A stretch of 64,000 bases of DNA. Source: Candidatus Spongiisociaceae bacterium (GTDB lineage: Bacteria > Actinomycetota > Acidimicrobiia > Spongiisociales > Spongiisociaceae). The stretch covers positions 1,792,001 through 1,856,000 of the forward strand of contig OZ241841.1 of NCBI GenBank assembly GCA_965202665.1. Reading direction: 5' to 3'. Below the pieces are notes generated by a model. That model was not told where the DNA came from. It was given only the letters and a program-made list of their open reading frames with translations, and did not search any database. This document shows, in pieces, positions 1-64,000 of this stretch. How positions within the stretch are numbered: position 1 is the first letter of the stretch; every line of letters starts with the position of its first letter. The position numbers and the translations under genes were made by a program.

Positions 1-169
1 TGGATCGGGTGTTGCATCCTTTGGCGGCCCGTTCCGTTTTGGCCCACCTGGTAAAACTGGAAGCGGAAGGAAAAGTGGAGTTGCCGCCGCTGGCGTCGGG
101 CGGGGACGGGGGCGGGGACGCCGGGCGGTGGGAGCGGAGGGCGGTTCTTGTGACGGGGCGGGAGGGGCG

Positions 170-1594
170 ATGAGGTTGCGCAGGTGGGCGCTGGCGATGC
201 TGGCCGTTTTAGCGGTCGCTTCCCCGGCGTCGGCCCAAACCGAACCGGACATCGCCGACGCGGCCGTGCGGGAAGCCCAGGCGGAACTGGACCGGTTGCA
301 CGCCGAAGCCCAAGAGTTGGCCGACCGCTATCAGCAGGTTTGGGGCGAAGAGGCCTCCCTGTCGGATGAGATTTCCAGCATTGAGGCCTCCTTAGCCGAC
401 CGGCGGGTTGACTTGGAGAAGTTGCGGGCCGCGGCCGGCCAGCGGGCGGTGGAATTGTATATGGACGCCGCCTCGGGGGTGCTGTCCGATGTGTTTTTAT
501 CGGTTTCCCCCTCCGAGATGGACACCCGGGTGGCGTATTTGAGCGAGGTTCGGGAACGCGACCAGCAGTTGTTCGAAGAGTTGCGGGTGGAGACCCGTTT
601 GCTGGCGGAAGAAGGCAATCGCCTGCGACGGCAACAGGAGCGCAGCCTGGAGGTTTTAGCCGAGTTCGAACAGGTGGGATCCGACCTGAACCAGCGCCTG
701 GAGCAGGCCCAAGCCTCCTTCGAGGCCTTACGGGAAGCCGAAGCCCAAGCCGCAGCCGCAGCCGCAACGACCACCACCGTCCCGCCCCCGGAAACCCCGT
801 CCCCAACGACTGCGCCGACCCCTTCCCCCACCACCACCGTTCCCGTCACGACCATTCCCGCAACCGTCGATTCTTCCACCACCACCACCACCGTCCCAAC
901 CACCACGACTACCACTGTCCCCGCCGCGACCACCACCACCATTCCGACAACGACTACCACATCCACGACCACCACGACCGCTCCCCCCACTACCACCACG
1001 ACTACGACCACCACCACTATTCCAACAACGACCACCACCACGACCACGACGACCACCACGATTCCCCCCACCACGACCACCGCCGCCGTAGTAACCCTCC
1101 CCCCGGCGGACGGGCCGGACGAGGCCGACCCGCCGGAGGATGGGGGGGAGGTGGGTCAGCGGCCGGAGGGGGAGGAGATGGCGGAAAGGCCGTCCACCCA
1201 TTGTCCGGTGGACGGGTACATGGTTTTCTCCGACACGTGGGGGGCGCCCCGTTCCGGCGGCCGCCGCCACGAAGGGGTTGATTTCCTAGCCGCCCGGGGA
1301 ACCCCGGTGGTGGCGGTGGAAGACGGAACCATCAGGCGGATGCGCAACGGCGGCTTGGGAGGCATCACGGTGTGGCTGGCCGGCGAAAGCGGCCACCATT
1401 ACTACTACGCCCACCTAAACGAATGGGCGCCGGGCTTGGCGGTGGGCCAGACGGTGGCCGCCGGAGCCCTGCTGGGAACGGTGGGAACCACCGGCAATTC
1501 CCCGGCCCACATCCCCCATCTGCACTGGGAATATCACCCCAACGGCGGCTCGGCCGTAAACCCCACTCCACTGGCCCGCCAACTCTGCAACTAG
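170..1594 (+). CDS. Secreted M23-family peptidoglycan DD-endopeptidase with coiled-coil stalk and Thr-rich linker
   Basis: Signal peptide ending ASA-Q, long coiled coil, poly-Thr linker, C-terminal M23 motifs HEGVD, YYYAHL and HLH. ATG 170 follows GGAGG. Confidence 0.9.
   Translation: MRLRRWALAMLAVLAVASPASAQTEPDIADAAVREAQAELDRLHAEAQELADRYQQVWGEEASLSDEISSIEASLADRRVDLEKLRAAAGQRAVELYMDAASGVLSDVFLSVSPSEMDTRVAYLSEVRERDQQLFEELRVETRLLAEEGNRLRRQQERSLEVLAEFEQVGSDLNQRLEQAQASFEALREAEAQAAAAAATTTTVPPPETPSPTTAPTPSPTTTVPVTTIPATVDSSTTTTTVPTTTTTTVPAATTTTIPTTTTTSTTTTTAPPTTTTTTTTTTIPTTTTTTTTTTTTIPPTTTTAAVVTLPPADGPDEADPPEDGGEVGQRPEGEEMAERPSTHCPVDGYMVFSDTWGAPRSGGRRHEGVDFLAARGTPVVAVEDGTIRRMRNGGLGGITVWLAGESGHHYYYAHLNEWAPGLAVGQTVAAGALLGTVGTTGNSPAHIPHLHWEYHPNGGSAVNPTPLARQLCN
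767..1082 (+). repeat. Low-complexity ACC/ACG codon repeat encoding a Thr/Pro linker
   Basis: Runs of accaccacc/acgacc encoding TTTTT(V/I)P units; boundaries approximate. Confidence 0.85.
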
Positions 1595-1646
1595 CGGCTG
1601 TTGCGTTGGCAACGCCGGTTTCCGACTCACCGTAATCCGGTTATCC

Positions 1647-1663
1647 TACAAGCCTTGTATAAT
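1647..1663 (+). promoter_or_regulatory. Palindrome TACAAG-C-CTTGTA overlapping a TATAAT -10 box (putative operator/promoter)
   Basis: Perfect inverted repeat 1647-1659; TATAAT 1658-1663, about 30 nt upstream of the ATG at 1693. Confidence 0.5.
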
Positions 1664-1692
1664 GCTATTAAGCAACGTGAGCGGAAGGGACG

Positions 1693-2433
1693 ATGATGAA
1701 TTCGGTCGCTGAAAGGTTGGCGCCGTTTTTGCCCGGTCCGGATGAGTTCTATCCGCCGGGCGGCTGGCGGCGCGTGGCATGGACCTGGTGCTGGAATCAG
1801 GGGAAACAGGTGGAGTTCCCGCAGTTGGAACCACAGACGGAGACGTTGCGCCGCGATTTACAGGCGCACCTGGTAGGGCTGGGTTCATCGGAAAAACGGG
1901 CGATGGCGGTTACCAAGTGGGCGATCTTCGAGTACATGAAAGATCGGCGGGGCATGTGGGAACACCGGCACGAGCCTCCGCCCGTCAACCCCATGCGTCC
2001 CTATCCTGTTTTCTTAGTCACCGATTTACCTCATCTGATGCGGAAGCCAAACGGGCGGGGCCGCTATCGATCGCTAGTCCAATTTTCCAAAGACTGGGCC
2101 GTATATCCTCTGCGACGGAAAGAAATGATGGCCGACCCTCCACCGCCGGACACCGAATTCGGGATAGCGGTCAGCATAGCCGCCGTGGTACACGCCTTAT
2201 GCGACCTAGACGGCCTCCCCCCGCCGAACTGGGTGTTCGCCCACCGCTCCCCGGAACCAATGAAACCATGGGGAGTATCACCATCTCTTAAACCGGAGTT
2301 CACCAGTAAAACTCCTCCAGCTTGCCTCTATCACAACGTTTACTTCGATTACCACTTTATCGAAGGCCCCCTGTGGATCAGCCTCCCCCCAACCGCTTGT
2401 CGAAACAACCCAGAGGAGGCCCTAAGCCGATGA
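1693..2433 (+). CDS. Hypothetical protein, probable antitoxin/partner of the downstream nucleotidyltransferase
   Basis: C-terminal AAVVHALC..G...P.W and P.AC..HNVY pattern resembles small proteins found upstream of DUF6036-type NTases; ATGA overlap with next gene. Confidence 0.6.
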   Translation: MMNSVAERLAPFLPGPDEFYPPGGWRRVAWTWCWNQGKQVEFPQLEPQTETLRRDLQAHLVGLGSSEKRAMAVTKWAIFEYMKDRRGMWEHRHEPPPVNPMRPYPVFLVTDLPHLMRKPNGRGRYRSLVQFSKDWAVYPLRRKEMMADPPPPDTEFGIAVSIAAVVHALCDLDGLPPPNWVFAHRSPEPMKPWGVSPSLKPEFTSKTPPACLYHNVYFDYHFIEGPLWISLPPTACRNNPEEALSR

Positions 2434-3086
2434 CCAGCAATCAAAAAGAACTAAACGGCCCGCTCATATGGCGCCTACTGGAAAAGGTGGACTCCAACCT
2501 ACGAGGCCACTTCACCGAGGTGCTTATTGTCGGTGGCGCCGCACTGTCGATACATTGGATGATACAACAGACGCATGAGAGAGGAACCTTCGACGTTGAT
2601 GTGGTGCATCTCCTACCTCAACCTTCCGAACGCACTACCCGATCCGTTGACTCATTAACTATCCCGCTTCCCTATCATCTTGACCAAGCTGTACAAGCAG
2701 TAGCCCGCCGAGAGGATTTGGGCGTAAGATGGCTCAACAATGATGCCAGAGGTTCCATACCACCTATCTCCGATCTGCAACAAGAGATGCTATTTCGAGG
2801 AAAAAATCTTCATGTATACCGGCCGAGCCTACCAGTCTTGTTGGCTATGAAATTGACTGCCCACCGCCTAGATAAAGACTTAGAAGATACAATAAAACTA
2901 GCAATAGAAACAGGTATCACCGAAAAAGATGAAATGCTTAAACTACTTGAAGATACATATGGACCAGGACACATAAATTCTGATATTAGAGAGTTTATAA
3001 ACAAAGCAACCAACCGTATACCTTCCCGATATAAACCAGAAAATCAAATCTCTTCCCGCGGAGACAATAGCGACCTAGATCTATAA
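2430..3086 (+). CDS. DUF6036/AbiEii-like nucleotidyltransferase (putative toxin)
   Basis: Motifs IVGGAAL, R.T.DVD, WLNND, LLAMKL..R..KD..D; lower GC than flanks. Confidence 0.75.
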   Translation: MTSNQKELNGPLIWRLLEKVDSNLRGHFTEVLIVGGAALSIHWMIQQTHERGTFDVDVVHLLPQPSERTTRSVDSLTIPLPYHLDQAVQAVARREDLGVRWLNNDARGSIPPISDLQQEMLFRGKNLHVYRPSLPVLLAMKLTAHRLDKDLEDTIKLAIETGITEKDEMLKLLEDTYGPGHINSDIREFINKATNRIPSRYKPENQISSRGDNSDLDL

Positions 3087-3267
3087 ACCTTCTTTAACTC
3101 TTCAATGCGACGACCGATGTTCTGTCTGTCTGGTCAGCAGGAACAGGCAAAACCAGGTGTCCGTACAGGCTCATACAGGCCTGTTTCTGATGGTGCCCTG
3201 AACTGGACACTAGGGAAATCGGAGACTGACAGGCAAAATCCAGGCCTGGACAGGCCTGTTCCAGCCC

Positions 3268-3507
3268 CTATCCGTCAGGTCGCCCTTCCCCGGCCAAACG
3301 GGCCAAGTGAGATCTGTACACCTGCTCCATATTGGCCCAAAGCCGGGCGGGTATGTCCGTGGCGCGTTCCAACCTGATAGCGGTTTCCGCGTTTATAGGA
3401 TCCTCCCCGTTTATTAGTTGGCTTATATGTTTTTCGGACAGTCCGGTATGGCGAGCCAAGTCCGCCCGGCTCATAGAGCGCTCTTCGAGGGGACAACCTG
3501 AGCCCAA
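3268..3507 (-). pseudogene. higA: HigA/XRE-family HTH antitoxin remnant
   Basis: LEERSMSRADLARHTGLSEKHISQLING..PI.AETAIRLE......ARLW.N....Y matches HigA; usual N-terminal PGE segment absent and no toxin adjacent. Confidence 0.6.
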
Positions 3508-3643
3508 TCAATCACCTTCCCAAAATAAAAAGGGCAAAACTGCTGGCGGTGGCGCGGGTTTGAGGAGTTTTTTTCGGCGCGAACAACCAGGGAGAAAGAG
3601 CACTGCCCGGCCCCGTTCCCCGACTTGCTTCCGCAACCGCCTT

Positions 3644-6549
3644 TTACCGCCCGCCCCGCACTTTCGGCTCCGCCGTCCAGTGTTTGGCGAACCACGCCGC
3701 GGTCTTCTCCCGGTGCTTGGCGGGGACGCCCAGGATGTCGGCGGCGGCCAGATCCAGTTTCCTCCGGTTGTCGTCGCAGTCCGCGTAAACCGCTGGCTCC
3801 AACTCCATCCCGAACAGATCGTCGCGCCGCTCCAAGTAGGGTTCAGCGCGTGCGGCGAGTTTGGGGTCCGTGAAGTTGGGGCAGGGGATGCGGCGTATGT
3901 CTCCAATCTGTGTCCGGGTGCGTCCGGTGTGCTGACGGGAGCCCACCGCCCAGTGGTTGACGAACCCGAAGATGCTGTTCGCCCACACCGCAAACGCGAA
4001 GCGGGTTATCTCCGACCCGCCCCGCAACGGTGCCCAGACACTGCCCCCCAGCACCGGCTCGGCGGTAACGGCGGTCAAGATTTTTTGAGATGTCCAAGAC
4101 ATGTTTCGCTGATAGAACAGGTCGGTCTTGCGGGCGATTTCCCGCGCAGTCTTGTCCCTCCGATAAATCTCCCCATAGTGTGTGGGTTCGGTCAGGATAG
4201 TTACCTTGCCGCCGCCGTCGGCGGCCCACAAAGAGAGATGGGTCGTTTCCCTGCCCAACTGTCCGGGGATTCTTTCATGTATGGTAAAAGCCCCGATGGG
4301 CTCGCGGCCAACTAGATGTCCAATGAGGTGGTGAGTGGGCCCGACCTCTTCGAACAACTCTCCGATGGTCGTCATAGGAAACGCAACCAGACGTATCCCT
4401 TCCTTACTCACGACACCCGTTATCAGGTTGTGAGCGTCCGGGTAAAACCCCATCAAACTCTCCATCCCCACCCCATACCAAGGGGAACCCGGAGAGGCTG
4501 GAGGAGCGGCGTAAAAAGAACCTACCTGGTCCTCGCCGACTATCAGCGGGCCGAAGTCCCCGGGCTTCGCTTTATCCAGCACACCTACCATCGCCCGCGC
4601 TATCTCAGCGCCCGCGTTGGCGGAGGCAAGTGGGGCGTCTATATGAACGTATCCGACGCCTTCCCGCCCAGAGTTTCCCTTACGGGCGAACAATGTCATC
4701 TCCCCCATGTTGGTGTCGGCGCTTATAGACCCATCCCCTCCGAAAGCGGCGGCTATCACATCCCGGTAACACTCCTCGAACATTGCCCGCATCTTTCTGA
4801 ACGACCCTGCCGCGGCGGCGGTAAGCGGGAGTATCAGCCCCACCTTTCCCCCGTCTTTTATTTTGCGGTCGGCTATGGCCGCGAACGCGGTGCTCATGCC
4901 CGCCTTCTTGTCCCGGCAGGTTCCTTTGCTGAGACGGGCGTCCCGCTTTAGCAACAGCATTCTGTCCGAAACAGTTATACCCGGTAGGTCGTAGGCCTTA
5001 TGCCCACCTCTAGTTCCTGAATAGGGGGGGTTCATCAGCACCGCGTCGAAAGATTTATCTTCGGCGCTCACCCTGTTTATATCCCCGCCCTCAACGGGCT
5101 GGGAACCTCTGAGCTGGGAGAAGTCGTAGGTGAGCAGATGCTGTTGGGAGGAGTCTTTGTCGAGCAGTTCTATGGAACCGCAACGCACATCGTCCGTACC
5201 CGCCGGGGCGGTTTTAGTCTTTCCCAGTTTCATCCCGCCGATGTTGGTGTCGTGGTAGGCGGTTTCCGGTTGCAGGCCGACTATCCCGGCGGCGGTGAGG
5301 TGGACGGCTATCGGGTTGATGTCCAACCCGCACAACCCGCTCTCCATCATCCGCCGGTGGAACTCCCCCATGTCCGGGGGGGGGGGGGGGGCTCGGCGTC
5401 GGCGAGCTTTCTCAGCCGCCGATATCCGGCGCGGAGGAGTGCCCCCGTCCCGCAAGCGAAGTCGGCTATCCGCCACCGCCCGGGGTCGGAGGGGAGCCCG
5501 GCGCGGTCGGGGAGGACGGCGTGCGCCAAAAACTCGGCGTTCTCCGGTCTCGTGTAAAAAGCCGCCGATTTTTTCCGCTCGCCGCCGTCCATCACCCTGG
5601 CGAACACCTCCCCTCCGATGTTGGCGGTCTTCCCCAGCAACTCGCCCTCCACCGCGGCAACCGCTTTATCCAGGTTGGCGAAGACGCCCCGGTAGTCGGG
5701 GGAGGACATCACCTGCGGATAGCATTCTACGGCCACATCGAAGATGGAGCGGTAGTTCTCCTCCAACACTAACTTCCAGGCCTCCTTCACTTTGCGGCCG
5801 TCCAGTCCCCCCTGGGTGCGGCAGGCGTCGACCGACTTGTAGGGTTTCCCGGCACGGGACAACTCGTTGAGGATGAGTAGCGAATCGAACCAGACGACGC
5901 ACGCCACCCGCAGCCCCGCCTCCGGGTTGCCCGGATAGCCCATCCTCGCGGAGATGCGCTCCACCTCTCCGGGGTGTTTGCGGAGTGCCCCTCTCAGCGC
6001 GGCGGCGGCGGCCGAAACGTGGAACGCCACCGCCACCCCCGCCTTGGTTATTACCGAAACATCGGCGGAGGAGTTCTCCACGCTGGACGCAAAGTCGGAG
6101 ATCGTTCCGGTCAGGTAACCGGCCTTCGGCCAAACTACCGTCCCCCCGCCCCTGGCTTTGGTGATGAACTTCCATCTGACCTCAGCGCCCTTCAAAAACT
6201 CGGCTTCCATTTCGCTCCGAGGCCAATCTTTGGCCTCCTGGGGGTAGCGCACCGCAATCCCCTTGCGGACATACTCGCCGTTGCTCCGGCTCGGCTTATC
6301 AGAAAGCGGTGCCACCCCCAGTTTCTTCTTGGCGTCCTCCACCGGGTCGTCGGCGACGTCGCTCTCCTTGCACTCCACCAGCATCGGCGGGTGGGCGGGG
6401 AGCGTCAGCAGCACATCCGGTTTTATCTGCCTCCCTTCGAACATGTCGCCAGCTTTGCGGTCGTCCGCCACGACATCGGCGGGATCCCACCCGGACACCC
6501 GGAGCAGGGCGTCTCGGAAGCTGACGTTGATGTACGTCTCGGCGGCCAT
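3644..6549 (-). CDS. Fused restriction endonuclease / N6-adenine methyltransferase (type IIG-like), frameshifted at an internal C16 tract
   Basis: ORF 6549-5347 has PD..ECK nuclease motif, AFYT and motif I DFACGTG. The ORF ending 3644 carries GLDINP and motif IV NPPY plus a TRD-like tail. The two frames meet at the homopolymer 5376-5391. Confidence 0.85.
5376..5391 (-). repeat. G16 (C16 on the coding strand) homopolymer, putative slipped-strand phase-variation tract
   Basis: 16 consecutive G on + strand; C14 or C17 would restore the R-M reading frame. Confidence 0.85.
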
Positions 6550-7046
6550 CAGGAAGAGCACTGGGGGTCGGGGAGTTGCGCGGCCAGGTTGTGGAGTGAC
6601 TGAGCCGCCTCATTGTCGCCCCTGCCTCTCGGCGGCGCGGATGTTGGCCTCGATGGCATGCTGGGTAGATACCTGCTCGTAGCCTCGGCCGCTCTCGCGT
6701 CCGATGCGCATCCCATCCTTAAGGCCGCTCCGGTAGCCCGCCCGTAGTCCTGGGCGGGGGGCGGTTTCCGGTTGTCTAACGGCGGCCTGGGCGGGTTGTC
6801 CGCTACTGGACGGGGGTCGTCCTCCGGTTCGTATTCGACGACCGGGAGTACGGCGGGGGTTACCCGAACGGCGGCGGTTAGGGGGAGAATAGTCCGGGAG
6901 TCGTAGAACCGAATCCAGACGCGGCGGGGATTTCCCGTTATCCGCAGTCCTCCGTTCAGCCGCCCGCCAAAGGCGGCGGGGGGTTCGTCCTGGGCGGCCT
7001 GTTCGGTAGCGACCGGAGTCGTCCGGGCGGGAGTCGCAGTCGCCAT
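6549..7046 (-). CDS. Hypothetical protein, possibly a frameshifted phage-like remnant
   Basis: GGAAAGGA RBS before ATG 7046; its stop overlaps the R-M start (TGATG). An alternative frame near 6745 reads GYRSGLKDG..G, suggesting a frameshift. Confidence 0.35.
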   Translation of the reverse strand: MATATPARTTPVATEQAAQDEPPAAFGGRLNGGLRITGNPRRVWIRFYDSRTILPLTAAVRVTPAVLPVVEYEPEDDPRPVADNPPRPPLDNRKPPPAQDYGRATGAALRMGCASDARAAEATSRYLPSMPSRPTSAPPRGRGDNEAAQSLHNLAAQLPDPQCSS

Positions 7047-7462
7047 CGTTCGTCCTTTCCACCGGGGGCTATCCGGTGCGGGTTCGGCGACGGAGGGCTA
7101 TCCCGCCGTCCGTTATCGCAGAACATTAGCCGATTCGGCGGCGGGGCGTAAAGTCGGCGTGGTTCGTCCGGAGTTGTCCGGGCTCGTAACACCGCCGCAG
7201 TCCGCCGATGCGGGCGGTTACCGGTTTCGTCCTATAACCCACCGAGTTCCCGCCGTCCGTTTTCTCGGGTTCGTTATTCGCCGCGGTATGTATATACCGG
7301 ATTACAAGGCCGTTTGTACCGGGGTATCCAGTTGTCGTATTCGTCGGTGACGTAGGCGGCCGCGTCCGCGGCGTAGGCGGCGGCCGCTTTTCCGCAGTCG
7401 TTGATTCCTTGTACTTGTTGCGGATCTGTACCCTATCTTCCTTTCTTTCTTGCTCGTTCGGT

Positions 7463-8662
7463 CTAACGATTGGGGTGTGGTGATGCGGGCGGGGCGGGGG
7501 GCGGGGGGAGGCCTTCCAGGATTTTGGCGATGCGGCCGGTGCAGGTTTCGGCCGCGGCGGGCGGGACCAGTTCCACTAGGCGGGCCGCTATTTGGGTGAT
7601 GCGGCGGGCGGCGGGGCCGTCCGGGCGGGCGGCCATGATGGGCGAGCCTTCGTCCGCCCCCCGCCCCAACTCCGGGTCCAGGGGAATCCGCCCGATCAGG
7701 GGGACGCCCAGCCAGTCGGCCAGTTCCCGGCCCCCGCCTTCCCCGAACAGATGGTGCCGCTCCCCGTCCGGCGCTTCAAAATAGGACATGTTTTCTATCA
7801 CCCCCACCACCGGCATAGCCGACCGGCGGGCCATGTCCGCCACCCGCACCGCCACCTTCTGGGCGGTTTTGGGCGGGGTGGTGACCACCACCATCTCCGC
7901 CTGGGGCAACATGCGGGACAGGGCCATCTGAATATCCCCGGTGCCGGGCGGCATATCTATTACCAGATAGTCCAACTCCCCCCACGCCACCTGCTGCAGA
8001 AACTGCTCCAAGGCTTTGGACAGCATCAGGCCCCGCCACATCAGGGCCGTTTCCTCCGATTCCACGATCAGGCCGGTGGACACCACTTTTATCCCATGCG
8101 CCGTCGCCGGGGTCATCAGCCGGGTGTCCGGGTCGGCCTCGATCCGCACCTGCGGGACTTGCGCGCCCAGCATGCGGGGAACGGAAAACCCCCAGATGTC
8201 GGCGTCCAGCAACCCCACCCGGAAGCCCAGCCCGCGGATGGCCAGGGCCAGGTTGACCGAAACCGAACTTTTGCCCACCCCCCCTTTGCCGCTGCTCACC
8301 GCCAGCACGCGGGTGGAAGTCGCCACCTGGGTGGGGGCGGCGTTTTCCCGGACGCGGCGGCGGGCGGTTTCCATCAGTTCGGCCCGTTGCTTTTTGGTCA
8401 TCGCCCGGGTTTCCACCGCCACCCGCTCCACCCCCGGGATGGCCCCCACTTTGCGGCGGGCGTCGTTTTCTATCTGGGAGCGCATCGGGCATTCGGCGAT
8501 GGTCAAAGCCAAGCCGATGGTCACCTCCCCCTCCCGGATGCGAACCTCCCGGATCATTCCCAGATCCACCACGTCCGAACCCAGTTCGGGGTCGAACACT
8601 CCCCGCAGGGCTTCCATCACCTGGTCTTCGGACACCGTCCTGGTCTGCGGGGGGCCTTTCAT
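7463..8662 (-). CDS. mrp: Mrp/NBP35 Fe-S cluster carrier ATPase with N-terminal DUF59 domain
   Basis: DPELG..VVDLG, CP, SGKGGVGKS, DADIWG, DMPPGTGD, GVIENMS motifs. Confidence 0.92.
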   Translation of the reverse strand: MKGPPQTRTVSEDQVMEALRGVFDPELGSDVVDLGMIREVRIREGEVTIGLALTIAECPMRSQIENDARRKVGAIPGVERVAVETRAMTKKQRAELMETARRRVRENAAPTQVATSTRVLAVSSGKGGVGKSSVSVNLALAIRGLGFRVGLLDADIWGFSVPRMLGAQVPQVRIEADPDTRLMTPATAHGIKVVSTGLIVESEETALMWRGLMLSKALEQFLQQVAWGELDYLVIDMPPGTGDIQMALSRMLPQAEMVVVTTPPKTAQKVAVRVADMARRSAMPVVGVIENMSYFEAPDGERHHLFGEGGGRELADWLGVPLIGRIPLDPELGRGADEGSPIMAARPDGPAARRITQIAARLVELVPPAAAETCTGRIAKILEGLPPPPAPPASPHPNR

Positions 8663-8812
8663 ATCCGCCAGGTTATCCCATCCGCGCCCCCCAAATTCCG
8701 TTCGCCCGCCCGGTTTCCCGTCGCCGGTCGCCGCCGGAGGCGGAAAAGGGGTTATAATGGACGGCGCAGATAGGCCCGCGTTAGCGCAGAATGCGGACCG
8801 AGGAGTGAAATC

Positions 8813-9175
8813 GTGGAACAACTGGTAACAATCGCCCCCCGGAAGACGGAGCGCGCCGTGACCCTCACCCCCGGCGCGGTGGACAAGATCCGGGATTTGC
8901 TGGCGGCGGAAGACGACCCCGGCCTGTCCCTGCGGATGGCGGTGCGGCCGGGCGGATGCTCCGGTTTCTCCTACGAGATGTTTTTCGACTCCGACCGGGG
9001 AGCGGACGACATCGTGGAAGACTTCGACGGGGTGGCGGTGTTGGTGGATTCGCAGAGCGCCGGCCTGTTGCGCGGGGCGGTGCTGGACTATCAGGACGGC
9101 CTGATGGGGGCCGGGTTCGCCATCAACAACCCCAACGTGTCCCGCTCCTGCGGTTGCGGCAACAGCTTCAGCTGA
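8813..9175 (+). CDS. A-type Fe-S carrier protein (HesB/IscA/ErpA family)
   Basis: GGCSGFSY and NPN...SCGCGNSF motifs. Confidence 0.93.
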   Translation: MEQLVTIAPRKTERAVTLTPGAVDKIRDLLAAEDDPGLSLRMAVRPGGCSGFSYEMFFDSDRGADDIVEDFDGVAVLVDSQSAGLLRGAVLDYQDGLMGAGFAINNPNVSRSCGCGNSFS

Positions 9176-9267
9176 ACCGACCCCGCTTCCCAAAACGGGC
9201 GCCCGCTGGTTTCATCCCCCCGGCGGCGGGTATTCTTGCCTGCTGAAACCCGTGAAAGGAGGCGGTT

Positions 9268-9660
9268 ATTCCCAAGCGCATACTCCCCACCCCCAGCGCC
9301 CCGCCCGCTATGGCCCCCTATTCGGTGGCGGCCCGGGCCGGGAGGCTGATTTTCATTTCCGGCCAAGTGGCCCTCAAACCGGAAGGGGGCCGGGCCGGCG
9401 AAGACGTCGTCGAGCAGACCCGGACGGTGATGGACAACATCGGGGCCCTGCTGGGCGACCTCGGGTTGGACTTCTCCGACATCGTGAAAACCACCATTTT
9501 TATGGCCGACATCAACGACTATGCGGCCATCAACGAAGTTTACGGCGGGTATTTCCCGGCTGACCCGCCCGCCCGGTCGGCGGTGCAGGCGGCGGCCCTG
9601 CCGGGGGGATTCCGGGTGGAAATAGAGGTGATCGCCGCCGCCCGCCCCGACTCCGGCTGA
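9268..9660 (+). CDS. ridA: RidA/YjgF enamine-imine deaminase, probably initiated at ATT
   Basis: PYS, FISGQ, KTTIF, N.VY, PARS, LP....VEIE. The in-frame ATT 9268 after AAAGGAGG restores the usual K.I.T..AP N-terminus; first ATG is at 9310. Confidence 0.88.
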   Translation: MPKRILPTPSAPPAMAPYSVAARAGRLIFISGQVALKPEGGRAGEDVVEQTRTVMDNIGALLGDLGLDFSDIVKTTIFMADINDYAAINEVYGGYFPADPPARSAVQAAALPGGFRVEIEVIAAARPDSG

Positions 9661-9674
9661 AACCGCATCGGGTG

Positions 9675-11195
9675 ATGACGGAGGAGCGGGTCCTCGCCGC
9701 CCTGGGCTTGGGTGAAAGCCATTCGGGGGTTTTCCACGGGGTTTGGGCGCCGGGCGGGGGGGAAACGGTGCCGTCCGTCAACCCGGCCACCGACCGGACG
9801 TTGTGCCGCATTTCCTTAGCCGACGGCGATGATTACGACCGAACCGCGGAGGCGGCGGCGGAGGCTTTTCGCAAATGGCGCCTGATTCCGGCCCCCGCCC
9901 GGGGCGAGCACATCCGCCGCATCGGCTTGGCCCTGCGCGCCCGCTGGGAGGAACTGGGCGCCCTTATCACCTTGGAAACCGGCAAGATTTTGGCTGAAGG
10001 CCGGGGGGAGGTGCGGGAAATGATCGACATCTGCGACTTCGCGGTCGGCCTTTCCCGCCAACTGTACGGGTTGACGATGACTTCGGAGCGCCCCGGCCAT
10101 CGCATGTTCGAACAGTGGCATCCGCTGGGGCCGGCGGGGGTGATCACCGCCTTCAACTTCCCGGCGACGGTCTGGTCGTGGAACGCGGCGGTCGGCGCGG
10201 TGTGCGGCGACCCCATCCTGTGGAAGCCCTCCCCCCGGGCGGCGCTGACCGCGGTGGCCGTCACCCGCATCTGCGCCGAGGTGATGGAAGGCACCGGGGC
10301 GGAGGCGGTGTTCAGCCTGGCGGCGGGCGGGGCCGACATCGGGGAGCGGATGGCCGCCGACCGGCGGTTGCCGCTCATTTCCGCCACCGGTTCCTGCGCC
10401 ATGGGGCGGCGGGTGGCCCCGGCGGTGGCGGGCCGTTTGGGAAGAACCATCCTGGAATTGGGGGGCAACAACGCCATGATCGTGATGGACGACGCCGACT
10501 TGGATTTGGCGGTGCGGGCGGCGGTGTTCGCGGCGGTGGGGACGGCCGGGCAACGTTGCACCACCCTGCGCCGCCTGATCGTCCATTCCGGGATAGCGGC
10601 GGAGCTCACCGGGCGGCTGGCGGAGGCTTACCGGAGCATCCCCATCGGCGACCCCATGCGGGAGGGGATTCTGATGGGACCGCTCATCTCCGACCAGGCG
10701 GTGCGGGACATGATGGCCGCGTTGCGGACCGCCCGCGACCAGGGGGGAGAGATTCTGGCCGGGGGCCGACAGACGGCCGTTGAAGGTTTGGCCGACCGGT
10801 TCGTAACGCCCGCCCTGGTGCGGATCGGCCGGGAAGCCCCCATTCTGGCCGAAGAAACTTTCGCCCCCGTCTTGTACGTGGTGGAGGCCCGCTCTTTGGA
10901 AGAGGCGATTGAAATCAACAACGACGTCCCCCAGGGCTTGTCCTCCGCCCTGTTCACCGATTCGCTGGCCGGGGCGGAGCGTTTCCTGTCGCACCGGGGT
11001 TCGGATTGCGGGTTGGCCAACGTCAATATCGGCACTTCCGGGGCGGAAATCGGCGGGGCTTTCGGCGGGGAGAAAGACACCGGCGGCGGGCGGGAATCCG
11101 GCTCCGACGCCTGGAAGGCCTACATGCGCCGTCAGACCTGCACCGTCAACTGGGGCGGGGAGTTGCCGTTGGCGCAGGGAATAGAATTCGGATAG
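9675..11195 (+). CDS. amaB: Aldehyde dehydrogenase family 7 (piperideine-6-carboxylate / aminoadipate-semialdehyde dehydrogenase)
   Basis: ITAFNFP, LELGGNNA, GTAGQRCT, GAEIGGAFGGEK.TGGGRESGSDAWK.YMRRQT, LPLAQGI. Confidence 0.88.
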   Translation: MTEERVLAALGLGESHSGVFHGVWAPGGGETVPSVNPATDRTLCRISLADGDDYDRTAEAAAEAFRKWRLIPAPARGEHIRRIGLALRARWEELGALITLETGKILAEGRGEVREMIDICDFAVGLSRQLYGLTMTSERPGHRMFEQWHPLGPAGVITAFNFPATVWSWNAAVGAVCGDPILWKPSPRAALTAVAVTRICAEVMEGTGAEAVFSLAAGGADIGERMAADRRLPLISATGSCAMGRRVAPAVAGRLGRTILELGGNNAMIVMDDADLDLAVRAAVFAAVGTAGQRCTTLRRLIVHSGIAAELTGRLAEAYRSIPIGDPMREGILMGPLISDQAVRDMMAALRTARDQGGEILAGGRQTAVEGLADRFVTPALVRIGREAPILAEETFAPVLYVVEARSLEEAIEINNDVPQGLSSALFTDSLAGAERFLSHRGSDCGLANVNIGTSGAEIGGAFGGEKDTGGGRESGSDAWKAYMRRQTCTVNWGGELPLAQGIEFG

Positions 11196-11198
11196 CCG

Positions 11199-11852
11199 AT
11201 GGACGAATCCGCCGGCCATATCGCCCCCGACTCGGTTCACGAAAGCGGCACTCCGGCCGCTTGGAACGAACGTTATTCCACCCGGGGAATGGTGTGGGGC
11301 AGAGGGCCCAACCGGTTCGTGGCCGAATTTGCGGCCGATTTGGAACCGTGCCGGGTGTTGGATTTGGGGTGCGGGCAGGGCCGCAACGCGGTGTGGCTGG
11401 CCGGGCGGGGGCATCAAGTGACCGGGGTGGACTTGTCCGAAGTGGGGATCGCCGACGCCCGCGCTTTGGCGGCGGAAGCCGGGGCGCAGGTTGCGTTTCT
11501 GGTGGCGGATGTAGCGGAAGATTGGACCCCGCCCGCGGGAGGCTTCGATTTGGTTCTGCTTTCCTATCTGCAACTCCCGGAGGCGCGGCGGCGGGCGGTC
11601 CACGCCAAAGCGGAGCGGGCCCTGGCCCCGGGCGGGCGGGTGTTCCTGATCGCCCACCATTCCGACAACATCGCCCACGGAGCGGGCGGCCCGCCCTATC
11701 CGGAGGTGCTGTTCGGCGAATCCGACCTGGCCGCCGACTTCGCCGGCCTGGAAATCTTGCGCAACGAAAAGGTTTTCCGACCGGTGGAAGGCGAAGACGG
11801 TTCGACGCGCGACGCCCACGACATCCTGTTCGTAGGCCGCAAACCGGCCTGA
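11199..11852 (+). CDS. Class I SAM-dependent methyltransferase
   Basis: W.ERY, PN, VLDLGCGQGRN, L.PGG motifs. Confidence 0.88.
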   Translation: MDESAGHIAPDSVHESGTPAAWNERYSTRGMVWGRGPNRFVAEFAADLEPCRVLDLGCGQGRNAVWLAGRGHQVTGVDLSEVGIADARALAAEAGAQVAFLVADVAEDWTPPAGGFDLVLLSYLQLPEARRRAVHAKAERALAPGGRVFLIAHHSDNIAHGAGGPPYPEVLFGESDLAADFAGLEILRNEKVFRPVEGEDGSTRDAHDILFVGRKPA

Positions 11853-12050
11853 CCGGGGCGGCTTTTCGCCCGCCGCGCCGCCCCGTTTCCCGCCTGATTT
11901 TGAGGGTTGCGGGCGGGGCGGCTAAAATGCGCCCGAAACATCCGGAGCGCCCTCCGGGTGCGTTGACTGCGGGGCGCGTCGGCGGCGGACAAGGGGCGCG
12001 CCGTCGTCTCCCCAAGACGGCCCTGCAAATGGAAAATCAAGGAGGACAAA

Positions 12051-13085
12051 TTGTCTTATCGCGCCATGTACATTTGGTCGGACGGCACCGAACCGACGCC
12101 TTTGTTGCGTTCCAAGACCCACATCTTCCCGGACGGGAAAGACCCGGTGGTTTGGGGTTTTGACGGGTCCAGCACCATGCAGGCCCCGGGGGACGAGTCG
12201 GACGTGGTGTTGAACCCGGTGAAAGTGGTCCCCGACCCGTTGCGGGGCGGCGACGACGTGCTGGTGCTGTCCGAGTGCCTCACCACCGACATGAAGCCGC
12301 ACCTGACCAACACCCGCGCCGCCTGCATGGAAGCCGCCGAGCGCTACAGCCATCACAAGACCTGGTTCGGCATGGAACAGGAATACACATTCTTTCAGGA
12401 CGGCGGCCCGCTGGGGTTCCCGCGGCGGGGCTTTCCCGGACCGCAGGGTCCCTACTACTGCGGGGTGGGCGCCGGACGGGCGGCCGGACGGGAAATCGTG
12501 GACAAGCACAGCCAGGCCTGCATGGACATCGGCCTGTCCATAGTGGGCACCAACGCCGAAGTGCTGGTCGGGCAGTGGGAGTTTCAGATCGGCCCGTTGC
12601 CGGTGGAGGACATGGCCGACCAGTTGGTGCTGGCCAGGTGGCTGCTGTTGCGCATCGCCGAAGACTACGGAGTGGAAGTCAGTTACGACTCCAAGCCGGT
12701 TCCGGGCGACTGGAACGGGGCCGGATGCCACACCAACTTCTCCACCCTGGAGATGCGGGAAAACTACGACGCCATCATCGAGGCCTGCGAGGCCCTCGGC
12801 CAGCCGGACCGGGTGGGTTTGCACATCGCCAACTACGGGCACGGCATCGAAGACCGGCTGACCGGCCATCACGAGACGCAGCGTTACGACACGTTCTCCT
12901 ATGGCGTGTCGGACCGGGGGGCTTCCATCCGCATTCCCTGGCACGTCCCGCATGAAGGCGGCGGCTATGCGGAGGACCGCCGCCCCAACGCCAACTGCGA
13001 CCCGTACCTGGTTACCCGGCTCATCACCGAGACGGTGTGCGAGGCGATCGAGGCCAAAGAACGCGCGCTCGAAGCCAAGAACTGA
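12051..13085 (+). CDS. glnII: Glutamine synthetase type II
   Basis: LRSKT, WGFDGSST.QA, GMEQEY, QGPYYCGVG, NAEV..GQWEFQ, GDWNGAGCHTNFST, RLTG.HET, DRGASIRIP, EDRRP..N.DPY; TTG start after GGAGG. Confidence 0.95.
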   Translation: MSYRAMYIWSDGTEPTPLLRSKTHIFPDGKDPVVWGFDGSSTMQAPGDESDVVLNPVKVVPDPLRGGDDVLVLSECLTTDMKPHLTNTRAACMEAAERYSHHKTWFGMEQEYTFFQDGGPLGFPRRGFPGPQGPYYCGVGAGRAAGREIVDKHSQACMDIGLSIVGTNAEVLVGQWEFQIGPLPVEDMADQLVLARWLLLRIAEDYGVEVSYDSKPVPGDWNGAGCHTNFSTLEMRENYDAIIEACEALGQPDRVGLHIANYGHGIEDRLTGHHETQRYDTFSYGVSDRGASIRIPWHVPHEGGGYAEDRRPNANCDPYLVTRLITETVCEAIEAKERALEAKN

Positions 13086-13117
13086 GCAACGCTACGGGGT
13101 GTGAAACAGGGGGTTTT

Positions 13118-13157
13118 AGCCGGGGGCCGGTCGCCAAGGGCCGGCCCCTCGGCTTTT
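13118..13157 (+). terminator. Intrinsic terminator hairpin between glnII and the convergent gene
   Basis: agccgggggccggtc-loop-ggccggcccctcggct followed by TTT. Confidence 0.75.
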
Positions 13158-13171
13158 GGATAGGGGACGGC

Positions 13172-13828
13172 TCAGCTGGTCCCTTGCAGGATTATGTTGC
13201 GGATGTCATCCGCCGCCAAGTCGAACCCTTCGGCTTCGGCCCGGAATTTGAGCAGGGCGGTGCGGCGCAACTCCCCGGTGTCGGGGGCCCGCAGTCCCTG
13301 CAGCACTTCGCTGGCCGCGGCGGCGATTTGCAACGAAGACTGCTGGGCGAATTGGTGGGCTTCGGACAGGCCGGTAACCGAGGCGGGGGGCGTGCGCAGG
13401 TCCACCGTTTGGCTGAACACCAGGGCCCTCGCCTCCAGTTCCTCCATGGCGGATTCGGTTTCGGAGTAGGTGGCCCCGCTTTCACTCCGGTTGTCCCAGT
13501 CGGCGTTGGCCCGGTCCATGTCCACCACCAGTTCGGCCAGGGTGGCCTGGTCCTGGGTGAGGTTGTCCAGGTAGGTTTGCAACTCGGCGGACAGCAAAGT
13601 GGTGGTGGTAGTGGACGGCTCCGCAACCGCCCCGTCCCCGGAGGCGGCGGTGGTGGCCACCACGGTGGTGGCGTCGGCGGCGGTTGTGGTGGTGGTGGAA
13701 GGGGGCGTGTCCTCGGGGATCTCGTCGGAGGTGAAACGCTGCACGAAAAACCAGGTGAATGCCACCATGCCCAACACCACAATGGGGAGCACCCACCGTC
13801 CGGGTTTGGGATCTGGGTTTCGGTACAT
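13172..13828 (-). CDS. Membrane-anchored hypothetical protein with Thr-rich linker and helical domain
   Basis: MYRNPDPKPGRWVLPIVVLGMVAFTWFFV transmembrane segment; good codon bias. Confidence 0.75.
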   Translation of the reverse strand: MYRNPDPKPGRWVLPIVVLGMVAFTWFFVQRFTSDEIPEDTPPSTTTTTAADATTVVATTAASGDGAVAEPSTTTTTLLSAELQTYLDNLTQDQATLAELVVDMDRANADWDNRSESGATYSETESAMEELEARALVFSQTVDLRTPPASVTGLSEAHQFAQQSSLQIAAAASEVLQGLRAPDTGELRRTALLKFRAEAEGFDLAADDIRNIILQGTS

Positions 13829-14008
13829 CGCCTTTAACCATAGTGGCCGGTTCGCGCCAAACAGGATACTAGTTGAAATCGTCCGCGCCGGGCATATCGG
13901 CAATGCGGATAAGGGGAAGGCTTGGAACGGAGGCCGGGTCCCGGTTTGCCGGCTTCTGTCGCAGACGGGTGATATTCTGGATGGCGCGTCCCCGACCCTA
14001 TGGCGGCT

Positions 14009-15223
14009 ATGAAACGGAATCATCCCTACGGCCTGTCGCCGCATACGCAAAGATGGCTGGCGGCCGCTCCCGTGGAGCATCGCAAGCGCCTCGGCCAGTA
14101 TATGACCCCGGCGTTGTTGCGGGAGAGGCTCTTGGACCATTGCGGCCTTTTTGCGGGCATGCGGGTGCTGGATCCGGGGGTGGGCACCGGCGAGTTCCTC
14201 CGTTCCGTCCAGGGCCGCTGTCCGGGGGCGGAGTTGCACGGGTGGGATGTGGACCCTTCGGTTTTGTCGGTCGCCGCCGAGAACGCGCCGGAGGCGCATC
14301 TCAGGGAGCGCTCGGCCCTGGAACCCTACCGGGGGGAGCCCTTCGATTTGGTGGTGGGCAACCCCCCCTATTTTCAGTTCAACGCGTCGCGGGAGACGCG
14401 CGCCTACTTCGCCCGGGTCATTTCCGGCCGCGTCAATATTTTCTCCCTGTTCTTCCAGGTCGGTTTGGAGGCCCTGCGGCCCGGCGGGCGGTTGGCCTAC
14501 GTGATACCTCCTTCTATGAACAACGGGGCCTATTTTGAGCGATTGCGCGAGTTTCTGATTCAGCGCACGGCGGTGGAATTTCTGGAAATCTATCGCGACC
14601 AGGCAATGTTCGACCACGCCCAGACCCCGGTTCAGTTGCTCGTCCTGCGGAAAGGGGGTGAGGACGCGGGCCGCCACGTGTTCGTAAGGCAAAGCGGGAG
14701 CAACGGTTTTCGGCGAACCATTTTTTCGGAAAACCCGGCTGAGATGGAGGCTTCGTTTTACGGCAGGAGCACCCTGTTCGACCTGGGTTACGAGGCGGTG
14801 ACCGGCTCCATCACCTGGAATCAACACAAGGCGGCCCTCCGGCGTAAGCCCGACCCTCCGGCGGTGCCGTTGATATGGGCGCATAACATCAGGGATGGGA
14901 TACGGTTTGCGACGGACCACAAACGGCCGCAGTTCATCGCCACCGACCGCCCCGCCCTGGTCGGGCCTGCGATTGTGTCCAACCGCATCGTGGGGGCGGT
15001 CGGATCCGCCGAGCTCAGGTGCGCGCTGGTCCCCGAAGGGATGGAGTTCGTGGCGGAGAACCACATAAATGTGATAAGGCGGCACGGGGGCTTTGCGCCG
15101 CAGGCGTCTTGGAACGAGTTGCTGGAGTCCCTGCAGTCTCCGGAAACAGCCGAGCGGGTCCGCCTGCTCACGGGCAACACGCAGGTGTCGGCCACGGAAC
15201 TGACCCACCTGTTACCTGTTTAG
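14009..15223 (+). CDS. N6-adenine DNA methyltransferase (TaqI/Eco57I-like, gamma class), orphan
   Basis: GQY.TP, VLDPGVGTGEF (motif I), VVGNPPY (motif IV), L.PGGRL.YVIP; no adjacent endonuclease. Confidence 0.88.
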   Translation: MKRNHPYGLSPHTQRWLAAAPVEHRKRLGQYMTPALLRERLLDHCGLFAGMRVLDPGVGTGEFLRSVQGRCPGAELHGWDVDPSVLSVAAENAPEAHLRERSALEPYRGEPFDLVVGNPPYFQFNASRETRAYFARVISGRVNIFSLFFQVGLEALRPGGRLAYVIPPSMNNGAYFERLREFLIQRTAVEFLEIYRDQAMFDHAQTPVQLLVLRKGGEDAGRHVFVRQSGSNGFRRTIFSENPAEMEASFYGRSTLFDLGYEAVTGSITWNQHKAALRRKPDPPAVPLIWAHNIRDGIRFATDHKRPQFIATDRPALVGPAIVSNRIVGAVGSAELRCALVPEGMEFVAENHINVIRRHGGFAPQASWNELLESLQSPETAERVRLLTGNTQVSATELTHLLPV

Positions 15224-15519
15224 GGCCCGGCCAACGGATTTACCTGTCAATCCACACCTGGAAGCAGACTGTCCGCACCCAGTGCTTGGATTCCACTTTC
15301 CTTCCACTGCTCTTGCACGTATAGGAGTTTTTATAGTTTGGATAGATTCGGGCGGTTCGGTCGGACGAGACTCCTCGGACCTTCGCTTGGGCTCGTGCTA
15401 TTGCGGACCCGGTTTTCACCCGGCGGGATATTTGATCGACGATGATGGTTTCACCCTCTTCAAAAGGTGGACAAGGGCCGGAACGTCCGGCTGCTACCCA
15501 CCACAGAAAGGACAAAGCA

Positions 15520-16059
15520 ATGAACAACATCACCATCGCCGAAGCGATGCGTCTGCTCGGCGCACTCCCCGGCGACACCCACCAGCAACTACGGCAACGG
15601 CTCCGGTCCCACCCGGACCCTGACACCGTCCAGCACGCCTACCTGCTACTCCGGGACCTCCCCGACCCTTTGCCCTCGCCCCGCCGGTGGGAACGGCGCA
15701 GACGGGACGTGTTTGCCGAGGTGGCATACGAGTGGCACGCCAAACCCCCACGGCCCCCCAAACCCCCCTGGCAGCCCAAACCACGGCAGCCACGAAGCAG
15801 TGCCGTAGCCGGGTTTGCTTGCTACTTCGCTATCAAAGCGTTGCTCCTCGTAGGCATCTTTCTGCTGGGACCCGCTTTGCCGTCCAACGGTCTGGTCTGA
15901 GACAACCAACCGAACATCCCGGAGGTTCCGCCGGGGACGGCCACCATCACCAAGACGCTGGTCGATGACCATCTGGTGGTGGACGTGTCAGTCCACAAAC
16001 ACGACCTTTGGGGAGTGGTCCAAGTCTACGACCGCCGGTGGCGGGAAGTAGAGGGGTGA
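15520..16059 (+). pseudogene. Hypothetical membrane protein interrupted by an in-frame TGA at 15898-15900
   Basis: GAAAGGA RBS, J-domain-like start (EA.RLLG...HPD), TM helix. The frame stays open and protein-like for 52 codons after the TGA. Confidence 0.4.
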
Positions 16060-16280
16060 CCCCCGGTAGGCCGTAGTCAGGCTCGGTCATCGCTTTCCTG
16101 ATTAGCCGCTCGAATTCGTCAAAGTCCGGCATATCGCTCTCCTGACCGGCAACATTGCCGGCTCTAGGGTACCCGGTTGGCAAATTACCGAAAACGAGCT
16201 ACTTGTTGTTTTCGTTTTTATGGGGTATGTTGATAAGTGCGAGACAAACGAAGGGTTGCGGGGGTGGAATGGAGGACGAA

Positions 16281-17111
16281 ATGTCCAATTCCTCTTCGCC
16301 GGAAGCCGGGGATGTGGTCACCGAGCACATCCCCTGGGAACATCTGACCGTCCAACCGCCCAAGGACCGTCGGATGCTGTGGTACGGGATCGCCGGCGGG
16401 ATGCTGGCGGTGGGCCTGCTGGCGGTGCTCATTTCCCGACTGGGCGGGTCGCCGGGGGAGATGCGGCCGGTTGTCCCGGTTGCCGCTCCCGCCGGGGCAG
16501 CGGCGCAGACCGCGGTCGCCGAGCCGACCGAGGCGGCGGCGCCGGCGGTCGCAACTCCGGCCCCGGCTCCCGCTCCGCAACCGGTGGCGGCCCCCCTCCC
16601 GGAGCCGACTCTCCTGTCGGAGGCCGATCTGATGGCCGCGGGCGGGGCCGTTTCCCATTTGGGGGCGGCGGCCGCGGCCGAATGGTTCGTTCTGGAGTTC
16701 TTCACCCTGGATCCGGCCGAACCGTGGGGGGAGCGGGTCGCCGCCGCCTCCGGGTTGATAGTGCCCGCCGAGGCGGCCCCCGTTCCGTCCGAGGCGGAAA
16801 CCGTGTCCTATGTGGAGTGGACGCGGGCTCGTTCGGTGGAACAGATCGGGTCGGACCGGTTTCGGGTGTCGGTGCTGATGAGACGGATGGTCGCCCCCGA
16901 CGGCGAGGTTTACCGACGCCTCCCCGCCGAGGAGGCGGTGGTGGAAATAACCGCGGAGCCGGGCGGCCTGATGCGGGCCGCTTCCCTGCCCGTGCTAGGC
17001 CGGCCGTCCGCAGGCCAACCCCGGGCCCTCCCCCCGGAGTCCATAGCCCGCCGCCCGGACGGAGACGGCATAGACTGGCCCGCCGCCGTTTTAGTAGCCA
17101 CAGTCCAATAA
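16281..17111 (+). CDS. Membrane protein with TcpC/VirB8-like extracellular domain
   Basis: GGAGG RBS, single TM, Ala/Pro linker, A..AE.FV..FF...YVEW...V.V pattern reminiscent of TcpC; family assignment is inference. Confidence 0.55.
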   Translation: MSNSSSPEAGDVVTEHIPWEHLTVQPPKDRRMLWYGIAGGMLAVGLLAVLISRLGGSPGEMRPVVPVAAPAGAAAQTAVAEPTEAAAPAVATPAPAPAPQPVAAPLPEPTLLSEADLMAAGGAVSHLGAAAAAEWFVLEFFTLDPAEPWGERVAAASGLIVPAEAAPVPSEAETVSYVEWTRARSVEQIGSDRFRVSVLMRRMVAPDGEVYRRLPAEEAVVEITAEPGGLMRAASLPVLGRPSAGQPRALPPESIARRPDGDGIDWPAAVLVATVQ

Positions 17112-17112
17112 C

Positions 17113-17152
17113 TAGTGTGGGGGGCCCGCAAGCGGGCCCCCCACAACTATTT
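17113..17152 (+). terminator. Intrinsic terminator hairpin
   Basis: gtggggggcccgc-aa-gcgggccccccac immediately after the stop at 17111. Confidence 0.8.
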
Positions 17153-17229
17153 CCGGTGATGTCGCCTGAACTCAGCCGGCTCCCCGACCCCTAGCCCTGC
17201 GAATCAGCGGGTCGTATCCGGATTCCGTT

Positions 17230-17970
17230 TCACCTGGCGTTACTGTTGCCGCCGTTACGCAGATTCCTGATTAAAGCCCCTGCTATAACAACAATTTGGG
17301 TGATGGCAATTCCAGCTGCCCATCCAATTCCTGCTGCCCATCCCCCGGATTCCGCTGTGACTATAACTGTTGCTACTCCTAAGCTGGCTAGAATTGTAAC
17401 GATAATAAGAGAAAACGCGATCCGTTGGCTTCTAGCAGTGGCTTTTGTGCGCGATTCCGTTATTTTGCGATCTATATCCATACGGTGTTCGGCTTGCGCA
17501 AAGTAAAGACCTGTCAATTTCTTCGCAAATCCCGGTACTATATCGTTAAACTCCTTTAAATCGTTTGGAGTAGGCAGAGGACCTGACCCTTCCTCCACTT
17601 TACTCGCCAGGAGTTGGCTTTGATGCGTATCATCGGGAATGGATATTTCCCCGCTGTTTTGAGCGGTGTCGCCTGACGGATTGGGTTGATTATCCTGGGC
17701 GCCGGGTAAATCAGTCACGGCGAAATCAATGCATCGCCTTCTTTTGGGGCGGCCCCTGTTGCCCGTCGTCGGCGTGTCGGTTGGCCACCCTCCCGTTACC
17801 TTGCGGAAATCGTTGTTCAGCGCCTCCCAGTCGTACTTCCAGGCGGCGGCGGGGTCTAGGGCTGAAAGATCGAACTGCTCCCTGTCGTAGGTGCCGAAAA
17901 GGTCAAAGGCCCTAATCATCCCGCTCCGGAAGGAGGGCTGGTTTTTGACGAGGTTGGTGCCGATGGCCAT
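17230..17970 (-). CDS. DUF2335-domain membrane protein with fused N-terminal module
   Basis: SGPLPTP..L.EF..IVPG.A.......Q.EHR followed by two TMs; AT-rich; GAAAGGA RBS before ATG 17970. Confidence 0.7.
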   Translation of the reverse strand: MAIGTNLVKNQPSFRSGMIRAFDLFGTYDREQFDLSALDPAAAWKYDWEALNNDFRKVTGGWPTDTPTTGNRGRPKRRRCIDFAVTDLPGAQDNQPNPSGDTAQNSGEISIPDDTHQSQLLASKVEEGSGPLPTPNDLKEFNDIVPGFAKKLTGLYFAQAEHRMDIDRKITESRTKATARSQRIAFSLIIVTILASLGVATVIVTAESGGWAAGIGWAAGIAITQIVVIAGALIRNLRNGGNSNAR

Positions 17971-18024
17971 AGCTTGTCCTTTCACTTTGAGCTGGATGTT
18001 GCCTGCGTTCCCATGTTAACGTGC

Positions 18025-18474
18025 TCAGCGACGGGCGCGGGCTTGGGTTACCAGGGTTAGGAACTCCGGGACCTGGTAGCGGGCTATCGCCTCGCCGATT
18101 ATCTCCAGGGGAAGGTTTTCCAGTTTTCGGAAGCGGATGCAGCTTTTGCCCATGTCCAGCCGTTTGCCGGTGGCCCGGTAGGCCTCCAAGAAACTTTCCC
18201 GGGCCTCGTCGTCGGCGTACACCCCGGTTAGGTAGACGGCCATGTGGTTTTTCTGGGAGGCCAGGGCGGCGTACATCAGCGGCTGGCCGTTGTAGGTGTC
18301 GGGTTGCACCGACAGCGGCACCTCGTAGGTGATCATTCCCCACCGCATCACCTCCTCGTATCCCTCCGGCAGGTTGGCGAGGACGGCGTCCCGCACCGTC
18401 TCGATCGCCTCCCGCCGGTCCGGCGGCAACCCGTCTAAGTATTCACCCACCGTGGCCGCCTCCGAGCGCATCAT
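18025..18474 (-). CDS. DUF1801 (YdhG-like) protein
   Basis: LP.GYEE.M.WGMI.YEVP, ALASQKNHMA.Y, LDMGKSCIRF. Confidence 0.88.
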   Translation of the reverse strand: MMRSEAATVGEYLDGLPPDRREAIETVRDAVLANLPEGYEEVMRWGMITYEVPLSVQPDTYNGQPLMYAALASQKNHMAVYLTGVYADDEARESFLEAYRATGKRLDMGKSCIRFRKLENLPLEIIGEAIARYQVPEFLTLVTQARARR

Positions 18475-18563
18475 CCGCCTCCTTGTCGCCCCGCTCCGTC
18501 AGTCATTCACGCTAGCAGAACCCGTCCCGGTTCCCCCCGGCCGCCGTTCGGGCCGGGGCTGGC

Positions 18564-18592
18564 TTGACCTGCTGTGCGGCGGGGTGTAATAT
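18564..18592 (+). promoter_or_regulatory. Sigma-70-type promoter of the riboswitch leader
   Basis: TTGACC-17 nt-TAATAT. Confidence 0.7.
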
Positions 18593-18608
18593 GCGGGGCG
18601 ACGACGCG

Positions 18609-18686
18609 CTCATCCAGAGCGGTGGAGGGACAGGCCCTGCGAAGCCGCGGCAACCGAGACACCGGTGCCAATGCCTGAACGATGAG
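18609..18686 (+). ncRNA. SAM-I (S-box) riboswitch with minimal or absent P4
   Basis: CTCATCCAGAG..GGAGGGACAGGCCC..GAAGCC..GGCAACC..GGTGCCAA..GATGAG. P1 CTCATC/GATGAG and the SAM-I core are present. Confidence 0.88.
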
Positions 18687-18751
18687 ACAGCCGACGGCGG
18701 AAACTCCGCTCGCGGCGCTTCTGAGGAGCGCGTAGGACGAGAGGAGAACCG

Positions 18752-18856
18752 ATGGGAAACAAACCTCTCCCAAACGCCCCCCGGCGGGGTATGGGAACCA
18801 TGTGTTGTCCCGGCTCTCGGGTGATCCACCCGGGCAGGCCGCGGCGCCGCTCGTAA
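18752..18856 (+). CDS. Putative leader peptide MGNKPLPNAPRRGMGTMCCPGSRVIHPGRPRRRS
   Basis: GAGGAG RBS 5 nt before ATG, directly behind the riboswitch; clustered Met/Cys codons. Confidence 0.45.
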   Translation: MGNKPLPNAPRRGMGTMCCPGSRVIHPGRPRRRS

Positions 18857-18989
18857 CGAACGCACCACCCGAGAGCAAACCCAAGCCCGGCGGCTTGGCG
18901 CGGCGTTCAGAACCCACCCCCTAGGGGCCCCCGCCCCATCCATACCGGCGGGCGCGCCCCTTTCCGCAAACAATCAAAGGAGATGACAA

Positions 18990-19550
18990 ATGACTACAAC
19001 CGCAACCCCCGTGGCCAACGGGGTCAACGTGGAAGCCCTGCTGGGGGCCCGGGACGCCCTGGGGGAAACCCCGGAGGCGGGCCAGTTCACCTGGCGGGCC
19101 ACCAACGAGTGGGTGCATGGAACCCACAGCCGTTCTTCGGTGGAAGGCTATTTCGGCCTGGGCGAAGAGCACGACCACAAGTCGGCTTTCGGCTTTGAGG
19201 CCGACCATCCGCTGGTGTTCGCCGCCGAAGACAACGCGGCCACCCCGGTGGAGATCGTGCTGGTCGGACTGGCCAGTTGCCTGACGGCCGGCGTGGCGGC
19301 GGTGGCCCAGAACCGGGAAATCCAGTTGCGGTCGGTGAAAGCCACCGTGGAAGGCGACATGGACATCGCCGGCATCCTGGGGGCCGACCCCGACGTGCGC
19401 AACGGATTCAGCGACATCCGGGTCACCTACGACATCGACGCCGACGCCTCCCCGGCGGACATCGAAGCGCTGGTGGCGCAGAGCCAGAAGCGGTCGGCGG
19501 TGTTCGACATCGTCACCAACCCGACCAACGTGAGCGTCGCGGTCGCCTGA
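18990..19550 (+). CDS. OsmC-family protein
   Basis: NGVNV, ADHP.VF, TPVE..L.GLASCL, EGD.D..G.LG, RNGF..I.V, RSAVFD. Confidence 0.88.
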   Translation: MTTTATPVANGVNVEALLGARDALGETPEAGQFTWRATNEWVHGTHSRSSVEGYFGLGEEHDHKSAFGFEADHPLVFAAEDNAATPVEIVLVGLASCLTAGVAAVAQNREIQLRSVKATVEGDMDIAGILGADPDVRNGFSDIRVTYDIDADASPADIEALVAQSQKRSAVFDIVTNPTNVSVAVA

Positions 19551-19554
19551 GCCG

Positions 19555-20811
19555 GTGCGTACCACCACCGTCGTAATCGGGGCCGGGCACGCCGGCCTGA
19601 CGGTAAGCCGGTTCCTCGCCGAGCGCTCCATCGACCATGTGGTGCTGGAGCGGGGGGAGGTGGCCCAGTCGTGGCGCGCCCAGCGTTGGGATTCGCTGCG
19701 CCTGCTCACCCCCAACTGGCTGACCCGGCTGCCCGGCCTCTCCTACGACGGAGCCGACCCGGACGGGTTTATGACCATGCCGGAAGTCATCGGGTTCATT
19801 GACCGCTACCGCCGGTTGACGGACGCTCCGGTGCGCACCAACACCCGGGTAACCTCCCTGCGCCCCGCCGACGACGGGTTCGAGGTGGTGACCGACCAGG
19901 GGGTTTGGAACTGCCGTACGGCGGTGCTGGCCACCGGCGGGTTCAACCTGCCCAAAGTTCCGCAGCTGGCCGCCCGGTTGCCCAACTTTATCGACTCGGT
20001 GACCCCCTGCGACTACCGCCGTCCCTCCGATTTGGCGGAAGGCGGGGTGTTGGTGGTGGGGGCGTCGGCCACCGGCATCCAGCTGGCGGAGGAGATTCAC
20101 GACTCCGGGCGGCCGGTCACCCTGGCGGTGGGGGAGCATGTGCGGATGCCGCGCACCTACCGGGGCAAAGACATCTGGTGGTGGATGCTGCGCACCGGCC
20201 GGATGGACGAGCGTTTCGACCAAGTGGAGGATCTGGCCCGCGCCCGGCGGGTTCCGTCGCCGCAGCTGATCGGCTCCCCGGAGCGGCGCACCCTGGACTT
20301 GAACGACCTGACCGGGCGGGGAGTGCGACTGGCGGGGCGGCTGGCCGGGGTGTCCGGCTCCGCGTTGCAGTTCTCCGGGTCGTTGCGCAACAAGTGCCAG
20401 CTGGCCGACCTGAAACTGGGGCGCCTGTTGGATGAATTCGACGAATGGGCCCTGCGGGCCGGTTACAACGGCGAGTTCGGCTGGGGTACCCGCCCGTCGC
20501 CCACCCGGGTGGGGGATTCGCCTCCGCTCGCCTTGGATTTGGCCCGGGGGGAAATCAAAACGGTGCTGTGGGCCACCGGGTTCGAGCCGGACTATTCCTG
20601 GTTGGACGTGCCGGCCCTGGACCGCAAAGGCCGCCTGCGGCACCAAGGCGGGGTGGTCTCCGACTGGCCCGGGCTGTACCGCATCGGATTGAACTTTCTG
20701 CGCCGCCGCAAATCCAGTTTCATCCACGGGGCGGGAGACGACGCCCGCGACATAGCCGACCATCTGGAATCCCACCTGCATCGCCGGGCCCCGGTGGGAG
20801 CGGTTCGATAA
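19555..20811 (+). CDS. FAD/NAD(P)-dependent flavoprotein monooxygenase-like protein (CzcO/MSMEG_0569-like)
   Basis: VIGAG.AGL, RWDSLRLLTPNW, VLVVGASATG.QLA.E, PR.YRG.DI, WATGF..DYSW. Confidence 0.85.
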   Translation: MRTTTVVIGAGHAGLTVSRFLAERSIDHVVLERGEVAQSWRAQRWDSLRLLTPNWLTRLPGLSYDGADPDGFMTMPEVIGFIDRYRRLTDAPVRTNTRVTSLRPADDGFEVVTDQGVWNCRTAVLATGGFNLPKVPQLAARLPNFIDSVTPCDYRRPSDLAEGGVLVVGASATGIQLAEEIHDSGRPVTLAVGEHVRMPRTYRGKDIWWWMLRTGRMDERFDQVEDLARARRVPSPQLIGSPERRTLDLNDLTGRGVRLAGRLAGVSGSALQFSGSLRNKCQLADLKLGRLLDEFDEWALRAGYNGEFGWGTRPSPTRVGDSPPLALDLARGEIKTVLWATGFEPDYSWLDVPALDRKGRLRHQGGVVSDWPGLYRIGLNFLRRRKSSFIHGAGDDARDIADHLESHLHRRAPVGAVR

Positions 20812-20848
20812 AACCGGCGGCGGGGACGGCCCACCAGGGGGGCGCGGG

Positions 20849-22285
20849 TCAGTCGGGGGGAGGGGGTTGTCGGAAATGTTCGCGGAGGGCGAGGCGGGCG
20901 GCCCCCACTCCGCACATTCCGTGTACGCCCGGTCCGGGCGGGGCGGCCGCCGAGCACAGGTACACCCCCGGCATTCCGGTTCGGTAAGGGCGGAGGGACG
21001 GGCCGTTCCAGCCCAGCAGGCGGGCGGCCCCCATGGCCCCGGCGGCGATGTCCCCGCCCCGGTAGTTGGGGTTGTATTCCTCCAGGTCGGCCGGGGCGAG
21101 CGCGTTGCGGGCCAGCACCAGGCCGGCGAAGCCGGGGGCGTAGCGCTCGATTCTTTCCTCTATTCGTTCCAGCATCGGACGGCCCCCGGGGGTTTTGCCA
21201 TCGCCGTATCCGTTGGGGACTTGGGCGTACACCCAGGCGGTGTGGCGGCCCGGCGGGGCCCGGCCCGGATCGAACAGGCTTTGCTGGCCGACCAAAACGA
21301 ACGGATGATGCGGGGTCCGTCCCCCGGTTACCGCCCGCAGGGAGGCGGCCGTCTCCCCGTATTCCCCTCCCAGATGCACGACCGCCGCCCGGCGGCATTC
21401 GGGGGCGTCCCAGGGAATGGGTCCGGCCAGGGCGTAGTCCGCTTTGTAAGCCGCCGGGCCGTTCCGCATCCGCCCCAGGCGGCGGCGGGCGCGGCGGGGG
21501 AGACGGCCGCCGAACACTTCCGCCAAAGCGGCCGGGTGGGTGTCGAACAGCACCGCCCGGGCGGAGGGCAGGTCGCCGGGGCGGCGCACCGGGCGGCCGG
21601 TTTCGACAACCCCGCCCCGCTCCCGGAAGAAGGCGGCCAGGGCGTCGGTCAGCCGTTGCGTCCCCCCGGCTACCAGGGGCCACCCGTGTGAGTGGGCCAA
21701 CCCCGCCAAGGCCAGGCCGGTGGCGGCGGCCGCCGGCGAACGCAACGGGGCCATGGCGTGGGCGGCTATTCCGGCCCACAGGGCCCGCCCGGCCGGGGTG
21801 CGCAGCCGCCCGCCCGCCATCGCCTGCGCCAACCCCCGCATCAGATAGGGGGGAGGGGCCGGCCGCCGCACCAGCAGGTCCCGTCCCAGGTCCGCCCGGC
21901 GCGCCGTCAGGGGTTCCATCATCCGCCGCCAGGCGGGCCCGTCCCGGCCCAGCCGGTCGGCGGTCAGCTCCGCGGAGCGCCAGAGGGCGGCGGCCCGTCC
22001 CCCGCCCAGCGGGTGGGCGACCTGAATGTCCGCCCGCCTCCACTCCGCCCCCCGGTTTTCCAGGCCCAGCCGGGCGAAAAAGGGGGAGGCGGCCCCCAGG
22101 GGGTGGAAGGCGGCGCACACGTCGTGTCGGAAACCGGGCAAGGTGAGGGCGGCGGTGCGGGCCCCGCCCCCTATTTCGGGCCGGGCTTCCAGGAGCAGGA
22201 CGGAGCATCCCGCTTCGGCCAGGGTGATGGCCGCCGCCAACCCGTTCGGCCCCGCCCCCACCACCACCGCCTGCGGCTTGGTCAA
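20849..22285 (-). CDS. Phytoene dehydrogenase-like FAD-dependent oxidoreductase
   Basis: AVVVGAGPNGLAAA, GGGART, PGF.HD.C.A.HP, YLCSAA.PPG.GVHGMCG; TTG start overlaps the nhaA stop. Confidence 0.88.
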   Translation of the reverse strand: MTKPQAVVVGAGPNGLAAAITLAEAGCSVLLLEARPEIGGGARTAALTLPGFRHDVCAAFHPLGAASPFFARLGLENRGAEWRRADIQVAHPLGGGRAAALWRSAELTADRLGRDGPAWRRMMEPLTARRADLGRDLLVRRPAPPPYLMRGLAQAMAGGRLRTPAGRALWAGIAAHAMAPLRSPAAAATGLALAGLAHSHGWPLVAGGTQRLTDALAAFFRERGGVVETGRPVRRPGDLPSARAVLFDTHPAALAEVFGGRLPRRARRRLGRMRNGPAAYKADYALAGPIPWDAPECRRAAVVHLGGEYGETAASLRAVTGGRTPHHPFVLVGQQSLFDPGRAPPGRHTAWVYAQVPNGYGDGKTPGGRPMLERIEERIERYAPGFAGLVLARNALAPADLEEYNPNYRGGDIAAGAMGAARLLGWNGPSLRPYRTGMPGVYLCSAAAPPGPGVHGMCGVGAARLALREHFRQPPPPD

Positions 22286-23658
22286 TCCCCCGCGGGCTCC
22301 AATTGTTCGTGGGGGGAGCCGAAGCGCAGGAACAGGGCCCCGGCCACCCCGGCCACGATGGAGCCCACGAAAATGCCCAGCTTGGCGCGATCCAGCAACA
22401 TCTGATCCATGAAGGCCAAGTCGGTGATGAACAGGGCCACCGTGAACCCCACTCCGGCCAGCATCCCCACCCCCAGCACGTGCCGTCCGGTGACGCCGTC
22501 CGGTAATCGCCCCAGACCTAAGCGGGCCATCAGCCAGGCCACCCCGCCCACCCCGATGATCTTGCCGAACACCAGCCCCAAGGCCACCCCTTCCGCCACG
22601 CGGCTGGTTCCCAAAGTGAACAGGTCGGCGCCCGCCAGGCGCACCCCGGTGTTGGCCAAAGCGAACAGGGGCACGATGACGAAAGCACTCCATTTGTGCA
22701 ACTGCCGTTCCAAACGCCACAGGGGGGGCACCGACTCCCGGGCCAAGCTGGCCAGTTTCAACGCCTCATGCTCCACCTTGTCCTGGTATTCCGGCTCTTT
22801 GGGGTTGGTCGGGTAGAGGTCCAGCACCCGGCGCAGGCCCTGGTCGAACTCTTCAGCCCCGTACAAGGGACGGGCGGGGGTTATCAGCCCCAGAACCACC
22901 CCGGCCAGGGTGGCGTGCACCCCCGACTCCACGAACCCGTACCAGGCGATGAGGGCCATCGGAATGTAAAAAGCCAAAGAGCGGATGTTGACCCGGGAGG
23001 CGGCGAAAGTGACGGCCAAGGCGCCCACCCCCACAGTCAGGTAGCCCAACTTCAGATCCTGGGTGTAGAACAGGGCGATGACCAGGATGGCCCCCACATC
23101 GTCCACGATGGCCACCGTCAGCAGAAACAGGCGCACCCCCACCGGCAGGCCCTTGCCCACCAAGGCCAAAATGCCGATGGCGAAGGCGATGTCGGTGGCC
23201 ATCGGAACCCCCCATCCCCGCAAAGCGGGGCCGTCGCCCGCGTTGAGGATGAAGTAGATGAGGGCGGGGATCAGCATCCCCCCCGCCGCCGCCGCAATCG
23301 GCACCACCGCCTTGCGGGGGTCGCGCAGTTCCCCCAGCACCATTTCCCGTTTGATTTCCAGGCCCATCACGAAAAAGAAAATGGCCATCAAGCCGTCGTC
23401 CACCAGATCGCGGACGCTTTCGTGCAGATGGACGAACCCCAGGTCCAAGTCCAGGTAGGAGTCCTGCCAGAAGGCGAAGTAGCTGTCGCCGAAAACGTCC
23501 AGGTTGGCCCACAACATGGCCGCCACCGCCGCCCCCAGCAGGGCCACCCCGGAAGAGGCGGCCACGTTGGTGAATTGGTGGACCGGCAGGATGAAGGTGC
23601 GGGCCAGAAAACGGTCGGAGAATATCCAGTTTTTCGGGCGGTTGGGCATTTCGGTCAT
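22282..23658 (-). CDS. nhaA: Na+/H+ antiporter NhaA
   Basis: DGLMAIFFF..GLEIKRE, GWGVPMATDIAF, AIVDD, SGVHATLAGV, GVGFTVALFI; exact start uncertain (23649/23658/23670). Confidence 0.93.
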   Translation of the reverse strand: MTEMPNRPKNWIFSDRFLARTFILPVHQFTNVAASSGVALLGAAVAAMLWANLDVFGDSYFAFWQDSYLDLDLGFVHLHESVRDLVDDGLMAIFFFVMGLEIKREMVLGELRDPRKAVVPIAAAAGGMLIPALIYFILNAGDGPALRGWGVPMATDIAFAIGILALVGKGLPVGVRLFLLTVAIVDDVGAILVIALFYTQDLKLGYLTVGVGALAVTFAASRVNIRSLAFYIPMALIAWYGFVESGVHATLAGVVLGLITPARPLYGAEEFDQGLRRVLDLYPTNPKEPEYQDKVEHEALKLASLARESVPPLWRLERQLHKWSAFVIVPLFALANTGVRLAGADLFTLGTSRVAEGVALGLVFGKIIGVGGVAWLMARLGLGRLPDGVTGRHVLGVGMLAGVGFTVALFITDLAFMDQMLLDRAKLGIFVGSIVAGVAGALFLRFGSPHEQLEPAGD

Positions 23659-23767
23659 CAGTATAGCCACAACGGGCGGTTGCTAAAAGCGGAAACCGGC
23701 GGGCGGCCCCCCCGTCCGCTTTTTCCCGACTCTCCGCAACCGGAGCCGCCGGTTAGAATGGCCTGCG

Positions 23768-24175
23768 ATGGCCAAGGTCCAAAACCGCTTCGGTCGCCTC
23801 CTGCTGATTTCCCTCGGTTGGTTGATGGCGGGCATAGGGTTCATCGGCATTTTTCTGCCGCTTGTTCCCACCACCGGTCCGGTGTTGCTGGCCGCCTTTC
23901 TGTTTTCGCTGTCATCGGAGCGTTTCGACAGTTGGCTGGCCAACCATCGGGTTTTCGGGCCGATAGTGCGCGACTGGCGGGCCGGGCGCGGGTTCACCGT
24001 CCGGTTGAAGACGACGGCGGTGGCGGCCATCGCCCTCACCTTCGCCGTCACGGTCGGGTTTTTCATCCGGCCCATGCTGGTTCGGTTGTTGCTGGTGGCT
24101 TTGGCGGCGGCGTTGATCATCTACATTCTCTCCTTGCCCACAAAACCGGCCGGTTCCTCGTCCGAACTGGGCTGA
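23768..24175 (+). CDS. YbaN/DUF454 inner-membrane protein
   Basis: G.IGIFLP..PTT..VLLAA, S.RF..WL..H..FGP.VR.W. Confidence 0.88.
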   Translation: MAKVQNRFGRLLLISLGWLMAGIGFIGIFLPLVPTTGPVLLAAFLFSLSSERFDSWLANHRVFGPIVRDWRAGRGFTVRLKTTAVAAIALTFAVTVGFFIRPMLVRLLLVALAAALIIYILSLPTKPAGSSSELG

Positions 24176-24196
24176 ACGCGTCCCCGACGGCGGCGG

Positions 24197-26809
24197 TCAG
24201 AACCGGGCGATGGCCTCCACTACGTTCAGTTTGGCGGCCCGGCGGGCCGGGTAGGAGGCGAAAGCCACGCCCAGGACGGCGGTGGCGGCCACCCAGAACA
24301 GCAGACTGCCCAGCACCGAGGAAACCGTCCACGAGTCGGGCAGCCAGGGGATGAGGAAACTGGTGATGCCGATGTCGTTCAGGGCGCGGACTATCGCCCA
24401 GCCGAACAGGATGCCCAAACCCACCCCCAGCAGGCACCCGAACACCGACACGATGACGGCCTCCATCCGCACCATCCAGCGGGCGGTGGGCCGGTCCAGT
24501 CCGACCGCCCGCAACAGGCCGATCTCCCGGGTGCGTTCAAACACCGACAGGGCCATGGTGTTGGTCACCCCCAGCATTCCGATAATCACCGTTATGCCCA
24601 GCAAAGCCAGAATCAGGTTGAGCAACTGGTTTATGCCCTGCTCGGCCTGGCTCAGCAGATCCTCCTCCGTCTGCACGTTGATGGTGGCCAGCTCCTCCAC
24701 CAGAGGTTGGGCTTCGATGGCCGCCTTCAGGTCGTCCGGGCTGACCCCGGGGGCGGCCTGGATGTAAATTTGGGAGTCGGAGACGGAGTCGAACAGGCCA
24801 GGCCATTCGGAACGGTCGATCAAAATCAGCCCCGTCCAGGCCGGCCCGGCGGCGGTCCCCGCCAGCGTGAAAGTCCGTTCCCCGGCCTGCTCGAACTGCA
24901 AGGTCACTTCCCCGCCGATGGCCCACCCGTTGCCGGCGGCGATGCTTTCCTCCATCACCACCTCCCCGGCGCCCGGATGCAAAGTTCCGGCGCTGGACTC
25001 CGGGGGGACGAAGCGGGCGAAATTGGGTTCGACGGAGGTGATGTTCAGTTCGCTGACGTTCTCTTCGGGCCCGGCGGCCGTTTCCCGGACGGACAGGGTG
25101 CGCACCGGGGCGACCTGCAGGCGGGTAAGATCGCCCACCTGCTCCAAGCCCCGCACCTGGTCGGCCAGTTGGGTGGTGAACCCGGCGGTGGGGTCGAACT
25201 GGCTGCTGGAAGTGATGAACACGTCCGCTTCGACGTCGTCGGCCAGCACCTCGTCGATGGTGGCCCGCAGCGACCCGGACATGGTGGAGGCCAAAGCCAC
25301 CAGGGTGATGCTGATCATCACCGCCCCGGCGGTGGCCGCGGTGCGGCGCGGGCTGCGCATGGCGTTGCGGCGGGCCAGTTTTCCGGCCACGCCGGTGCGT
25401 TGCGCGACCCACCCCAGCAGGTTGGTGATGGGCGCCGCGAACAGGGGGCTGAGAATGAACATCCCGAAGAAGACGATCCCCACCCCGATGCCCACCCAGA
25501 CGACGGCGCTCAGTCCCAGTCCGCCCCCGCCGAACAAACCCAGCCAGGCCGCTCCCACCCCGGCGGCGGCGACCGCCCCTCCGCCCGCGGCCCGCTTGAC
25601 CAGGCTGCGCCGGGCGGGGGCCGCCGCATCTTCGTTGAGGGCGGCCATAATCGGCACGCGGGAGGCGCGCCGGGCGGGGGCCAGCGACGACCCGACGGTG
25701 ACCAGCGTTCCGGCGGCCAAGCCGACGATGATGGTGCGGGCGGCGATAACCAGGGAAGTGGTGGGGAACGTGAGCCCGATCGCCCCCAGGCCGGTCTGCA
25801 GGAGCAACGCGATCAGCAACCCGAAGGCGATGCCCAGCAGGGAACCCAGCACCCCCAGGAACAGGGACTCCAGCAACACGATGGCCATCACCTGGGCCTT
25901 GCCGGCCCCGATGGCCCTCAGCAGGGCCAAATCGCGGGTGCGCTGGCTGACCACGATGCGAAAAGTGTTGTAGATGAGGAAAGCCCCCACGAACAGGGCG
26001 ATGTAGCCGAAAACGGTGAGGAAAGTGGTGAGAAAACCCAGGTTGCCCTGCAACTCGGCCGCCTGTTCCTCGGCCGCCTGCTGTCCGGAAACCGCCGCGG
26101 CGTTGGGGGGAAGCAACGGGTCCATGGCGGCGATCACCTCTTCCACCGGCGTTCCCGGAATCACGTACACGTTGCCGCCCGACACCTTCCCCGGCAGGCC
26201 CAGGGCCTGCTGGGCGGTGGGCAGGTCGAACAGGACCCATCGCGACCCCAGGTTGTCGATTTCGGCCAGCCGGGCGGTCGCCGTCAAAAGCGGCTCCATT
26301 CGGCCCAGTTGTTTGCTGACCAGGCTGATCCGCTCGCCGATTTGGAAACCGTTGGCTTCGGCGGTGGCCCGGTCCAAGGCCACCTGGTCCGGCCCCGCCG
26401 GGTAGAGTCCCTGGTCGATCACGAACCCGGCCGAATCCCCCTCCTCCAGATTGGAGGTGAAAGTGGGGGTTCCCTGGGCGCCGATCACCTCCCCTTCCCG
26501 GTCCAGCAACGACAAACCCTGTCCGGCCAGGGAAGGGTAGGCCCGTTGCACGCCGGGGACGGAGGCCAGCCGGTCGAAGTCTTCCTGGTCCATGAAAGAA
26601 CCCTCCCCGAAGGTGAAATCGGATTCGGTGCGCACCACGATGTCCACTCCGGAGAAAGACTCTTCGAAGATTTCATTGAAGCCCCGGTTGATGGTGTCGG
26701 AGTAGACGTAGACGCCGCAGATCAGGCCCACCCCCAGCACGATGGCCATCAGGGTGAGGGTCATTCGGGCCCGGTAGGCCCACAGGCTTTTTAGAGAAGC
26801 GCGGAACAT
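24197..26809 (-). CDS. ABC transporter permease (FtsX/MacB-like, duplicated)
   Basis: NTF.I.V.QRTR.LALLRA.GA and NT.ALSV.ERTREIGLLRA.G motifs; multiple TMs. Confidence 0.9.
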   Translation of the reverse strand: MFRASLKSLWAYRARMTLTLMAIVLGVGLICGVYVYSDTINRGFNEIFEESFSGVDIVVRTESDFTFGEGSFMDQEDFDRLASVPGVQRAYPSLAGQGLSLLDREGEVIGAQGTPTFTSNLEEGDSAGFVIDQGLYPAGPDQVALDRATAEANGFQIGERISLVSKQLGRMEPLLTATARLAEIDNLGSRWVLFDLPTAQQALGLPGKVSGGNVYVIPGTPVEEVIAAMDPLLPPNAAAVSGQQAAEEQAAELQGNLGFLTTFLTVFGYIALFVGAFLIYNTFRIVVSQRTRDLALLRAIGAGKAQVMAIVLLESLFLGVLGSLLGIAFGLLIALLLQTGLGAIGLTFPTTSLVIAARTIIVGLAAGTLVTVGSSLAPARRASRVPIMAALNEDAAAPARRSLVKRAAGGGAVAAAGVGAAWLGLFGGGGLGLSAVVWVGIGVGIVFFGMFILSPLFAAPITNLLGWVAQRTGVAGKLARRNAMRSPRRTAATAGAVMISITLVALASTMSGSLRATIDEVLADDVEADVFITSSSQFDPTAGFTTQLADQVRGLEQVGDLTRLQVAPVRTLSVRETAAGPEENVSELNITSVEPNFARFVPPESSAGTLHPGAGEVVMEESIAAGNGWAIGGEVTLQFEQAGERTFTLAGTAAGPAWTGLILIDRSEWPGLFDSVSDSQIYIQAAPGVSPDDLKAAIEAQPLVEELATINVQTEEDLLSQAEQGINQLLNLILALLGITVIIGMLGVTNTMALSVFERTREIGLLRAVGLDRPTARWMVRMEAVIVSVFGCLLGVGLGILFGWAIVRALNDIGITSFLIPWLPDSWTVSSVLGSLLFWVAATAVLGVAFASYPARRAAKLNVVEAIARF

Positions 26810-27550
26810 TTACCTCTCCAAACCTATGATGCGGTCCAGCACCCGCTCCGGGGTGGGGTCGGTCATTTCCGACACGATCCGCCCGTCGGCCAGAAACACC
26901 ACTCGTCCGGCGTGGCTGGCGGCCACCGCGTCGTGGGTGACCATCACAATCGTCTGCCCGAAGTCGCGCACCGCCCCGGCCAGGAAGTCGAGCAGTTCGC
27001 CGCTGGCCGCCGAATCCAAGTTGCCGGTGGGTTCGTCGGCGAAGATCAGGTCGGGGCGGGCCGCCAGCGCCCGGGCGGCCGCCACCCGTTGCTGCTGCCC
27101 GCCGGACAGTTCGGAGGGGCGGTGGCGGAGCCGGTCGCCCAAACCCAAAGTTTCCACCACCTGGTCCAGCCATTCCCGGTCCGGTTTGGAGGAGGCCAGA
27201 TCGGCGGGGAGGGTGATGTTCTCTTTGGCGTTGAGGGTGGGCACCAGGTTGAACGCTTGGAAAATGAAACCCACCCGGCGGCGGCGCATGCGGGTCAGCT
27301 GCCGGTCGTTGAGTTTTGAAATGTCCTGGTCGCCGATCCACACCGTGCCTTCGGATACTTCGTCCAGTCCGGCCATGCAGTGCATGAGGGTGGATTTACC
27401 GGAGCCGGAGGGCCCCATCACCGCCACGAACTCCCCGGCGTGGAAGGAGACCGACACCTGGTCCAGGGCGGTGACCCGGGTGTCGCCGGAGCCGTATATT
27501 TTGGTTATTTCCTCGGCGCGGGCGGCGGCGGTCGGGGCGGGCGCAGTCAT
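26810..27550 (-). CDS. ABC transporter ATP-binding protein (LolD-like)
   Basis: [36 protein letters not shown]. Confidence 0.93.
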   Translation of the reverse strand: MTAPAPTAAARAEEITKIYGSGDTRVTALDQVSVSFHAGEFVAVMGPSGSGKSTLMHCMAGLDEVSEGTVWIGDQDISKLNDRQLTRMRRRRVGFIFQAFNLVPTLNAKENITLPADLASSKPDREWLDQVVETLGLGDRLRHRPSELSGGQQQRVAAARALAARPDLIFADEPTGNLDSAASGELLDFLAGAVRDFGQTIVMVTHDAVAASHAGRVVFLADGRIVSEMTDPTPERVLDRIIGLER

Positions 27551-27803
27551 AGGGTTTCCTTTCGATGGGGGATTTCCAGGCTTTGGCGCGGTTGGGCCGG
27601 GTTGTTGCGCACAGGCTCAAACCCGGTTCCAATTTCAGGCTAGCACCGCCCGATTTTTAGTTGTCACGGGAGTATCGCCGCCCATCGTTAACCGGCCCGC
27701 CGGGCGACTTGCTTGGGAACCAGGCCTCCGCGGCGGGGCCGGGTTCTCACCGAGAAACCCGTTTATGAGCGATAGTCGGCGCGGGGCGGCTAGTATTCGG
27801 AGC

Positions 27804-28463
27804 ATGACAACTATGCCCATGGATACGGTACGGGAAGAAGTAGAAACCCTGCTGTCGGTCAACGACGAGGCCCGGGAGCGGATAATCGAAATCCGGGATC
27901 AGGAGCCCGGCGAAGAAGAGTACGGGTTGCTGATTGAGATCACCGGGGTGCGGGGAATGCAGTTCGACTATTCGCTGTCGTTCACGCCCCTCAGCGAGGC
28001 GGGGGCGACCGACAACGTGGAACGGCATGGGGGGCTGGCGGTCATCATCCCCGCCGCCCACGCCGACAACATGAGGGGGGCCGTCCTTACCATGTCCTCC
28101 GATCCGATGTCGCCCGGTTTGGCCATCGACAACCCCAACGGACCCTCGCCCGTCATGCCCTCCGCCCCGCCCGGCGACCTGAGCGGCCCCGTCGCCGAAC
28201 GGGTGGAGCAGGTGCTGGCCGAACAGGTCAACCCGGCCATCGCCTCCCATGGCGGCCAGGCCCGGCTGATTAGCGAAGAAAACGGGGTGGTCTATCTGCA
28301 GTTGGGAGGCGGGTGCCAGGGATGCGGAATGGCCGCCGTCACTTTGCGCCAAGGGATAGAACGCATATTGCGGGAAGCCGTCCCCGACATTGTGGAAGTG
28401 GTGGATGTAACCGACCATCAGAGCGGGGACAACCCCTACTACGCCGCCTCCAAAAAAGGCTGA
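27804..28463 (+). CDS. nfuA: NfuA-like Fe-S biogenesis protein (degenerate A-type domain plus NifU-C)
   Basis: IDNPN, VNPAIASHGG, GGGCQGCG, TL.QGIE, DVTDH..G.NPYY. Confidence 0.88.
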   Translation: MTTMPMDTVREEVETLLSVNDEARERIIEIRDQEPGEEEYGLLIEITGVRGMQFDYSLSFTPLSEAGATDNVERHGGLAVIIPAAHADNMRGAVLTMSSDPMSPGLAIDNPNGPSPVMPSAPPGDLSGPVAERVEQVLAEQVNPAIASHGGQARLISEENGVVYLQLGGGCQGCGMAAVTLRQGIERILREAVPDIVEVVDVTDHQSGDNPYYAASKKG

Positions 28464-28512
28464 CAAAGACCTGTTTGCCGCACCTGCCGGGCGCCCGTCG
28501 ACCTAATTATTT

Positions 28513-28556
28513 TTTTACCCGCCGTTTACCCGCAGGGTTTCCTCCGTTAACCGCCG
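28513..28556 (+). promoter_or_regulatory. PHO box: four 11-nt direct repeat units upstream of pstS
   Basis: TTTTACCCGCC GTTTACCCGCA GGGTTTCCTCC GTTAACCGCCG, similar to the Streptomyces GTTCACC unit; TAGCGT -10-like box at 28562. Confidence 0.72.
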
Positions 28557-28598
28557 CCTTATAGCGTAGGGCGCAACATTCCCAAAAGGAGAGGTGTG

Positions 28599-29687
28599 AT
28601 GACGTTCACCAAACGCGTACGAATTCCGGCCCTGTTGATCGCGCTGGGCCTTATCGCGGCCGCCTGCGGCGGGGAAAGCGGGTCGCAGGTGACCACTATG
28701 GCCACCGTCGCCGCCGCGGACGAGGCGACGACCAGCGAGGCCGCGGCCGGCGAGGACTCCGCGGCGGGTCAGGGGCCGGCCGGCGGTTCCGGTTCGTTTG
28801 GTTTGGAGGCGGTGGATCCGTTGGGCGTGTCGGGTGATATTGCGGTGGCGGGTTCGTCGACGGTGTTTCCGTTGGCGGAGGCCCTGGCCGCACGGTTTGA
28901 GGACGAGGGTTACAGCGGTTTGATAACTATTGATTCGATTGGCACCGGCGGGGGTTTTGAGCGTTTTTGCGTGGCCGGGGAATCCGATGTGTCCAACGCT
29001 TCGCGTCCGATTAAAGATTCGGAGGTGGAATCGTGCCGGGCGATCGGCCGGGAGCCGATTGAGTTCCGGGTGGGGACGGACGCGTTGGCGGTGGCTGTTT
29101 CACCGGGCAACGCTTTTGCGGCGGATTTGACGGTGGAAGAGTTGGGGGTGTTGTTCTCCACGGCTGAGACATGGCGGGATGTGCGGTCCGAGTTCCCGGC
29201 GAATCCGATCCAGCGGTTTATTCCGGGGACGGATTCGGGGACGTTTGATTATTTCGTAGAAGAGGTGTTCGACGAGGACGAGGGTCCGATTTTGGCGGCG
29301 TCCAACACGCAGCTGTCGGAGGACGACAATGTGCTGGTGCAGGGGATCGCCGGGGACGGGTGCAATCCGGATGACGCTTCGTCGACTTGCGCGGTCGGGT
29401 TTTTCGGTTATGCCTATTACCAGGAGAACCAGGATCGGTTGTCGGTGTTGGACGTGGAAGGGATAACCCCGACGTCGGATACGGTGAACGCCAACGAGTA
29501 TCCGCTGGCTCGTCCCATGTTTATGTATTCCACGTCCTCCATCATCGCCGAGAAGCCCCAGGTCGGGCAGTTCCTGAGCTTCGTGTTGCAGTTCGTGAAC
29601 GAGGAAATAGGCGAGGCGGGTTACTTCCCCGCCCCCGACAGCGTCCTCCAAGCCGCCGCCGGCCAACTGGCGACCGCCCTTGGATAG
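28599..29687 (+). CDS. pstS: Phosphate ABC transporter substrate-binding lipoprotein
   Basis: Lipobox IAAAC, AGSSTVFP, GTGGGF..FC, ASRPIK, DSGTFDYF, SEDDN.LV, YPLARP. Confidence 0.93.
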   Translation: MTFTKRVRIPALLIALGLIAAACGGESGSQVTTMATVAAADEATTSEAAAGEDSAAGQGPAGGSGSFGLEAVDPLGVSGDIAVAGSSTVFPLAEALAARFEDEGYSGLITIDSIGTGGGFERFCVAGESDVSNASRPIKDSEVESCRAIGREPIEFRVGTDALAVAVSPGNAFAADLTVEELGVLFSTAETWRDVRSEFPANPIQRFIPGTDSGTFDYFVEEVFDEDEGPILAASNTQLSEDDNVLVQGIAGDGCNPDDASSTCAVGFFGYAYYQENQDRLSVLDVEGITPTSDTVNANEYPLARPMFMYSTSSIIAEKPQVGQFLSFVLQFVNEEIGEAGYFPAPDSVLQAAAGQLATALG

Positions 29688-29818
29688 GACAGCGCGCAAA
29701 CCTTTTCCGGGGGTTTCCGGGTCTCCGGAACGGGACTCTTCCAACCGACCGGAGGGCGGGGCCCGGCCCCGGCTTCGCCCGCCGGTTCCCTATTATTCCG
29801 GGAGAGGGAGGTAGCCCA

Positions 29819-30790
29819 ATCACCGTCAAGACGACCAGCGAAGGCAAGCCGGCCGTCCGCAGGCTTCGCAAACGGGCCCGCCCGGGAGAGGCGGTAATCG
29901 GCGGGTTGCTGTTCATCGCCGCCGCCATCTCCATTCTCACCACGGTCGGCTTGGTGTTCGAACTGGGCCGCGAGGCCCTCCTCTTTTTCAGGTCGCAGGA
30001 GGCTTCGGTGGCCGAATTCTTCAGTTCCACCAACTGGCAACCGGCCATCCTGGACTTCGGCATCTGGCCGCTGGTGCTGGCCACCCTCACCACTTCCGGC
30101 ATCGCCATGCTGGTGGCCCTGCCCATCGGCTTGGCCGCCGCCATCTACCTGAGCGAATACGCCTCGGTCCGGGTGCGCTCGGTGGTCAAACCGATTTTGG
30201 AGGTGCTGGCGGGCATTCCCACCGTGGTCTACGGCTACTTCGCCCTCACTTTCATGACGCCGTTGCTGCGGTCGGTTCTGGGGTCGGAGGTGGTGGAAAT
30301 TTTCAACACCGCTTCGGCGGGGATCGTGGTGGGGATTCTGATCATCCCGCTGGTCAGTTCCATGTCCGAAGACGCCCTGCATGCGGTGCCCATGTCCCTG
30401 CGGGCCGGGGCCTACGCGGTGGGGGCCACCAAACTGGAAACTTCTTTGCGGGTGGTGCTGCCCGCCGCCCTGTCGGGGATCACCGCCGCCTTCGTGGTGT
30501 CCATCTCCCGGGCCATCGGGGAGACGATGGTGGTGGCCATCGCCGCCGGGGCCGGCCCTAAAAATTTCACTTTCGGGGAGGACAGCCTGTTCGGCTACAT
30601 ACTCAACCCGTTCGTGGCGGGGGAGACGATGACCGGCCACATCGTCCGCATCAGCGGCGGCGACCTCAGTTACGACTCCATTGATTACAACTCCATTTTC
30701 GCCATCGGTTTGGCCCTGTTCGCAATCACGCTGTTGCTGAACGTGATCAGCCGCCGGTTCGTGGCCCGCTTCCGGGAGGTCTACGAATGA
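29819..30790 (+). CDS. pstC: Phosphate ABC transporter permease PstC, probable ATC start
   Basis: [22 protein letters not shown]; the in-frame ATC lies 7 nt after GGAGG. Confidence 0.9.
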
Positions 30791-32163
30791 GCCGCCCGGC
30801 GGGTTTGCGGGACGGGCGGGAATCCCGCCAGCCGCGTTTGACGGAGGTTCCCGCCCAGTTGCGCCGCCGCCGCGGCTGGGGGAAGGCGGTGCGCATCAGC
30901 CTGTTGGCCGCCCTGATGACGGCGGTGGCGGCTCTGGTCACCCTGTTGCTGACCGTGCTCAACTCCTCCTTCGGTTTGATCGCGGTGGAAAACGAGAACT
31001 CCCCCCGGGAGTTGGTCGCCTCCGTGGGGCGCCCGGCGGACGCGGAAATGTCCGACTTGGGCAAACAGGAGCTGGTCTCCTTGCTCACCGCCGAAATATC
31101 CCTCAACCTGGGGCGGCGCTTGGAACGGGAACAGAAATTCTTCGACGACCGGTTGGTATTCGAAGACCCGGCCGTCCTCAACGAACTGTGCGCCTCCGGC
31201 CAACCCCCGCCCGCCTGTTCGCTCCCCGCCCGAAGCCGGGGGGACGTGCTGGACTTGGTGGTGGAGCGGGTGGTGCAACCCACCGTGGTCGGGACCTGGT
31301 CGTTCTACGATTCGGTTTTCAATCGGGACGAGGCGGAGGCGGAGGCGGCCGCCAAGTTTCCCAACGCCCAATTGGAGTTCCGTTCCTGGGTTTCCTGGGA
31401 TTTCATCATCAGCCCGCAGGATCCGGAACCGGCCATCGCCGGCATCCGCACCGCCCTGCTGGGGTCGCTGTGGGTGGTGATGATCACCCTGCTGTTTTCT
31501 TTTCCGGTGGGGGTGGGGGCCGCCATATATTTGGAGGAGTACGCCCGGAAGAACCGCTTCAACTCAATGATTCAAACCAACATCAACAACTTGGCCGGGG
31601 TTCCGTCCATTATCTACGGGATGCTGGGCCTGGCCATTTTCGTACGCACCCTGGAGGTGATCACCAGCGGCTCCTTCCTGGGCGGGGGCAGCGACGCCAC
31701 ATCCAACGGGCGCACCATTTTGGCGGCCGGCCTGACGTTGGGACTGCTGATTTTGCCCATCATCATCATCAACTCGCAGGAGGCCATCCGGGCCGTTCCC
31801 CGGTCGTTGCGCCAAGCCGGGTTGGCCTTGGGCTCCACCCGCTGGCAGACCGTCCGCTCCCATGTGCTGCCCAACGCCCTGCCCGGCATTTTCACCGGCA
31901 CCATTTTGGCTTTGGCCCGGGCGTTGGGGGAAACCGCCCCGCTGGTGGTGGTGGGGGCCTCCACTTTCATCACCACCGACCCGTCCGGTCCTTTCTCCAA
32001 ATTCACCGTGCTGCCCATACAAATCTTTCAGTGGACCAGCCGACCGCAAGACGAGTTTCGCAACATCGCGGCGGCGGCGATTGTAGTGTTGTTGGTATTG
32101 TTGCTTACCCTGAACGCCGCGGCGGTGATACTTCGCAACCGCTACTCAAGGAGGGCCGGGTAA
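30787..32163 (+). CDS. pstA: Phosphate ABC transporter permease PstA
   Basis: [30 protein letters not shown]; large N-terminal extracytoplasmic insert. Confidence 0.93.
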
Positions 32164-33021
32164 ATGGAGCCCGCGACTTTGACATCGGAAACCGAGGTTG
32201 ACGTGACCGTTGCCGAAACCGTCGTCGCCGGGCCGGAGGCTCCGTCCGCCGGGGAGCGGGTGTTCGCCATGGAAACCAACGGGCTGGCCGTTTTCTACGA
32301 CCAGTTCCGGGCGGTGCGGGATGTTTCCCTGTCTTTCATAGACCGCAACATCACCGCCCTCATCGGGCCGTCGGGGTGCGGCAAAAGCACCGTGCTCCGC
32401 TCCCTGAACCGGATGAACGACCTGATTCCCGGCACCCGGGTGGCGGGGGAGGTGATGTTCCACGGCGAGAACATTTACGGGGAGGGGGTGGATCCGGTGG
32501 AGGTGCGCCGCCGGGTGGGGATGGTGTTTCAAAAACCCAATCCGTTTCCGAAGAGCATCTACCAGAACGTGGCCTGGGGGGCCAAGATCAACGGAATGAA
32601 GCACGACTTGGACGAATTGGTGGAAGGTTCCCTGCGGGCGGCCGCCCTGTGGGACGAAGTGAAGGACAAACTGGACCAAAGCGGCTATTCCCTGTCCGGC
32701 GGCCAACAACAGCGCCTGTGCATCGCCCGGGCCATCGCCGTCAAACCGGAAATCATTCTGATGGACGAGCCCACTTCCGCCTTGGACCCGGTGGCCACCC
32801 TCCGCATCGAAGAGTTGATACAGGAGCTGAAAGTCAACTACACCATCATCATCGTCACCCACAATATGCAACAGGCGGCGCGGGTCGCCGACCATACCGT
32901 GTTCTTCAATATGGACGAGGAGCGGGCCGGATACGTGGTGGAGTCGGGGGTGACCGGAATTATGTTCACCAACCCGTCCAAGAAGGAAACCGAGGATTAC
33001 ATAACGGGGCGGTTCGGATGA
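32164..33021 (+). CDS. pstB: Phosphate ABC transporter ATP-binding protein
   Basis: [56 protein letters not shown]. Confidence 0.96.
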
Positions 33022-33704
33022 CCGAAACCCGCAGTCATTTTCACGCCGCCATGAACGAATTGGAGGTGCTCCTGCTGGACATGGGGGAGGCCGCCTCCCG
33101 GCAGATCGCCGACTCCATGACCGCTCTCACCACCGACGACGCCCACCTGGCCGGGCAGGTGGTGGAAGGGGATAAGAACATCGACCATCTCTATCTGGAA
33201 GTGGAACGGCGCTGGCACGAAGTGATGGCCTTGCAAACCCCGGTGGCCTCCGACCTGCGCCTGATGTCCCTGATTCTGAACAGCAGCCACAGCTTGGAGC
33301 GGGTGGGCGACCAGGCGGCCAACATCGCCCGCATCGTGGAAACCACCGCCCGCCTGCCCCACCAGCGGACCATCATCCTCCATCTGCAGGAGATGAGCAA
33401 CATCGTGGTGCCCATGCTGGGGGCGGCCATGGAGTCGCTGGTGAAACGGGATTTGAACATTGCCCTGCGGCTGCCGGAAATGGACGACCCGGTGGATCGC
33501 ATCAACCGCAACATGTGGAGGGAGGTGTCCGCCTGCCGCCCCGACCCGGAACTGCTGGAGTGGGCCATTCACATGATGCTGGTGTCGCGGGCTTTGGAGC
33601 GGGTGGGGGATCGGGCGGTGGACATCGGCGAGCAGGTGGCTTTCCTGTTGACGGGCGAATTCCGCGAGTTCCCCGAAGCGTGGGCCCTGCCGGTGCGGTC
33701 CTAG
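33018..33704 (+). CDS. phoU: Phosphate signalling regulator PhoU
   Basis: Q.PVASDLR and two LERVGD.A repeats; ATGA overlap with pstB. Confidence 0.93.
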
Positions 33705-33716
33705 GTCGCGGCGGTT

Positions 33717-34406
33717 ATGACCTCCATCCTGGTAGTCGAAGACGAGGAAACCTTGGCCGAGTCGTTGCGCTACACCCTGACCCGGGAAGGATACGAGGTG
33801 GCGGTGGCGGCCGACGGACGTTCCGCCCTGGAGCGGCTGGCCCCCGTCCCGCCCGACCTGGTGGTGCTGGATTTGATGTTGCCCGGCCTGGGCGGGTTGG
33901 ACGTGTTGCGCCACATCCGCTCTTCGTTGGCCATCCCGGTGGTGGTGGTGACCGCCAAAGACGCCGAAGCGGACGTGGTGGCCGGGCTGGAACTGGGGGC
34001 CGACCATTATATGACCAAGCCTTTTTCCATGCGCGAACTGGTGTCGCGCATTTCGGCCATCCTGCGCCGGGCCCCCGCCTCCGCCAAACGCGACCGCTCC
34101 CGGGTGTTGAACGGCGGTCCGGTCGTCCTGGACATCGACCGGCACGAGGTGGCCGTCAACGGGGAACCGGTGGAGATGCGTCCCAAAGAGTTTGAGCTGT
34201 TGGAGGCGTTGCTGGCCCGCAAAGGGAGGCTGGTAGAGCGGGATACGCTGTTGGAGGAAGTGTGGGAGTCGCCGTTTTTCGGAGACGGCAAAACTTTGGA
34301 TGTGCATATCGGCCGGTTGCGGGAAAAAGTGGAGGAAGATCCCCGTTCCCCGCAGTGGATAGTGACCGTCCGGGGGATGGGTTACAAGTTCTCCGACCGC
34401 GGGTAG
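33717..34406 (+). CDS. regX3: OmpR-family response regulator (RegX3/PhoP-like)
   Basis: ILVVEDE, LDLMLPG, GLELGAD.Y.TKPF, GD.KTLDVHI.RLR.K.E.DP, TVRG.GYK. Confidence 0.85.
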   Translation: MTSILVVEDEETLAESLRYTLTREGYEVAVAADGRSALERLAPVPPDLVVLDLMLPGLGGLDVLRHIRSSLAIPVVVVTAKDAEADVVAGLELGADHYMTKPFSMRELVSRISAILRRAPASAKRDRSRVLNGGPVVLDIDRHEVAVNGEPVEMRPKEFELLEALLARKGRLVERDTLLEEVWESPFFGDGKTLDVHIGRLREKVEEDPRSPQWIVTVRGMGYKFSDRG

Positions 34407-35576
34407 ATGGCGGACCGGGTTCTGCCCGCGTTTTCCGGTGCGGCGGTGGCCGCCGCCCTGGTTTTCCCGGCGCCTTGGCGGTGGCTCGCCGGGTTGGCCG
34501 CTTTGGCCGGGTTGTCCCTTTTTTACCGCCGGGTGCGCCGGGGACGGAAGGAGGCGGCGGCTGCGGCGGAGGAGTTGCGGGCCGAAGCGGGGGGGCTGGC
34601 GGAGCGGGGGAGCCTGCAGGCGGCTCTGTTGGAAGTGTTGCCGGTGGGGGTGATGGCGCAACGGGACGGACGTACGGTGTTCGCCAACCGGATGGCGGCG
34701 GAGGTGCTGGGGGGGAGGGTGATGGAGGAGGGGGCCCCGTTGCCCCGCGAAGTGCGGGAGGCGCTGGCGGCGGCGGCCGCCGGTGAGTTCGCCGCCCGGG
34801 AATTCGAACGGCATCCGGGGCGGGTGATTCAGGTTACGGCCCATCCTTCCGAATCGGACGATTTGCAAGTGGCCGCGGTGGAGGACGTAACCGAACGGCG
34901 CCGGGCGGAAACCATGAACCGGGATTTCGTCACCGCCGCCTCCCACGAGTTGAAAACCCCGGCGGCGGCCATCCGGGCGGCGGCGGAGACGGTTTTGATG
35001 GCTTTGGAGGACGACCCGGAGGCGGTGCGGGATTTCACCGGGCGCATCCTGGACAACTCGGTCCGTTTGTCCCGGATTATGGCCCACCTGCTGGACCTGT
35101 CGCGGTTGGAGTCGGGGGGGTTTCAGCCGGAGCCGTTCGATTTGTCCGACCTGTGCCGGGAGGAGGCCCTCCGGTTCGCTTCTTCGCAACCCCCGATCCT
35201 GTTGGAGGCGGAGCCGGCGCCGATGATGGGCAGCGAGGCCGATGTGGCTTTGGCGGTGCGCAACTTGTTGGACAACGCCCTGCGCCACACGCCGGAGGAC
35301 GGCCGGGTGCGGTTGACGGCCCTGTCCGCCAACGGGGAGGCCGCGGTGGAGGTATCCGACACCGGGTCGGGCATTCCGGCCGCTGATTTGCCGCGGGTGT
35401 TCGAACGTTTCTACCGGGTCGACGAGGCCCGTTCGCGGGCGATGGGGGGAACCGGCCTGGGGTTGGCCATAGTAAAACACGTGGCCGACATGCACGGCGG
35501 CCGGGTAGAGGCGGAAAGCGCCCTCGGAGAAGGCTCCACGTTCCGCATGCGCCTCCCCACAGCCCCCCGCCCCTGA
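34407..35576 (+). CDS. senX3: Sensor histidine kinase (SenX3/PhoR-like)
   Basis: ASHELKTP, NLLDNA, D.G.GI, FERFYRVD.AR, GTGLGLAIVKH. Confidence 0.85.
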   Translation: MADRVLPAFSGAAVAAALVFPAPWRWLAGLAALAGLSLFYRRVRRGRKEAAAAAEELRAEAGGLAERGSLQAALLEVLPVGVMAQRDGRTVFANRMAAEVLGGRVMEEGAPLPREVREALAAAAAGEFAAREFERHPGRVIQVTAHPSESDDLQVAAVEDVTERRRAETMNRDFVTAASHELKTPAAAIRAAAETVLMALEDDPEAVRDFTGRILDNSVRLSRIMAHLLDLSRLESGGFQPEPFDLSDLCREEALRFASSQPPILLEAEPAPMMGSEADVALAVRNLLDNALRHTPEDGRVRLTALSANGEAAVEVSDTGSGIPAADLPRVFERFYRVDEARSRAMGGTGLGLAIVKHVADMHGGRVEAESALGEGSTFRMRLPTAPRP

Positions 35577-35607
35577 ATTCCGCCGCCGGTCGGATACTCC
35601 GGTTTAG

Positions 35608-36342
35608 TCAGTTTCGCGTCGACTCTAGTTGGTCCCGTAACTGGTAATAAACAGGCAATGTACTACGATCTTTGGGACGGTTCGCCGCCTCTTTGCTGTC
35701 AATAATAGCTTGGAGATGGGCTATTCTGATATTCAGACCTCCTATAACCCATATCTCGGATCGGGGCAAAATATCTTCATAATTGCCTATGCCGGTTGCT
35801 GAAAACAAAATGTTACAGGGGCCGTATTCAGTCATGAGATTGACAACTTCGCGCAATCGGAAGAGTTCCGGATCGTTCCATTCAATATTTACGCCATAAG
35901 GAGGTTCGGAGATGCGGAGTTGGACTTTTTCGGCCTGCAGAAAGTTCATCAACCGTTGGATGGTTTCATCGTTCTGGGGGACGACTATGTCTACATCGTT
36001 GGTTCCACCGCTGTAACCGTGCGTAATGCCCGCTAAGCCGCCCACCAAAATAAAGTCCAAGCGGTGGGCCGTCAGCCGAGATAAGATTTTATCAGGGCTG
36101 AATGGGATCACGGCGGAGGGTCCTTTTCTTATCGCGTTACCGAACAGGTTGGCTATGTTGGCCGCCGACTGAATCCGGTCTTCCGGAGACAACTTCTGAA
36201 ATATTCCGAGCAGGCTTCGCGTATCCTCCTCCTCGGTGAGATCCGGATACTTCAAATACCACGGTTGCGGTGTTTCCCCCGAACCAGTTTCGGCCCCAGA
36301 TTCAACATCTTGAGAAAGGCGGGGCTCTTGTCCAGATTCCAT
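35608..36342 (-). CDS. Nucleotidyltransferase (DUF6036/AbiEii-like) with N-terminal extension
   Basis: FILVGGLA...HG....T.DVDI and I..K.AANRPKD motifs; AT-rich; start at ATG 36342 (GGAGG) or GTG 36372. Confidence 0.75.
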   Translation of the reverse strand: MESGQEPRLSQDVESGAETGSGETPQPWYLKYPDLTEEEDTRSLLGIFQKLSPEDRIQSAANIANLFGNAIRKGPSAVIPFSPDKILSRLTAHRLDFILVGGLAGITHGYSGGTNDVDIVVPQNDETIQRLMNFLQAEKVQLRISEPPYGVNIEWNDPELFRLREVVNLMTEYGPCNILFSATGIGNYEDILPRSEIWVIGGLNIRIAHLQAIIDSKEAANRPKDRSTLPVYYQLRDQLESTRN

Positions 36343-36355
36343 ACCGCCCTCCGCT

Positions 36356-36667
36356 TTACTCGGAGAATTCACGCGTCTCGACTGCCAAAGGGTTGCTCCG
36401 AGCCTGTCTGAACAGATTTTCTAAGCCAGGATTGTGCTCGGGTGGGGAGTCCAAGTAACGTTGCAAAGATTCGAAGTCCTCGGGCGGTATTTTGAAAACG
36501 CAACGGAACCCCTCGTCAATGTCGTAGCCGGGTTCCTCATTCAGCGAGGGGTCGTAGTCGGGTTCCTCGCCAAGGTAGGCGTCGACCGCTCGGGCGGGCT
36601 CGGCGTCCGCCATCGGCGACTCCGTTTTCGTTGGCGTGCGGCGGGGGGCGTTCCTTGGGGGTTCCAT
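36356..36667 (-). CDS. Small protein with a DUF1778/TacA-like C-terminal motif
   Basis: IPPEDFESLQRYLDSPPEHNPGLENL resembles the TacA toxin-binding tail; no RHH N-terminus seen. Confidence 0.5.
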   Translation of the reverse strand: MEPPRNAPRRTPTKTESPMADAEPARAVDAYLGEEPDYDPSLNEEPGYDIDEGFRCVFKIPPEDFESLQRYLDSPPEHNPGLENLFRQARSNPLAVETREFSE

Positions 36668-36676
36668 ATGATATTT

Positions 36677-38077
36677 TCAAGCGTCGCTCGCCGCGGGCGG
36701 GGCGGCGGCTTGTACCGCTTTGGCTACATGCTCCGCCACATCCGGGTTGAATACCGAGGGAATTATGTAGGAGGGGTTGAGCTGGTCGTCCCTCACTACG
36801 GAGGCGATGGCCCGGGCGGCGGCCACGTTCATCTCCCCGGTCACCTGCGACGCCCGGGCGTCCAACACTCCCCGGAACACGCCGGGGAAGGCCAGCACGT
36901 TGTTGATCTGGTTGGGCAGGTCGGACCGTCCGGTGGCCACCACCGCCGCGTAGTCGCGGGCCTCCGCCGGGTCGAACTCGGGGTCGGGGTTGGCTAAACC
37001 GAACACGATCGGGTCGGAGGCCATCCGTTTCATCTCCCGGGTCGGGAAAAGGTCGGCGGCGCTCACCCCGATGAACACGTCGGCCCCGTTCAGGGCTTCC
37101 AGGATTCCCCCGGTGAGCCGTTGCGGGTTGGTGTGATCCCTCAACCAGATTTTGGAGGAATGGGAGGCTTCCCGGTGCGGCCCGATGATGCCCCCCCGGT
37201 CGCACACCGTGATGTCGGCCACCCCGGCGGTGAGCAGCAGTTTGGCCACCGCCACCCCGGCCGCCCCCGCCCCGCTGATGGCCACCCTCAGGTCGGCCAT
37301 GCGTTTGCCGACCACTTTCAGGGCGTTGGTGAGGGCGGCCAGCGTCACGATGGAGGTGCCGTGCTGGTCGTCGTGAAAAACGGGGATGTCCAGGGAGGCG
37401 CGCAGCCGTTCTTCAATGTCGAAGCAGCGGGGGGCGGAGATGTCCTCCAGGTTGACGGCCCCGAAGCCGGGGGCCATCATTTCCACCGCCCGCACGATTT
37501 CGTCGGTGTCGGAGGAGTCCAGGCAGATGGGCCATCCGTCCACTCCGGCGAACCTTTTCAGCAGGGCCGCTTTGCCTTCCATCACCGGCAAGGCCGCCAC
37601 CGGGCCGATGTCGCCCAGCCCCAGCACGGCGCTGCCGTCGGTGACGATGGCCACCGTGTTGCCTTTGACGGTCAGGTTGCGGGCCGCTTCCGGGCGGCGG
37701 GCCAATTCCATGCTGACCCGGGCCACGCCCGGGGTGTAGGCCATCGACAGCTGGGCGCGGGTTCGCAACGGCACTTTCAATCTCACTTCCAGTTTGCCTC
37801 CCAAGTGGAGCAGAAAGGTGCGGTCGGACACGTTGCGCACCGTCACGCCCGCCAAGGCGTTCACCGCCTCCGACAGTTCGGCGGTGTGGTCGCTGTCCCG
37901 GGCGTTGGCGGTCAGGTCCACCACCAAGCGGGCCGCCTCCGATTCGACGATGTCCAAGGCGGTGACCGTTCCCCCCGCCTCGCCGATGGCGGTGGCGATG
38001 CGCCCGATGGCCCGCTGGTCGTCGGGCGCGATGTAGAGGCGCATGGTTACCGAATATCCGGCGCTGGTGATGGCCAT
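36677..38077 (-). CDS. NAD(P)-dependent malic enzyme with N-terminal ACT domain
   Basis: AYTPGVA, DGSAVLGLGDIGP.AALPVMEGKA, LEDISAPRCF, PVFHDDQHGT, TGRSD.PNQINNVLAFPG. Confidence 0.93.
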   Translation of the reverse strand: MAITSAGYSVTMRLYIAPDDQRAIGRIATAIGEAGGTVTALDIVESEAARLVVDLTANARDSDHTAELSEAVNALAGVTVRNVSDRTFLLHLGGKLEVRLKVPLRTRAQLSMAYTPGVARVSMELARRPEAARNLTVKGNTVAIVTDGSAVLGLGDIGPVAALPVMEGKAALLKRFAGVDGWPICLDSSDTDEIVRAVEMMAPGFGAVNLEDISAPRCFDIEERLRASLDIPVFHDDQHGTSIVTLAALTNALKVVGKRMADLRVAISGAGAAGVAVAKLLLTAGVADITVCDRGGIIGPHREASHSSKIWLRDHTNPQRLTGGILEALNGADVFIGVSAADLFPTREMKRMASDPIVFGLANPDPEFDPAEARDYAAVVATGRSDLPNQINNVLAFPGVFRGVLDARASQVTGEMNVAAARAIASVVRDDQLNPSYIIPSVFNPDVAEHVAKAVQAAAPPAASDA

Positions 38078-38178
38078 GGTGAAACTCCGTGAGAATGGGG
38101 GACGGGTTCTTTATAGACTACCCAATCCTCCTTTTGGTGACACAGGCGGTCGAGGGGCGGCGGTGATACCCTGGGTTT

Positions 38179-39933
38179 ATGGTTTCCAACTTGGAGTTGG
38201 CGGAGGCGTTTACGGAGTTGGCGGACTTGACCCGGATAGCGGACGGGAACAACCATTCGTTTCGGGCCCGGGCCTATGACGCGGCCGCCCGCATCGTGGA
38301 AGGATTGGCTTCCCCGGCGGCGGAAATGACGGAGCCGCAGTTGCGGGAACTGGACGGCATCGGCGGGGCCACCGCCGCCCGCATCAGGGAATACGCCGAG
38401 TCGGGGAAGATAGCCAAGCTGGAAGAGTTGCGGGCCGAGTTTCCCCCCGAATTCGTGGAGTTGACCCGCATTACCGGCTTGGGGCCGAAAACGGCTTTGG
38501 CGCTGCGGGAGCGGTTGGGCGTGGCGTCGGTGGCCGATTTGGAGGAGGCCCTGGCCGGGGAGCGGCTGCGGGACCTGCCCGGCTTGGGGGCGAAAACCGA
38601 GGAGAACCTGCGCAACGCGGTGCGGCGGCTGGGGTTGTCCGGCAAGGAGCGGCGCATCCCGATCTTGGAGGCGCAACGTCTGGCCCGCCGGTTGGCGGAG
38701 GCGGCGCGGGCCGCCCCCGGGGTGGAGCGGGCGATGGTTTGCGGCAGCCTGCGCCGTTTCCGGGAGACGGTGGCCGATTTGGACATTTTGGTTGCGATCG
38801 CCGCAGGCGACTCGGAGGGACGGCGGGCGTTGGAGGGGGCCTTGGCGGCGGCCGCTCCGGTGCGGGAAGCGGTGGCGGCGGGGGAGACGAAAACCACTTT
38901 CATCACCCATTCCGCCCTGCAAGTGGATGTGCGGGTGGTGCGTCCCGACCAGTGGGGGTCGGCCGCCCTTCATTTCACCGGTTCCAAGGAGCACAATGTC
39001 CGGTTGCGGAGGTTGGCCATCGAGCGGGGATGGGCGTTGAACGAGTACGCCTTGGCGGAGTCCGAGTCGGGGCGGGTGGTGGCGTCGGAAACCGAAGAGG
39101 AGGTGTACGCCGCCCTGGGCTTGCCGTGGATCCCCCCTGAGTTGCGGGAGGACCGGGGGGAAATCGAGGCCGGCCAAGCCGGGGGGTTGCCGGAGATGGT
39201 GGAGGAGGGCGACCTGCGGGGGGATCTGCATGTGCACACCGACCTGTCCGGAGACGGGGAAGATTCTTTGGAAGCAATGGTTGCCGCGGCGGCCGGGCGG
39301 GGTTTGGAGTACGTGGCGATCACCGACCACGCCGAGAACCTGACCATAAACGGGGCGAATCGGGGGCAAATGCTGGCCCAGCGGGAGCGCATCCGGGAGT
39401 TGCAGGAGGACTATCCCCGGATGCGGATTCTGCACGGGACGGAGTTGAACATCGCTCCCGACGGGTCGTTGGACTACGACTTTGATTTCCTGATGGGCTA
39501 CGACTGGTGCGTGGCGTCGGTGCACAGCCATTTTGACCTGCCCGCCGCGCAGCAGACGGAACGGTTGCTGGCCGCCCTCCGTCATCCGGCGGTGAACGTG
39601 ATCGGGCATCCGACCGGGCGGCGCATCGGGAGGCGGCCGGGAATAGAGTTTGACGCGGAGGCGGTGCTGGCCGCGGCCGAGGAAACCGGCTCCGCTTTGG
39701 AAATCAACTCCAACTTGGAACGCTTGGACGCGCCGGCGGAGTTGCTGTGGGAAGCGCGGGGCCGGGATGTCCTGTTCGTGATCAGCACCGACGCCCACCG
39801 GGTAAAAGAGTTGGATAAGAGCAGATGGGGAATCCGCTGGTCCCGCCGCGGCTGGGTCCCCAAAAAGCAGGTGGCCAACACCCGGCCCGCCGCCCAGTTT
39901 CTGGAATGGGCCGCCTCCGTCCGCCGAATCTAG
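38179..39933 (+). CDS. polX: DNA polymerase X with PHP 3'-5' exonuclease domain
   Basis: FR.RAY, HhH motifs, GSLRR..ETV.DLD, FTGSK.HN, PPELRE, GDLH.HT, ITDH, STDAH. Confidence 0.94.
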   Translation: MVSNLELAEAFTELADLTRIADGNNHSFRARAYDAAARIVEGLASPAAEMTEPQLRELDGIGGATAARIREYAESGKIAKLEELRAEFPPEFVELTRITGLGPKTALALRERLGVASVADLEEALAGERLRDLPGLGAKTEENLRNAVRRLGLSGKERRIPILEAQRLARRLAEAARAAPGVERAMVCGSLRRFRETVADLDILVAIAAGDSEGRRALEGALAAAAPVREAVAAGETKTTFITHSALQVDVRVVRPDQWGSAALHFTGSKEHNVRLRRLAIERGWALNEYALAESESGRVVASETEEEVYAALGLPWIPPELREDRGEIEAGQAGGLPEMVEEGDLRGDLHVHTDLSGDGEDSLEAMVAAAAGRGLEYVAITDHAENLTINGANRGQMLAQRERIRELQEDYPRMRILHGTELNIAPDGSLDYDFDFLMGYDWCVASVHSHFDLPAAQQTERLLAALRHPAVNVIGHPTGRRIGRRPGIEFDAEAVLAAAEETGSALEINSNLERLDAPAELLWEARGRDVLFVISTDAHRVKELDKSRWGIRWSRRGWVPKKQVANTRPAAQFLEWAASVRRI

Positions 39934-39970
39934 AAAACATCCTCGGTCATACCGGCGGCGGACCGCAATC

Positions 39971-40001
39971 GGGGGAGGGGGAGGGGGGGACGGCATGGGG
40001 C
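39971..40001 (+). other. Intergenic G-quadruplex-forming motif G5-A-G5-A-G7-N7-G5
   Basis: GGGGGAGGGGGAGGGGGGGACGGCATGGGGG read directly from the sequence. Confidence 0.55.
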
Positions 40002-40132
40002 TGAGGGCGCCCGACCGGCTGAGATACCCGATTACCTGTTCAAGGCCATGCCCCGGCGGCGCCGGGTAGCCTGCCCGTTTATGTCACAGGCGGGGTGTAC
40101 CGTGGGCGGTGCACTCCGGAGGAAGGAAACAA

Positions 40133-41731
40133 TTGACTGAAACAAAGAAGCGGTCGGCCGTTGGGCGGTTGCATACGTTGATGGGGCTGGCGGGTTTGGG
40201 TTTGCTGGCCGTTATCGGGGCCTGTTCGGATTCCGGGGCGGAGGATGTCCTACGGCAGAGCCTGTCCGCTACGGAGTCGGAGCGCGATGTTGTTGCGTCC
40301 CAACGCGATGAGTTGCGGGGCGATCTGGCGGCGGCGGAGGCGGAGCGGGATGGACTGCGCGGGGATTTTGCTTCCGCGGAGTCGGAGCGCGACAGCCTGC
40401 GGGCTGAGTTGGATTCCGCCGTGGAGGAATGGGATGCGTCGCTGTCCAAGTTGGATGCGGTCCGCGCCGAGCGCGACGGCCTGTTGTCCTCCAACGAGGG
40501 TCTCAACGCCCGTATTGCCGACCTGGAAGACGATTTGGACGATGCGCAAGACGATCTCAGCGAGGCTCGCGCCTCCTTGTCGGACTCCGAAGGCCGGGTG
40601 CGGGAGTTGCTTGCCAAATACGATGAGGAGATACGCGCTGATTTGCGGGCGGAGGCTGATGCGGAAATTGAGCGGGCCTGCGGGGAGGCCGTACGGCGTT
40701 ACAAAGACACGGTGGAATCGAGCATCCAGTGGAATGATTCCTGGTCCCCGGTAACGGCGCGCGCCGAGTTGACCGCGGCGGTGGAAGAATGCGCCGGTCC
40801 GGGTCGCTCCAATGCGGCCGATGTGGATATGGAAATTGAGCGGGCGTGCGACGCGGCTGTGGAACGGTACGACCTGCCGGTTGCCTCGGTCGTGGAGTGG
40901 AAGTCGGCTTGGTCGACGGTTATGTCCCGGGATGCTTTGACGGCGGCGGTGGAAGAATGCGCTGAGCCGCAACGTTCGCGGTCGTTGGAGTTGCGAGCCG
41001 AAGCTGATGAGGAAATTGAACGGGCCTGCGGGGCGGCGGTGGAACGGTACGACTCGCCGGTGGAGTCGGTCGTCCGCTGGAACAACAATTGGTCTCCGAT
41101 CACCTCCGAAGCCGACCTGACGGCCGATGTCGCAAAATGCGCCGAGCGGGGGCGCGCCAACGCAGCGGCGGTCGAGGCCGAAATTGAACGGGCCTGCGGC
41201 GCGGCGGTGGAGCGTTACCGCACCTCCGTGTCGTCTCTGATTCGTTGGAGGTCGGCATGGTCATCGGTGATGTCGCGGGACGAGATGGTTGCGGAGGTGG
41301 AAGACTGCGCCGAGCCGGAACGGGCCGAAGCGGCGGAACGGGCCGACTTCCTTGATAACTGTGAGAGAATTAGCGTCGACCAAGTGGAGAAAAACCCCGA
41401 CGGCCTGAGTGGACAATGCTTTGTATTATATGCCTACATAGTGCAATTTGATTCAGCAACCGGCCCCTGTGCTTTCCATGCTGAAATTTCCCGTAATCGA
41501 TCTACACGTTGGTATGATTTTGATGTTCGTAGCGCTTTTGGATATGGTAGTAGATGGGAGGGCTCCGTTTTGAGAACTGATTGTCCGGAATTGGATAACA
41601 TTGATGGTGATGACTATATCAAGGCGTGGGCGACAGTTCTGGGTACTCACAATTATGAATCAACTGCTGGATGGGATGTCACGGTCCCTTCCTTCAAGAT
41701 AGAGAAAGTAGAACTGGTGCGAAAGGACTGA
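40133..41731 (+). CDS. Lipoprotein: coiled coil, four Cys-paired repeats and an OB-fold-like C-terminal domain
   Basis: TTG after GGAGGAAGG, lipobox VIGAC, ESERD heptads, EIERAC...C repeats, C-terminal NPD...G....YIVQFD.ATG domain. Confidence 0.8.
   Translation: MTETKKRSAVGRLHTLMGLAGLGLLAVIGACSDSGAEDVLRQSLSATESERDVVASQRDELRGDLAAAEAERDGLRGDFASAESERDSLRAELDSAVEEWDASLSKLDAVRAERDGLLSSNEGLNARIADLEDDLDDAQDDLSEARASLSDSEGRVRELLAKYDEEIRADLRAEADAEIERACGEAVRRYKDTVESSIQWNDSWSPVTARAELTAAVEECAGPGRSNAADVDMEIERACDAAVERYDLPVASVVEWKSAWSTVMSRDALTAAVEECAEPQRSRSLELRAEADEEIERACGAAVERYDSPVESVVRWNNNWSPITSEADLTADVAKCAERGRANAAAVEAEIERACGAAVERYRTSVSSLIRWRSAWSSVMSRDEMVAEVEDCAEPERAEAAERADFLDNCERISVDQVEKNPDGLSGQCFVLYAYIVQFDSATGPCAFHAEISRNRSTRWYDFDVRSAFGYGSRWEGSVLRTDCPELDNIDGDDYIKAWATVLGTHNYESTAGWDVTVPSFKIEKVELVRKD
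40655..41325 (+). repeat. Intragenic tandem repeat, four units spaced 168/180/168 nt (ABAB)
   Basis: gaaattga(g/a)cgggc(c/g)tgc at 40664, 40832, 41012 and 41180. Confidence 0.88.
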
Positions 41732-41762
41732 TTTCATCCCGCCGGGCGGTAGGCTGGAGGTT

Positions 41763-42299
41763 ATGGAGGGTATCAACGTGGCCGTGTTCGGTTCGTCGCG
41801 GGCTGTGCCCGGTGATGGGGATTATGAGACGGCGGCGGAGGTGGGGCGGTTGCTGGCCGAAGCCGGGTTCGGGGTGGTCAACGGGGGTTACGACGGGTTG
41901 ATGGCCGCCGTCTCGCAGGGGGCGGCCGAGGCGGGGGGACGGGTGATCGGAGTGACGGCGCCCGCTTTCTTCCCCGGCCGGTCGGGGGCCAACCGGTTCG
42001 TCGCCGAAGAAATCCAAACCGCCTGCCTCACCGAACGATTGCATGTGATGTCGCAACGCACCGCGGCGGCCATCGTTTTGCCCGGCTCCATCGGCACCTT
42101 CACCGAGCTGGCCGTCTACTGGAACGACGCCTACCTGGCCCCCCTGCGGGAAGCTCCGCCCCGACCGGTGGTGGCCTTGGGAGGGAAGTGGCGGCCCCTG
42201 TTGGAACATTTGGAAGCCGCCCTGTCCGTTCCCTCCGGGCTGGTGAGTTTCGCCGCCGCCCCCCAGGAGGCGGTGTCCATCATCAAGGCCCGAACCTGA
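41763..42299 (+). CDS. LOG-family (lysine decarboxylase-like) protein
   Basis: AVFGSS, NGGY.GLM.AVS.GA...GG..IGV, ER, LPGSIGT..EL. Confidence 0.88.
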   Translation: MEGINVAVFGSSRAVPGDGDYETAAEVGRLLAEAGFGVVNGGYDGLMAAVSQGAAEAGGRVIGVTAPAFFPGRSGANRFVAEEIQTACLTERLHVMSQRTAAAIVLPGSIGTFTELAVYWNDAYLAPLREAPPRPVVALGGKWRPLLEHLEAALSVPSGLVSFAAAPQEAVSIIKART

Positions 42300-43165
42300 T
42301 GACCGACCAGTTGATCGAGTTGGCCGCGGGCGGCGTGCTGTGGCGGGTCAAAGACGGCAAAACGGAGGTCCTGATGGTCCACCGCCCCGCCTACGACGAC
42401 TGGACTTTCCCCAAAGGCAGACTGGAGGAAGGCGAAAGCCTCGTCCAATGCGCGGCCCGGGAGGCGGAGGAGGAAACCGGCCTGCCCGTCGTCATCGGCC
42501 GCTTCCTGGGAGTGACCAGCTACATCAAACGTTCCGGTCGTCACAAAGAGGTTTCCTACTGGGCTATGCGGGCGGGCAAAGGCAAATTCCGGCCCGGCCG
42601 GGAAGTGGACCGGGTGCGCTGGGTCCGCCCCGGCAAACTGGCCAAGCGCCTCACCCATCAGGTGGACCGGGACTTTGCGGCCCGCCTGCCCGGCGACTGG
42701 AACGATCCCCCGGACCGCATCCTGCTCACCCGGCACGCCCACGCCGGGGTGCGGGGAACCTGGGACGGCGACGACTCTTTGCGCCCCCTGTCCAACAAGG
42801 GCCGCCGTCAAGCGCAGGGGATAGTGGAACAACTTGCCGGATTTGAGATCGACCGCATTCTCACCAGTCCGGCGGTGCGATGCCAGCAGACGGTGGACCC
42901 GTTGGCGATGGCCCGCGGTTTGGACCGCGTCGTAACCCGCAGTCTGTGGGAGATGGCCGGACCGGGGGAAATGGCCGCCCTGCTGGCCGACCGCCGACGG
43001 GGAACGACCCTTCTCTGCTCGCACGGCCCCAACCTGATCAACGCCCTGCGGGAGATGCTGGGGGACTGGGCCGGTTTGCCCGTTCAGAAAGGTTCAACCT
43101 GGGTGTTCGACTTGGCGGAGGAGAAGACGGCCACCTCCAACTATCTGGCCCCGCCCTCCTCCTGA
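42299..43165 (+). CDS. NUDIX hydrolase fused to histidine phosphatase (MutT1-like)
   Basis: HRP.YDDW.FPKG, A.RE.EEETG, RHA.AG, D..RPL, SP..RC.QT, CSHG. Confidence 0.9.
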   Translation: MTDQLIELAAGGVLWRVKDGKTEVLMVHRPAYDDWTFPKGRLEEGESLVQCAAREAEEETGLPVVIGRFLGVTSYIKRSGRHKEVSYWAMRAGKGKFRPGREVDRVRWVRPGKLAKRLTHQVDRDFAARLPGDWNDPPDRILLTRHAHAGVRGTWDGDDSLRPLSNKGRRQAQGIVEQLAGFEIDRILTSPAVRCQQTVDPLAMARGLDRVVTRSLWEMAGPGEMAALLADRRRGTTLLCSHGPNLINALREMLGDWAGLPVQKGSTWVFDLAEEKTATSNYLAPPSS

Positions 43166-43209
43166 CCCCCGGCGGCCCCCCACCGGCCCCCCCGTAGAAA
43201 CTGAAAGAT

Positions 43210-46200
43210 TCAGAGGGAGAAAAGTTCGTCCATCAAACGGGCCTGCTCCTGGTTGTGCCGGCGGTGGCTGCCGGCGGCGGGGGAGGCGCTTTCCGGACGG
43301 CACACCACCGTTGTCTCCCGTCCCGCCAAACGGGACAGGCGGGGCTGCATGTAGAAGGCGGGTCCCATATTGGCCGGTTCCTCCTGCAACCAGGCCACCC
43401 GCGCCCCCGGCGAGGAGTTCAGAAGGTCGCGCAGGTGGGACTCGTCCAACGGATACAACTCTTCGATGCGGTGCAGGGCCATCCCGGAAACCCCCCGTTC
43501 CTCCCGCAACCGGGAAGCCTCGTAGAACACTTTCCCCGAACAGAACACCATCACCCGGATCGGGGCGGGCGGCTCCGGGTCGGGGATGACCCTTTGCAAT
43601 CCGCCATGCGTGAAATCGGCCAGCGGGCTGAACGAAGCCTGGGTGCGCAACAACGACTTGGGGGAGAAGACGATGGCCGGCCGCGACGGGCGGGCCAGCA
43701 CCTGGCGGCGCAAAAGGTGGAACATCTGGGAGGCCTGCGACGGGTACAGGATGTGCATGTTGTCCTCGGCCCCCATCTGCAGGTAGCGCTCGATGCGGGC
43801 CGAAGAATGCTCCGGCCCCTGCCCTTCGTAGCCGTGCGGGAGCAGCACCACCAGCCCCGAGGCCAAGCCCCATTTGTCCTCCGCCGCCGACAGGAAAGTG
43901 TCGAAGACGACCTGGGCGCCGTTGGCGAAATCCCCGAACTGCGCCTCCCAGGCCACCAGGCTGTCCGGCCTTTCCAGGGAATATCCGTATTCGAAGCCCA
44001 TGGCCGCGAACTCCGACAACAGCGAATCCACAAACCGCACCCGGGCCGTATCGAAAGTGCGTTGCGCTAAGGCCATCCATTCCTCGCCGGTTTCGAAGTC
44101 CACCAGCGAAGCGTGGCGGTGGCTGAAAGTGCCCCGCGCCGAATCTTCGCCCGCCACCCGCACCCAGGTTCCCTCCTCGGCCAAGGAACCGAAGGCGAAA
44201 TATTCGGCCATCGCCCAGTCGGCCGAACCCTGCTCGAACAGTTTGAGGCGGTTGGTCAGCACCCGCCCCAGTTTGGGGTGGACGGTGAAACCGGTGGGGG
44301 GCGTGTTCACGTACTCGTTCAACTCCGACAGCAACTCCAAGTGGACGGCGGTCGGCGGGTCGGAAATCTCCTGCTCCGCCTCCTCCAAGGCGGTCTGCTC
44401 GGCGGCCGCGTCCTGTTCGAACTCGGCCCGCAGCCGGGAGGCGGCCATGAAACGGCGGGGCCGGTCCTGCTCGGCGGCGGCGTCTTTTTCAAATTCGGCC
44501 TGCAACAGATTATGGAAATCGGCGGCGATGCGGTCCGCATCTTCTTCGGTCAACTCCCCGGTGTTCACCAGCCGCGACAAGTACAGCTCCCGCACCGAGG
44601 GGCGTTCGTCGATCCGCCGGTACATCAGCGGCTGGGTGAAAGACGGCTCGTCTCCCTCGTTGTGCCCCCGGCGGCGGTAGCCGATCATGTCGATGATCAC
44701 GTCTTTGGCGAAAATCTGCCGGTAGGTGAAAGCCAAGCGGGTGGCCCGCACCACCGCCTCCGGATCGTCGGCGTTGACATGCAGGATGGGCGCCCCCACC
44801 GCTTTGGCGGCGTCGGTGGCGTAATGGCTGGAACGGGCGTCCACGGTGGAAGTGGTGAAACCCACCTGGTTGTTGACGATGATGTGGATGGTCCCCCCGG
44901 TGCGGTAGCCGTCCAGCTGCGACAGGTTGAGGGTTTCCAGCACCACCCCCTGCCCGGCGAAGGCGGCGTCCCCGTGCATCAGCACCGGCAGGATCTGGGT
45001 GTAGCCCAGTTTGCCCAGCCGTTCCTGCTTGGCCCGGGCCATTCCTTCCAGCACCGGGTCCACCGCCTCCAGATGGCTGGGGTTGGGAATCAACTGCACC
45101 GTCACCTCGTTCCCGTCCCCCGCCCGGTAAAGGCCCACCGCTCCCAGATGGTGGCGGACATCCCCCGAACCTTGGATGGTTTCCGGGTCTTCGTCCTCGA
45201 ACTCCCGGAAAATGCGGGAATGGCTTTTGCCCGCCACGTTGGCCAGCACGTTCAGCCGCCCCCGATGGGACATCCCGATGATCACCTCCAAAATGTCGTC
45301 TCCGGCCGCTTGGTCCAGCAGGGAAGTCAACAGCGGAATCAGGCTTTCCACCCCTTCCAACCCGAACCGTTTCTGTCCCACGTATTTGGTATGCAGAAAC
45401 GTTTCGAAGGCCTCCGCTTGGTTGAGCCGGGTGAGGATTTCAATTTTTTCCTCGGAGGAGGGGGGCGGGATGCGCCGTTCCAACCGGTGCTGCAGCCAGG
45501 TTTTCTCGTCCTGGTCTTGGATGTGCATGTATTCGATGCCGATGGTGCGGCAGTAGGCGTCGCGCAACCGCCCCAGCAGTTCCCCCAAAGTGAGAATGCT
45601 TTCCCCGCCCACCCCGTTGGTGGCGAACTCCCGGTCCAGGTCCCAGATGGTCAGCCCGTAGGTGAGGGGGTCCAGTTCGGCGGGCATGGAAGGCGGCTCC
45701 TGCATCAGCGGGTCCAACTGGGCGATGAGGTGCCCCCGCACCCGGTAGGCGTTGATCAGGCTGAACACCTGCGCCTGTTTCTCCGCCCAAGCGGGGGTGC
45801 CGAAGGGGGGATTGTCGTCCACCGCCCACTGGGCCGGGGTGTAGGGCATGCGGGTGGAGTGGAAAATGCCGCCGTAGAAGTTGCGTCCCCCCCGCAGGTA
45901 TTCGTTGACCAAAGAAAGGAACCGCCCCGACTGCGCCCCCTGGATGACCCGGTGGTCGTAGGTGCTGGAAATGCTGATCACTTTGCCGATGCCCAGCCGG
46001 GCGATGGTTCCCTGGTCGGCCCCCTGGTATTCGGGCGGGTGTTCGATGGCCCCCACTCCCACGATCAGGCCTTGGCCTTTCATAAGCCGGGGCACCGAAT
46101 GCACCGTCCCCACCGTGCCCGGGTTGGTGAGGGTGACGGTGGTGCCCGCGAAGTCGTCGGGGGTGGCTTTCCCGCTCTGCACCCGCCGCACCAGCGACTG

Positions 46201-46887
46201 GTAGGCCTGCCAGTAATCCTCGAATTCCATGTCTTGCACGCCTTTGATGTTGGGCACCACCAGTATGCGGCCCCCGTCCCGGCCTTCCATGTCCATGGCC
46301 AAACCCAGGTTCACCTGCTTGTGGACCGCCCGGCCCGGGGCCCCCTCCGTTTCCTGATAGGAGACGTTCATTTCCGGCATTTCCCGCAGGGAACGGATCA
46401 CCGCCCAGCCGATCAGATGGGTGAAGCTGACTTTGCCCCCTTTGATACGCCGTTGCAACTGGTTGTTGAGGATGCGCCGGTTGACTTCCAGCAGTTTGGC
46501 GGGCATGTTGCGCACCGAGGTGGCGGTGGGCACTTCCAGGCTGGCGTCCATGGCCTCCGCAATGCGGCCCGGGATTCCCACCAGCTTTTCCACCCCCGCC
46601 TCTTCTCTATCGTCCCCTGGTTTCCCCGCGGCCGGGGCCGGGCCGTCGGGGGGCGGGGGAGCGGCCGTTTCCGGCGGGGCGGCGGCCGGGGCCGCCACTT
46701 CCGCATCCCGGATGGCCGGCCCGTCCAAGTCGGGGGCGGCGGGGGCGCGCCCCGCAAAAAATTCCCGCCAGGCGGGATCCACCGAGTCGGGCGCGGTTCG
46801 GTAGCGGTGGAGCATTTCCTCCACCATCCACTGGTTGGGGCCGAAGTCCAGCCCGGGGGCGGTTTCCGTTCGTCCGGCGTCTGCCAT
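43210..46887 (-). CDS. kgd: Multifunctional 2-oxoglutarate decarboxylase/dehydrogenase (E2-like plus E1)
   Basis: FGPN.W.V.EM, GGKVSFTH, TYDHRVIQGA, KRFGLEG, NPSHLEAV, HGDAAFAGQG, WEAQFGDF.NGAQ, HGYEGQGPEHSSAR. Confidence 0.95.
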   Translation of the reverse strand: MADAGRTETAPGLDFGPNQWMVEEMLHRYRTAPDSVDPAWREFFAGRAPAAPDLDGPAIRDAEVAAPAAAPPETAAPPPPDGPAPAAGKPGDDREEAGVEKLVGIPGRIAEAMDASLEVPTATSVRNMPAKLLEVNRRILNNQLQRRIKGGKVSFTHLIGWAVIRSLREMPEMNVSYQETEGAPGRAVHKQVNLGLAMDMEGRDGGRILVVPNIKGVQDMEFEDYWQAYQSLVRRVQSGKATPDDFAGTTVTLTNPGTVGTVHSVPRLMKGQGLIVGVGAIEHPPEYQGADQGTIARLGIGKVISISSTYDHRVIQGAQSGRFLSLVNEYLRGGRNFYGGIFHSTRMPYTPAQWAVDDNPPFGTPAWAEKQAQVFSLINAYRVRGHLIAQLDPLMQEPPSMPAELDPLTYGLTIWDLDREFATNGVGGESILTLGELLGRLRDAYCRTIGIEYMHIQDQDEKTWLQHRLERRIPPPSSEEKIEILTRLNQAEAFETFLHTKYVGQKRFGLEGVESLIPLLTSLLDQAAGDDILEVIIGMSHRGRLNVLANVAGKSHSRIFREFEDEDPETIQGSGDVRHHLGAVGLYRAGDGNEVTVQLIPNPSHLEAVDPVLEGMARAKQERLGKLGYTQILPVLMHGDAAFAGQGVVLETLNLSQLDGYRTGGTIHIIVNNQVGFTTSTVDARSSHYATDAAKAVGAPILHVNADDPEAVVRATRLAFTYRQIFAKDVIIDMIGYRRRGHNEGDEPSFTQPLMYRRIDERPSVRELYLSRLVNTGELTEEDADRIAADFHNLLQAEFEKDAAAEQDRPRRFMAASRLRAEFEQDAAAEQTALEEAEQEISDPPTAVHLELLSELNEYVNTPPTGFTVHPKLGRVLTNRLKLFEQGSADWAMAEYFAFGSLAEEGTWVRVAGEDSARGTFSHRHASLVDFETGEEWMALAQRTFDTARVRFVDSLLSEFAAMGFEYGYSLERPDSLVAWEAQFGDFANGAQVVFDTFLSAAEDKWGLASGLVVLLPHGYEGQGPEHSSARIERYLQMGAEDNMHILYPSQASQMFHLLRRQVLARPSRPAIVFSPKSLLRTQASFSPLADFTHGGLQRVIPDPEPPAPIRVMVFCSGKVFYEASRLREERGVSGMALHRIEELYPLDESHLRDLLNSSPGARVAWLQEEPANMGPAFYMQPRLSRLAGRETTVVCRPESASPAAGSHRRHNQEQARLMDELFSL

Positions 46888-46997
46888 AATCTTTAATAAT
46901 ACCGGGATAACGCCGCGCGTTACCGCGTTTGCCCGGTTGGCCCCCGGTGGGGCGCGCTTGGCCCTATGTCCGCCCGCCCCGGCTAGTTTGGAGGACG

Positions 46998-48332
46998 ATG
47001 GCCAAAGTCGCCGCCCGCGCCGTTCCGCCCCTCCTGTTGCTGGTCTGGGCGGCGGTTGCGTGCGGCTCTTCCGCCCCGGCGACATCCTCTACTTCCGCCG
47101 CCGCGGAGGAACCCGTCCCGGCTCCTGTTTCTTCTTCCCCCGCAACTTCCTCCGCCGTTGCGGATACTGCGGTGGAAAACCCGCCCTCCGATTCCCGCTC
47201 CGCCGATACCGCCGTTGCTGCAACATCCCCCGCAACCACCGGCGCCGAGTTGGATATCGGCCGTTTGCATCCGTCGGTGGAGTCGGTTACCGCTGACTGG
47301 CCCACCGACTGGAGCCGCAGTTCCATCGACCTGGGCGAGTTGCAGGTGGGGATTCCGGCCATGGACCCCCGGGACGCCATCCCCCCGTTGGACGACCCGG
47401 TGTTCGAAACGGTGTGGGACGCCGCGGTGTGGCTCGACGACCGGTCCCCGGGAGTGCTGGTGCTGGCCGGGGGCGAAGCCCGTTTCTACCCGTTGGGCAT
47501 CCTGCACCGCCACGAAATCGTCAACGACCGAATCGGCGATGTTCCGGCGGCGGTCACCTACTGCCCGCTGTGCAACACGGCCTTGGTTTTCGACCGGCGC
47601 GTGGACGGGGCGGAGATCCGGTTGGGGGTGTCCGGCCTGTTGCGCCACTCCGACCTGGTGATGTGGGACGACCGCACCGTTTCCCTGTGGCAACAGGCCA
47701 CCGGGGAGGGAATCGTGGGCGACTATCAGGGGGTTTCCCTGGTCCGGCTCCCCTCCGCCATCGTCTCCTTCGAAGACTTCGCCGTTCACTATCCGCACAA
47801 CGGCAAGTCCCTGTCCCGCGCCACCGGCTACGGGTCCGGTTATGAAACCAACCCCTACGTCGGTTATTCCAGCCAACCCCGCCCTTACGGTTTCTTCACC
47901 GGGGAAATCGACCCCCGTTTTCCGGCTTTGGAGCGGGTGGTGGGGGTTTCCGCCGGAGGCGAGGAGCGGGCCTATCCTTTTTCGGTCATCTCCCGGGCGG
48001 GGGCGGTCAACGACGAGGTAGGCGGGGCGCCGGTGGCGGTGTTTTGGGGCGGGGAAACCGCCGACCCCTTGGATCGGGGGAATATCGCCGACAGCCGAAC
48101 TATCGGAACCGGGGTCGCCTACCTGGCCGAAGCGGAGGGCCGGGTCCTCACTTTCGCCAAAGAAGGGGATCGGTTTCGAGACGCCGAAACCGGCAGCACC
48201 TGGACCCTGCTCGGCTGGGCGATAGACGGTCCGTTGGCCGGGAACCGCTTGCGCTTGGCCGACCATCGGAACGAATTCTGGTTCGCGTGGGCGGCCTTCT
48301 ACCCGGAGGGGACGGTTTACGAAGGCCCCTGA
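46998..48332 (+). CDS. DUF3179-domain lipoprotein
   Basis: Lipobox AAVAC, DAIP..D.P.F, HEIVND, VTYCPLC, GVSGLL..SDLVMWD, FWFAWAAF.P. Confidence 0.88.
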   Translation: MAKVAARAVPPLLLLVWAAVACGSSAPATSSTSAAAEEPVPAPVSSSPATSSAVADTAVENPPSDSRSADTAVAATSPATTGAELDIGRLHPSVESVTADWPTDWSRSSIDLGELQVGIPAMDPRDAIPPLDDPVFETVWDAAVWLDDRSPGVLVLAGGEARFYPLGILHRHEIVNDRIGDVPAAVTYCPLCNTALVFDRRVDGAEIRLGVSGLLRHSDLVMWDDRTVSLWQQATGEGIVGDYQGVSLVRLPSAIVSFEDFAVHYPHNGKSLSRATGYGSGYETNPYVGYSSQPRPYGFFTGEIDPRFPALERVVGVSAGGEERAYPFSVISRAGAVNDEVGGAPVAVFWGGETADPLDRGNIADSRTIGTGVAYLAEAEGRVLTFAKEGDRFRDAETGSTWTLLGWAIDGPLAGNRLRLADHRNEFWFAWAAFYPEGTVYEGP

Positions 48333-48353
48333 AACCCGCCTCGGAAAATCCGC

Positions 48354-49361
48354 TTACCAGAGGTCCTGTTCGCGGATTCCGAAGGAGGGGTGGCGCAACC
48401 GGCACAAGGCCAATTTTTCCAGTTGGCGGATTCGTTCCCGGGTCAGGTTGAACTGCTTGCCGATTTCCTCCAAGGTGAGGGGATGTTCGCCGTTGAATCC
48501 GTAGCGCATGGACAGAATTGTCCCTTCCCGGTCCGGCAGGCGCCGGATGGATTTGAGCAACGCCCCGTACACGTCTTGGTCTTCGGTGTGGCGCAACGGG
48601 TCCACCGCTTCCTCGTCTTCGATGAAATCGCCCAACAGGGCCCCGTCTTCGCCGATCGGTTTTTCCAACGAGGCGGTGTCGGAGACGCTCAGGGCCAGCT
48701 CCACTTTTTCCTCCGTCACCCCCGCCTCTTGGGCGATCTCCGGGATTTTCGGATCCCGTCCCAACTCCGCTTTCAGGCTGGCCTGGGCGGCCCGCACCGA
48801 AGCCAGCGTGTCATGCAGATGGACGGGGATGCGCACCGTGCGCGACTTGTCGGCGATGGCCCGGGTGATGGCCTGGCGTATCCACCAAGTGGCGTAAGTG
48901 GAGAATTTGAAACCTTTGCGCCAGTCGAACTTCTCCACCGCCCGGATCAGCCCCAGGTTGCCTTCCTGAATCAGATCCAGCAGGTCAATCCCGGACGTGT
49001 TGGAATACTTGCGGGCGTTGGACACCACCAGCCGCAGGTTGGCGGTCAGGAAATTGTCTTTGGCTTCTTGGCCTTTGCGCACTTTGCGCTCCAAAGCGGT
49101 CCGCACTTTGGTGTTGCGCCGCGGATTTCTCTCATCCAGTTCGCGAGTGGCTTCATGCCCGGCTTCTATCTTCTGCGCCAACTCCACTTCCTGGTCGGCG
49201 GTGAGCAACTCATATTCGCCGATGCCGGTCAGATACTGGCCCACCAGATCAGTGGTGAGGCGGCCGCGCTCGTCGGTGAGGCGGTTCAGTTCACGGGCGC
49301 GCCCGTTAGCCGCTTCCCCGTTCCCCGTTTTAACTTGTACCGCGTTGCCGGTGGTCGCCAT
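48354..49361 (-). CDS. RNA polymerase sigma-70 factor, RpoD/SigA family lacking region 1.1 (group 2-like)
   Basis: [63 protein letters not shown]. Confidence 0.92.
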
Positions 49362-49712
49362 GGATCCCTCCAATCCCTACGATACATCCTACAGCCTTTG
49401 ACGCGGACAGGCGGGGCAGTGCGCCGCCTGCGCGCGACCGATTCCAAAGGCCGCAGGTTCCTGGTACCGTTCCTATTACGCTACGCGCGTTTTTTCTTTC
49501 CGGATAGGTCCTGCTACTACAACCTAATTGAAGCCGTTTGTATTCCATCGGAACTTGCCCTTTCGTTTAGGATACCCCTGTTACGGGGAAACGCGCGCCA
49601 TTCGGACTTTTGCCCGAACCCCTCCCTTAGACTGGCGCAACCGATCGGGGGTTGCCATCCTTTCCACCATATCAAACTATCCGGGGCCTGTGACAAGTTT
49701 GCGGCGGGGGAA

Positions 49713-51734
49713 ATGATGCTGCTGCGCGACGCCGACCCCCGGGGTTTGTCCCCCTACCTGTTGCAACATCGGGACAACCCGGTGGACTGGTTCTCCTGGG
49801 GGGAGGAGGCTTTGGCTTTGGCCCGCCGCGCCGACCGTCCCATTTTGCTGTCGGTCGGTTACTCCACCTGCCATTGGTGTCATGTGATGGAACGGGAGTC
49901 CTTTCACGACCGGGACACCGCCCACTTTATGAACGGCCATTTCGTGTCGGTGAAAGTGGACCGGGAGGAGCGGCCCGACATCGACTCCGTATATATGGAT
50001 GCGGTGACGGCCATGACCGGCCGGGGCGGATGGCCGATGACCGTGTTTCTGACCCCCGGCGGGGAGCCCTTCTTCGCCGGAACTTATTTCCCCGACCGGG
50101 AGCGGCACGGGATGCCGTCTTTCCGGCAAGTTTTGGAGGCCATCGCCCACGCTTGGAAGAACCGCCGTCCGGATGTGGAGCAACAGGCGGCCGCCCTTAC
50201 CAAGTCCATCGGCCCGGTCCTGCCCGTTTCCCCCGATTTGCCGGACGGTTCCGACTTGGCCCGCGCCTATCACGCCATAGCCCATCAGTACGACCGGGAG
50301 CACGGCGGCTTCGGAGGGGCCCCCAAGTTCCCGCAGGCCCCGGCGTTGGAGTTTCTGTTGCGGGCGGCGGGGCGGCCTTGGGCGCCGGAGGCGGAGGAAA
50401 TGCTGACCGGAACGTTGCGCCGAATAGCCCGGGGGGGCATCTACGATCATTTGGGCGGCGGGTTCGCCCGCTATGCGGTGGATCGTATTTGGCTAGTGCC
50501 CCATTTTGAGAAAATGTTGTATGACAACGCCGACTTGGCCCGCCTGTCGGTGCGGGCTTGGCAACTGACTTCCGAGCCGGAGTTTCGGCGGGCGGCGGTG
50601 GAAACTTTGGATTACATCTTGGGGGATATGACCGCGCCGGAGGGAGGTTTCCACGCGGCTGAAGACGCCGACTCGGAGGGCGCGGAGGGCAAGTTCTACG
50701 TGTTTAGGCATGAGGAGTTCATGGAGGCGGTCGGGCCGCGGGACGGCGAGTTGGCGGCCTTCTATTTCGGGGTAACGGCGGAGGGCAACTTCGAGGGGGC
50801 CAACGTGTTAAGTCAGGCGGCTTCCCTTCAATGGACGGCCTCTCGTTTTGAAACTTCGGAGGCGGAGGCGCAGGCGGCGGTGGAGCGGGCCAAACGGGCG
50901 TTGTTGGAGGTTCGCAATCGCCGGGTTCGCCCCGGTTTGGATCGCAAAATCATTACGGCGTGGAACGGGTTGGCGGTGCGGGCTTTGGCGGTGGCGGGGA
51001 CGGTGTTGGGGGAGGACCGTTACCTGGAGGCGGCCCGGCGCAACGCCCGGTTCGTGCTGGACCGGATGCGCCGTTCCGATGGCCGACTGTGGCGCGTTTG
51101 GAGCGACGGTTTGTCCCCGGTGGGCGGTTTTTTGGAGGATCACGCCGCCTACGCGCTGGGGTTGTTGGAGTTGTATCAGGCCACCGGCGAGACGGAGTGG
51201 TTTATCGCCGCCCGCCGGATAGCGGACTTGTTGGAAGGGCATTTCGGAGGGGAGCGGGGAGTGGTGTTCGCGGCGGCGGCGGACGAAGCCAAACTGGTGG
51301 TGCGTCCCGTCGATCAGCAGGACAACCCCAGCGCCTCGGGGGCGTCGCTGGCCGCTGAATGCTTTCTGCTGATGGGCCATCTGACCGGCGATTTCTCATA
51401 CCACGACAAATTCGAACAGATAGTAAAGGCCGGCTCCCGGCTGATAGAAGCCGCCCCTCTAGCCGCCGGCCACCTGCTAGCGGTCCTGGCCACCGCCCGA
51501 ATGGGTTATAAAGAGGTGGCGATAACCGGCCCCGAAGCACTGGATTGGGCCCGCCGCCTGTCCCAAACTTACCGCCCCAACGTAATAACGGCCCCCTCAA
51601 CAACCCCCAACGAGCAAATACCCCTCCTCTCAGGCCGTCATAAAGAGGGCGCAACCCTAGCCTACGTTTGCGAAAAAGGAGTATGCCAAACCCCAGTAGA
51701 CTCCTATGACGCCATGGTGTCGCTGCTCAGCTAA
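49713..51734 (+). CDS. Thioredoxin-domain protein (YyaL/DUF255/SPATA20 family)
   Basis: [61 protein letters not shown]. Confidence 0.93.
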
Positions 51735-51785
51735 ATGATAGCTGAATTTGACTTGCAGAGCGATTGATATTTATTATGACCAGGC

Positions 51786-52829
51786 ATGCGCTACTTTAAA
51801 TGGGATAAGTACCATCTTCTCGTCAAGATAATAGCCATAGCTTTGGTTATTGCTCTTGCCATTGTAATAGTGGTTTTCCTATGGCGGAGCCTGTCGGTGG
51901 TGGAGTCGGAGCGCGCAAACCTGCAGGTAGAGTTGAATAATGCTACGGCGGAAAGAGATGCTTTACAGTCTAAGGTGTCCTCTATAGAAAGATTCTCTGC
52001 TAAAGAAAAATGGGAGGAGGCGGCCACCGCTTGGGAAGCAGTTGAAGCACCCCTGAATGCTTGGCGAGAAGCATGGGAGGTTACGAATACTAGTCCGGAT
52101 CTAGATGTTGACCTCTTCGATCCGGTTGCTTTATATGACTGGACGGAGAATACGAAGGATTGGTTGGTAGATTTTGAAAATACTATAGATGCTAGAGATA
52201 GAACACTCGAATTATTGGAGGTTGCTTGGGAAACTACCGCGGTTGCTTGGGATGTTTCTGCTCTGTTGTGGGATATAGAAGAAAAAGATATAGCTGCCAT
52301 AGCTGCTAAATCTGCCGCTTTACAAGCTAATAAAGCCGCTATTGCTAGGAGAAATGCTAGATTAGCAACGACGGATTTGATATCCTCCATGACACTTGAC
52401 TTGAATGTAAGGCTGGATGTTCTAAATGTTATCTCGCGAATACTTATCGAGAACCAAGATTTAGAGAGCCGGGTGAGGAACCTAGATGTCGCAACAGAGA
52501 TATTAGATGTTGTTGTGCAGTCTACTGACAAAATTGTATCTACCAAGAGGGCAATCTTTGATACTGCGGGAGATACCGCGTGGGAAGCTGCAGGTGATAC
52601 GGCAGCATATTTCGCTCAGGCTAGCGATTCTTTAGCTGACGTTTATGAAGGTTTTCATTGGCAAAATGTTAGGGATATCTGGACGGCGGTAGCTAATTCT
52701 TACCAATTGGTTGCAGAAGAAAATACTGGTGCCATGGAGGCTAGAATTTCTGCAGTGAACGCGATTAAGGAAACCCGGGATGCCTACAACGCAACCGCTG
52801 GTTCGGAAGAAAGCGAGGGAGGGACGTGA
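51786..52829 (+). CDS. AT-rich membrane-anchored helical hypothetical protein
   Basis: N-terminal TM, coiled coil, Ala/Trp-rich helices (AWE repeats); GTGA overlap with the next gene. Confidence 0.7.
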   Translation: MRYFKWDKYHLLVKIIAIALVIALAIVIVVFLWRSLSVVESERANLQVELNNATAERDALQSKVSSIERFSAKEKWEEAATAWEAVEAPLNAWREAWEVTNTSPDLDVDLFDPVALYDWTENTKDWLVDFENTIDARDRTLELLEVAWETTAVAWDVSALLWDIEEKDIAAIAAKSAALQANKAAIARRNARLATTDLISSMTLDLNVRLDVLNVISRILIENQDLESRVRNLDVATEILDVVVQSTDKIVSTKRAIFDTAGDTAWEAAGDTAAYFAQASDSLADVYEGFHWQNVRDIWTAVANSYQLVAEENTGAMEARISAVNAIKETRDAYNATAGSEESEGGT

Positions 52830-53776
52830 TACGCGAGAACGCGGTTGATGCTGTTGGGGGGACTCCCTTGGTGCGGCTGGGACGGTTGCATCCGGCGGGG
52901 AATCTGGCGGCCAAAGTGGAATACATGAACCCGGCCGGGTCGGTCAAGGAGCGGATCGCGGTCAATATGATCGACCGTGCTGAACAGCAGGGACTGCTCG
53001 GTCCGGGCGGGACCATCGTGGAACCCACTTCGGGCAACACCGGGGCCGGGTTGGCCATGGTGGGGGCGGTGCGGGGCTACCGGGTGATCTGCACCGTGCC
53101 CGACAAGGTTTCTCCTGAAAAAATCGCCCTGCTGCGGGCCTACGGGGCGGAAGTGATCGTCACCCCCACCGAGCTGCTGCCGGAAGACCCCGACTCCTAC
53201 TACGGGATCGCCCGTCGCCTCACCGCCGAAATCGACGGGGCTTTCTCACCCGATCAGTACTCCAACCCTTACAACCCGGAGGCGCATTATCTGACCACCG
53301 GTCCGGAAATCTGGGAGCAGACCGGCGGGGAAGTGGATGTGTTCGTGGCCGGGGTGGGCACCGGCGGCACCATCACCGGGGTGGGACGTTACCTGCGGGA
53401 GCGCAAACCGGAGGTGGAAATGGTGGGGGCCGACCCGGAGGGCTCCATTTTTACGGCGGCCCGCGAGGAGGACATCCATCAGTACCGGGTGGAAGGAGTG
53501 GGGGAGGACTTTTGGCCGGCCACCCTGGAACGGGAAATAGTCAGCCGCTACATAATGGTTGACGACCATCAGTCGTTCGCCGCCGCCCGCCGTTTGGCGG
53601 AAACCGAAGGGTTGCTGGTGGGGGGGTCGGGGGGGATGGCCGTCCACGCCGCCCGGCAAGTGGCCGAGGAGGACGACCGGCTGGTGGTGGTGTTGCTGCC
53701 CGACTCCGGCCGGGGCTACCTGTCCAAGATCTGGAACGAAGAGTGGCTGGCCGAACACGGCTTCGCCCCGTCCTGA
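52826..53776 (+). CDS. PLP-dependent cysteine synthase / cystathionine beta-synthase family protein
   Basis: G.TPLV, K.E..NP.GSVK.R, EPTSGNTG.GLA, GVGTGGTI.G, EG.G, PDSGR.YLSK. Confidence 0.92.
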   Translation: MIRENAVDAVGGTPLVRLGRLHPAGNLAAKVEYMNPAGSVKERIAVNMIDRAEQQGLLGPGGTIVEPTSGNTGAGLAMVGAVRGYRVICTVPDKVSPEKIALLRAYGAEVIVTPTELLPEDPDSYYGIARRLTAEIDGAFSPDQYSNPYNPEAHYLTTGPEIWEQTGGEVDVFVAGVGTGGTITGVGRYLRERKPEVEMVGADPEGSIFTAAREEDIHQYRVEGVGEDFWPATLEREIVSRYIMVDDHQSFAAARRLAETEGLLVGGSGGMAVHAARQVAEEDDRLVVVLLPDSGRGYLSKIWNEEWLAEHGFAPS

Positions 53777-53797
53777 CCGGCATCCCCCGCCCAAATT

Positions 53798-53839
53798 GAA
53801 AGAGAGCCCCCGGTAATCCGAGGGCCCTCTTCACTTTTC
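53798..53839. terminator. Bidirectional intrinsic terminator
   Basis: gaaagagagcccccgg-taat-ccgagggccctcttcacttttc, with T-rich tails on both strands. Confidence 0.75.
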
Positions 53840-53978
53840 AACCCGCCCCGTGCTTCGCCGTTATCGGGGGCGCCTCATGAGGACTTGGCATGAGGTGGGG
53901 AGGACCGGGTGGTCCGAGTTGGAGTCGCTACCTGGCACAAACCGAAAAACGGTCCGTGAAAGCGACCCTTGTGGCCGC

Positions 53979-54023
53979 TTAGCGCTCGGCCACCTCCAGA
54001 GTCCTGCGTAAACCAGTTGTCAA
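53979..54023 (-). CDS. Putative 14-aa small peptide MTTGLRRTLEVAER
   Basis: AAAGGAGGT SD 8 nt upstream of TTG; the stop lies in the loop of hairpin GTGGCCG/CGGCCAC. Confidence 0.5.
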   Translation of the reverse strand: MTTGLRRTLEVAER

Positions 54024-54054
54024 GTTGGACCACCTCCTTTCTCTGGTAGCCCCC

Positions 54055-54083
54055 AGGTTAGCGCGCCCCGCCCCCGGCGCCAA
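54055..54083 (-). promoter_or_regulatory. Sigma-70-type promoter
   Basis: TTGGCG-17 nt-TAACCT on the minus strand. Confidence 0.55.
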
Positions 54084-54304
54084 ATCTTTGGGGATGAAAA
54101 GACGACGCCTTGGGCAATAGCGAGGCGGACATCTAGGATGGGGACATGCCGGCCCGGACAAGGGGCATTTCGCCTGATGAGGAAGAATTTCTGCAACGGT
54201 TCGACCGGGGCGATTATGACCGCATTCGCCGGGAGGCGTTGCGCGAGGCGGCGAATTTGCGGGGAAACGGAACTCCGTTTGGGCCGTCCCGCCCGTCGCC
54301 GGGG

Positions 54305-54886
54305 TCAGCCGAGGGCGGCGCGGAAGGCGCTCCACAGGTCGGCCAAGGCGGAGGTTAGGCCTCCCAAAGCCCAGCGGAACAGCAGAATCAGAATGAGGAC
54401 GCCGGCGGTGGTGAACACCATCCGCGCCCGGTAAGTGACCACTTGGTCGGGGTCCTCCAGGTAGGAGGGGACGGCGGAGGGGGCTTTGGCCAGGCGGCGG
54501 CGCTGGGCGAAGGCCGCACCCGCCCGGTTGAAGACGGAACTGATCCGCAACCGGGCCGAACCGGAGCGGGAAACCGGCGGCGGCTCGCCGGAATCGGCCG
54601 GGGAAGGCTCCCGGGGGGCGTCCAGTTCCGGTTGGTAGGGCGGGGGCGGGACGGTTTCCGGCAACCCCCCGGACACCCGGATCGCCTCCCGCAACAGCGA
54701 AGCGGGAAGGGAAACGGCGGTGGCCACCGCCGTCACATCGGCGGCCCCGGGAACGGAAACGCCGTTTTCCCATTCCTCCACCGCCTCCTCCGGCCATTGG
54801 AGGCGCCCGGCCAGCCCCTCCCGGGACAAACCCAGCTCCTCCCGTCGTTGGGCCAGCAACGAGGCGAACCCGGTTTCCTCCGTCAT
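54305..54886 (-). CDS. XRE-family HTH protein with C-terminal TM helix
   Basis: RREELGLSRE.LA.RL......V.EWENG...P; hydrophobic C-terminus; TGATG coupling to the upstream gene. Confidence 0.75.
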   Translation of the reverse strand: MTEETGFASLLAQRREELGLSREGLAGRLQWPEEAVEEWENGVSVPGAADVTAVATAVSLPASLLREAIRVSGGLPETVPPPPYQPELDAPREPSPADSGEPPPVSRSGSARLRISSVFNRAGAAFAQRRRLAKAPSAVPSYLEDPDQVVTYRARMVFTTAGVLILILLFRWALGGLTSALADLWSAFRAALG

Positions 54887-55284
54887 CAGTGGGGCGGGTT
54901 TTCCGGGACGCTGTCCGGCTCCGGCCCGTCGGTCAGGCGCAACGTCCCCACGTCTTTGACGTTCCAGCACAGGGTGCGTCCCTGCGGGATGTTCAACCTG
55001 ATGGACCCCCCGGCCGCCTCCCCGTCTATCAGCAGTTCCCCGCGGGAGGCCTCCGCCAGCGGGATGGAAGCCGAATAGTCCCCGGCGGAGTTGACCACCG
55101 TCACATGCGAAGCCTCCGGTTCAGGGAGGCAGGCGTCCAGCACCGCCCCCACTCCCACCGCCGCGCCTCCGGCGGGGGAGGGGCGGGCCAGGCAACGCAA
55201 AGCCTCTTCGCCCCAAAGGCCGGGCCGGGCGGCCAAGCCGGTGATTTCCAGCCGGGCCGGGCGGGCGGGGCGGGCGTGCGTCAT
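54886..55284 (-). CDS. Molybdopterin-oxidoreductase-like small protein
   Basis: Y.ASIPL and GG.IRL.IP....CWNVKDV..L pattern; family assignment is inference. Confidence 0.6.
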   Translation of the reverse strand: MTHARPARPARLEITGLAARPGLWGEEALRCLARPSPAGGAAVGVGAVLDACLPEPEASHVTVVNSAGDYSASIPLAEASRGELLIDGEAAGGSIRLNIPQGRTLCWNVKDVGTLRLTDGPEPDSVPENPPH

Positions 55285-55432
55285 ATCCCCAAGCTAGCCA
55301 ACCAAGGCCCTAACCTGCGACATATCGCCGGGCGGAGGCGGGGCGAAAACAAGGGGGTTGAAAGTCGTCTGAAAATTCATATCTTAACCATTAGGAACGC
55401 AACCGACCCCGCCGGGGTCCCGAAAGGGAGGT

Positions 55433-56194
55433 ATGAACCTGATGGAAAACGCCAACCGCCGCGACCGGGTGAACTACGGCGACGCCGTTATTGAGTACGA
55501 GATACGGCGCAGCGCCCGGCGCCGCAAGACCGTGGAGGTCAAGGTGGAGGGGGGCGATGTGCGGGTGGCCGCCCCGGCCGCCGCCACCGACGACTACCTG
55601 CGCCGGTTCGTGCTGTCCAAAGCCCCGTGGATAATGCGCACCATCCACCAGTCGCCCCCGCTCCAGCCGGAAACCTTCCCCCAGCGTTTCGCCGACGGCG
55701 CCGCCCTGCCCTTTCTGGGACGGGACTACCCGATGTTGACTTGCGCGCCCGACCCGCTCCGGCCGCCGGTCGCTTTGGACTGGGAGATGGAGACGTTCCG
55801 CATCGTCCTCCCCGAAGGCGAGTTCGACCGGTTCGCCTACCAGCGGGTCAGCCGGGCGGTCATGGACTGGTACACGGAGCAGGCGGAAACCTATCTGGAG
55901 CAACGACTGGATTACTGGCGGCCCCGTTGCGGGATGGGCTGGGACTCCCGCATGGAAGTGAAAAACCACCGCAGCCAGTGGGGGAGTTGCGCCCCGGACG
56001 GAACCCTCCGTTTCAACTGGCGGCTGATGATGCTCCCGCCGGAAGTGGTGGACATGGTGGTGGTGCATGAGTTGTCCCACCTGCGGGTGCGCAATCATTC
56101 CTCGGATTTTTGGAAGGTGGTGGAGGAGCACATCCCTGACTACCGGGCGTTGCGCAAACAGTTGCGGGAGTGGGAAAAAACCCTCACCCTGTAG
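55433..56194 (+). CDS. YgjP/DUF45 (M48-like) metal-dependent hydrolase
   Basis: RRS.RRKT, QWGSC, FNWRL, VVVHELSHL..NHS..FW. Confidence 0.9.
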   Translation: MNLMENANRRDRVNYGDAVIEYEIRRSARRRKTVEVKVEGGDVRVAAPAAATDDYLRRFVLSKAPWIMRTIHQSPPLQPETFPQRFADGAALPFLGRDYPMLTCAPDPLRPPVALDWEMETFRIVLPEGEFDRFAYQRVSRAVMDWYTEQAETYLEQRLDYWRPRCGMGWDSRMEVKNHRSQWGSCAPDGTLRFNWRLMMLPPEVVDMVVVHELSHLRVRNHSSDFWKVVEEHIPDYRALRKQLREWEKTLTL

Positions 56195-56212
56195 CGCCGG
56201 GCGGGGCGGGCC

Positions 56213-57070
56213 TTATTCGGTCGGGCGGGCTCCGGCGGTGGGCAAAGTCATGCGCCCGTCTTCCCAGTCATCGTGGATCCACTCGTAATCGGGATGGAAA
56301 TGGGGGCCGCGGGCCCGTTCCTCCCCGACCGGTTCCCCGGCCAGATAGTTGAGAAACCACATATTGGTTCCCGGGCAGGCCGCCGAAGAATGGAAGCCCT
56401 GCGGGACCAGGGCGGTATCGCCGTCCCCGCACACCATCACCTCGTCGAAGTCGGAGTCCTCCCGCCAGTTGCGATGCAGGGCGAACCCGGCGGCGGGTTG
56501 CAGGCGGAAATAGTAGACCTCCTCCAAATAGGGGGAGCCGGCGTATCCGTCGTGGCAGTGGGGGGCCCAGCCCGACCACATCCCGCGCGGCACGTACACC
56601 TCGTACAGTATCAGCCGCTCGGCGGGCAGAGGGTGGGAGAGAATGTGGGAAATCTGCCGGTGGGAGGCCCCGCCGCCCCGCAACTCGGTGCGCATCTCCC
56701 GCGGTTGGAACAGCCGCACCGGCAGGCCGCCCTCCGCCGGGGCGCCCCCCACCGCGCACAGGAAATCCCCGTTGGATGCCACCGTTATCCGGCGGCCGGG
56801 CGGCGCGTACAGCACCTGCGGGACCTCTTCGAACACGCCGGAGCGGGACAGGTCGACGAGGTCGTCGCCCACTTTCACCTGACCCGAACCTTGCAACGGG
56901 GTCACCGCCGTCTCCCGTCCCGGGGCCGAATGATGATATTCATCCCCGTCCCCCAGCGACACCACCCGAAAGTCCAGATAGGACCAGCCGGCCGACTCGG
57001 GGGTGACTTCGATCACCGTCCCCGGGCCGGGGCGGGCTTTGATCAGCGAACCGGGGCGGGGGGCGCTCAC
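56213..57070 (-). CDS. iolB: 5-deoxy-glucuronate isomerase
   Basis: VTPE.AGW.Y, E.RG.G, EV..P.G.WS..PH.HD, YLEE.YY, VP.G.H; GTGA overlap with iolD. Confidence 0.9.
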   Translation of the reverse strand: MSAPRPGSLIKARPGPGTVIEVTPESAGWSYLDFRVVSLGDGDEYHHSAPGRETAVTPLQGSGQVKVGDDLVDLSRSGVFEEVPQVLYAPPGRRITVASNGDFLCAVGGAPAEGGLPVRLFQPREMRTELRGGGASHRQISHILSHPLPAERLILYEVYVPRGMWSGWAPHCHDGYAGSPYLEEVYYFRLQPAAGFALHRNWREDSDFDEVMVCGDGDTALVPQGFHSSAACPGTNMWFLNYLAGEPVGEERARGPHFHPDYEWIHDDWEDGRMTLPTAGARPTE

Positions 57071-58908
57071 ACCCCCACCCTTTGATGCTTCTTCTCCGCC
57101 TCCCAGGCGGCCCGGGCCACTAGCACGTCGGCCCGGTCGCTCACTTCGGGTATCCCCACCTCCCACCAAGCCCCGCCCTCCGTCCAGGAGTACTGGTGGA
57201 TGTCCATCACGATGGCGTAGCTGCGGTCGGAGGCTTTGGCCCGCCGCCAGGCGCCTGGCAGGTCCTCCAGCCGTTCCACCTTCTCCGCCGCCGCCCCCAG
57301 GGAGGCGGCGTGGGCGGCGAAATCCACGCGGCGGTAATCGGTGTGGCGGGTGGTGCGCAACAGGTTGTTGAACTCCGCCCCGCCGGTGTTGACCTGCAAC
57401 CGGTTTATCACCGCGAAGCCCTCGTTGTCCATCACCATGAAAATCACTTTGTGCCCGGTCATCACCGTGGACAAGATGTCGGTGTTCATCAGCAGGTAGG
57501 AGCCGTCCCCCACCCAGGCGATGACATCCCCCTCCCGGGCCATCGCCGCCCCCCAGGCCCCTCCGATTTCGTAGCCCATCGTGGAATAGCCGTATTCCGA
57601 GTCGAAGCTCCCCACCGATTTGCAGCGCCATCCCATGGACAGCTCCCCGGGCAGGCCCCCCGCCGCCGACAGGCAGTAGTCGTCGTCGTCGCACAGTTCG
57701 TTGATAACCTGGATCACCTGGGCGTAGGCCGGTTTGCCCTCCACCGGACGGGTTTTCCACGAATCCAGGTACTCGTGCCAGTTTTTGATGTGGGACTGGG
57801 CGGAGGCCAGCCACTCTCGGGGGGCCCGGTAATCTTCCAGCAGCCGGTCGATGTCCCGCAACGAAGTCCGGGCGTCGCCGATCACCGGAACCGCCATCTG
57901 TTTGTGGGCGTCCCAGCGGGCGGTGTTTACGGAAACGAACCGCACCTTGGGGTTTTTGAACACCGACCAGGAACCGGTGGTGAAATCCTGCAGGCGGGTT
58001 CCCACCCCCAGCACCAAGTCGGCGTCTTCGGCCACCGCGTTGGCGGCCGCGGAACCGGTTACCCCGATGGGCCCGGCGTAGTTGGGATGATCGTGCGTCA
58101 AGGTCCCTTTGCCGGCTACGGTTTCCACCACCGGAACCCCCCGCCGCTGGGCGAAGTCGGTCAGGGTTTCCACCGCCCCCGAATAGTGGACTCCGCCCCC
58201 GGCGATGATCAAAGGCCGGGAGGAGGCGGCCAGCAAACCGGCGGCCCGTTCCGCGTCGCGGGGGTCCGCCCCCGGGCGGCGGATGTAATGGGTGCGGGGT
58301 TCGAAGAAAGCGACCGGATAGCCGTAGGCTTCAGCTTGAATGTCCTGGGGGAGGGCCAAAAAGGCCGGTCCGCGGCTGGCCGGATCCAGCATCACCGCCA
58401 AAGCCTGGGGCAACGATTGGATGATCTGCTCCGGGCGGGTGATGCGGTCCCAGAACCGGCTCACCGGTTTGAAAACGTCGCATACGGTGACGGTCGGGTC
58501 GGAGAACACCTCCACCTGTTGCAACACCGGGTCCACGATGCGGTGCTGATAGGTGTCGCCCGACAAAATCAGCAGCGGTAGCCGGTCGGCGTGGGCCACC
58601 GCGGCCGCGGTGACCATGTTGGTGCAACCGGGGCCGATGGAGGAGGTGGCGATCATTATCCGCCGCGCCCGCATGGCTTTGGCGTAGGCCACCGCCGCTA
58701 AAGCCATGGACTGTTCGTTGTGGCCCCGCCAAGTGGGGAGGCGGTCCTGCACCGGCTCCAGCGCCTCGGCCAGGCAGGTTACGTTGCCGTGGCCGAAGAT
58801 GCCGAACGCCCCGGCGAACACCGGAACCCGCTCCCCGTCGATCTCGGTGTACTGGTTGATGAGCCATTTGACCATGGCCTGAGCGGCGGTGAGCCTGACA
58901 GTTTCCAC
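57067..58908 (-). CDS. iolD: 3D-(3,5/4)-trihydroxycyclohexane-1,2-dione acylhydrolase
   Basis: RLT.AQA, IFGHGNV, NEQ.MA, TSSIGPG.TN, PVLQQ.E, EYGYS.MGYE, GDGSY. Confidence 0.95.
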   Translation of the reverse strand: METVRLTAAQAMVKWLINQYTEIDGERVPVFAGAFGIFGHGNVTCLAEALEPVQDRLPTWRGHNEQSMALAAVAYAKAMRARRIMIATSSIGPGCTNMVTAAAVAHADRLPLLILSGDTYQHRIVDPVLQQVEVFSDPTVTVCDVFKPVSRFWDRITRPEQIIQSLPQALAVMLDPASRGPAFLALPQDIQAEAYGYPVAFFEPRTHYIRRPGADPRDAERAAGLLAASSRPLIIAGGGVHYSGAVETLTDFAQRRGVPVVETVAGKGTLTHDHPNYAGPIGVTGSAAANAVAEDADLVLGVGTRLQDFTTGSWSVFKNPKVRFVSVNTARWDAHKQMAVPVIGDARTSLRDIDRLLEDYRAPREWLASAQSHIKNWHEYLDSWKTRPVEGKPAYAQVIQVINELCDDDDYCLSAAGGLPGELSMGWRCKSVGSFDSEYGYSTMGYEIGGAWGAAMAREGDVIAWVGDGSYLLMNTDILSTVMTGHKVIFMVMDNEGFAVINRLQVNTGGAEFNNLLRTTRHTDYRRVDFAAHAASLGAAAEKVERLEDLPGAWRRAKASDRSYAIVMDIHQYSWTEGGAWWEVGIPEVSDRADVLVARAAWEAEKKHQRVGV

Positions 58909-58934
58909 TTGCCTCCTCCTTATCTATTGCGCAA

Positions 58935-60110
58935 CTAATCTATCCGCAGCGATTCTACGCTTTCCCATCGTTCGCTGTTCCAGGAACGTTTCATGGCCGC
59001 GGCTACGGAGCCGTTGGCCAAGGCGTCGTCGAATCCGGGGCGGTGCGGCTTTTGGGAGGCTACCGAGAGGAGAAACTCGTACGCCTCGAAGATTTTCATG
59101 TCTTCGAAGCCGACCGAGTTGCCCCCGCCGGGCACGATGTTCGCCTGACGGTAGAAGTCGCCGCCCGCCAACACCTCGATGAAGCCGTCGTCGGGCTGTT
59201 CCTCCGGCAGGTAGAGGCGCAACTGGTTGAGTTTTTCGTGATCCCAGTAGGCGGCCCCCCGGGAGCCGTTCAGTTCGAAGGCCATCTGGCTTTGCGGGCC
59301 GAAAATGGAGCGGTCCGCCTCCAAGGTCCCCCGGGCCCCGCAGGCGAACTCCACCAGCGCCCCCACGTAGTCTTCGTTGGTCACTTTCCCGGTCGGATCC
59401 CCGGGCGACCCCCGGGCGTAATGGGAGGCCCCCGGCTGGGGGAGGGGGCGTTCTTTGACGAACACTTCTTTGGCGGCCACCACCCGCGTGATGGGCCCGT
59501 ACAGGAACTGGGCCATGTCGATGGCGTGCGTCATGATGTCGCTCAGCGCCCCGCATCCCGCCTTCTCCTGCAGGAAGCGCCAGGTGAGCAGGCCCAGCCG
59601 ATCCCGCCCGTACATGGTGAAAAAGCGCCCCCGGTAGTGGGTGGGCCGGCCGATCCGCCCCTCTTCTATGAGCTGTTTGACGTATTGCACCATCGGAGCC
59701 CACCGATAGTTGTATCCGCAACCGGTGATTACGCCCGCCCGGCGGGCGGCCGCCTCCATGCGGGCGGTGGCCTCCGGGGCGATGCCCACCGGTTTCTCGC
59801 AGAAAATGTGCTTGCCGGCCGCGGCGGCCGCTTCTCCGATTTCCTGATGGAGGGTGTTGGGGGCGGTGATGTCGATGACGTCGATGTCGGGGCGCCCCAC
59901 CACTTCCCGCCAGTCGTCGGTCCCGGATTGGTAGCCGAAGTCGGCCATGGCCCGTTCTATGCGGTCCCGGTGCGGTTCGGCCACCGCCGCCAGAACGGGC
60001 CGCACCGGGGCGTCGGGGAAATACATGGGAATGGAGCGGTAGGAGCGGGAGTGGGACTGTCCCATCCATCCGAACCCGATCAGCCCGATGCGGAGCGGTT
60101 TTTTTGTCAT
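58935..60110 (-). CDS. Gfo/Idh/MocA-family oxidoreductase (inositol dehydrogenase-like)
   Basis: IGFGWMG..H, GKH.FCEKP, GYNYR..P, GAL.D...H.ID; located in the iol cluster. Confidence 0.88.
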   Translation of the reverse strand: MTKKPLRIGLIGFGWMGQSHSRSYRSIPMYFPDAPVRPVLAAVAEPHRDRIERAMADFGYQSGTDDWREVVGRPDIDVIDITAPNTLHQEIGEAAAAAGKHIFCEKPVGIAPEATARMEAAARRAGVITGCGYNYRWAPMVQYVKQLIEEGRIGRPTHYRGRFFTMYGRDRLGLLTWRFLQEKAGCGALSDIMTHAIDMAQFLYGPITRVVAAKEVFVKERPLPQPGASHYARGSPGDPTGKVTNEDYVGALVEFACGARGTLEADRSIFGPQSQMAFELNGSRGAAYWDHEKLNQLRLYLPEEQPDDGFIEVLAGGDFYRQANIVPGGGNSVGFEDMKIFEAYEFLLSVASQKPHRPGFDDALANGSVAAAMKRSWNSERWESVESLRID

Positions 60111-61102
60111 CCCCTTTCCTCCCGGCGCATTTTCTCCCAGCGGGAGCGAATCTTCCCCCAGGATTCGCCGTTGACCAGGTTGGGGGGGCGTTCGCCGTCC
60201 AAGGCCAGCAAAACCTGTCGCAAGGCGATTTCAAAAATTCGCCTGCGCCCCTCGGTGGTGCTGGAGGCGATGTGGGGGGTGACTATCACGTTGGGCCGGT
60301 GCAGGAGCGGATGGCCGGGGGGGAGGGGTTCGGGGTCGGTTACGTCCAATCCGGCTCCAAACAGGCGGCCCCCGTCCAGGGCGTCCAACAGGGCTTCTTG
60401 GTCCACCAGCGACCCGCGGGCGGTGTTGACGAAAACCGCCCCCGGTTTCATCAGGCCGAAGGCGCGGGCGTCGAACAGGCGAAGGTTGCCGGGGGAGCCG
60501 GGGATGTGCGCCGAGATCACATCGCCGGTGGTCAGCGCCTCGTCCAGGTCCGCGGCCCGGCGGACCGGGGTGGGGAACTGGCGGTCGTCCAAGAAAGGGT
60601 CGTAGGCGACGGTTTGCATGCCCAGTCCCGCTCCGGCCTGCGCCACCCGCCGGGCGATCCGCCCGAACCCGACCAGGCCCAAGGTTTTGCCGTCCAGTTC
60701 CATCGCCTGGTGCTTCTGGTAGTAGTCGCCGCATTCGTTGCGCAGGCGGTTGCCGGACTGCACGATCCGCTTGGAGGCGGCTAAAATCAGGGCCACCGTA
60801 TGTTCGGCGGTGGAGACGGTGGGGCCCTCCGGGGCGTTGCACACCGCGATTCCCCGGCGGGCGGCGGCTTCCACATCCACCGTGTCGTAACCGATTCCGG
60901 TTCTGCATATCACCAGCAACTCCGGGGCTTGGTCGAACTGCTCTTCGCCGTAGCGGTGGGAGCCCGCCAGCACCGCCTGTGCCTCCGCCAGTCCCGCATA
61001 AGGATCGTTTTCCCGGCCCGGACTCAAAACTTTCACTTCCGGCGGCGCCAGCGGTAAAAGGTCGGCGGAGGGCGATCGTTCAAACCAAATCCGGTATTCC
61101 AC
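60107..61102 (-). CDS. D-2-hydroxyacid / phosphoglycerate dehydrogenase-family protein
   Basis: RTGIGYD.VD, AEH, GLVGFGRI, VNTARG, GLDV...EP, TPHIA. Confidence 0.9.
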   Translation of the reverse strand: MEYRIWFERSPSADLLPLAPPEVKVLSPGRENDPYAGLAEAQAVLAGSHRYGEEQFDQAPELLVICRTGIGYDTVDVEAAARRGIAVCNAPEGPTVSTAEHTVALILAASKRIVQSGNRLRNECGDYYQKHQAMELDGKTLGLVGFGRIARRVAQAGAGLGMQTVAYDPFLDDRQFPTPVRRAADLDEALTTGDVISAHIPGSPGNLRLFDARAFGLMKPGAVFVNTARGSLVDQEALLDALDGGRLFGAGLDVTDPEPLPPGHPLLHRPNVIVTPHIASSTTEGRRRIFEIALRQVLLALDGERPPNLVNGESWGKIRSRWEKMRREERG

Positions 61103-61124
61103 GCCGCCTTCTTTCCTAGCGGGG

Positions 61125-61967
61125 TTACGGGACGGTTATCCGTTCGTATATTTCCGGGCGGCGGTCGCGGTAGAACGACCAGTGATGCCGCACCTCTTCG
61201 ATCAGGCTCATGTCCAGATCCCGTATCACCACTTCGTCTGCGGAGTCGGAGGCGGGGCCGCCCAGGATTTCCCCCCGGGGGGTGGCGAAATAGGAGCTGC
61301 CGTAGTAGTCGGCGCCGTCCAGGTCTTCCCGCCCCACCCGGTTGATGGCCCCCACGAAATACTCGTTGGCCACCGCCGCCGCCGGTTGCTCCAACTCCCA
61401 CAGGTATTTGGAGTGGCCGCGGGTGGTGGCGGACGGGTTGAACACGATCCGCGCTCCGGCCAAGCCCAGTTCCCTCCACCCTTCGGGGAAGTGGCGGTCG
61501 TAGCAGATGTAAACGCCGATTGTTCCCACCGCCGTGTCGAACACCGGGTAGCCCAGGTTGCCGGGCCGGAAATAGAATTTCTCCCAGAATCCCAGCACCT
61601 GCGGGATGTGGGTTTTGCGGTATTTGCCCAGGTAGGTTCCGTCGGCGTCGATCACCGCCGCCGTGTTGTAGTAGTGGCCGATGCCTTCCTGTTCGAAGAC
61701 GGGAACCACTATCACCATTCCGGTCGCTTCGGCCAGTTCCGCCATTTTGGAGACGGTGGGACCGTCGGGAACGGACTCGGCGTAGGCGAAGTTGGAGTTT
61801 TCTTGAACGTTGCAGAAGTAGGGGCCGTTGAAAATTTCCTGGAAGCACAGCGCCTCCGCGCCCTGCTCGGCGGCCTGCCGGGCGTAGCCAATGTTTTTGG
61901 CCACCATGGATTCTTTGTCGCCGGTCCACTCGCTTTGGACGAGGGCGGCGCGCACGATGTTGTTCAT
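61125..61967 (-). CDS. Nitrilase-superfamily hydrolase (beta-ureidopropionase-like)
   Basis: FQE.F.GPYFC, YRK.HIP, FWEKFYF.PG, ICYDRHFPEGWR, INRVG; alternative start 62030. Confidence 0.88.
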   Translation of the reverse strand: MNNIVRAALVQSEWTGDKESMVAKNIGYARQAAEQGAEALCFQEIFNGPYFCNVQENSNFAYAESVPDGPTVSKMAELAEATGMVIVVPVFEQEGIGHYYNTAAVIDADGTYLGKYRKTHIPQVLGFWEKFYFRPGNLGYPVFDTAVGTIGVYICYDRHFPEGWRELGLAGARIVFNPSATTRGHSKYLWELEQPAAAVANEYFVGAINRVGREDLDGADYYGSSYFATPRGEILGGPASDSADEVVIRDLDMSLIEEVRHHWSFYRDRRPEIYERITVP

Positions 61968-62225
61968 TCGGCTCTCCCGTCCCGGGGCGGGCGGAACCGA
62001 GGATTGCCTGTCGCCCGCGGCGTTGTCCATAGGGTTCTCCTGTTCTTTGCGTATTCGCCGGTTGCCGGGCCCGGCCGGCCCGGCGACTCCGAATATTAGC
62101 CGAACCGCCCGCCCGCCTTCTCCGTCCGCCCGTCGCGTCGGCGGGTCCGGCGCCTGTTGCGCTCGGGACGGGCGGCGGGAGGCGGGGCGGCGGGGCGGTG
62201 ATGGTTTCGCCCCCGCCGGTTGTTT

Positions 62226-62582
62226 TTACGCTCCGATGAGGCGGGCGGCGGCGGAATGGCGGTGGGTGAACAGCAGGTGGGTTTCGTCGCGGCGCACCCA
62301 CAGGCCGTCGGCGGCCCGCCACCAGCGGCCGACGGGTAGGACGCGCAGTGAGATTCGGGCTTCAGGGCGGGGGGCTGAGTAGACCAGCGCTTCCCGGCCG
62401 GGGGCTCCCGCGGCGGGCAGGACCGCCGTCAGGCGGAACTGCCCGAACAGTTCGGCGAGGGCCGCCAACGGGGACATCGTCCCCCGCCGGTCGCGGAACC
62501 GCAGTTCGGAGCAGGAGCCGCAGGCGACGACCCGCACGCCGTTATGTTCGGCCCGGTCGGGATGGGGATGCCGGCATTCCAT
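62226..62582 (-). CDS. Hypothetical protein with N-terminal C.H...C..C motif
   Basis: Fits the intergenic space; GATAAT 6 nt before the ATG (leaderless-like). Confidence 0.45.
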   Translation of the reverse strand: MECRHPHPDRAEHNGVRVVACGSCSELRFRDRRGTMSPLAALAELFGQFRLTAVLPAAGAPGREALVYSAPRPEARISLRVLPVGRWWRAADGLWVRRDETHLLFTHRHSAAARLIGA

Positions 62583-62636
62583 ACGGCCATTATCACCGCC
62601 CGGTGCGACATTTTCGGTTTGCCCGGCCGCGGGCGG

Positions 62637-64000
62637 TCAGCGGGGACCGTCCCCCTCTTGCCGGTGGGCGGCGATTTCCGCTAGGAACGGTTCGGCGAAG
62701 TCCCGCAGTTTGGCGGCCCCGACGCCGGGGATGTCGGCGAATTGGGCGGGGGTGGCCGGGCGGCGGGCGGCCATTTCGGTCAAGGTTCGGTCGTGGAAGA
62801 CGACGAAAGCGGGCACTCCCCGCTCCCGGGCGATGGACAGGCGCAACCGCTTCAACCGGTCGAACAGGTCCCCGTCTCCTTCGGCCAACACCGCCCGTTC
62901 CGGGGCCGGGTCGCGCTTCCGGGCGGCGGTCCGGGCGGGTTTTTCGGGCGGGCGGCGGAAGCGGAACCCCAGATCCCCCCGCAACAGGCCGCCCCCCTGG
63001 GGGGTGATGCGCAGGCCGCCGTAGTCGTAGTCGATGTCCAGAAAACCGCCCGCCACCATCTGGTGGATGATGGAGCGCCACTGCCATTTGCTGAACTCCT
63101 TGCCCGTTCCGTAGGAGGGCAGGCGGTCATGTTGGAACTGACGGACTTTGGCGGTTTCCACCCCGGTCAGCACATCCACGATATGCCCCTGCCCGAACCT
63201 TTGGCGGGTGGCCATCACCGCCTGCAACACCCGCTCCGCCGCCTGCCGGCCGTCCTCCACCTGCGGCGGGTTTTCGCACAGGTCGCAGTTCCCGCACGGC
63301 TCCGCTTTCTCCCCGAAGTAGCCGAGCAGCACCTGCCTCCGGCACTGCACCGACTCGCAAAATCCGATTAGCGCATTAAGCCGCTGATGCTCCCGCCGCC
63401 GGTGCTGTTCGTTGTCCTCCCCGTCTTGGTCGATCATGCGGCGGCGGGCGGGGATGTCGCCCAGCCGGTAAAGCATGAGGGCTTCGGCCGGTTCGCCGTC
63501 CCGACCCGCCCGCCCCAGTTCCTGGTAATAGGATTCCACGCTGCCGGGCAGGGAAGCGTGCAGCACGTAGCGAATGTCGGGCTTGTCGATTCCCATTCCG
63601 AAGGCGATGGTGGCCGCCATGACCATCCCGGGGCGGGTCATGAACTCATCCTGCACTTCGGTTCGTTCGCCGGTGGGCATACCGGCGTGGTAGGCGGCGG
63701 CGTTTATTCCCGTTTTCCGCAACTGTTCGGCGGTCTGTTCGGTGTCTTTGCGGGACAGGCAGTAGACGATGCCGCTCTGCCCGGCCCGGGCCCCCGCGTA
63801 TTCCGCGATCCGTTTGCGGCCTGCGGTTTCCTCCACCGCCAGGTGGATGTTGGGCCGGTCGAACCCGTAGACGAACACCCGGCATCGGTCGTTGAACAGT
63901 TTGTCGGCGATGTCGCGGCGGGTGGTTTCGTCGGCGGTGGCGGTGAAAGCCCCGATGGCCGCCCCCGGCAAGAGCCGGGACAGGTCGGCCAGGGCTTCGT
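62637..64000 (-). CDS. recQ: ATP-dependent DNA helicase RecQ (5' part outside the window)
   Basis: TATAD, FDRPNI, GIVYC.SR, ATIAFGMGIDKPD.R, YYQE.GRAGRDG, CRR..LL.YFGE....CGNCD.C, RQC and HRDC domains. Confidence 0.95.
   Translation of the reverse strand, partial: EALADLSRLLPGAAIGAFTATADETTRRDIADKLFNDRCRVFVYGFDRPNIHLAVEETAGRKRIAEYAGARAGQSGIVYCLSRKDTEQTAEQLRKTGINAAAYHAGMPTGERTEVQDEFMTRPGMVMAATIAFGMGIDKPDIRYVLHASLPGSVESYYQELGRAGRDGEPAEALMLYRLGDIPARRRMIDQDGEDNEQHRRREHQRLNALIGFCESVQCRRQVLLGYFGEKAEPCGNCDLCENPPQVEDGRQAAERVLQAVMATRQRFGQGHIVDVLTGVETAKVRQFQHDRLPSYGTGKEFSKWQWRSIIHQMVAGGFLDIDYDYGGLRITPQGGGLLRGDLGFRFRRPPEKPARTAARKRDPAPERAVLAEGDGDLFDRLKRLRLSIARERGVPAFVVFHDRTLTEMAARRPATPAQFADIPGVGAAKLRDFAEPFLAEIAAHRQEGDGPR

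Follow-up and report, generated by a model that had tools for sequence, protein, structure and literature searches.

A P4-less SAM-I riboswitch predicted to gate a Cys/Met-codon leader ORF upstream of osmC-like and metY genes in the Spongiisociales

In a 64,000-nucleotide stretch of contig OZ241841.1 (assembly GCA_965202665.1, positions 1,792,001 to 1,856,000) of a Candidatus Spongiisociaceae bacterium, hereafter the window, a SAM-I riboswitch is followed by a short ORF with adjacent Met and Cys codons and then by an osmC-like gene. This arrangement raises the question of what the riboswitch controls and whether the short ORF is itself a sensor. The initial annotation had proposed that the riboswitch acts on the ORF rather than on the first structural gene. 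The comparative evidence assembled below indicates that the element is conserved and very likely works as a SAM-gated leader that is read by a ribosome. The parts which that annotation had picked out, namely a promoter, a compact SAM-I aptamer lacking a normal P4, two small hairpins, a GAGGAG motif with a 34-codon ORF containing M-G-T-M-C-C and a gap of about 130 nt before the OsmC gene, were all recovered (Table 1): the codon run occupies 18791-18808, the second hairpin is present over 18715-18731 and the gap measures 133 nt. It had missed two features, the helices S1:S3 and S2:S4, both of which lie 3' of the Cys codons.

Table 1. Coordinates of the features of the leader and the genes behind it, in window positions
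Feature	Position	Strand	Remark
Sigma70-type promoter-like site, TTGACC-17-TAATAT	18564..18592	+	pattern match; predicted
5' switching strand, overlapping the P1 5' strand (18609-18614)	18604..18611	+	predicted partner without SAM: 18726-18733
SAM-I aptamer without P4 (P1: 18609-18614 with 18681-18686)	18607..18688	+	RF00162, 67 bits
Hairpin H1	18690..18716	+	predicted to sequester the anti-SD strand (18704-18712) when SAM is absent
Hairpin H2	18715..18733	+	3' arm pairs with 18715-18720 (P1 formed) or 18604-18611 (P1 broken)
Leader SD, GAGGAG	18741..18746	+	predicted closed with the aptamer locked
Leader ORF, 34 codons; Met at 18791 and 18800, Cys at 18803 and 18806	18752..18856	+	conserved; translation predicted
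S1, 5' arm of the 11-bp stem, in the ORF, reads G-S-R-V	18813..18823	+	covariation
S2, directly past the leader stop, partner of S4	18858..18863	+	duplex and swap test
S3, 3' arm of the 11-bp stem	18866..18876	+	no U-tract behind it
S4, partner of S2	18903..18908	+	alternative helix or pseudoknot with S1:S3
OsmC-like protein, 186 aa, single Cys (C97)	18990..19550	+	PF02566; NF041052 below cut-off
Flavin-dependent oxidoreductase, MSMEG_0569-like	19555..20811	+	TIGR04046, 325 bits, below the 498 cut-off

The promoter-like site is the sole one found at the locus (mean of 0.0 in 50 shuffles), and a TTGAC lies 35-62 nt upstream of P1 in 65 of 67 homologous leaders, a count that depends on the looseness of the pattern (9/67 with the strictest version, 52/67 and 65/67 with looser ones). 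The genome has no SAM match other than the aptamer behind it, which scores well above the Rfam cut-off of 44.4 bits and has the P4 helix replaced by 3 nt. Comparison with the other SAM clan models, which had been suggested as a check, left SAM-I as the best match of the clan in Rfam. PK-2, the pairing of L3 with the 3' tail, is a feature of SAM-I/IV and SAM-IV; this pairing is unsupported (native -10.9 versus swapped -10.88, reached in 46 of 100 swaps), which argues for SAM-I rather than SAM-I/IV. Rfam searches of 18450-19050 at E-values up to 10 recovered, besides SAM-I, just sub-threshold chance matches and no T-box or specifier RNA motif, which speaks against an SAH element, a T-box or a second riboswitch in this interval. 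Accordingly, we assign the element to SAM-I, with SAM binding predicted.

A search for orthologues across 61 genomes yielded 30 loci. The 26 closest osmC orthologues, the one in the window included, all possess the aptamer, the platform and an ORF of 29-35 codons, and RF00162 was confirmed in each of the 20 orthologous loci tested. The more distant loci L027-L029 lack the aptamer, and a paralogue in another family (L030) has both aptamer and leader. Across the order, 117 of 151 genomes (a tally that includes one unpublished genome) contain a SAM match over the cut-off. The order-wide sample comprised 30 automatically gathered loci and 100 more among the matches listed; another 29 matches fell outside that list, and a few of those on it were left out. 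In 157 loci the search pattern recognised 156 aptamers, of which 141 are P4-less. PK-1, between L2 and J3/4, is complementary in 141/141 aptamers, a figure partly enforced by the search pattern used. The choice of start codons relied on the SD score and ignored the peptide; gene classes were assigned from our own motifs, with six labels corrected by hand and representatives checked against NCBIfam and Pfam. The counts given here include closely related genomes and are not independent of each other.

The first part of the answer comes from what stands behind the platform, the start codon of which lies about 55-70 nt past the aptamer. Among 46 metH loci with P4-less aptamers, the gene starts directly at the platform in 32, is coupled to a short ORF in 11 and follows a separate ORF in three. 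The same platform precedes metE directly in five loci and in coupled form in five, and thrC-like genes directly in two. A separate short ORF is present in all 54 osmC-class loci and in 17 of the 21 P4-less metY-class loci. The direct met starts together with the separate leader ORFs imply that the platform SD serves the enzyme gene in one setting and the leader ORF in the other, at equal spacing. Short ORFs with a stop overlapping the metE start were noticed behind the window-type platform in L087, L151, L153 and L155, and the stops of others overlap the start of a methionine-synthesis gene in L045, L058, L069, L114, L117, L130 and L149. Many of these coupled ORFs contain Cys codons, with two adjacent ones before metE, and some are Cys-free; they possibly represent another kind of sulfur leader, one that works by translational coupling.

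The second part comes from the folding of the platform. The minimum-energy fold of the window leader pairs 18604-18611 with 18726-18733, a helix that excludes P1; H1 appears in the free fold and H2 in the aptamer-locked one. In 68 aligned leaders about 94-95% of the cells of this anti-P1 helix are paired as against at most 63% in slid controls, and the tested structure has 15 double changes, a value reached by none of 500 shuffles. P1 and H2, with 99% of cells paired, show zero double changes. When the platform was folded alone for 106 leaders, with the aptamer locked or with anti-P1 formed, locking left the SD less open in 88/106 and more open in 8/106. The mean unpaired probability of the SD was 0.35 in the locked state versus 0.66 with anti-P1, and in the window it was 0.21 versus 0.65. 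A platform fold that excludes P1 is thus supported: it covaries and is predicted to close the SD. Three observations converge on the riboswitch gating the ribosome site of the leader: the platform drives metH, metE and thrC-like starts directly at equal spacing, the anti-P1 helix covaries, and folding predicts closure of the SD. We infer that SAM closes this site, and the original proposal that the riboswitch controls the leader ORF rather than the first structural gene gains support from all three.

What, then, does the ORF itself do? It is SD-led and lies about 160 nt 3' of the promoter. The order-wide sample contains 72 separate leaders, and 67 of these, from 55 genomes in eight families, carry S1 inside the ORF, with either osmC-like genes or metY behind them. 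A frame-blind search found the S1 motif in 68/72 leaders, at 14 different distances ranging from 42 to 84 nt, and in frame in 66 of the 68. Of the two exceptions, one (L161) had its start assigned wrongly, which was put right manually, and the other (L089) is a spurious match past the stop. The codon at position -3, counted from the Ser codon of the stem, is UGU-Cys in 45/67 or AUG-Met in 22/67, that is, a sulfur codon in 67/67; the UGU at 18806-18808 is the window's copy. More generally, in 27 non-redundant leaders Met and Cys make up 70 of the 162 in-frame codons before S1; the other two frames have 6 and 25 such codons, and in the long ORFs of the genome the share is about 2%. The stop codon falls 6-13 nt 5' of S3 in 52/67 leaders. 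The +2 frame is likewise open in 59/67, so that openness by itself is no proof. S1 is missing in five of the 72 leaders. Frame, Met/Cys content and stop position are kept across the eight families, which answers both the question of whether the sulfur codons are conserved in orthologous leaders and the concern that the ORF as such might be unconserved. On this conservation we predict a short leader, apparently translated, with cognate regulatory codons.

Two helices follow this codon run. S1:S3 begins two codons past the Cys pair of the window and has 40 double changes (0/500 shuffles). S2:S4 has a native duplex energy of -14.9 kcal/mol versus -10.8 kcal/mol for swapped partners (0/300 swaps); it is weak in the window (6 bp and -10 kcal/mol, with 0.6 bp predicted on a stall) and poor in several members of the family. 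The gap between S2 and S3 is at most 2 nt in 17/27 leaders and the loop between S3 and S4 at least 6 nt in 26/27, a geometry compatible with both helices forming together as a pseudoknot in most of the 27. We folded 60 leaders under masks for three states: no ribosome, a stalled ribosome and a ribosome at the stop. S1:S3 was predicted in 45/60 ribosome-free leaders, 27/60 with the ribosome at the stop and 0/60 on a stall, the last value being built into the mask; the corresponding values for S2:S4 were 13/60, 4/60 and 24/60.

S1:S3 was rejected as an intrinsic terminator, with a U-tract behind S3 in 0/23 leaders and no such terminator on the plus strand of the region. Hairpins with U-rich tails were noticed by eye behind the P4-containing SAM-I aptamers of L032-L046 and other metY loci, suggesting that these bacteria do employ intrinsic termination. 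A general block of the osmC SD by the OFF fold is not supported either: pairing with the downstream SD region showed no native preference over swapped partners for the Met/Cys run (68/300, a test of low power), S1 (90/300), S2 (94/300) or S4 (199/300). The Cys run pairs with the osmC SD and start in the minimum-energy fold of the window, and such pairing reaches at least 4 bp in 16/60 leaders. A stall opens the downstream SD in 17/60 leaders (3/21 non-redundant ones), and in the window leaves it about as it was (0.55 to 0.52). Of the mycobacterial parallel drawn in the initial annotation, the Cys-codon leader stands, and the pairing of the Cys tract with a downstream SD does not seem to be general here.

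With a Cys/Met codon at a fixed distance from a conserved stem and a SAM switch ahead of it, the sulfur genes are likely on only when both inputs are low, and we would picture this as follows. With SAM bound, P1 and H2 would form, the freed anti-SD strand would pair with GAGGAG and the leader would stay untranslated. Without SAM, the 5' strand would take the 3' arm of H2, H1 would form and the SD would open. A ribosome waiting at the -3 UGU or AUG would then cover the start of S1, blocking S1:S3 and making S2:S4 possible. One that reaches the stop would cover S2 and let S1:S3 re-form, as in the untranslated, SAM-bound fold. As the SAM-bound state must be OFF for targets of the metY type, S1:S3 would be the OFF fold and the stall the ON state, which amounts to a NOR gate: osmC and the flavoprotein gene would be expressed only when SAM and charged Cys/Met tRNA are both low. 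We consider this gate the probable reading. Its weakest step would be the last, in which the OFF fold, within the C-rich spacer (38% C, 24% G), most likely brings about decay or termination by Rho. Since Rho is encoded in the genome and the spacer is C-rich, we propose such termination as the means of silencing osmC, as a weakly held guess.

The alternative that best survives is one in which SAM gates leader translation and translation itself opens the downstream RNA or protects it against Rho, with Met/Cys codons that are minor or constrained at the RNA level. The Cys codon at -3 is always UGU (45/45), which accounts for 24% of the Cys codons in long ORFs of the genome, and Cys codons at -1, which belong to the stem, are UGC in 12/12. 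The bias at -3 could reflect a slow wobble codon and equally an RNA-level constraint. In the same vein, some coupled ORFs behind the window-type platform are Cys-free, and one leader without S1 (L156) has no Met or Cys past its start. Against this, UGU and AUG alternate at -3 without a single aligned base in common, both Cys codons occur among the additional Met/Cys positions from -10 to -4, and stand-alone leaders without a riboswitch retain the Met/Cys run, which is sensible only if the run senses something. We therefore regard a passive role of the codons as unlikely.

The NOR gate also has a mirror image, with expression when SAM is low and Cys/Met sufficient, so that a stall is off, read-through is on and metY and osmC are made when reduced sulfur is available. 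MetY consumes sulfide, which makes a gate responding to sulfur sufficiency plausible. A stall would expose C-rich RNA to Rho, and should S1:S3 and S2:S4 coexist as a pseudoknot, a ribosome at the stop would break it too. However, S1:S3 is common to the untranslated and at-stop states, and it is the stall state that differs; further, the mycobacterial Cys leaders turn on under limitation (Canestrari et al., bioRxiv 10.1101/834739), and Pelagibacter osmC and metY are reported as going up under sulfur limitation (PMC5069961). Together these make the inverted polarity rather unlikely.

That the peptide is the product, a Cys-rich substrate or a carrier of sulfur or metal that the OsmC-like protein and the flavoprotein modify, is suggested by the placement of a short Cys-rich ORF beside a flavin oxidoreductase. 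It is quite improbable given that codons 2-14 are 22% identical as against 86% in the core (12 orthologues), that peptide length varies from 18 to 51 aa and that metY is preceded by a like leader; the conserved S-R-V is accounted for by the S1 stem arm that encodes it. It is highly improbable that the ORF is incidental and that the real gene uses the platform SD as a standby or distant site, in the manner described for the Sinorhizobium metA SAM-II switch with a translation start 74 nt downstream (PMC9373788): an SD belonging to osmC lies about 240 nt further on, and the ORF, which ends in a stop, conserves its frame, -3 codon and stop position. Finally, an ORF that arose by chance or is what remains of a deleted met gene, for which the abundance of open frames in GC-rich DNA and the direct drive of met genes by the platform elsewhere might speak, is largely refuted by the invariant -3 codon and frame and by the window leader lacking similarity to met genes, with no match among 145 downstream proteins and only itself in the genome (next E 1.1); 4/72 leaders have scattered matches of 7-19 aa to downstream proteins (E 0.003-0.09).

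The ribosome-read module is not tied to one riboswitch platform. In six metY loci (L074-L077, L096, L099) the leader stands behind a different and much shorter platform, with the start 11-14 nt past P1, and in L209, L211 and L244/L255 a Met/Cys leader with its stem stands alone, with no riboswitch. This second module is thus separable from the riboswitch. One stand-alone copy (L244/L255, genome G039), which is perhaps leaderless, lies before the gene of a hydrophobic protein of membrane-like character. A strict DNA pattern gave 13 matches in 401 genomes of the phylum, and outside the order most of these look like chance. Among named osmC relatives, 35/80 have the aptamer, 31 of these being alphaproteobacterial and four acidimicrobiial; the named Acidimicrobiia records with a window-type leader are L204, L208 and L230. 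Rfam found SAM in 11 of 20 scanned loci of the named relatives, all 11 alphaproteobacterial. We noticed that the alphaproteobacterial loci (L162-L191, L195; 31 genomes) combine a P4-less SAM-I with the acidimicrobiial platform and that their leaders are remodelled, often ending in Cys-Thr-stop followed by a different hairpin. The S1 motif is left in two of the 31, one of them out of frame, and 14/31 retain a short ORF with a Cys near the end. The OsmC of the window, the alphaproteobacterial copies and most members of the family form one clade with 100/99 support (midpoint root), which points to horizontal transfer between Acidimicrobiia and Alphaproteobacteria.

Turning to the regulated genes, the flavoprotein gene directly follows osmC in 9/9 loci of the window's OsmC group that were checked, and the two likely form an operon. 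Canonical OsmC/Ohr proteins have a second Cys where the window protein has Ser. Its match in PDB, 2opl (a hypothetical protein; E 6e-40), has Ser at that position too, and instead of being a peroxidase the window protein may carry sulfur. Another OsmC-like paralogue, which shares about 30% identity with that of the window, was seen behind a window-type leader and directly before a metY-like gene in L030, L083, L094, L101, L128, L137, L141, L142 and L161. The window genome also has metX and two metY homologues without a SAM riboswitch (C1, near 1539756, 1540925 and 2765551), and only a weak match to the metH fragment used as query. Elsewhere in the window, an ORF on the minus strand (14000-15223) resembles, by eye, an adenine DNA methyltransferase with an NPPY motif, and 12051-13085 matches Glutamine synthetase II (GlnII) over the cut-off.

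Several published systems share one or another part of this arrangement. Loss of P4 in actinomycetotal SAM-I is known and compatible with SAM binding (PMC12714719); the likeness to those elements lies in an aptamer core over the cut-off, and the difference in the platform SD, which here belongs to the leader ORF rather than the enzyme gene, with anti-P1, H1 and H2 being common across the order. SAM-I/T-box(Met) tandems before metX and metY likewise combine two inputs, SAM and the charging of Met-tRNA, under a predicted logic of low SAM and uncharged tRNA present (Sherlock et al., 2022; PMC9481103). However, their second sensor is a T-box RNA, whereas a translating ribosome would take that role here, and the first input would gate whether the second sensor gets read at all. 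The catalogue of tandems in that work comprises RNA aptamers, T-boxes and ribozymes in series, and its main text has no mention of uORF, leader peptide or the stem "attenuat". The SAM-I(Xcc) of Xanthomonas is also a translational SAM-I responsive to Met-tRNA status, but its platform, as described in the part consulted, binds uncharged tRNA-fMet directly, without a leader ORF (Tang et al., 2020; PMC7270179).

As for leaders, the mycobacterial polycysteine sORFs place Cys codons before sulfur genes and use a stall to block an mRNA duplex, but as described they are leaderless and riboswitch-free, with long Cys runs and pairing between the Cys tract and the SD downstream of it (Canestrari et al., bioRxiv 10.1101/834739). 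In contrast, the leader described here is SD-led and predicted to sense Met or Cys, and pairing with the SD does not seem to be general. The LEU element and the cys leaders of Actinobacteria, compared by their described features, resemble the present leader in having an amino-acid codon run with a conserved fold behind it, whether a pseudoknot or an alternative helix, and in lacking a terminator; in the LEU element the Leu run pairs with the leuA SD and no riboswitch is described, and Rho has been proposed for the cys leaders, from which conserved hairpins are reported absent (Seliverstov et al., 2005; passages of PMC1262725). Here, it is a Met/Cys run before osmC-like genes and metY, not a Leu run before leuA. 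The uORFC-8-2 cysS attenuator of Rhodobacterales also has two Cys codons in a stem-linked uORF, but with a U-tract terminator, mostly UGC codons and, as far as the part consulted goes, no riboswitch (Brewer et al., 2021; PMC8632094). Of the attributes of classical leader-peptide attenuators, the cognate-codon ORF and the ORF-overlapping helices are present and the U-tract terminator is not. The element would thus act like a leader-peptide attenuator and falls outside the classical, mycobacterial and LEU types, the last as judged by described features. Our search of the full-text literature, with supplements and most subscription papers outside its scope, found no riboswitch that gates an amino-acid-sensing leader ORF. 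Taken as a whole, we see a little better than even chances for a nested gate in which a metabolite riboswitch, instead of controlling a gene, licenses a ribosome-based Cys/Met sensor of a kind not yet described, with a fixed UGU/AUG codon coupled to a pseudoknot, and which would be terminator-less, portable (with two SAM platforms or alone) and moved with osmC between Acidimicrobiia and Alphaproteobacteria.

If this holds, the output of a riboswitch would be the translation of an amino-acid-sensing leader ORF, a new route to two-input logic that would attain by different means what is attained by SAM-I/T-box(Met) tandems and by the SAM-I of Xanthomonas. The parts of the second module are mutable and sharply defined, comprising one codon and two covarying helices with no terminator, which makes the action of terminator-less actinobacterial leaders, such as the LEU element and the cys leaders, directly testable. 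Control of osmC by a SAM riboswitch and its induction by sulfur limitation are on record for Pelagibacter (PMC5069961). In the Spongiisociales, the gate would make an OsmC-like protein with one Cys and a flavoprotein resembling MSMEG_0569 members of a regulon for sulfur starvation, beside metY.

Follow-up and report, generated by a model that had tools for sequence, protein, structure and literature searches.

The minus strand of the window (the whole 64,000-nt stretch of DNA analysed) carries a single-copy RNA gene of ~250 nt (54047–53797), which raises the questions of whether it represents a new family and what an RNA that combines extensive structure with a short ORF might do. All motifs named in the initial annotation (promoter, Shine-Dalgarno (SD) sequence, TTG-initiated ORF, second SD, complementary strands and terminator, 53832–53799) are in place. 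The predicted transcript runs from A54047 (+1, placed by a conserved 5′ AC and its spacing from the −10) to the end of the terminator, and is preceded by hexamers TTGGCG (54083–54078) and TAACCT (54060–54055) separated by 17 nt. The −35-like hexamer is weak with respect to consensus (TTGACA in the same-genus homologue L002), and the position of the −10 is backed by homologues, with YANNNT found 5–8 nt upstream of the conserved AC in 172/201, vs 9/201 in a control window. A scan for consensus promoters and terminators around the locus listed neither the promoter nor the terminator of the RNA, and no promoter on the plus strand. The terminator hairpin (53799–53832, minus strand) is probably shared with a convergent plus-strand gene of the PALP family (cysteine synthase/CBS-like; 52826–53776), which lies outside the RNA. 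Upstream, an ORF on the minus strand (54305–54970) ends ~260 nt before the RNA; it belongs to the HTH_3 family in homologous loci (HTH matches for L007 and L035), with no Pfam match at 1e-6 for the window copy. The predicted fold of a 256-nt stretch is better than that of 197/200 shuffled sequences (z −2.9; 3/200 equally good). Together with the −10 position and the conservation of locus and ORF described below, this supports the annotation's self-contained structured RNA with its own putative promoter and a real short ORF. Elsewhere in the window are a SAM riboswitch (RF00162; 18607–18688, plus strand; 67 bits, above cut-off) and a 339-aa ORF (48354–49373, minus strand) that by eye resembles a primary-type sigma-70 factor.

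Scanning the locus with Rfam gave no family above its cut-off. However, the Ms_IGR-5 model (RF02471) aligned over its entire length (model positions 1–184) with 20.3 bits (E 0.038) and, because this is below the gathering cut-off of 45 bits, the RNA was filed as a divergent homologue rather than as a member at cut-off. Blastn identified one locus in 40/41 related genomes, the genome without a match being 72% complete, and RF02471 matched the coordinates of this locus in most of the 41. Two of these relatives exceed the cut-off at loci linked to the window by blastn (G028, 46.5 bits; G039, 48.7 bits), and G028 is enough to make the case for an orthologue above cut-off without G039, an unpublished genome; unpublished genomes also enter two rows (L021 and L066), the blastn and RF02471 tallies over the 41 relatives and the 151-genome phylum tallies given below. 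The conserved sequence blocks of Ms_IGR-5 (M. smegmatis IGR-5/ncMSMEG15794c; M. abscessus ncMab10731), i.e. the 5′ AC, GAAAGGAGGUGGUCC, GGAC, GAGGUGGC, the GGCGA junction, CACC and the GUCC-loop motif, are found in identical order in the window copy over the full model; a three-way P3 junction and a separate terminator set the window copy apart. With a joint core model (69 positions, built from 73 sequences), the window scored 67 bits vs 55–75 bits for full RF02471 members, many of which are training rows. These comparisons indicate a divergent Ms_IGR-5 homologue and not a new family; the annotation had matched the RNA to none of tmRNA, RNase P, SRP or 6C RNA. The RNA is thus a new and divergent variant of a catalogued family whose anatomy has gone unrecognised in the searchable papers, and the same variant type is present in named Acidimicrobiia records (L104 and L155).

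Searching with the RF02471 profile gave matches in 55/151 genomes of the same phylum (19 above cut-off) and in 0/14 controls. A motif scan of a species collection gave at least 120 matches, of which L183, L194 and L195 were dropped as chance; the others listed include six named records from outside the Actinomycetota (Ignavibacteria, Acidobacteriota, Leptospira and Eisenbacteria). The core model matched 73/151 own-phylum genomes at E < 1e-8 (many being training rows), with 12 weaker matches that on reading correspond to a longer variant, and also 7/81 genomes in the phylum of G190 (E < 1e-7), 38/101 in that of G189, 8/81 in that of G188 and 18/41 in that of G191. Several copies from other phyla exceed the RF02471 cut-off on their own, and the homologues span five phyla. 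Most small-genome Actinomycetota gave no core-model match. The RNA is single-copy in nearly all genomes, with two copies in G060 (L059 and L098) and G631. Pattern matches in viral contigs (21) were rejected as chance, the stop being present in 0/21, and a stricter pattern gave none in these contigs.

The fold supported by covariation differs from those of the initial annotation and of Rfam, comprising three helices that lock the ORF and a pseudoknot that reaches from a 3′ loop onto the ORF (all strands on the minus strand). P1 pairs CCAGA (54042–54046) with TCTGG (53996–54000), P2 pairs GGTGGCCGAG (53985–53994) with CTCGGACCACC (53908–53918) and P3 pairs CGCTA (53980–53984), which contains the first two bases of the stop codon, with TAGCG (53926–53930). 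A further hairpin, P5 (53873–53895; double changes at 6/7 pairs), sits within a lineage-variable P4 stem (about 53907–53838) and carries in its loop GTCCT (53884–53880), the 3′ strand of the pseudoknot, which pairs with AGGAC inside the ORF (54001–54005). In an alignment of 38 close homologues, P1, P2, P3, P5 and the pseudoknot together have 96.1% of cells paired and double changes at 10 pairs, with 0/500 shuffles as high and slid controls 32–39% paired; taken singly, P2 has 99.7% of cells paired (double changes at 2/10 pairs) and P3 100%. Because kinship inflates this test, it was run again on a set of 195 sequences, in which a pairing-blind HMM placed the 3′ domain. In this set the four column pairs with the highest mutual information, out of 6750, are P1 and P2 pairs, the two top-ranked being in P1. 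The four pairs of the pseudoknot are paired in 749/750 cells, with compensatory changes at two (G-C to C-G (10) and A-U (5) at one, C-G to U-A (11) at the other), the GA of its 5′ strand having been pre-fixed by the search pattern in part of the sequence set. P4-P5 is missing from copies in the Ignavibacteria phylum, most Acidobacteriota and most Eisenbacteria, and copies without this domain also lack GGAC.

Beyond P3 the constrained fold has two variable hairpins (53936–53979), P3a (53979–53961) and P3b (53958–53936); compensatory changes seen by eye in P3a of L035, L037 and L104 were left out of the counts. Between P3 and P2 lies a conserved unpaired junction, ACTCCAA (53919–53925; AATCC-like in most phyla), kept as A(A/C)UCC in all five phyla, for which no pairing partner was found across the homologues and which is possibly a protein or tertiary contact. 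An HDV-like ribozyme was considered for the GGCGA junction and dropped, as the topology differs and there is no such Rfam match. The Rfam consensus structure of Ms_IGR-5, labelled Actinobacteria, contains neither P1, P2 nor the pseudoknot. Among the hairpins originally proposed, CCTCATG/CATGAGG is supported by the alignment of 38 homologues, whereas in the same alignment the nested stem GTCGCT/AGCGAC (85% of cells paired, no double change, 250/500 shuffles as high) and the GGACC/GGTCC hairpin (76% paired, 500/500 shuffles as high) are unsupported. The stop codon, placed by the annotation in a hairpin loop, is instead paired in P3, and CCACCTC, described there as able to pair with either GAGGTGG, is unconserved outside the genus.

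The SD-occluding switch stands in part. In the proposed helix, GGACCACC (53915–53908), which is within the 3′ strand of P2 and normally pairs with GGTGGCCGAG of the ORF, would take GGTGGTCC beside the SD (54034–54027) as its alternative partner in this lineage. The switch and conserved folds have predicted energies of −107.8 and −108.0 kcal/mol, respectively, in this genome, with the pseudoknot uncounted, and the switch helix forms in the model when the footprint of a ribosome at the stop is held open. However, it has no double change and is broken in 9/38 homologues. Across lineages, a switch through P2 reaches −10 kcal/mol or better in 52/177 homologues, and 46/177 have a significant anti-SD in P3. 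On these models, the switch is thermodynamically possible in this genome and is weak in most other lineages. P3 carries a near-exact mimic of the 16S tail in L047, L065, L068, L082, L091, L095 and others, with the mimic in L082 matching its SD A variant.

The ORF (53979–54023) has a TTG start and 14 codons followed by TAA (MTTGLRRTLEVAER), with an AU-rich first half and a paired second half. The second SD-like motif, GGAGGTGG (53990–53997), lies three codons upstream of the stop and begins the 5′ strand of P2. Its GAG GTG is invariant in 72/72 unique ORFs of set A, and the stop lies 15 nt past its G in 236/246 homologues; the same spacing is seen in 90/90 homologues found by blastn or the Rfam model (a motif-less locus, L094, having been dropped from this set) and in 116/120 among the pattern matches listed, vs 0/21 chance viral matches. 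The free part of the ORF has no in-frame stop in 171 unique ORFs, vs 37.9 expected, and across the five phyla 243/246 unique copies are open from start to stop, a count that leaves out L324 (unparsed) and seven loci judged by eye to be noise. The three exceptions are L034 (G031), without an in-frame start, and L380 and L383, where reading by eye gives an open frame whose stop is at offset 17. L034 could be a dead copy, or its missing start could come from a one-base slip or from faulty assembly. One alternative frame of the free part is stop-rich (88/171, vs about 38 expected in frame 0 from shuffles), and in L320 GAGGTG is duplicated within an 18-codon ORF.

Start codons are TTG (113), ATG (60), GTG (33), CTG (18), ATA/ATT/ATC (16) and ACG (3), weak starts (UUG, CUG, AUA, AUC, ACG) accounting for 150/243. 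The peptides (10–18 aa) are hydrophilic and variable, with pN/pS values of 0.91 (free part) and 0.87 (paired part) over 100 nearest-neighbour pairs and changes spread evenly across codon positions. In eight homologues the stop is shifted by −1 or +1 nt and the start is in the shifted frame, giving unrelated peptides (EVA read as GGG or RCL). These patterns argue that the ORF is selected to be translated while the peptide sequence is unconserved. The free part is 39% G+C in loci of 67% G+C, as expected for an open landing pad. Longer variants (L372–L379, L381 and L382 (f26); L380 and L383 (f37)) have an AUA or AUC start and a different 3′ domain. Starts of this type are normally policed by IF3, hinting that these variants might sense initiation fidelity.

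Upstream of the ORF, the SD motif AAAGGAGGT (54040–54032, minus strand) is part of a 17-nt complement of the 3′ tail of 16S rRNA (54026–54042, minus strand; one G-U), located in the P1 loop. The 16S of this genome ends in GGATCACCTCCTTTCT and pairs with the RNA over 17 consecutive bases, the match spanning the whole tail and extending into the last pair of helix 45. Outside the rDNA, the genome has a single further site that reaches 17, and this site misses the 3′ end of the tail; a 15-position pattern occurs twice, at the RNA locus and on the antisense strand of the rDNA. Where the 90 homologues deviate from exact complementarity, the base is still paired in 145 cases and unpaired in 10. Positions opposite a 16S U (five) all vary between A and G, vs none of the six opposite C. 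Transitions are the commonest mutations, which inflates the 145:10 count and favours an A/G pattern of this kind. The A variant, which is incompatible with the internal switch helix, gives a perfect pair with 16S. G at −4 is kept in 90/90 Actinomycetota (set A), 20/20 Ignavibacteria-phylum, 8/8 Acidobacteriota and 12/12 Eisenbacteria copies. Among spirochaetes it is kept in 1/8 copies. The only 16S tail read from this group has U at the corresponding position, and the RNA copy of that genome has C; this covariation is one lineage event. An internal GUCC/GGAC hairpin was rejected as the cause of the SD extension, since GUCC stays fixed where GGAC varies or is lost.

Published reports show that the Ms_IGR-5 family is transcribed, with its own start site, in M. 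smegmatis (PMC10454040), M. abscessus, S. lividans (PMC8079986) and S. avermitilis (PMC8780764). The M. smegmatis homologue is described as validated but uncharacterised and, like Ms1, NAD-capped at an A start (bioRxiv 2021.12.14.472595). No function, ORF or pseudoknot was reported for Ms_IGR-5 in the literature searched, whose coverage excludes most subscription papers and the original IGR-5/Streptomyces sRNA reports; the accessible text of PMC11133741, PMC8388888, PMC11701678, PMC11109978 and bioRxiv 2022.01.24.477521 gives no function for the family, and 12 of the 13 supplementary files of Shell 2015 (PMC4633059) list no ORF at the locus. Ribosome reads were detected on Ms_IGR-5 in M. abscessus and M. 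smegmatis, as on other sRNAs (PMC4974804); a structured ncRNA may give Ribo-seq reads with no translation taking place. In M. abscessus the values are 70.3 RPKM for RNA and 3736.6 RPKM for footprints (monosome-type libraries), a ratio of 53 that is inflated because short RNAs are under-counted in RNA-seq, compared with ≤1.9 for 13 other ncRNA rows among those listed. In the same source, the M. abscessus RNA is up with erythromycin (logFC 2.67; the only ncRNA in that list) and kanamycin (1.14; one of four), and is missing from the hypoxia and sputum lists; the rows found there include no ORF for Ms_IGR-5.

A second Rfam family, CC2171 of Alphaproteobacteria (RF01867; Caulobacter CCNA_R0051 with CCNA_03965), is similarly organised, as a stand-alone RNA with a GAAAGGAGGUG(A/G)UCC(A/G) site, a variable short ORF and its own terminator. 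All 28 parsed copies have an ORF of 14–31 codons after the 16S site, with G at −4 in 27, and a pattern related to the site is found in 71/301 genomes of CC2171's phylum, vs 23 with the reversed pattern. The window RNA shares the arrangement of a 5′ match to the 16S tail followed by a short ORF and scores 17.9 bits against RF01867 (cut-off 75 bits), over the 5′ part only. CC2171 differs in having an AUG or GUG start directly after the site (7 nt from GGAGG), a different fold and no fixed second GAGGUG. The core model gives 14–25 bits on CC2171, mostly from the SD, vs 67 for the window; homology might reach no further than the 5′ site. Many of the CC2171-type loci found (L248–L258, L260, L261, L267 and L284–L312) are below the cut-off, and in these loci a long-range helix often connects the beginning of the ORF with the bases immediately ahead of the terminator. 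A second CC2171-like match in the genome of the window lies within coding DNA and was rejected. According to PMC4117421, the Caulobacter ORF was mapped by ribosome profiling and confirmed as a YFP fusion band; its footprints amount to 0 RPKM in PYE and to 2049 RPKM in M2G, whereas the RNA levels in the two media are similar. PMC6237742 reports the RNA 4.4-fold up with mitomycin C, not specifically.

This combination of features suggests that the RNA loads and holds ribosomes, as a trap or translation sensor in which being translated, and not the peptide, is the function, a reading that we hold with slightly more doubt than belief. It is put forward because the frame is selected without selection on the peptide (0/171 stops, pN/pS ~0.9, eight frame shifts), because the near-unique match to the whole 16S tail is kept across homologues, because CC2171, with an unrelated fold, has the same site and a short ORF, and because of the M. 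abscessus footprint ratio and its rise with erythromycin and kanamycin. Covariation shows that P1 closes a large AU-rich loop, within which lie the 16S-tail match and the start codon, and that the second half of the ORF and its stop are locked by P1, P2 and P3 together with the pseudoknot. A 30S subunit could then be captured by the 16–17-nt duplex, with the weak start slowing commitment, and the ribosome would have to unwind four helices within about eight codons. With the ribosome at the stop, the second GAGGUG would be free, ~8 nt upstream of the codon in the P site and thus at a spacing like that of an SD, and might keep the subunit in place. The 3′ strand of P2, likewise released, could then close the 5′ site in this lineage. 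In the least certain step, the RNA would park ribosomes and be stabilised on stalling, thereby buffering or reporting free translation capacity.

Several points weigh against a ribosome trap. Extended SD sequences in S. aureus are likewise start-proximal, with longer spacers and frequent UUG or other non-canonical starts, and serve normal initiation on ordinary protein-coding mRNAs (PMC13009471), so that the site may be just a strong ribosome-binding site, although the S. aureus extension is two extra pairs compared with the whole-tail match here. An abundance of 70 RPKM, as in M. abscessus, may be too low for buffering ribosomes, and the fixed distance from GAGGUG to stop is also explained by stacking of P2 on P3. 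Many small-genome Actinomycetota and all 14 controls gave no match to the RNA, and the trap reading assigns no role to the conserved AAUCC junction.

The strongest competing reading is a translation-gated trans-acting RNA. Here the ribosome would unzip the pseudoknot and P2 and so free a domain for binding to mRNAs or a protein, be it the anti-SD-like 3′ strand of P2, P4-P5 or the AAUCC junction; binding of the ribosome would be the input and not the output. Selection on the frame supports this equally, and the freed CACC/GGACCACC strand is complementary to SD motifs, the partnerless junction is conserved in all phyla and the internal anti-SD in P3 recurs (46/177). However, there is no long conserved seed, P4-P5 is absent in several lineages, and the reading gives no reason for the match to extend as far as the distal end of the 16S tail. 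It is rather unlikely, if a serious one. Maturation and hibernation factors such as Era and RbfA use the GAUCACC stretch of 16S. The RNA might protect or chaperone the 3′ end of 16S, covering this stretch until translation of the ORF strips it off mature, active subunits; the match across the whole tail into the helix-45 pair, beyond the two extra pairs of S. aureus, and the equal reach of CC2171 would fit. This is improbable given that the RNA is absent or undetected in many genomes with normal 16S maturation and that, in the data available, the footprints are from monosome-type libraries.

Translation of a functional micropeptide, with the structure as translational control (the dual-function sRNA of the initial annotation), would account for the conserved start, stop and open frame, for the recurrent C-terminal EV motif and for the YFP-tagged CC2171 product (PMC4117421). 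It is quite improbable and already disfavoured by the sequence patterns, in which pN/pS is ~0.9, GAG and GTG undergo no synonymous change, the residue before Thr has seven identities that track the pseudoknot, and eight homologues use a different frame for these bases.

An RNA polymerase-binding RNA resembling Ms1 or 6S, also raised by the annotation, is very improbable. The size is similar, and the M. smegmatis homologue is NAD-capped as Ms1 is, yet Ms1 is a separate mycobacterial locus (bioRxiv 2021.12.14.472595). The window locus matches neither RF02566 (Ms1) nor RF00013 (6S) and lacks a long duplex with a central bubble, and this reading leaves the ORF unexplained. In its favour, the whole genome (G000; 94% complete, single contig) has no match to either model at E ≤ 1; this lineage may lack an RNAP-binding RNA or have one that escaped detection.

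As little probability attaches to a leader-peptide attenuator acting in cis on a downstream gene. Promoter, short ORF and alternative helices resemble attenuator anatomy, and Cys/Met enzymes are neighbours in several close relatives, but the neighbours vary by lineage and come from unrelated families, no run of regulatory codons is present, and in place of a conserved same-strand downstream gene the next gene is convergent, both here and in 25/35 loci examined (crude ORF call). The RNA is therefore not a cis-leader, as the annotation had proposed in finding no cis-controlled gene. In the close relatives L001, L003, L006, L007, L032 and L035, the RNA lies among genes for cysteine synthase/CBS-like, Cys/Met PLP-enzyme and HTH proteins; many close relatives have a Cys codon in the ORF, the window ORF has none, and the Cys/Met context is lost further out. 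Least probable is the annotation's type I toxin-antitoxin mRNA, which structure, long-range pairing and possible SD occlusion would allow, the peptides being short, hydrophilic and variable where a conserved hydrophobic toxin is expected, and the gene being single-copy in nearly all genomes with no true match in viral contigs.

Known ribosome-directed RNAs provide partial parallels to the proposed ribosome trap. tmRNA likewise combines pseudoknots with a short ORF inside the RNA, and it engages ribosomes; the window RNA differs in having its own SD and start codon and no tRNA-like domain, with no RF00023 match at the locus, and the tmRNA of this genome lies elsewhere (C1:241965–242319; RF00023, 162.8 bits). 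In attenuators such as trpL and the whiB7 uORF, translation of a short ORF remodels helices in response to ribosome stalling. The window RNA, in contrast, lacks both a downstream gene and regulatory codons, and its match to 16S is far longer.

Ms_IGR-5 and CC2171 are orphan Rfam families of model bacteria (mycobacteria, Streptomyces and Caulobacter), so far without an assigned function. New for Ms_IGR-5 are a covariation-backed pseudoknotted structure, an ORF that is selected yet indifferent to its peptide, complementarity to the entire 16S tail and a spread over five phyla, and this anatomy is now tied to published extreme ribosome loading and to a rise under ribosome-targeting antibiotics. 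More broadly, and with considerable doubt, the two families might be branches of an unrecognised class of RNAs, in at least six phyla, that seize the small subunit by the whole 3′ tail of 16S and use a peptide-indifferent mini-ORF as lock and release, parking or sensing ribosomes under translation stress. If it is true that the RNA parks or senses ribosomes, it would represent a new RNA-level control of translation capacity.
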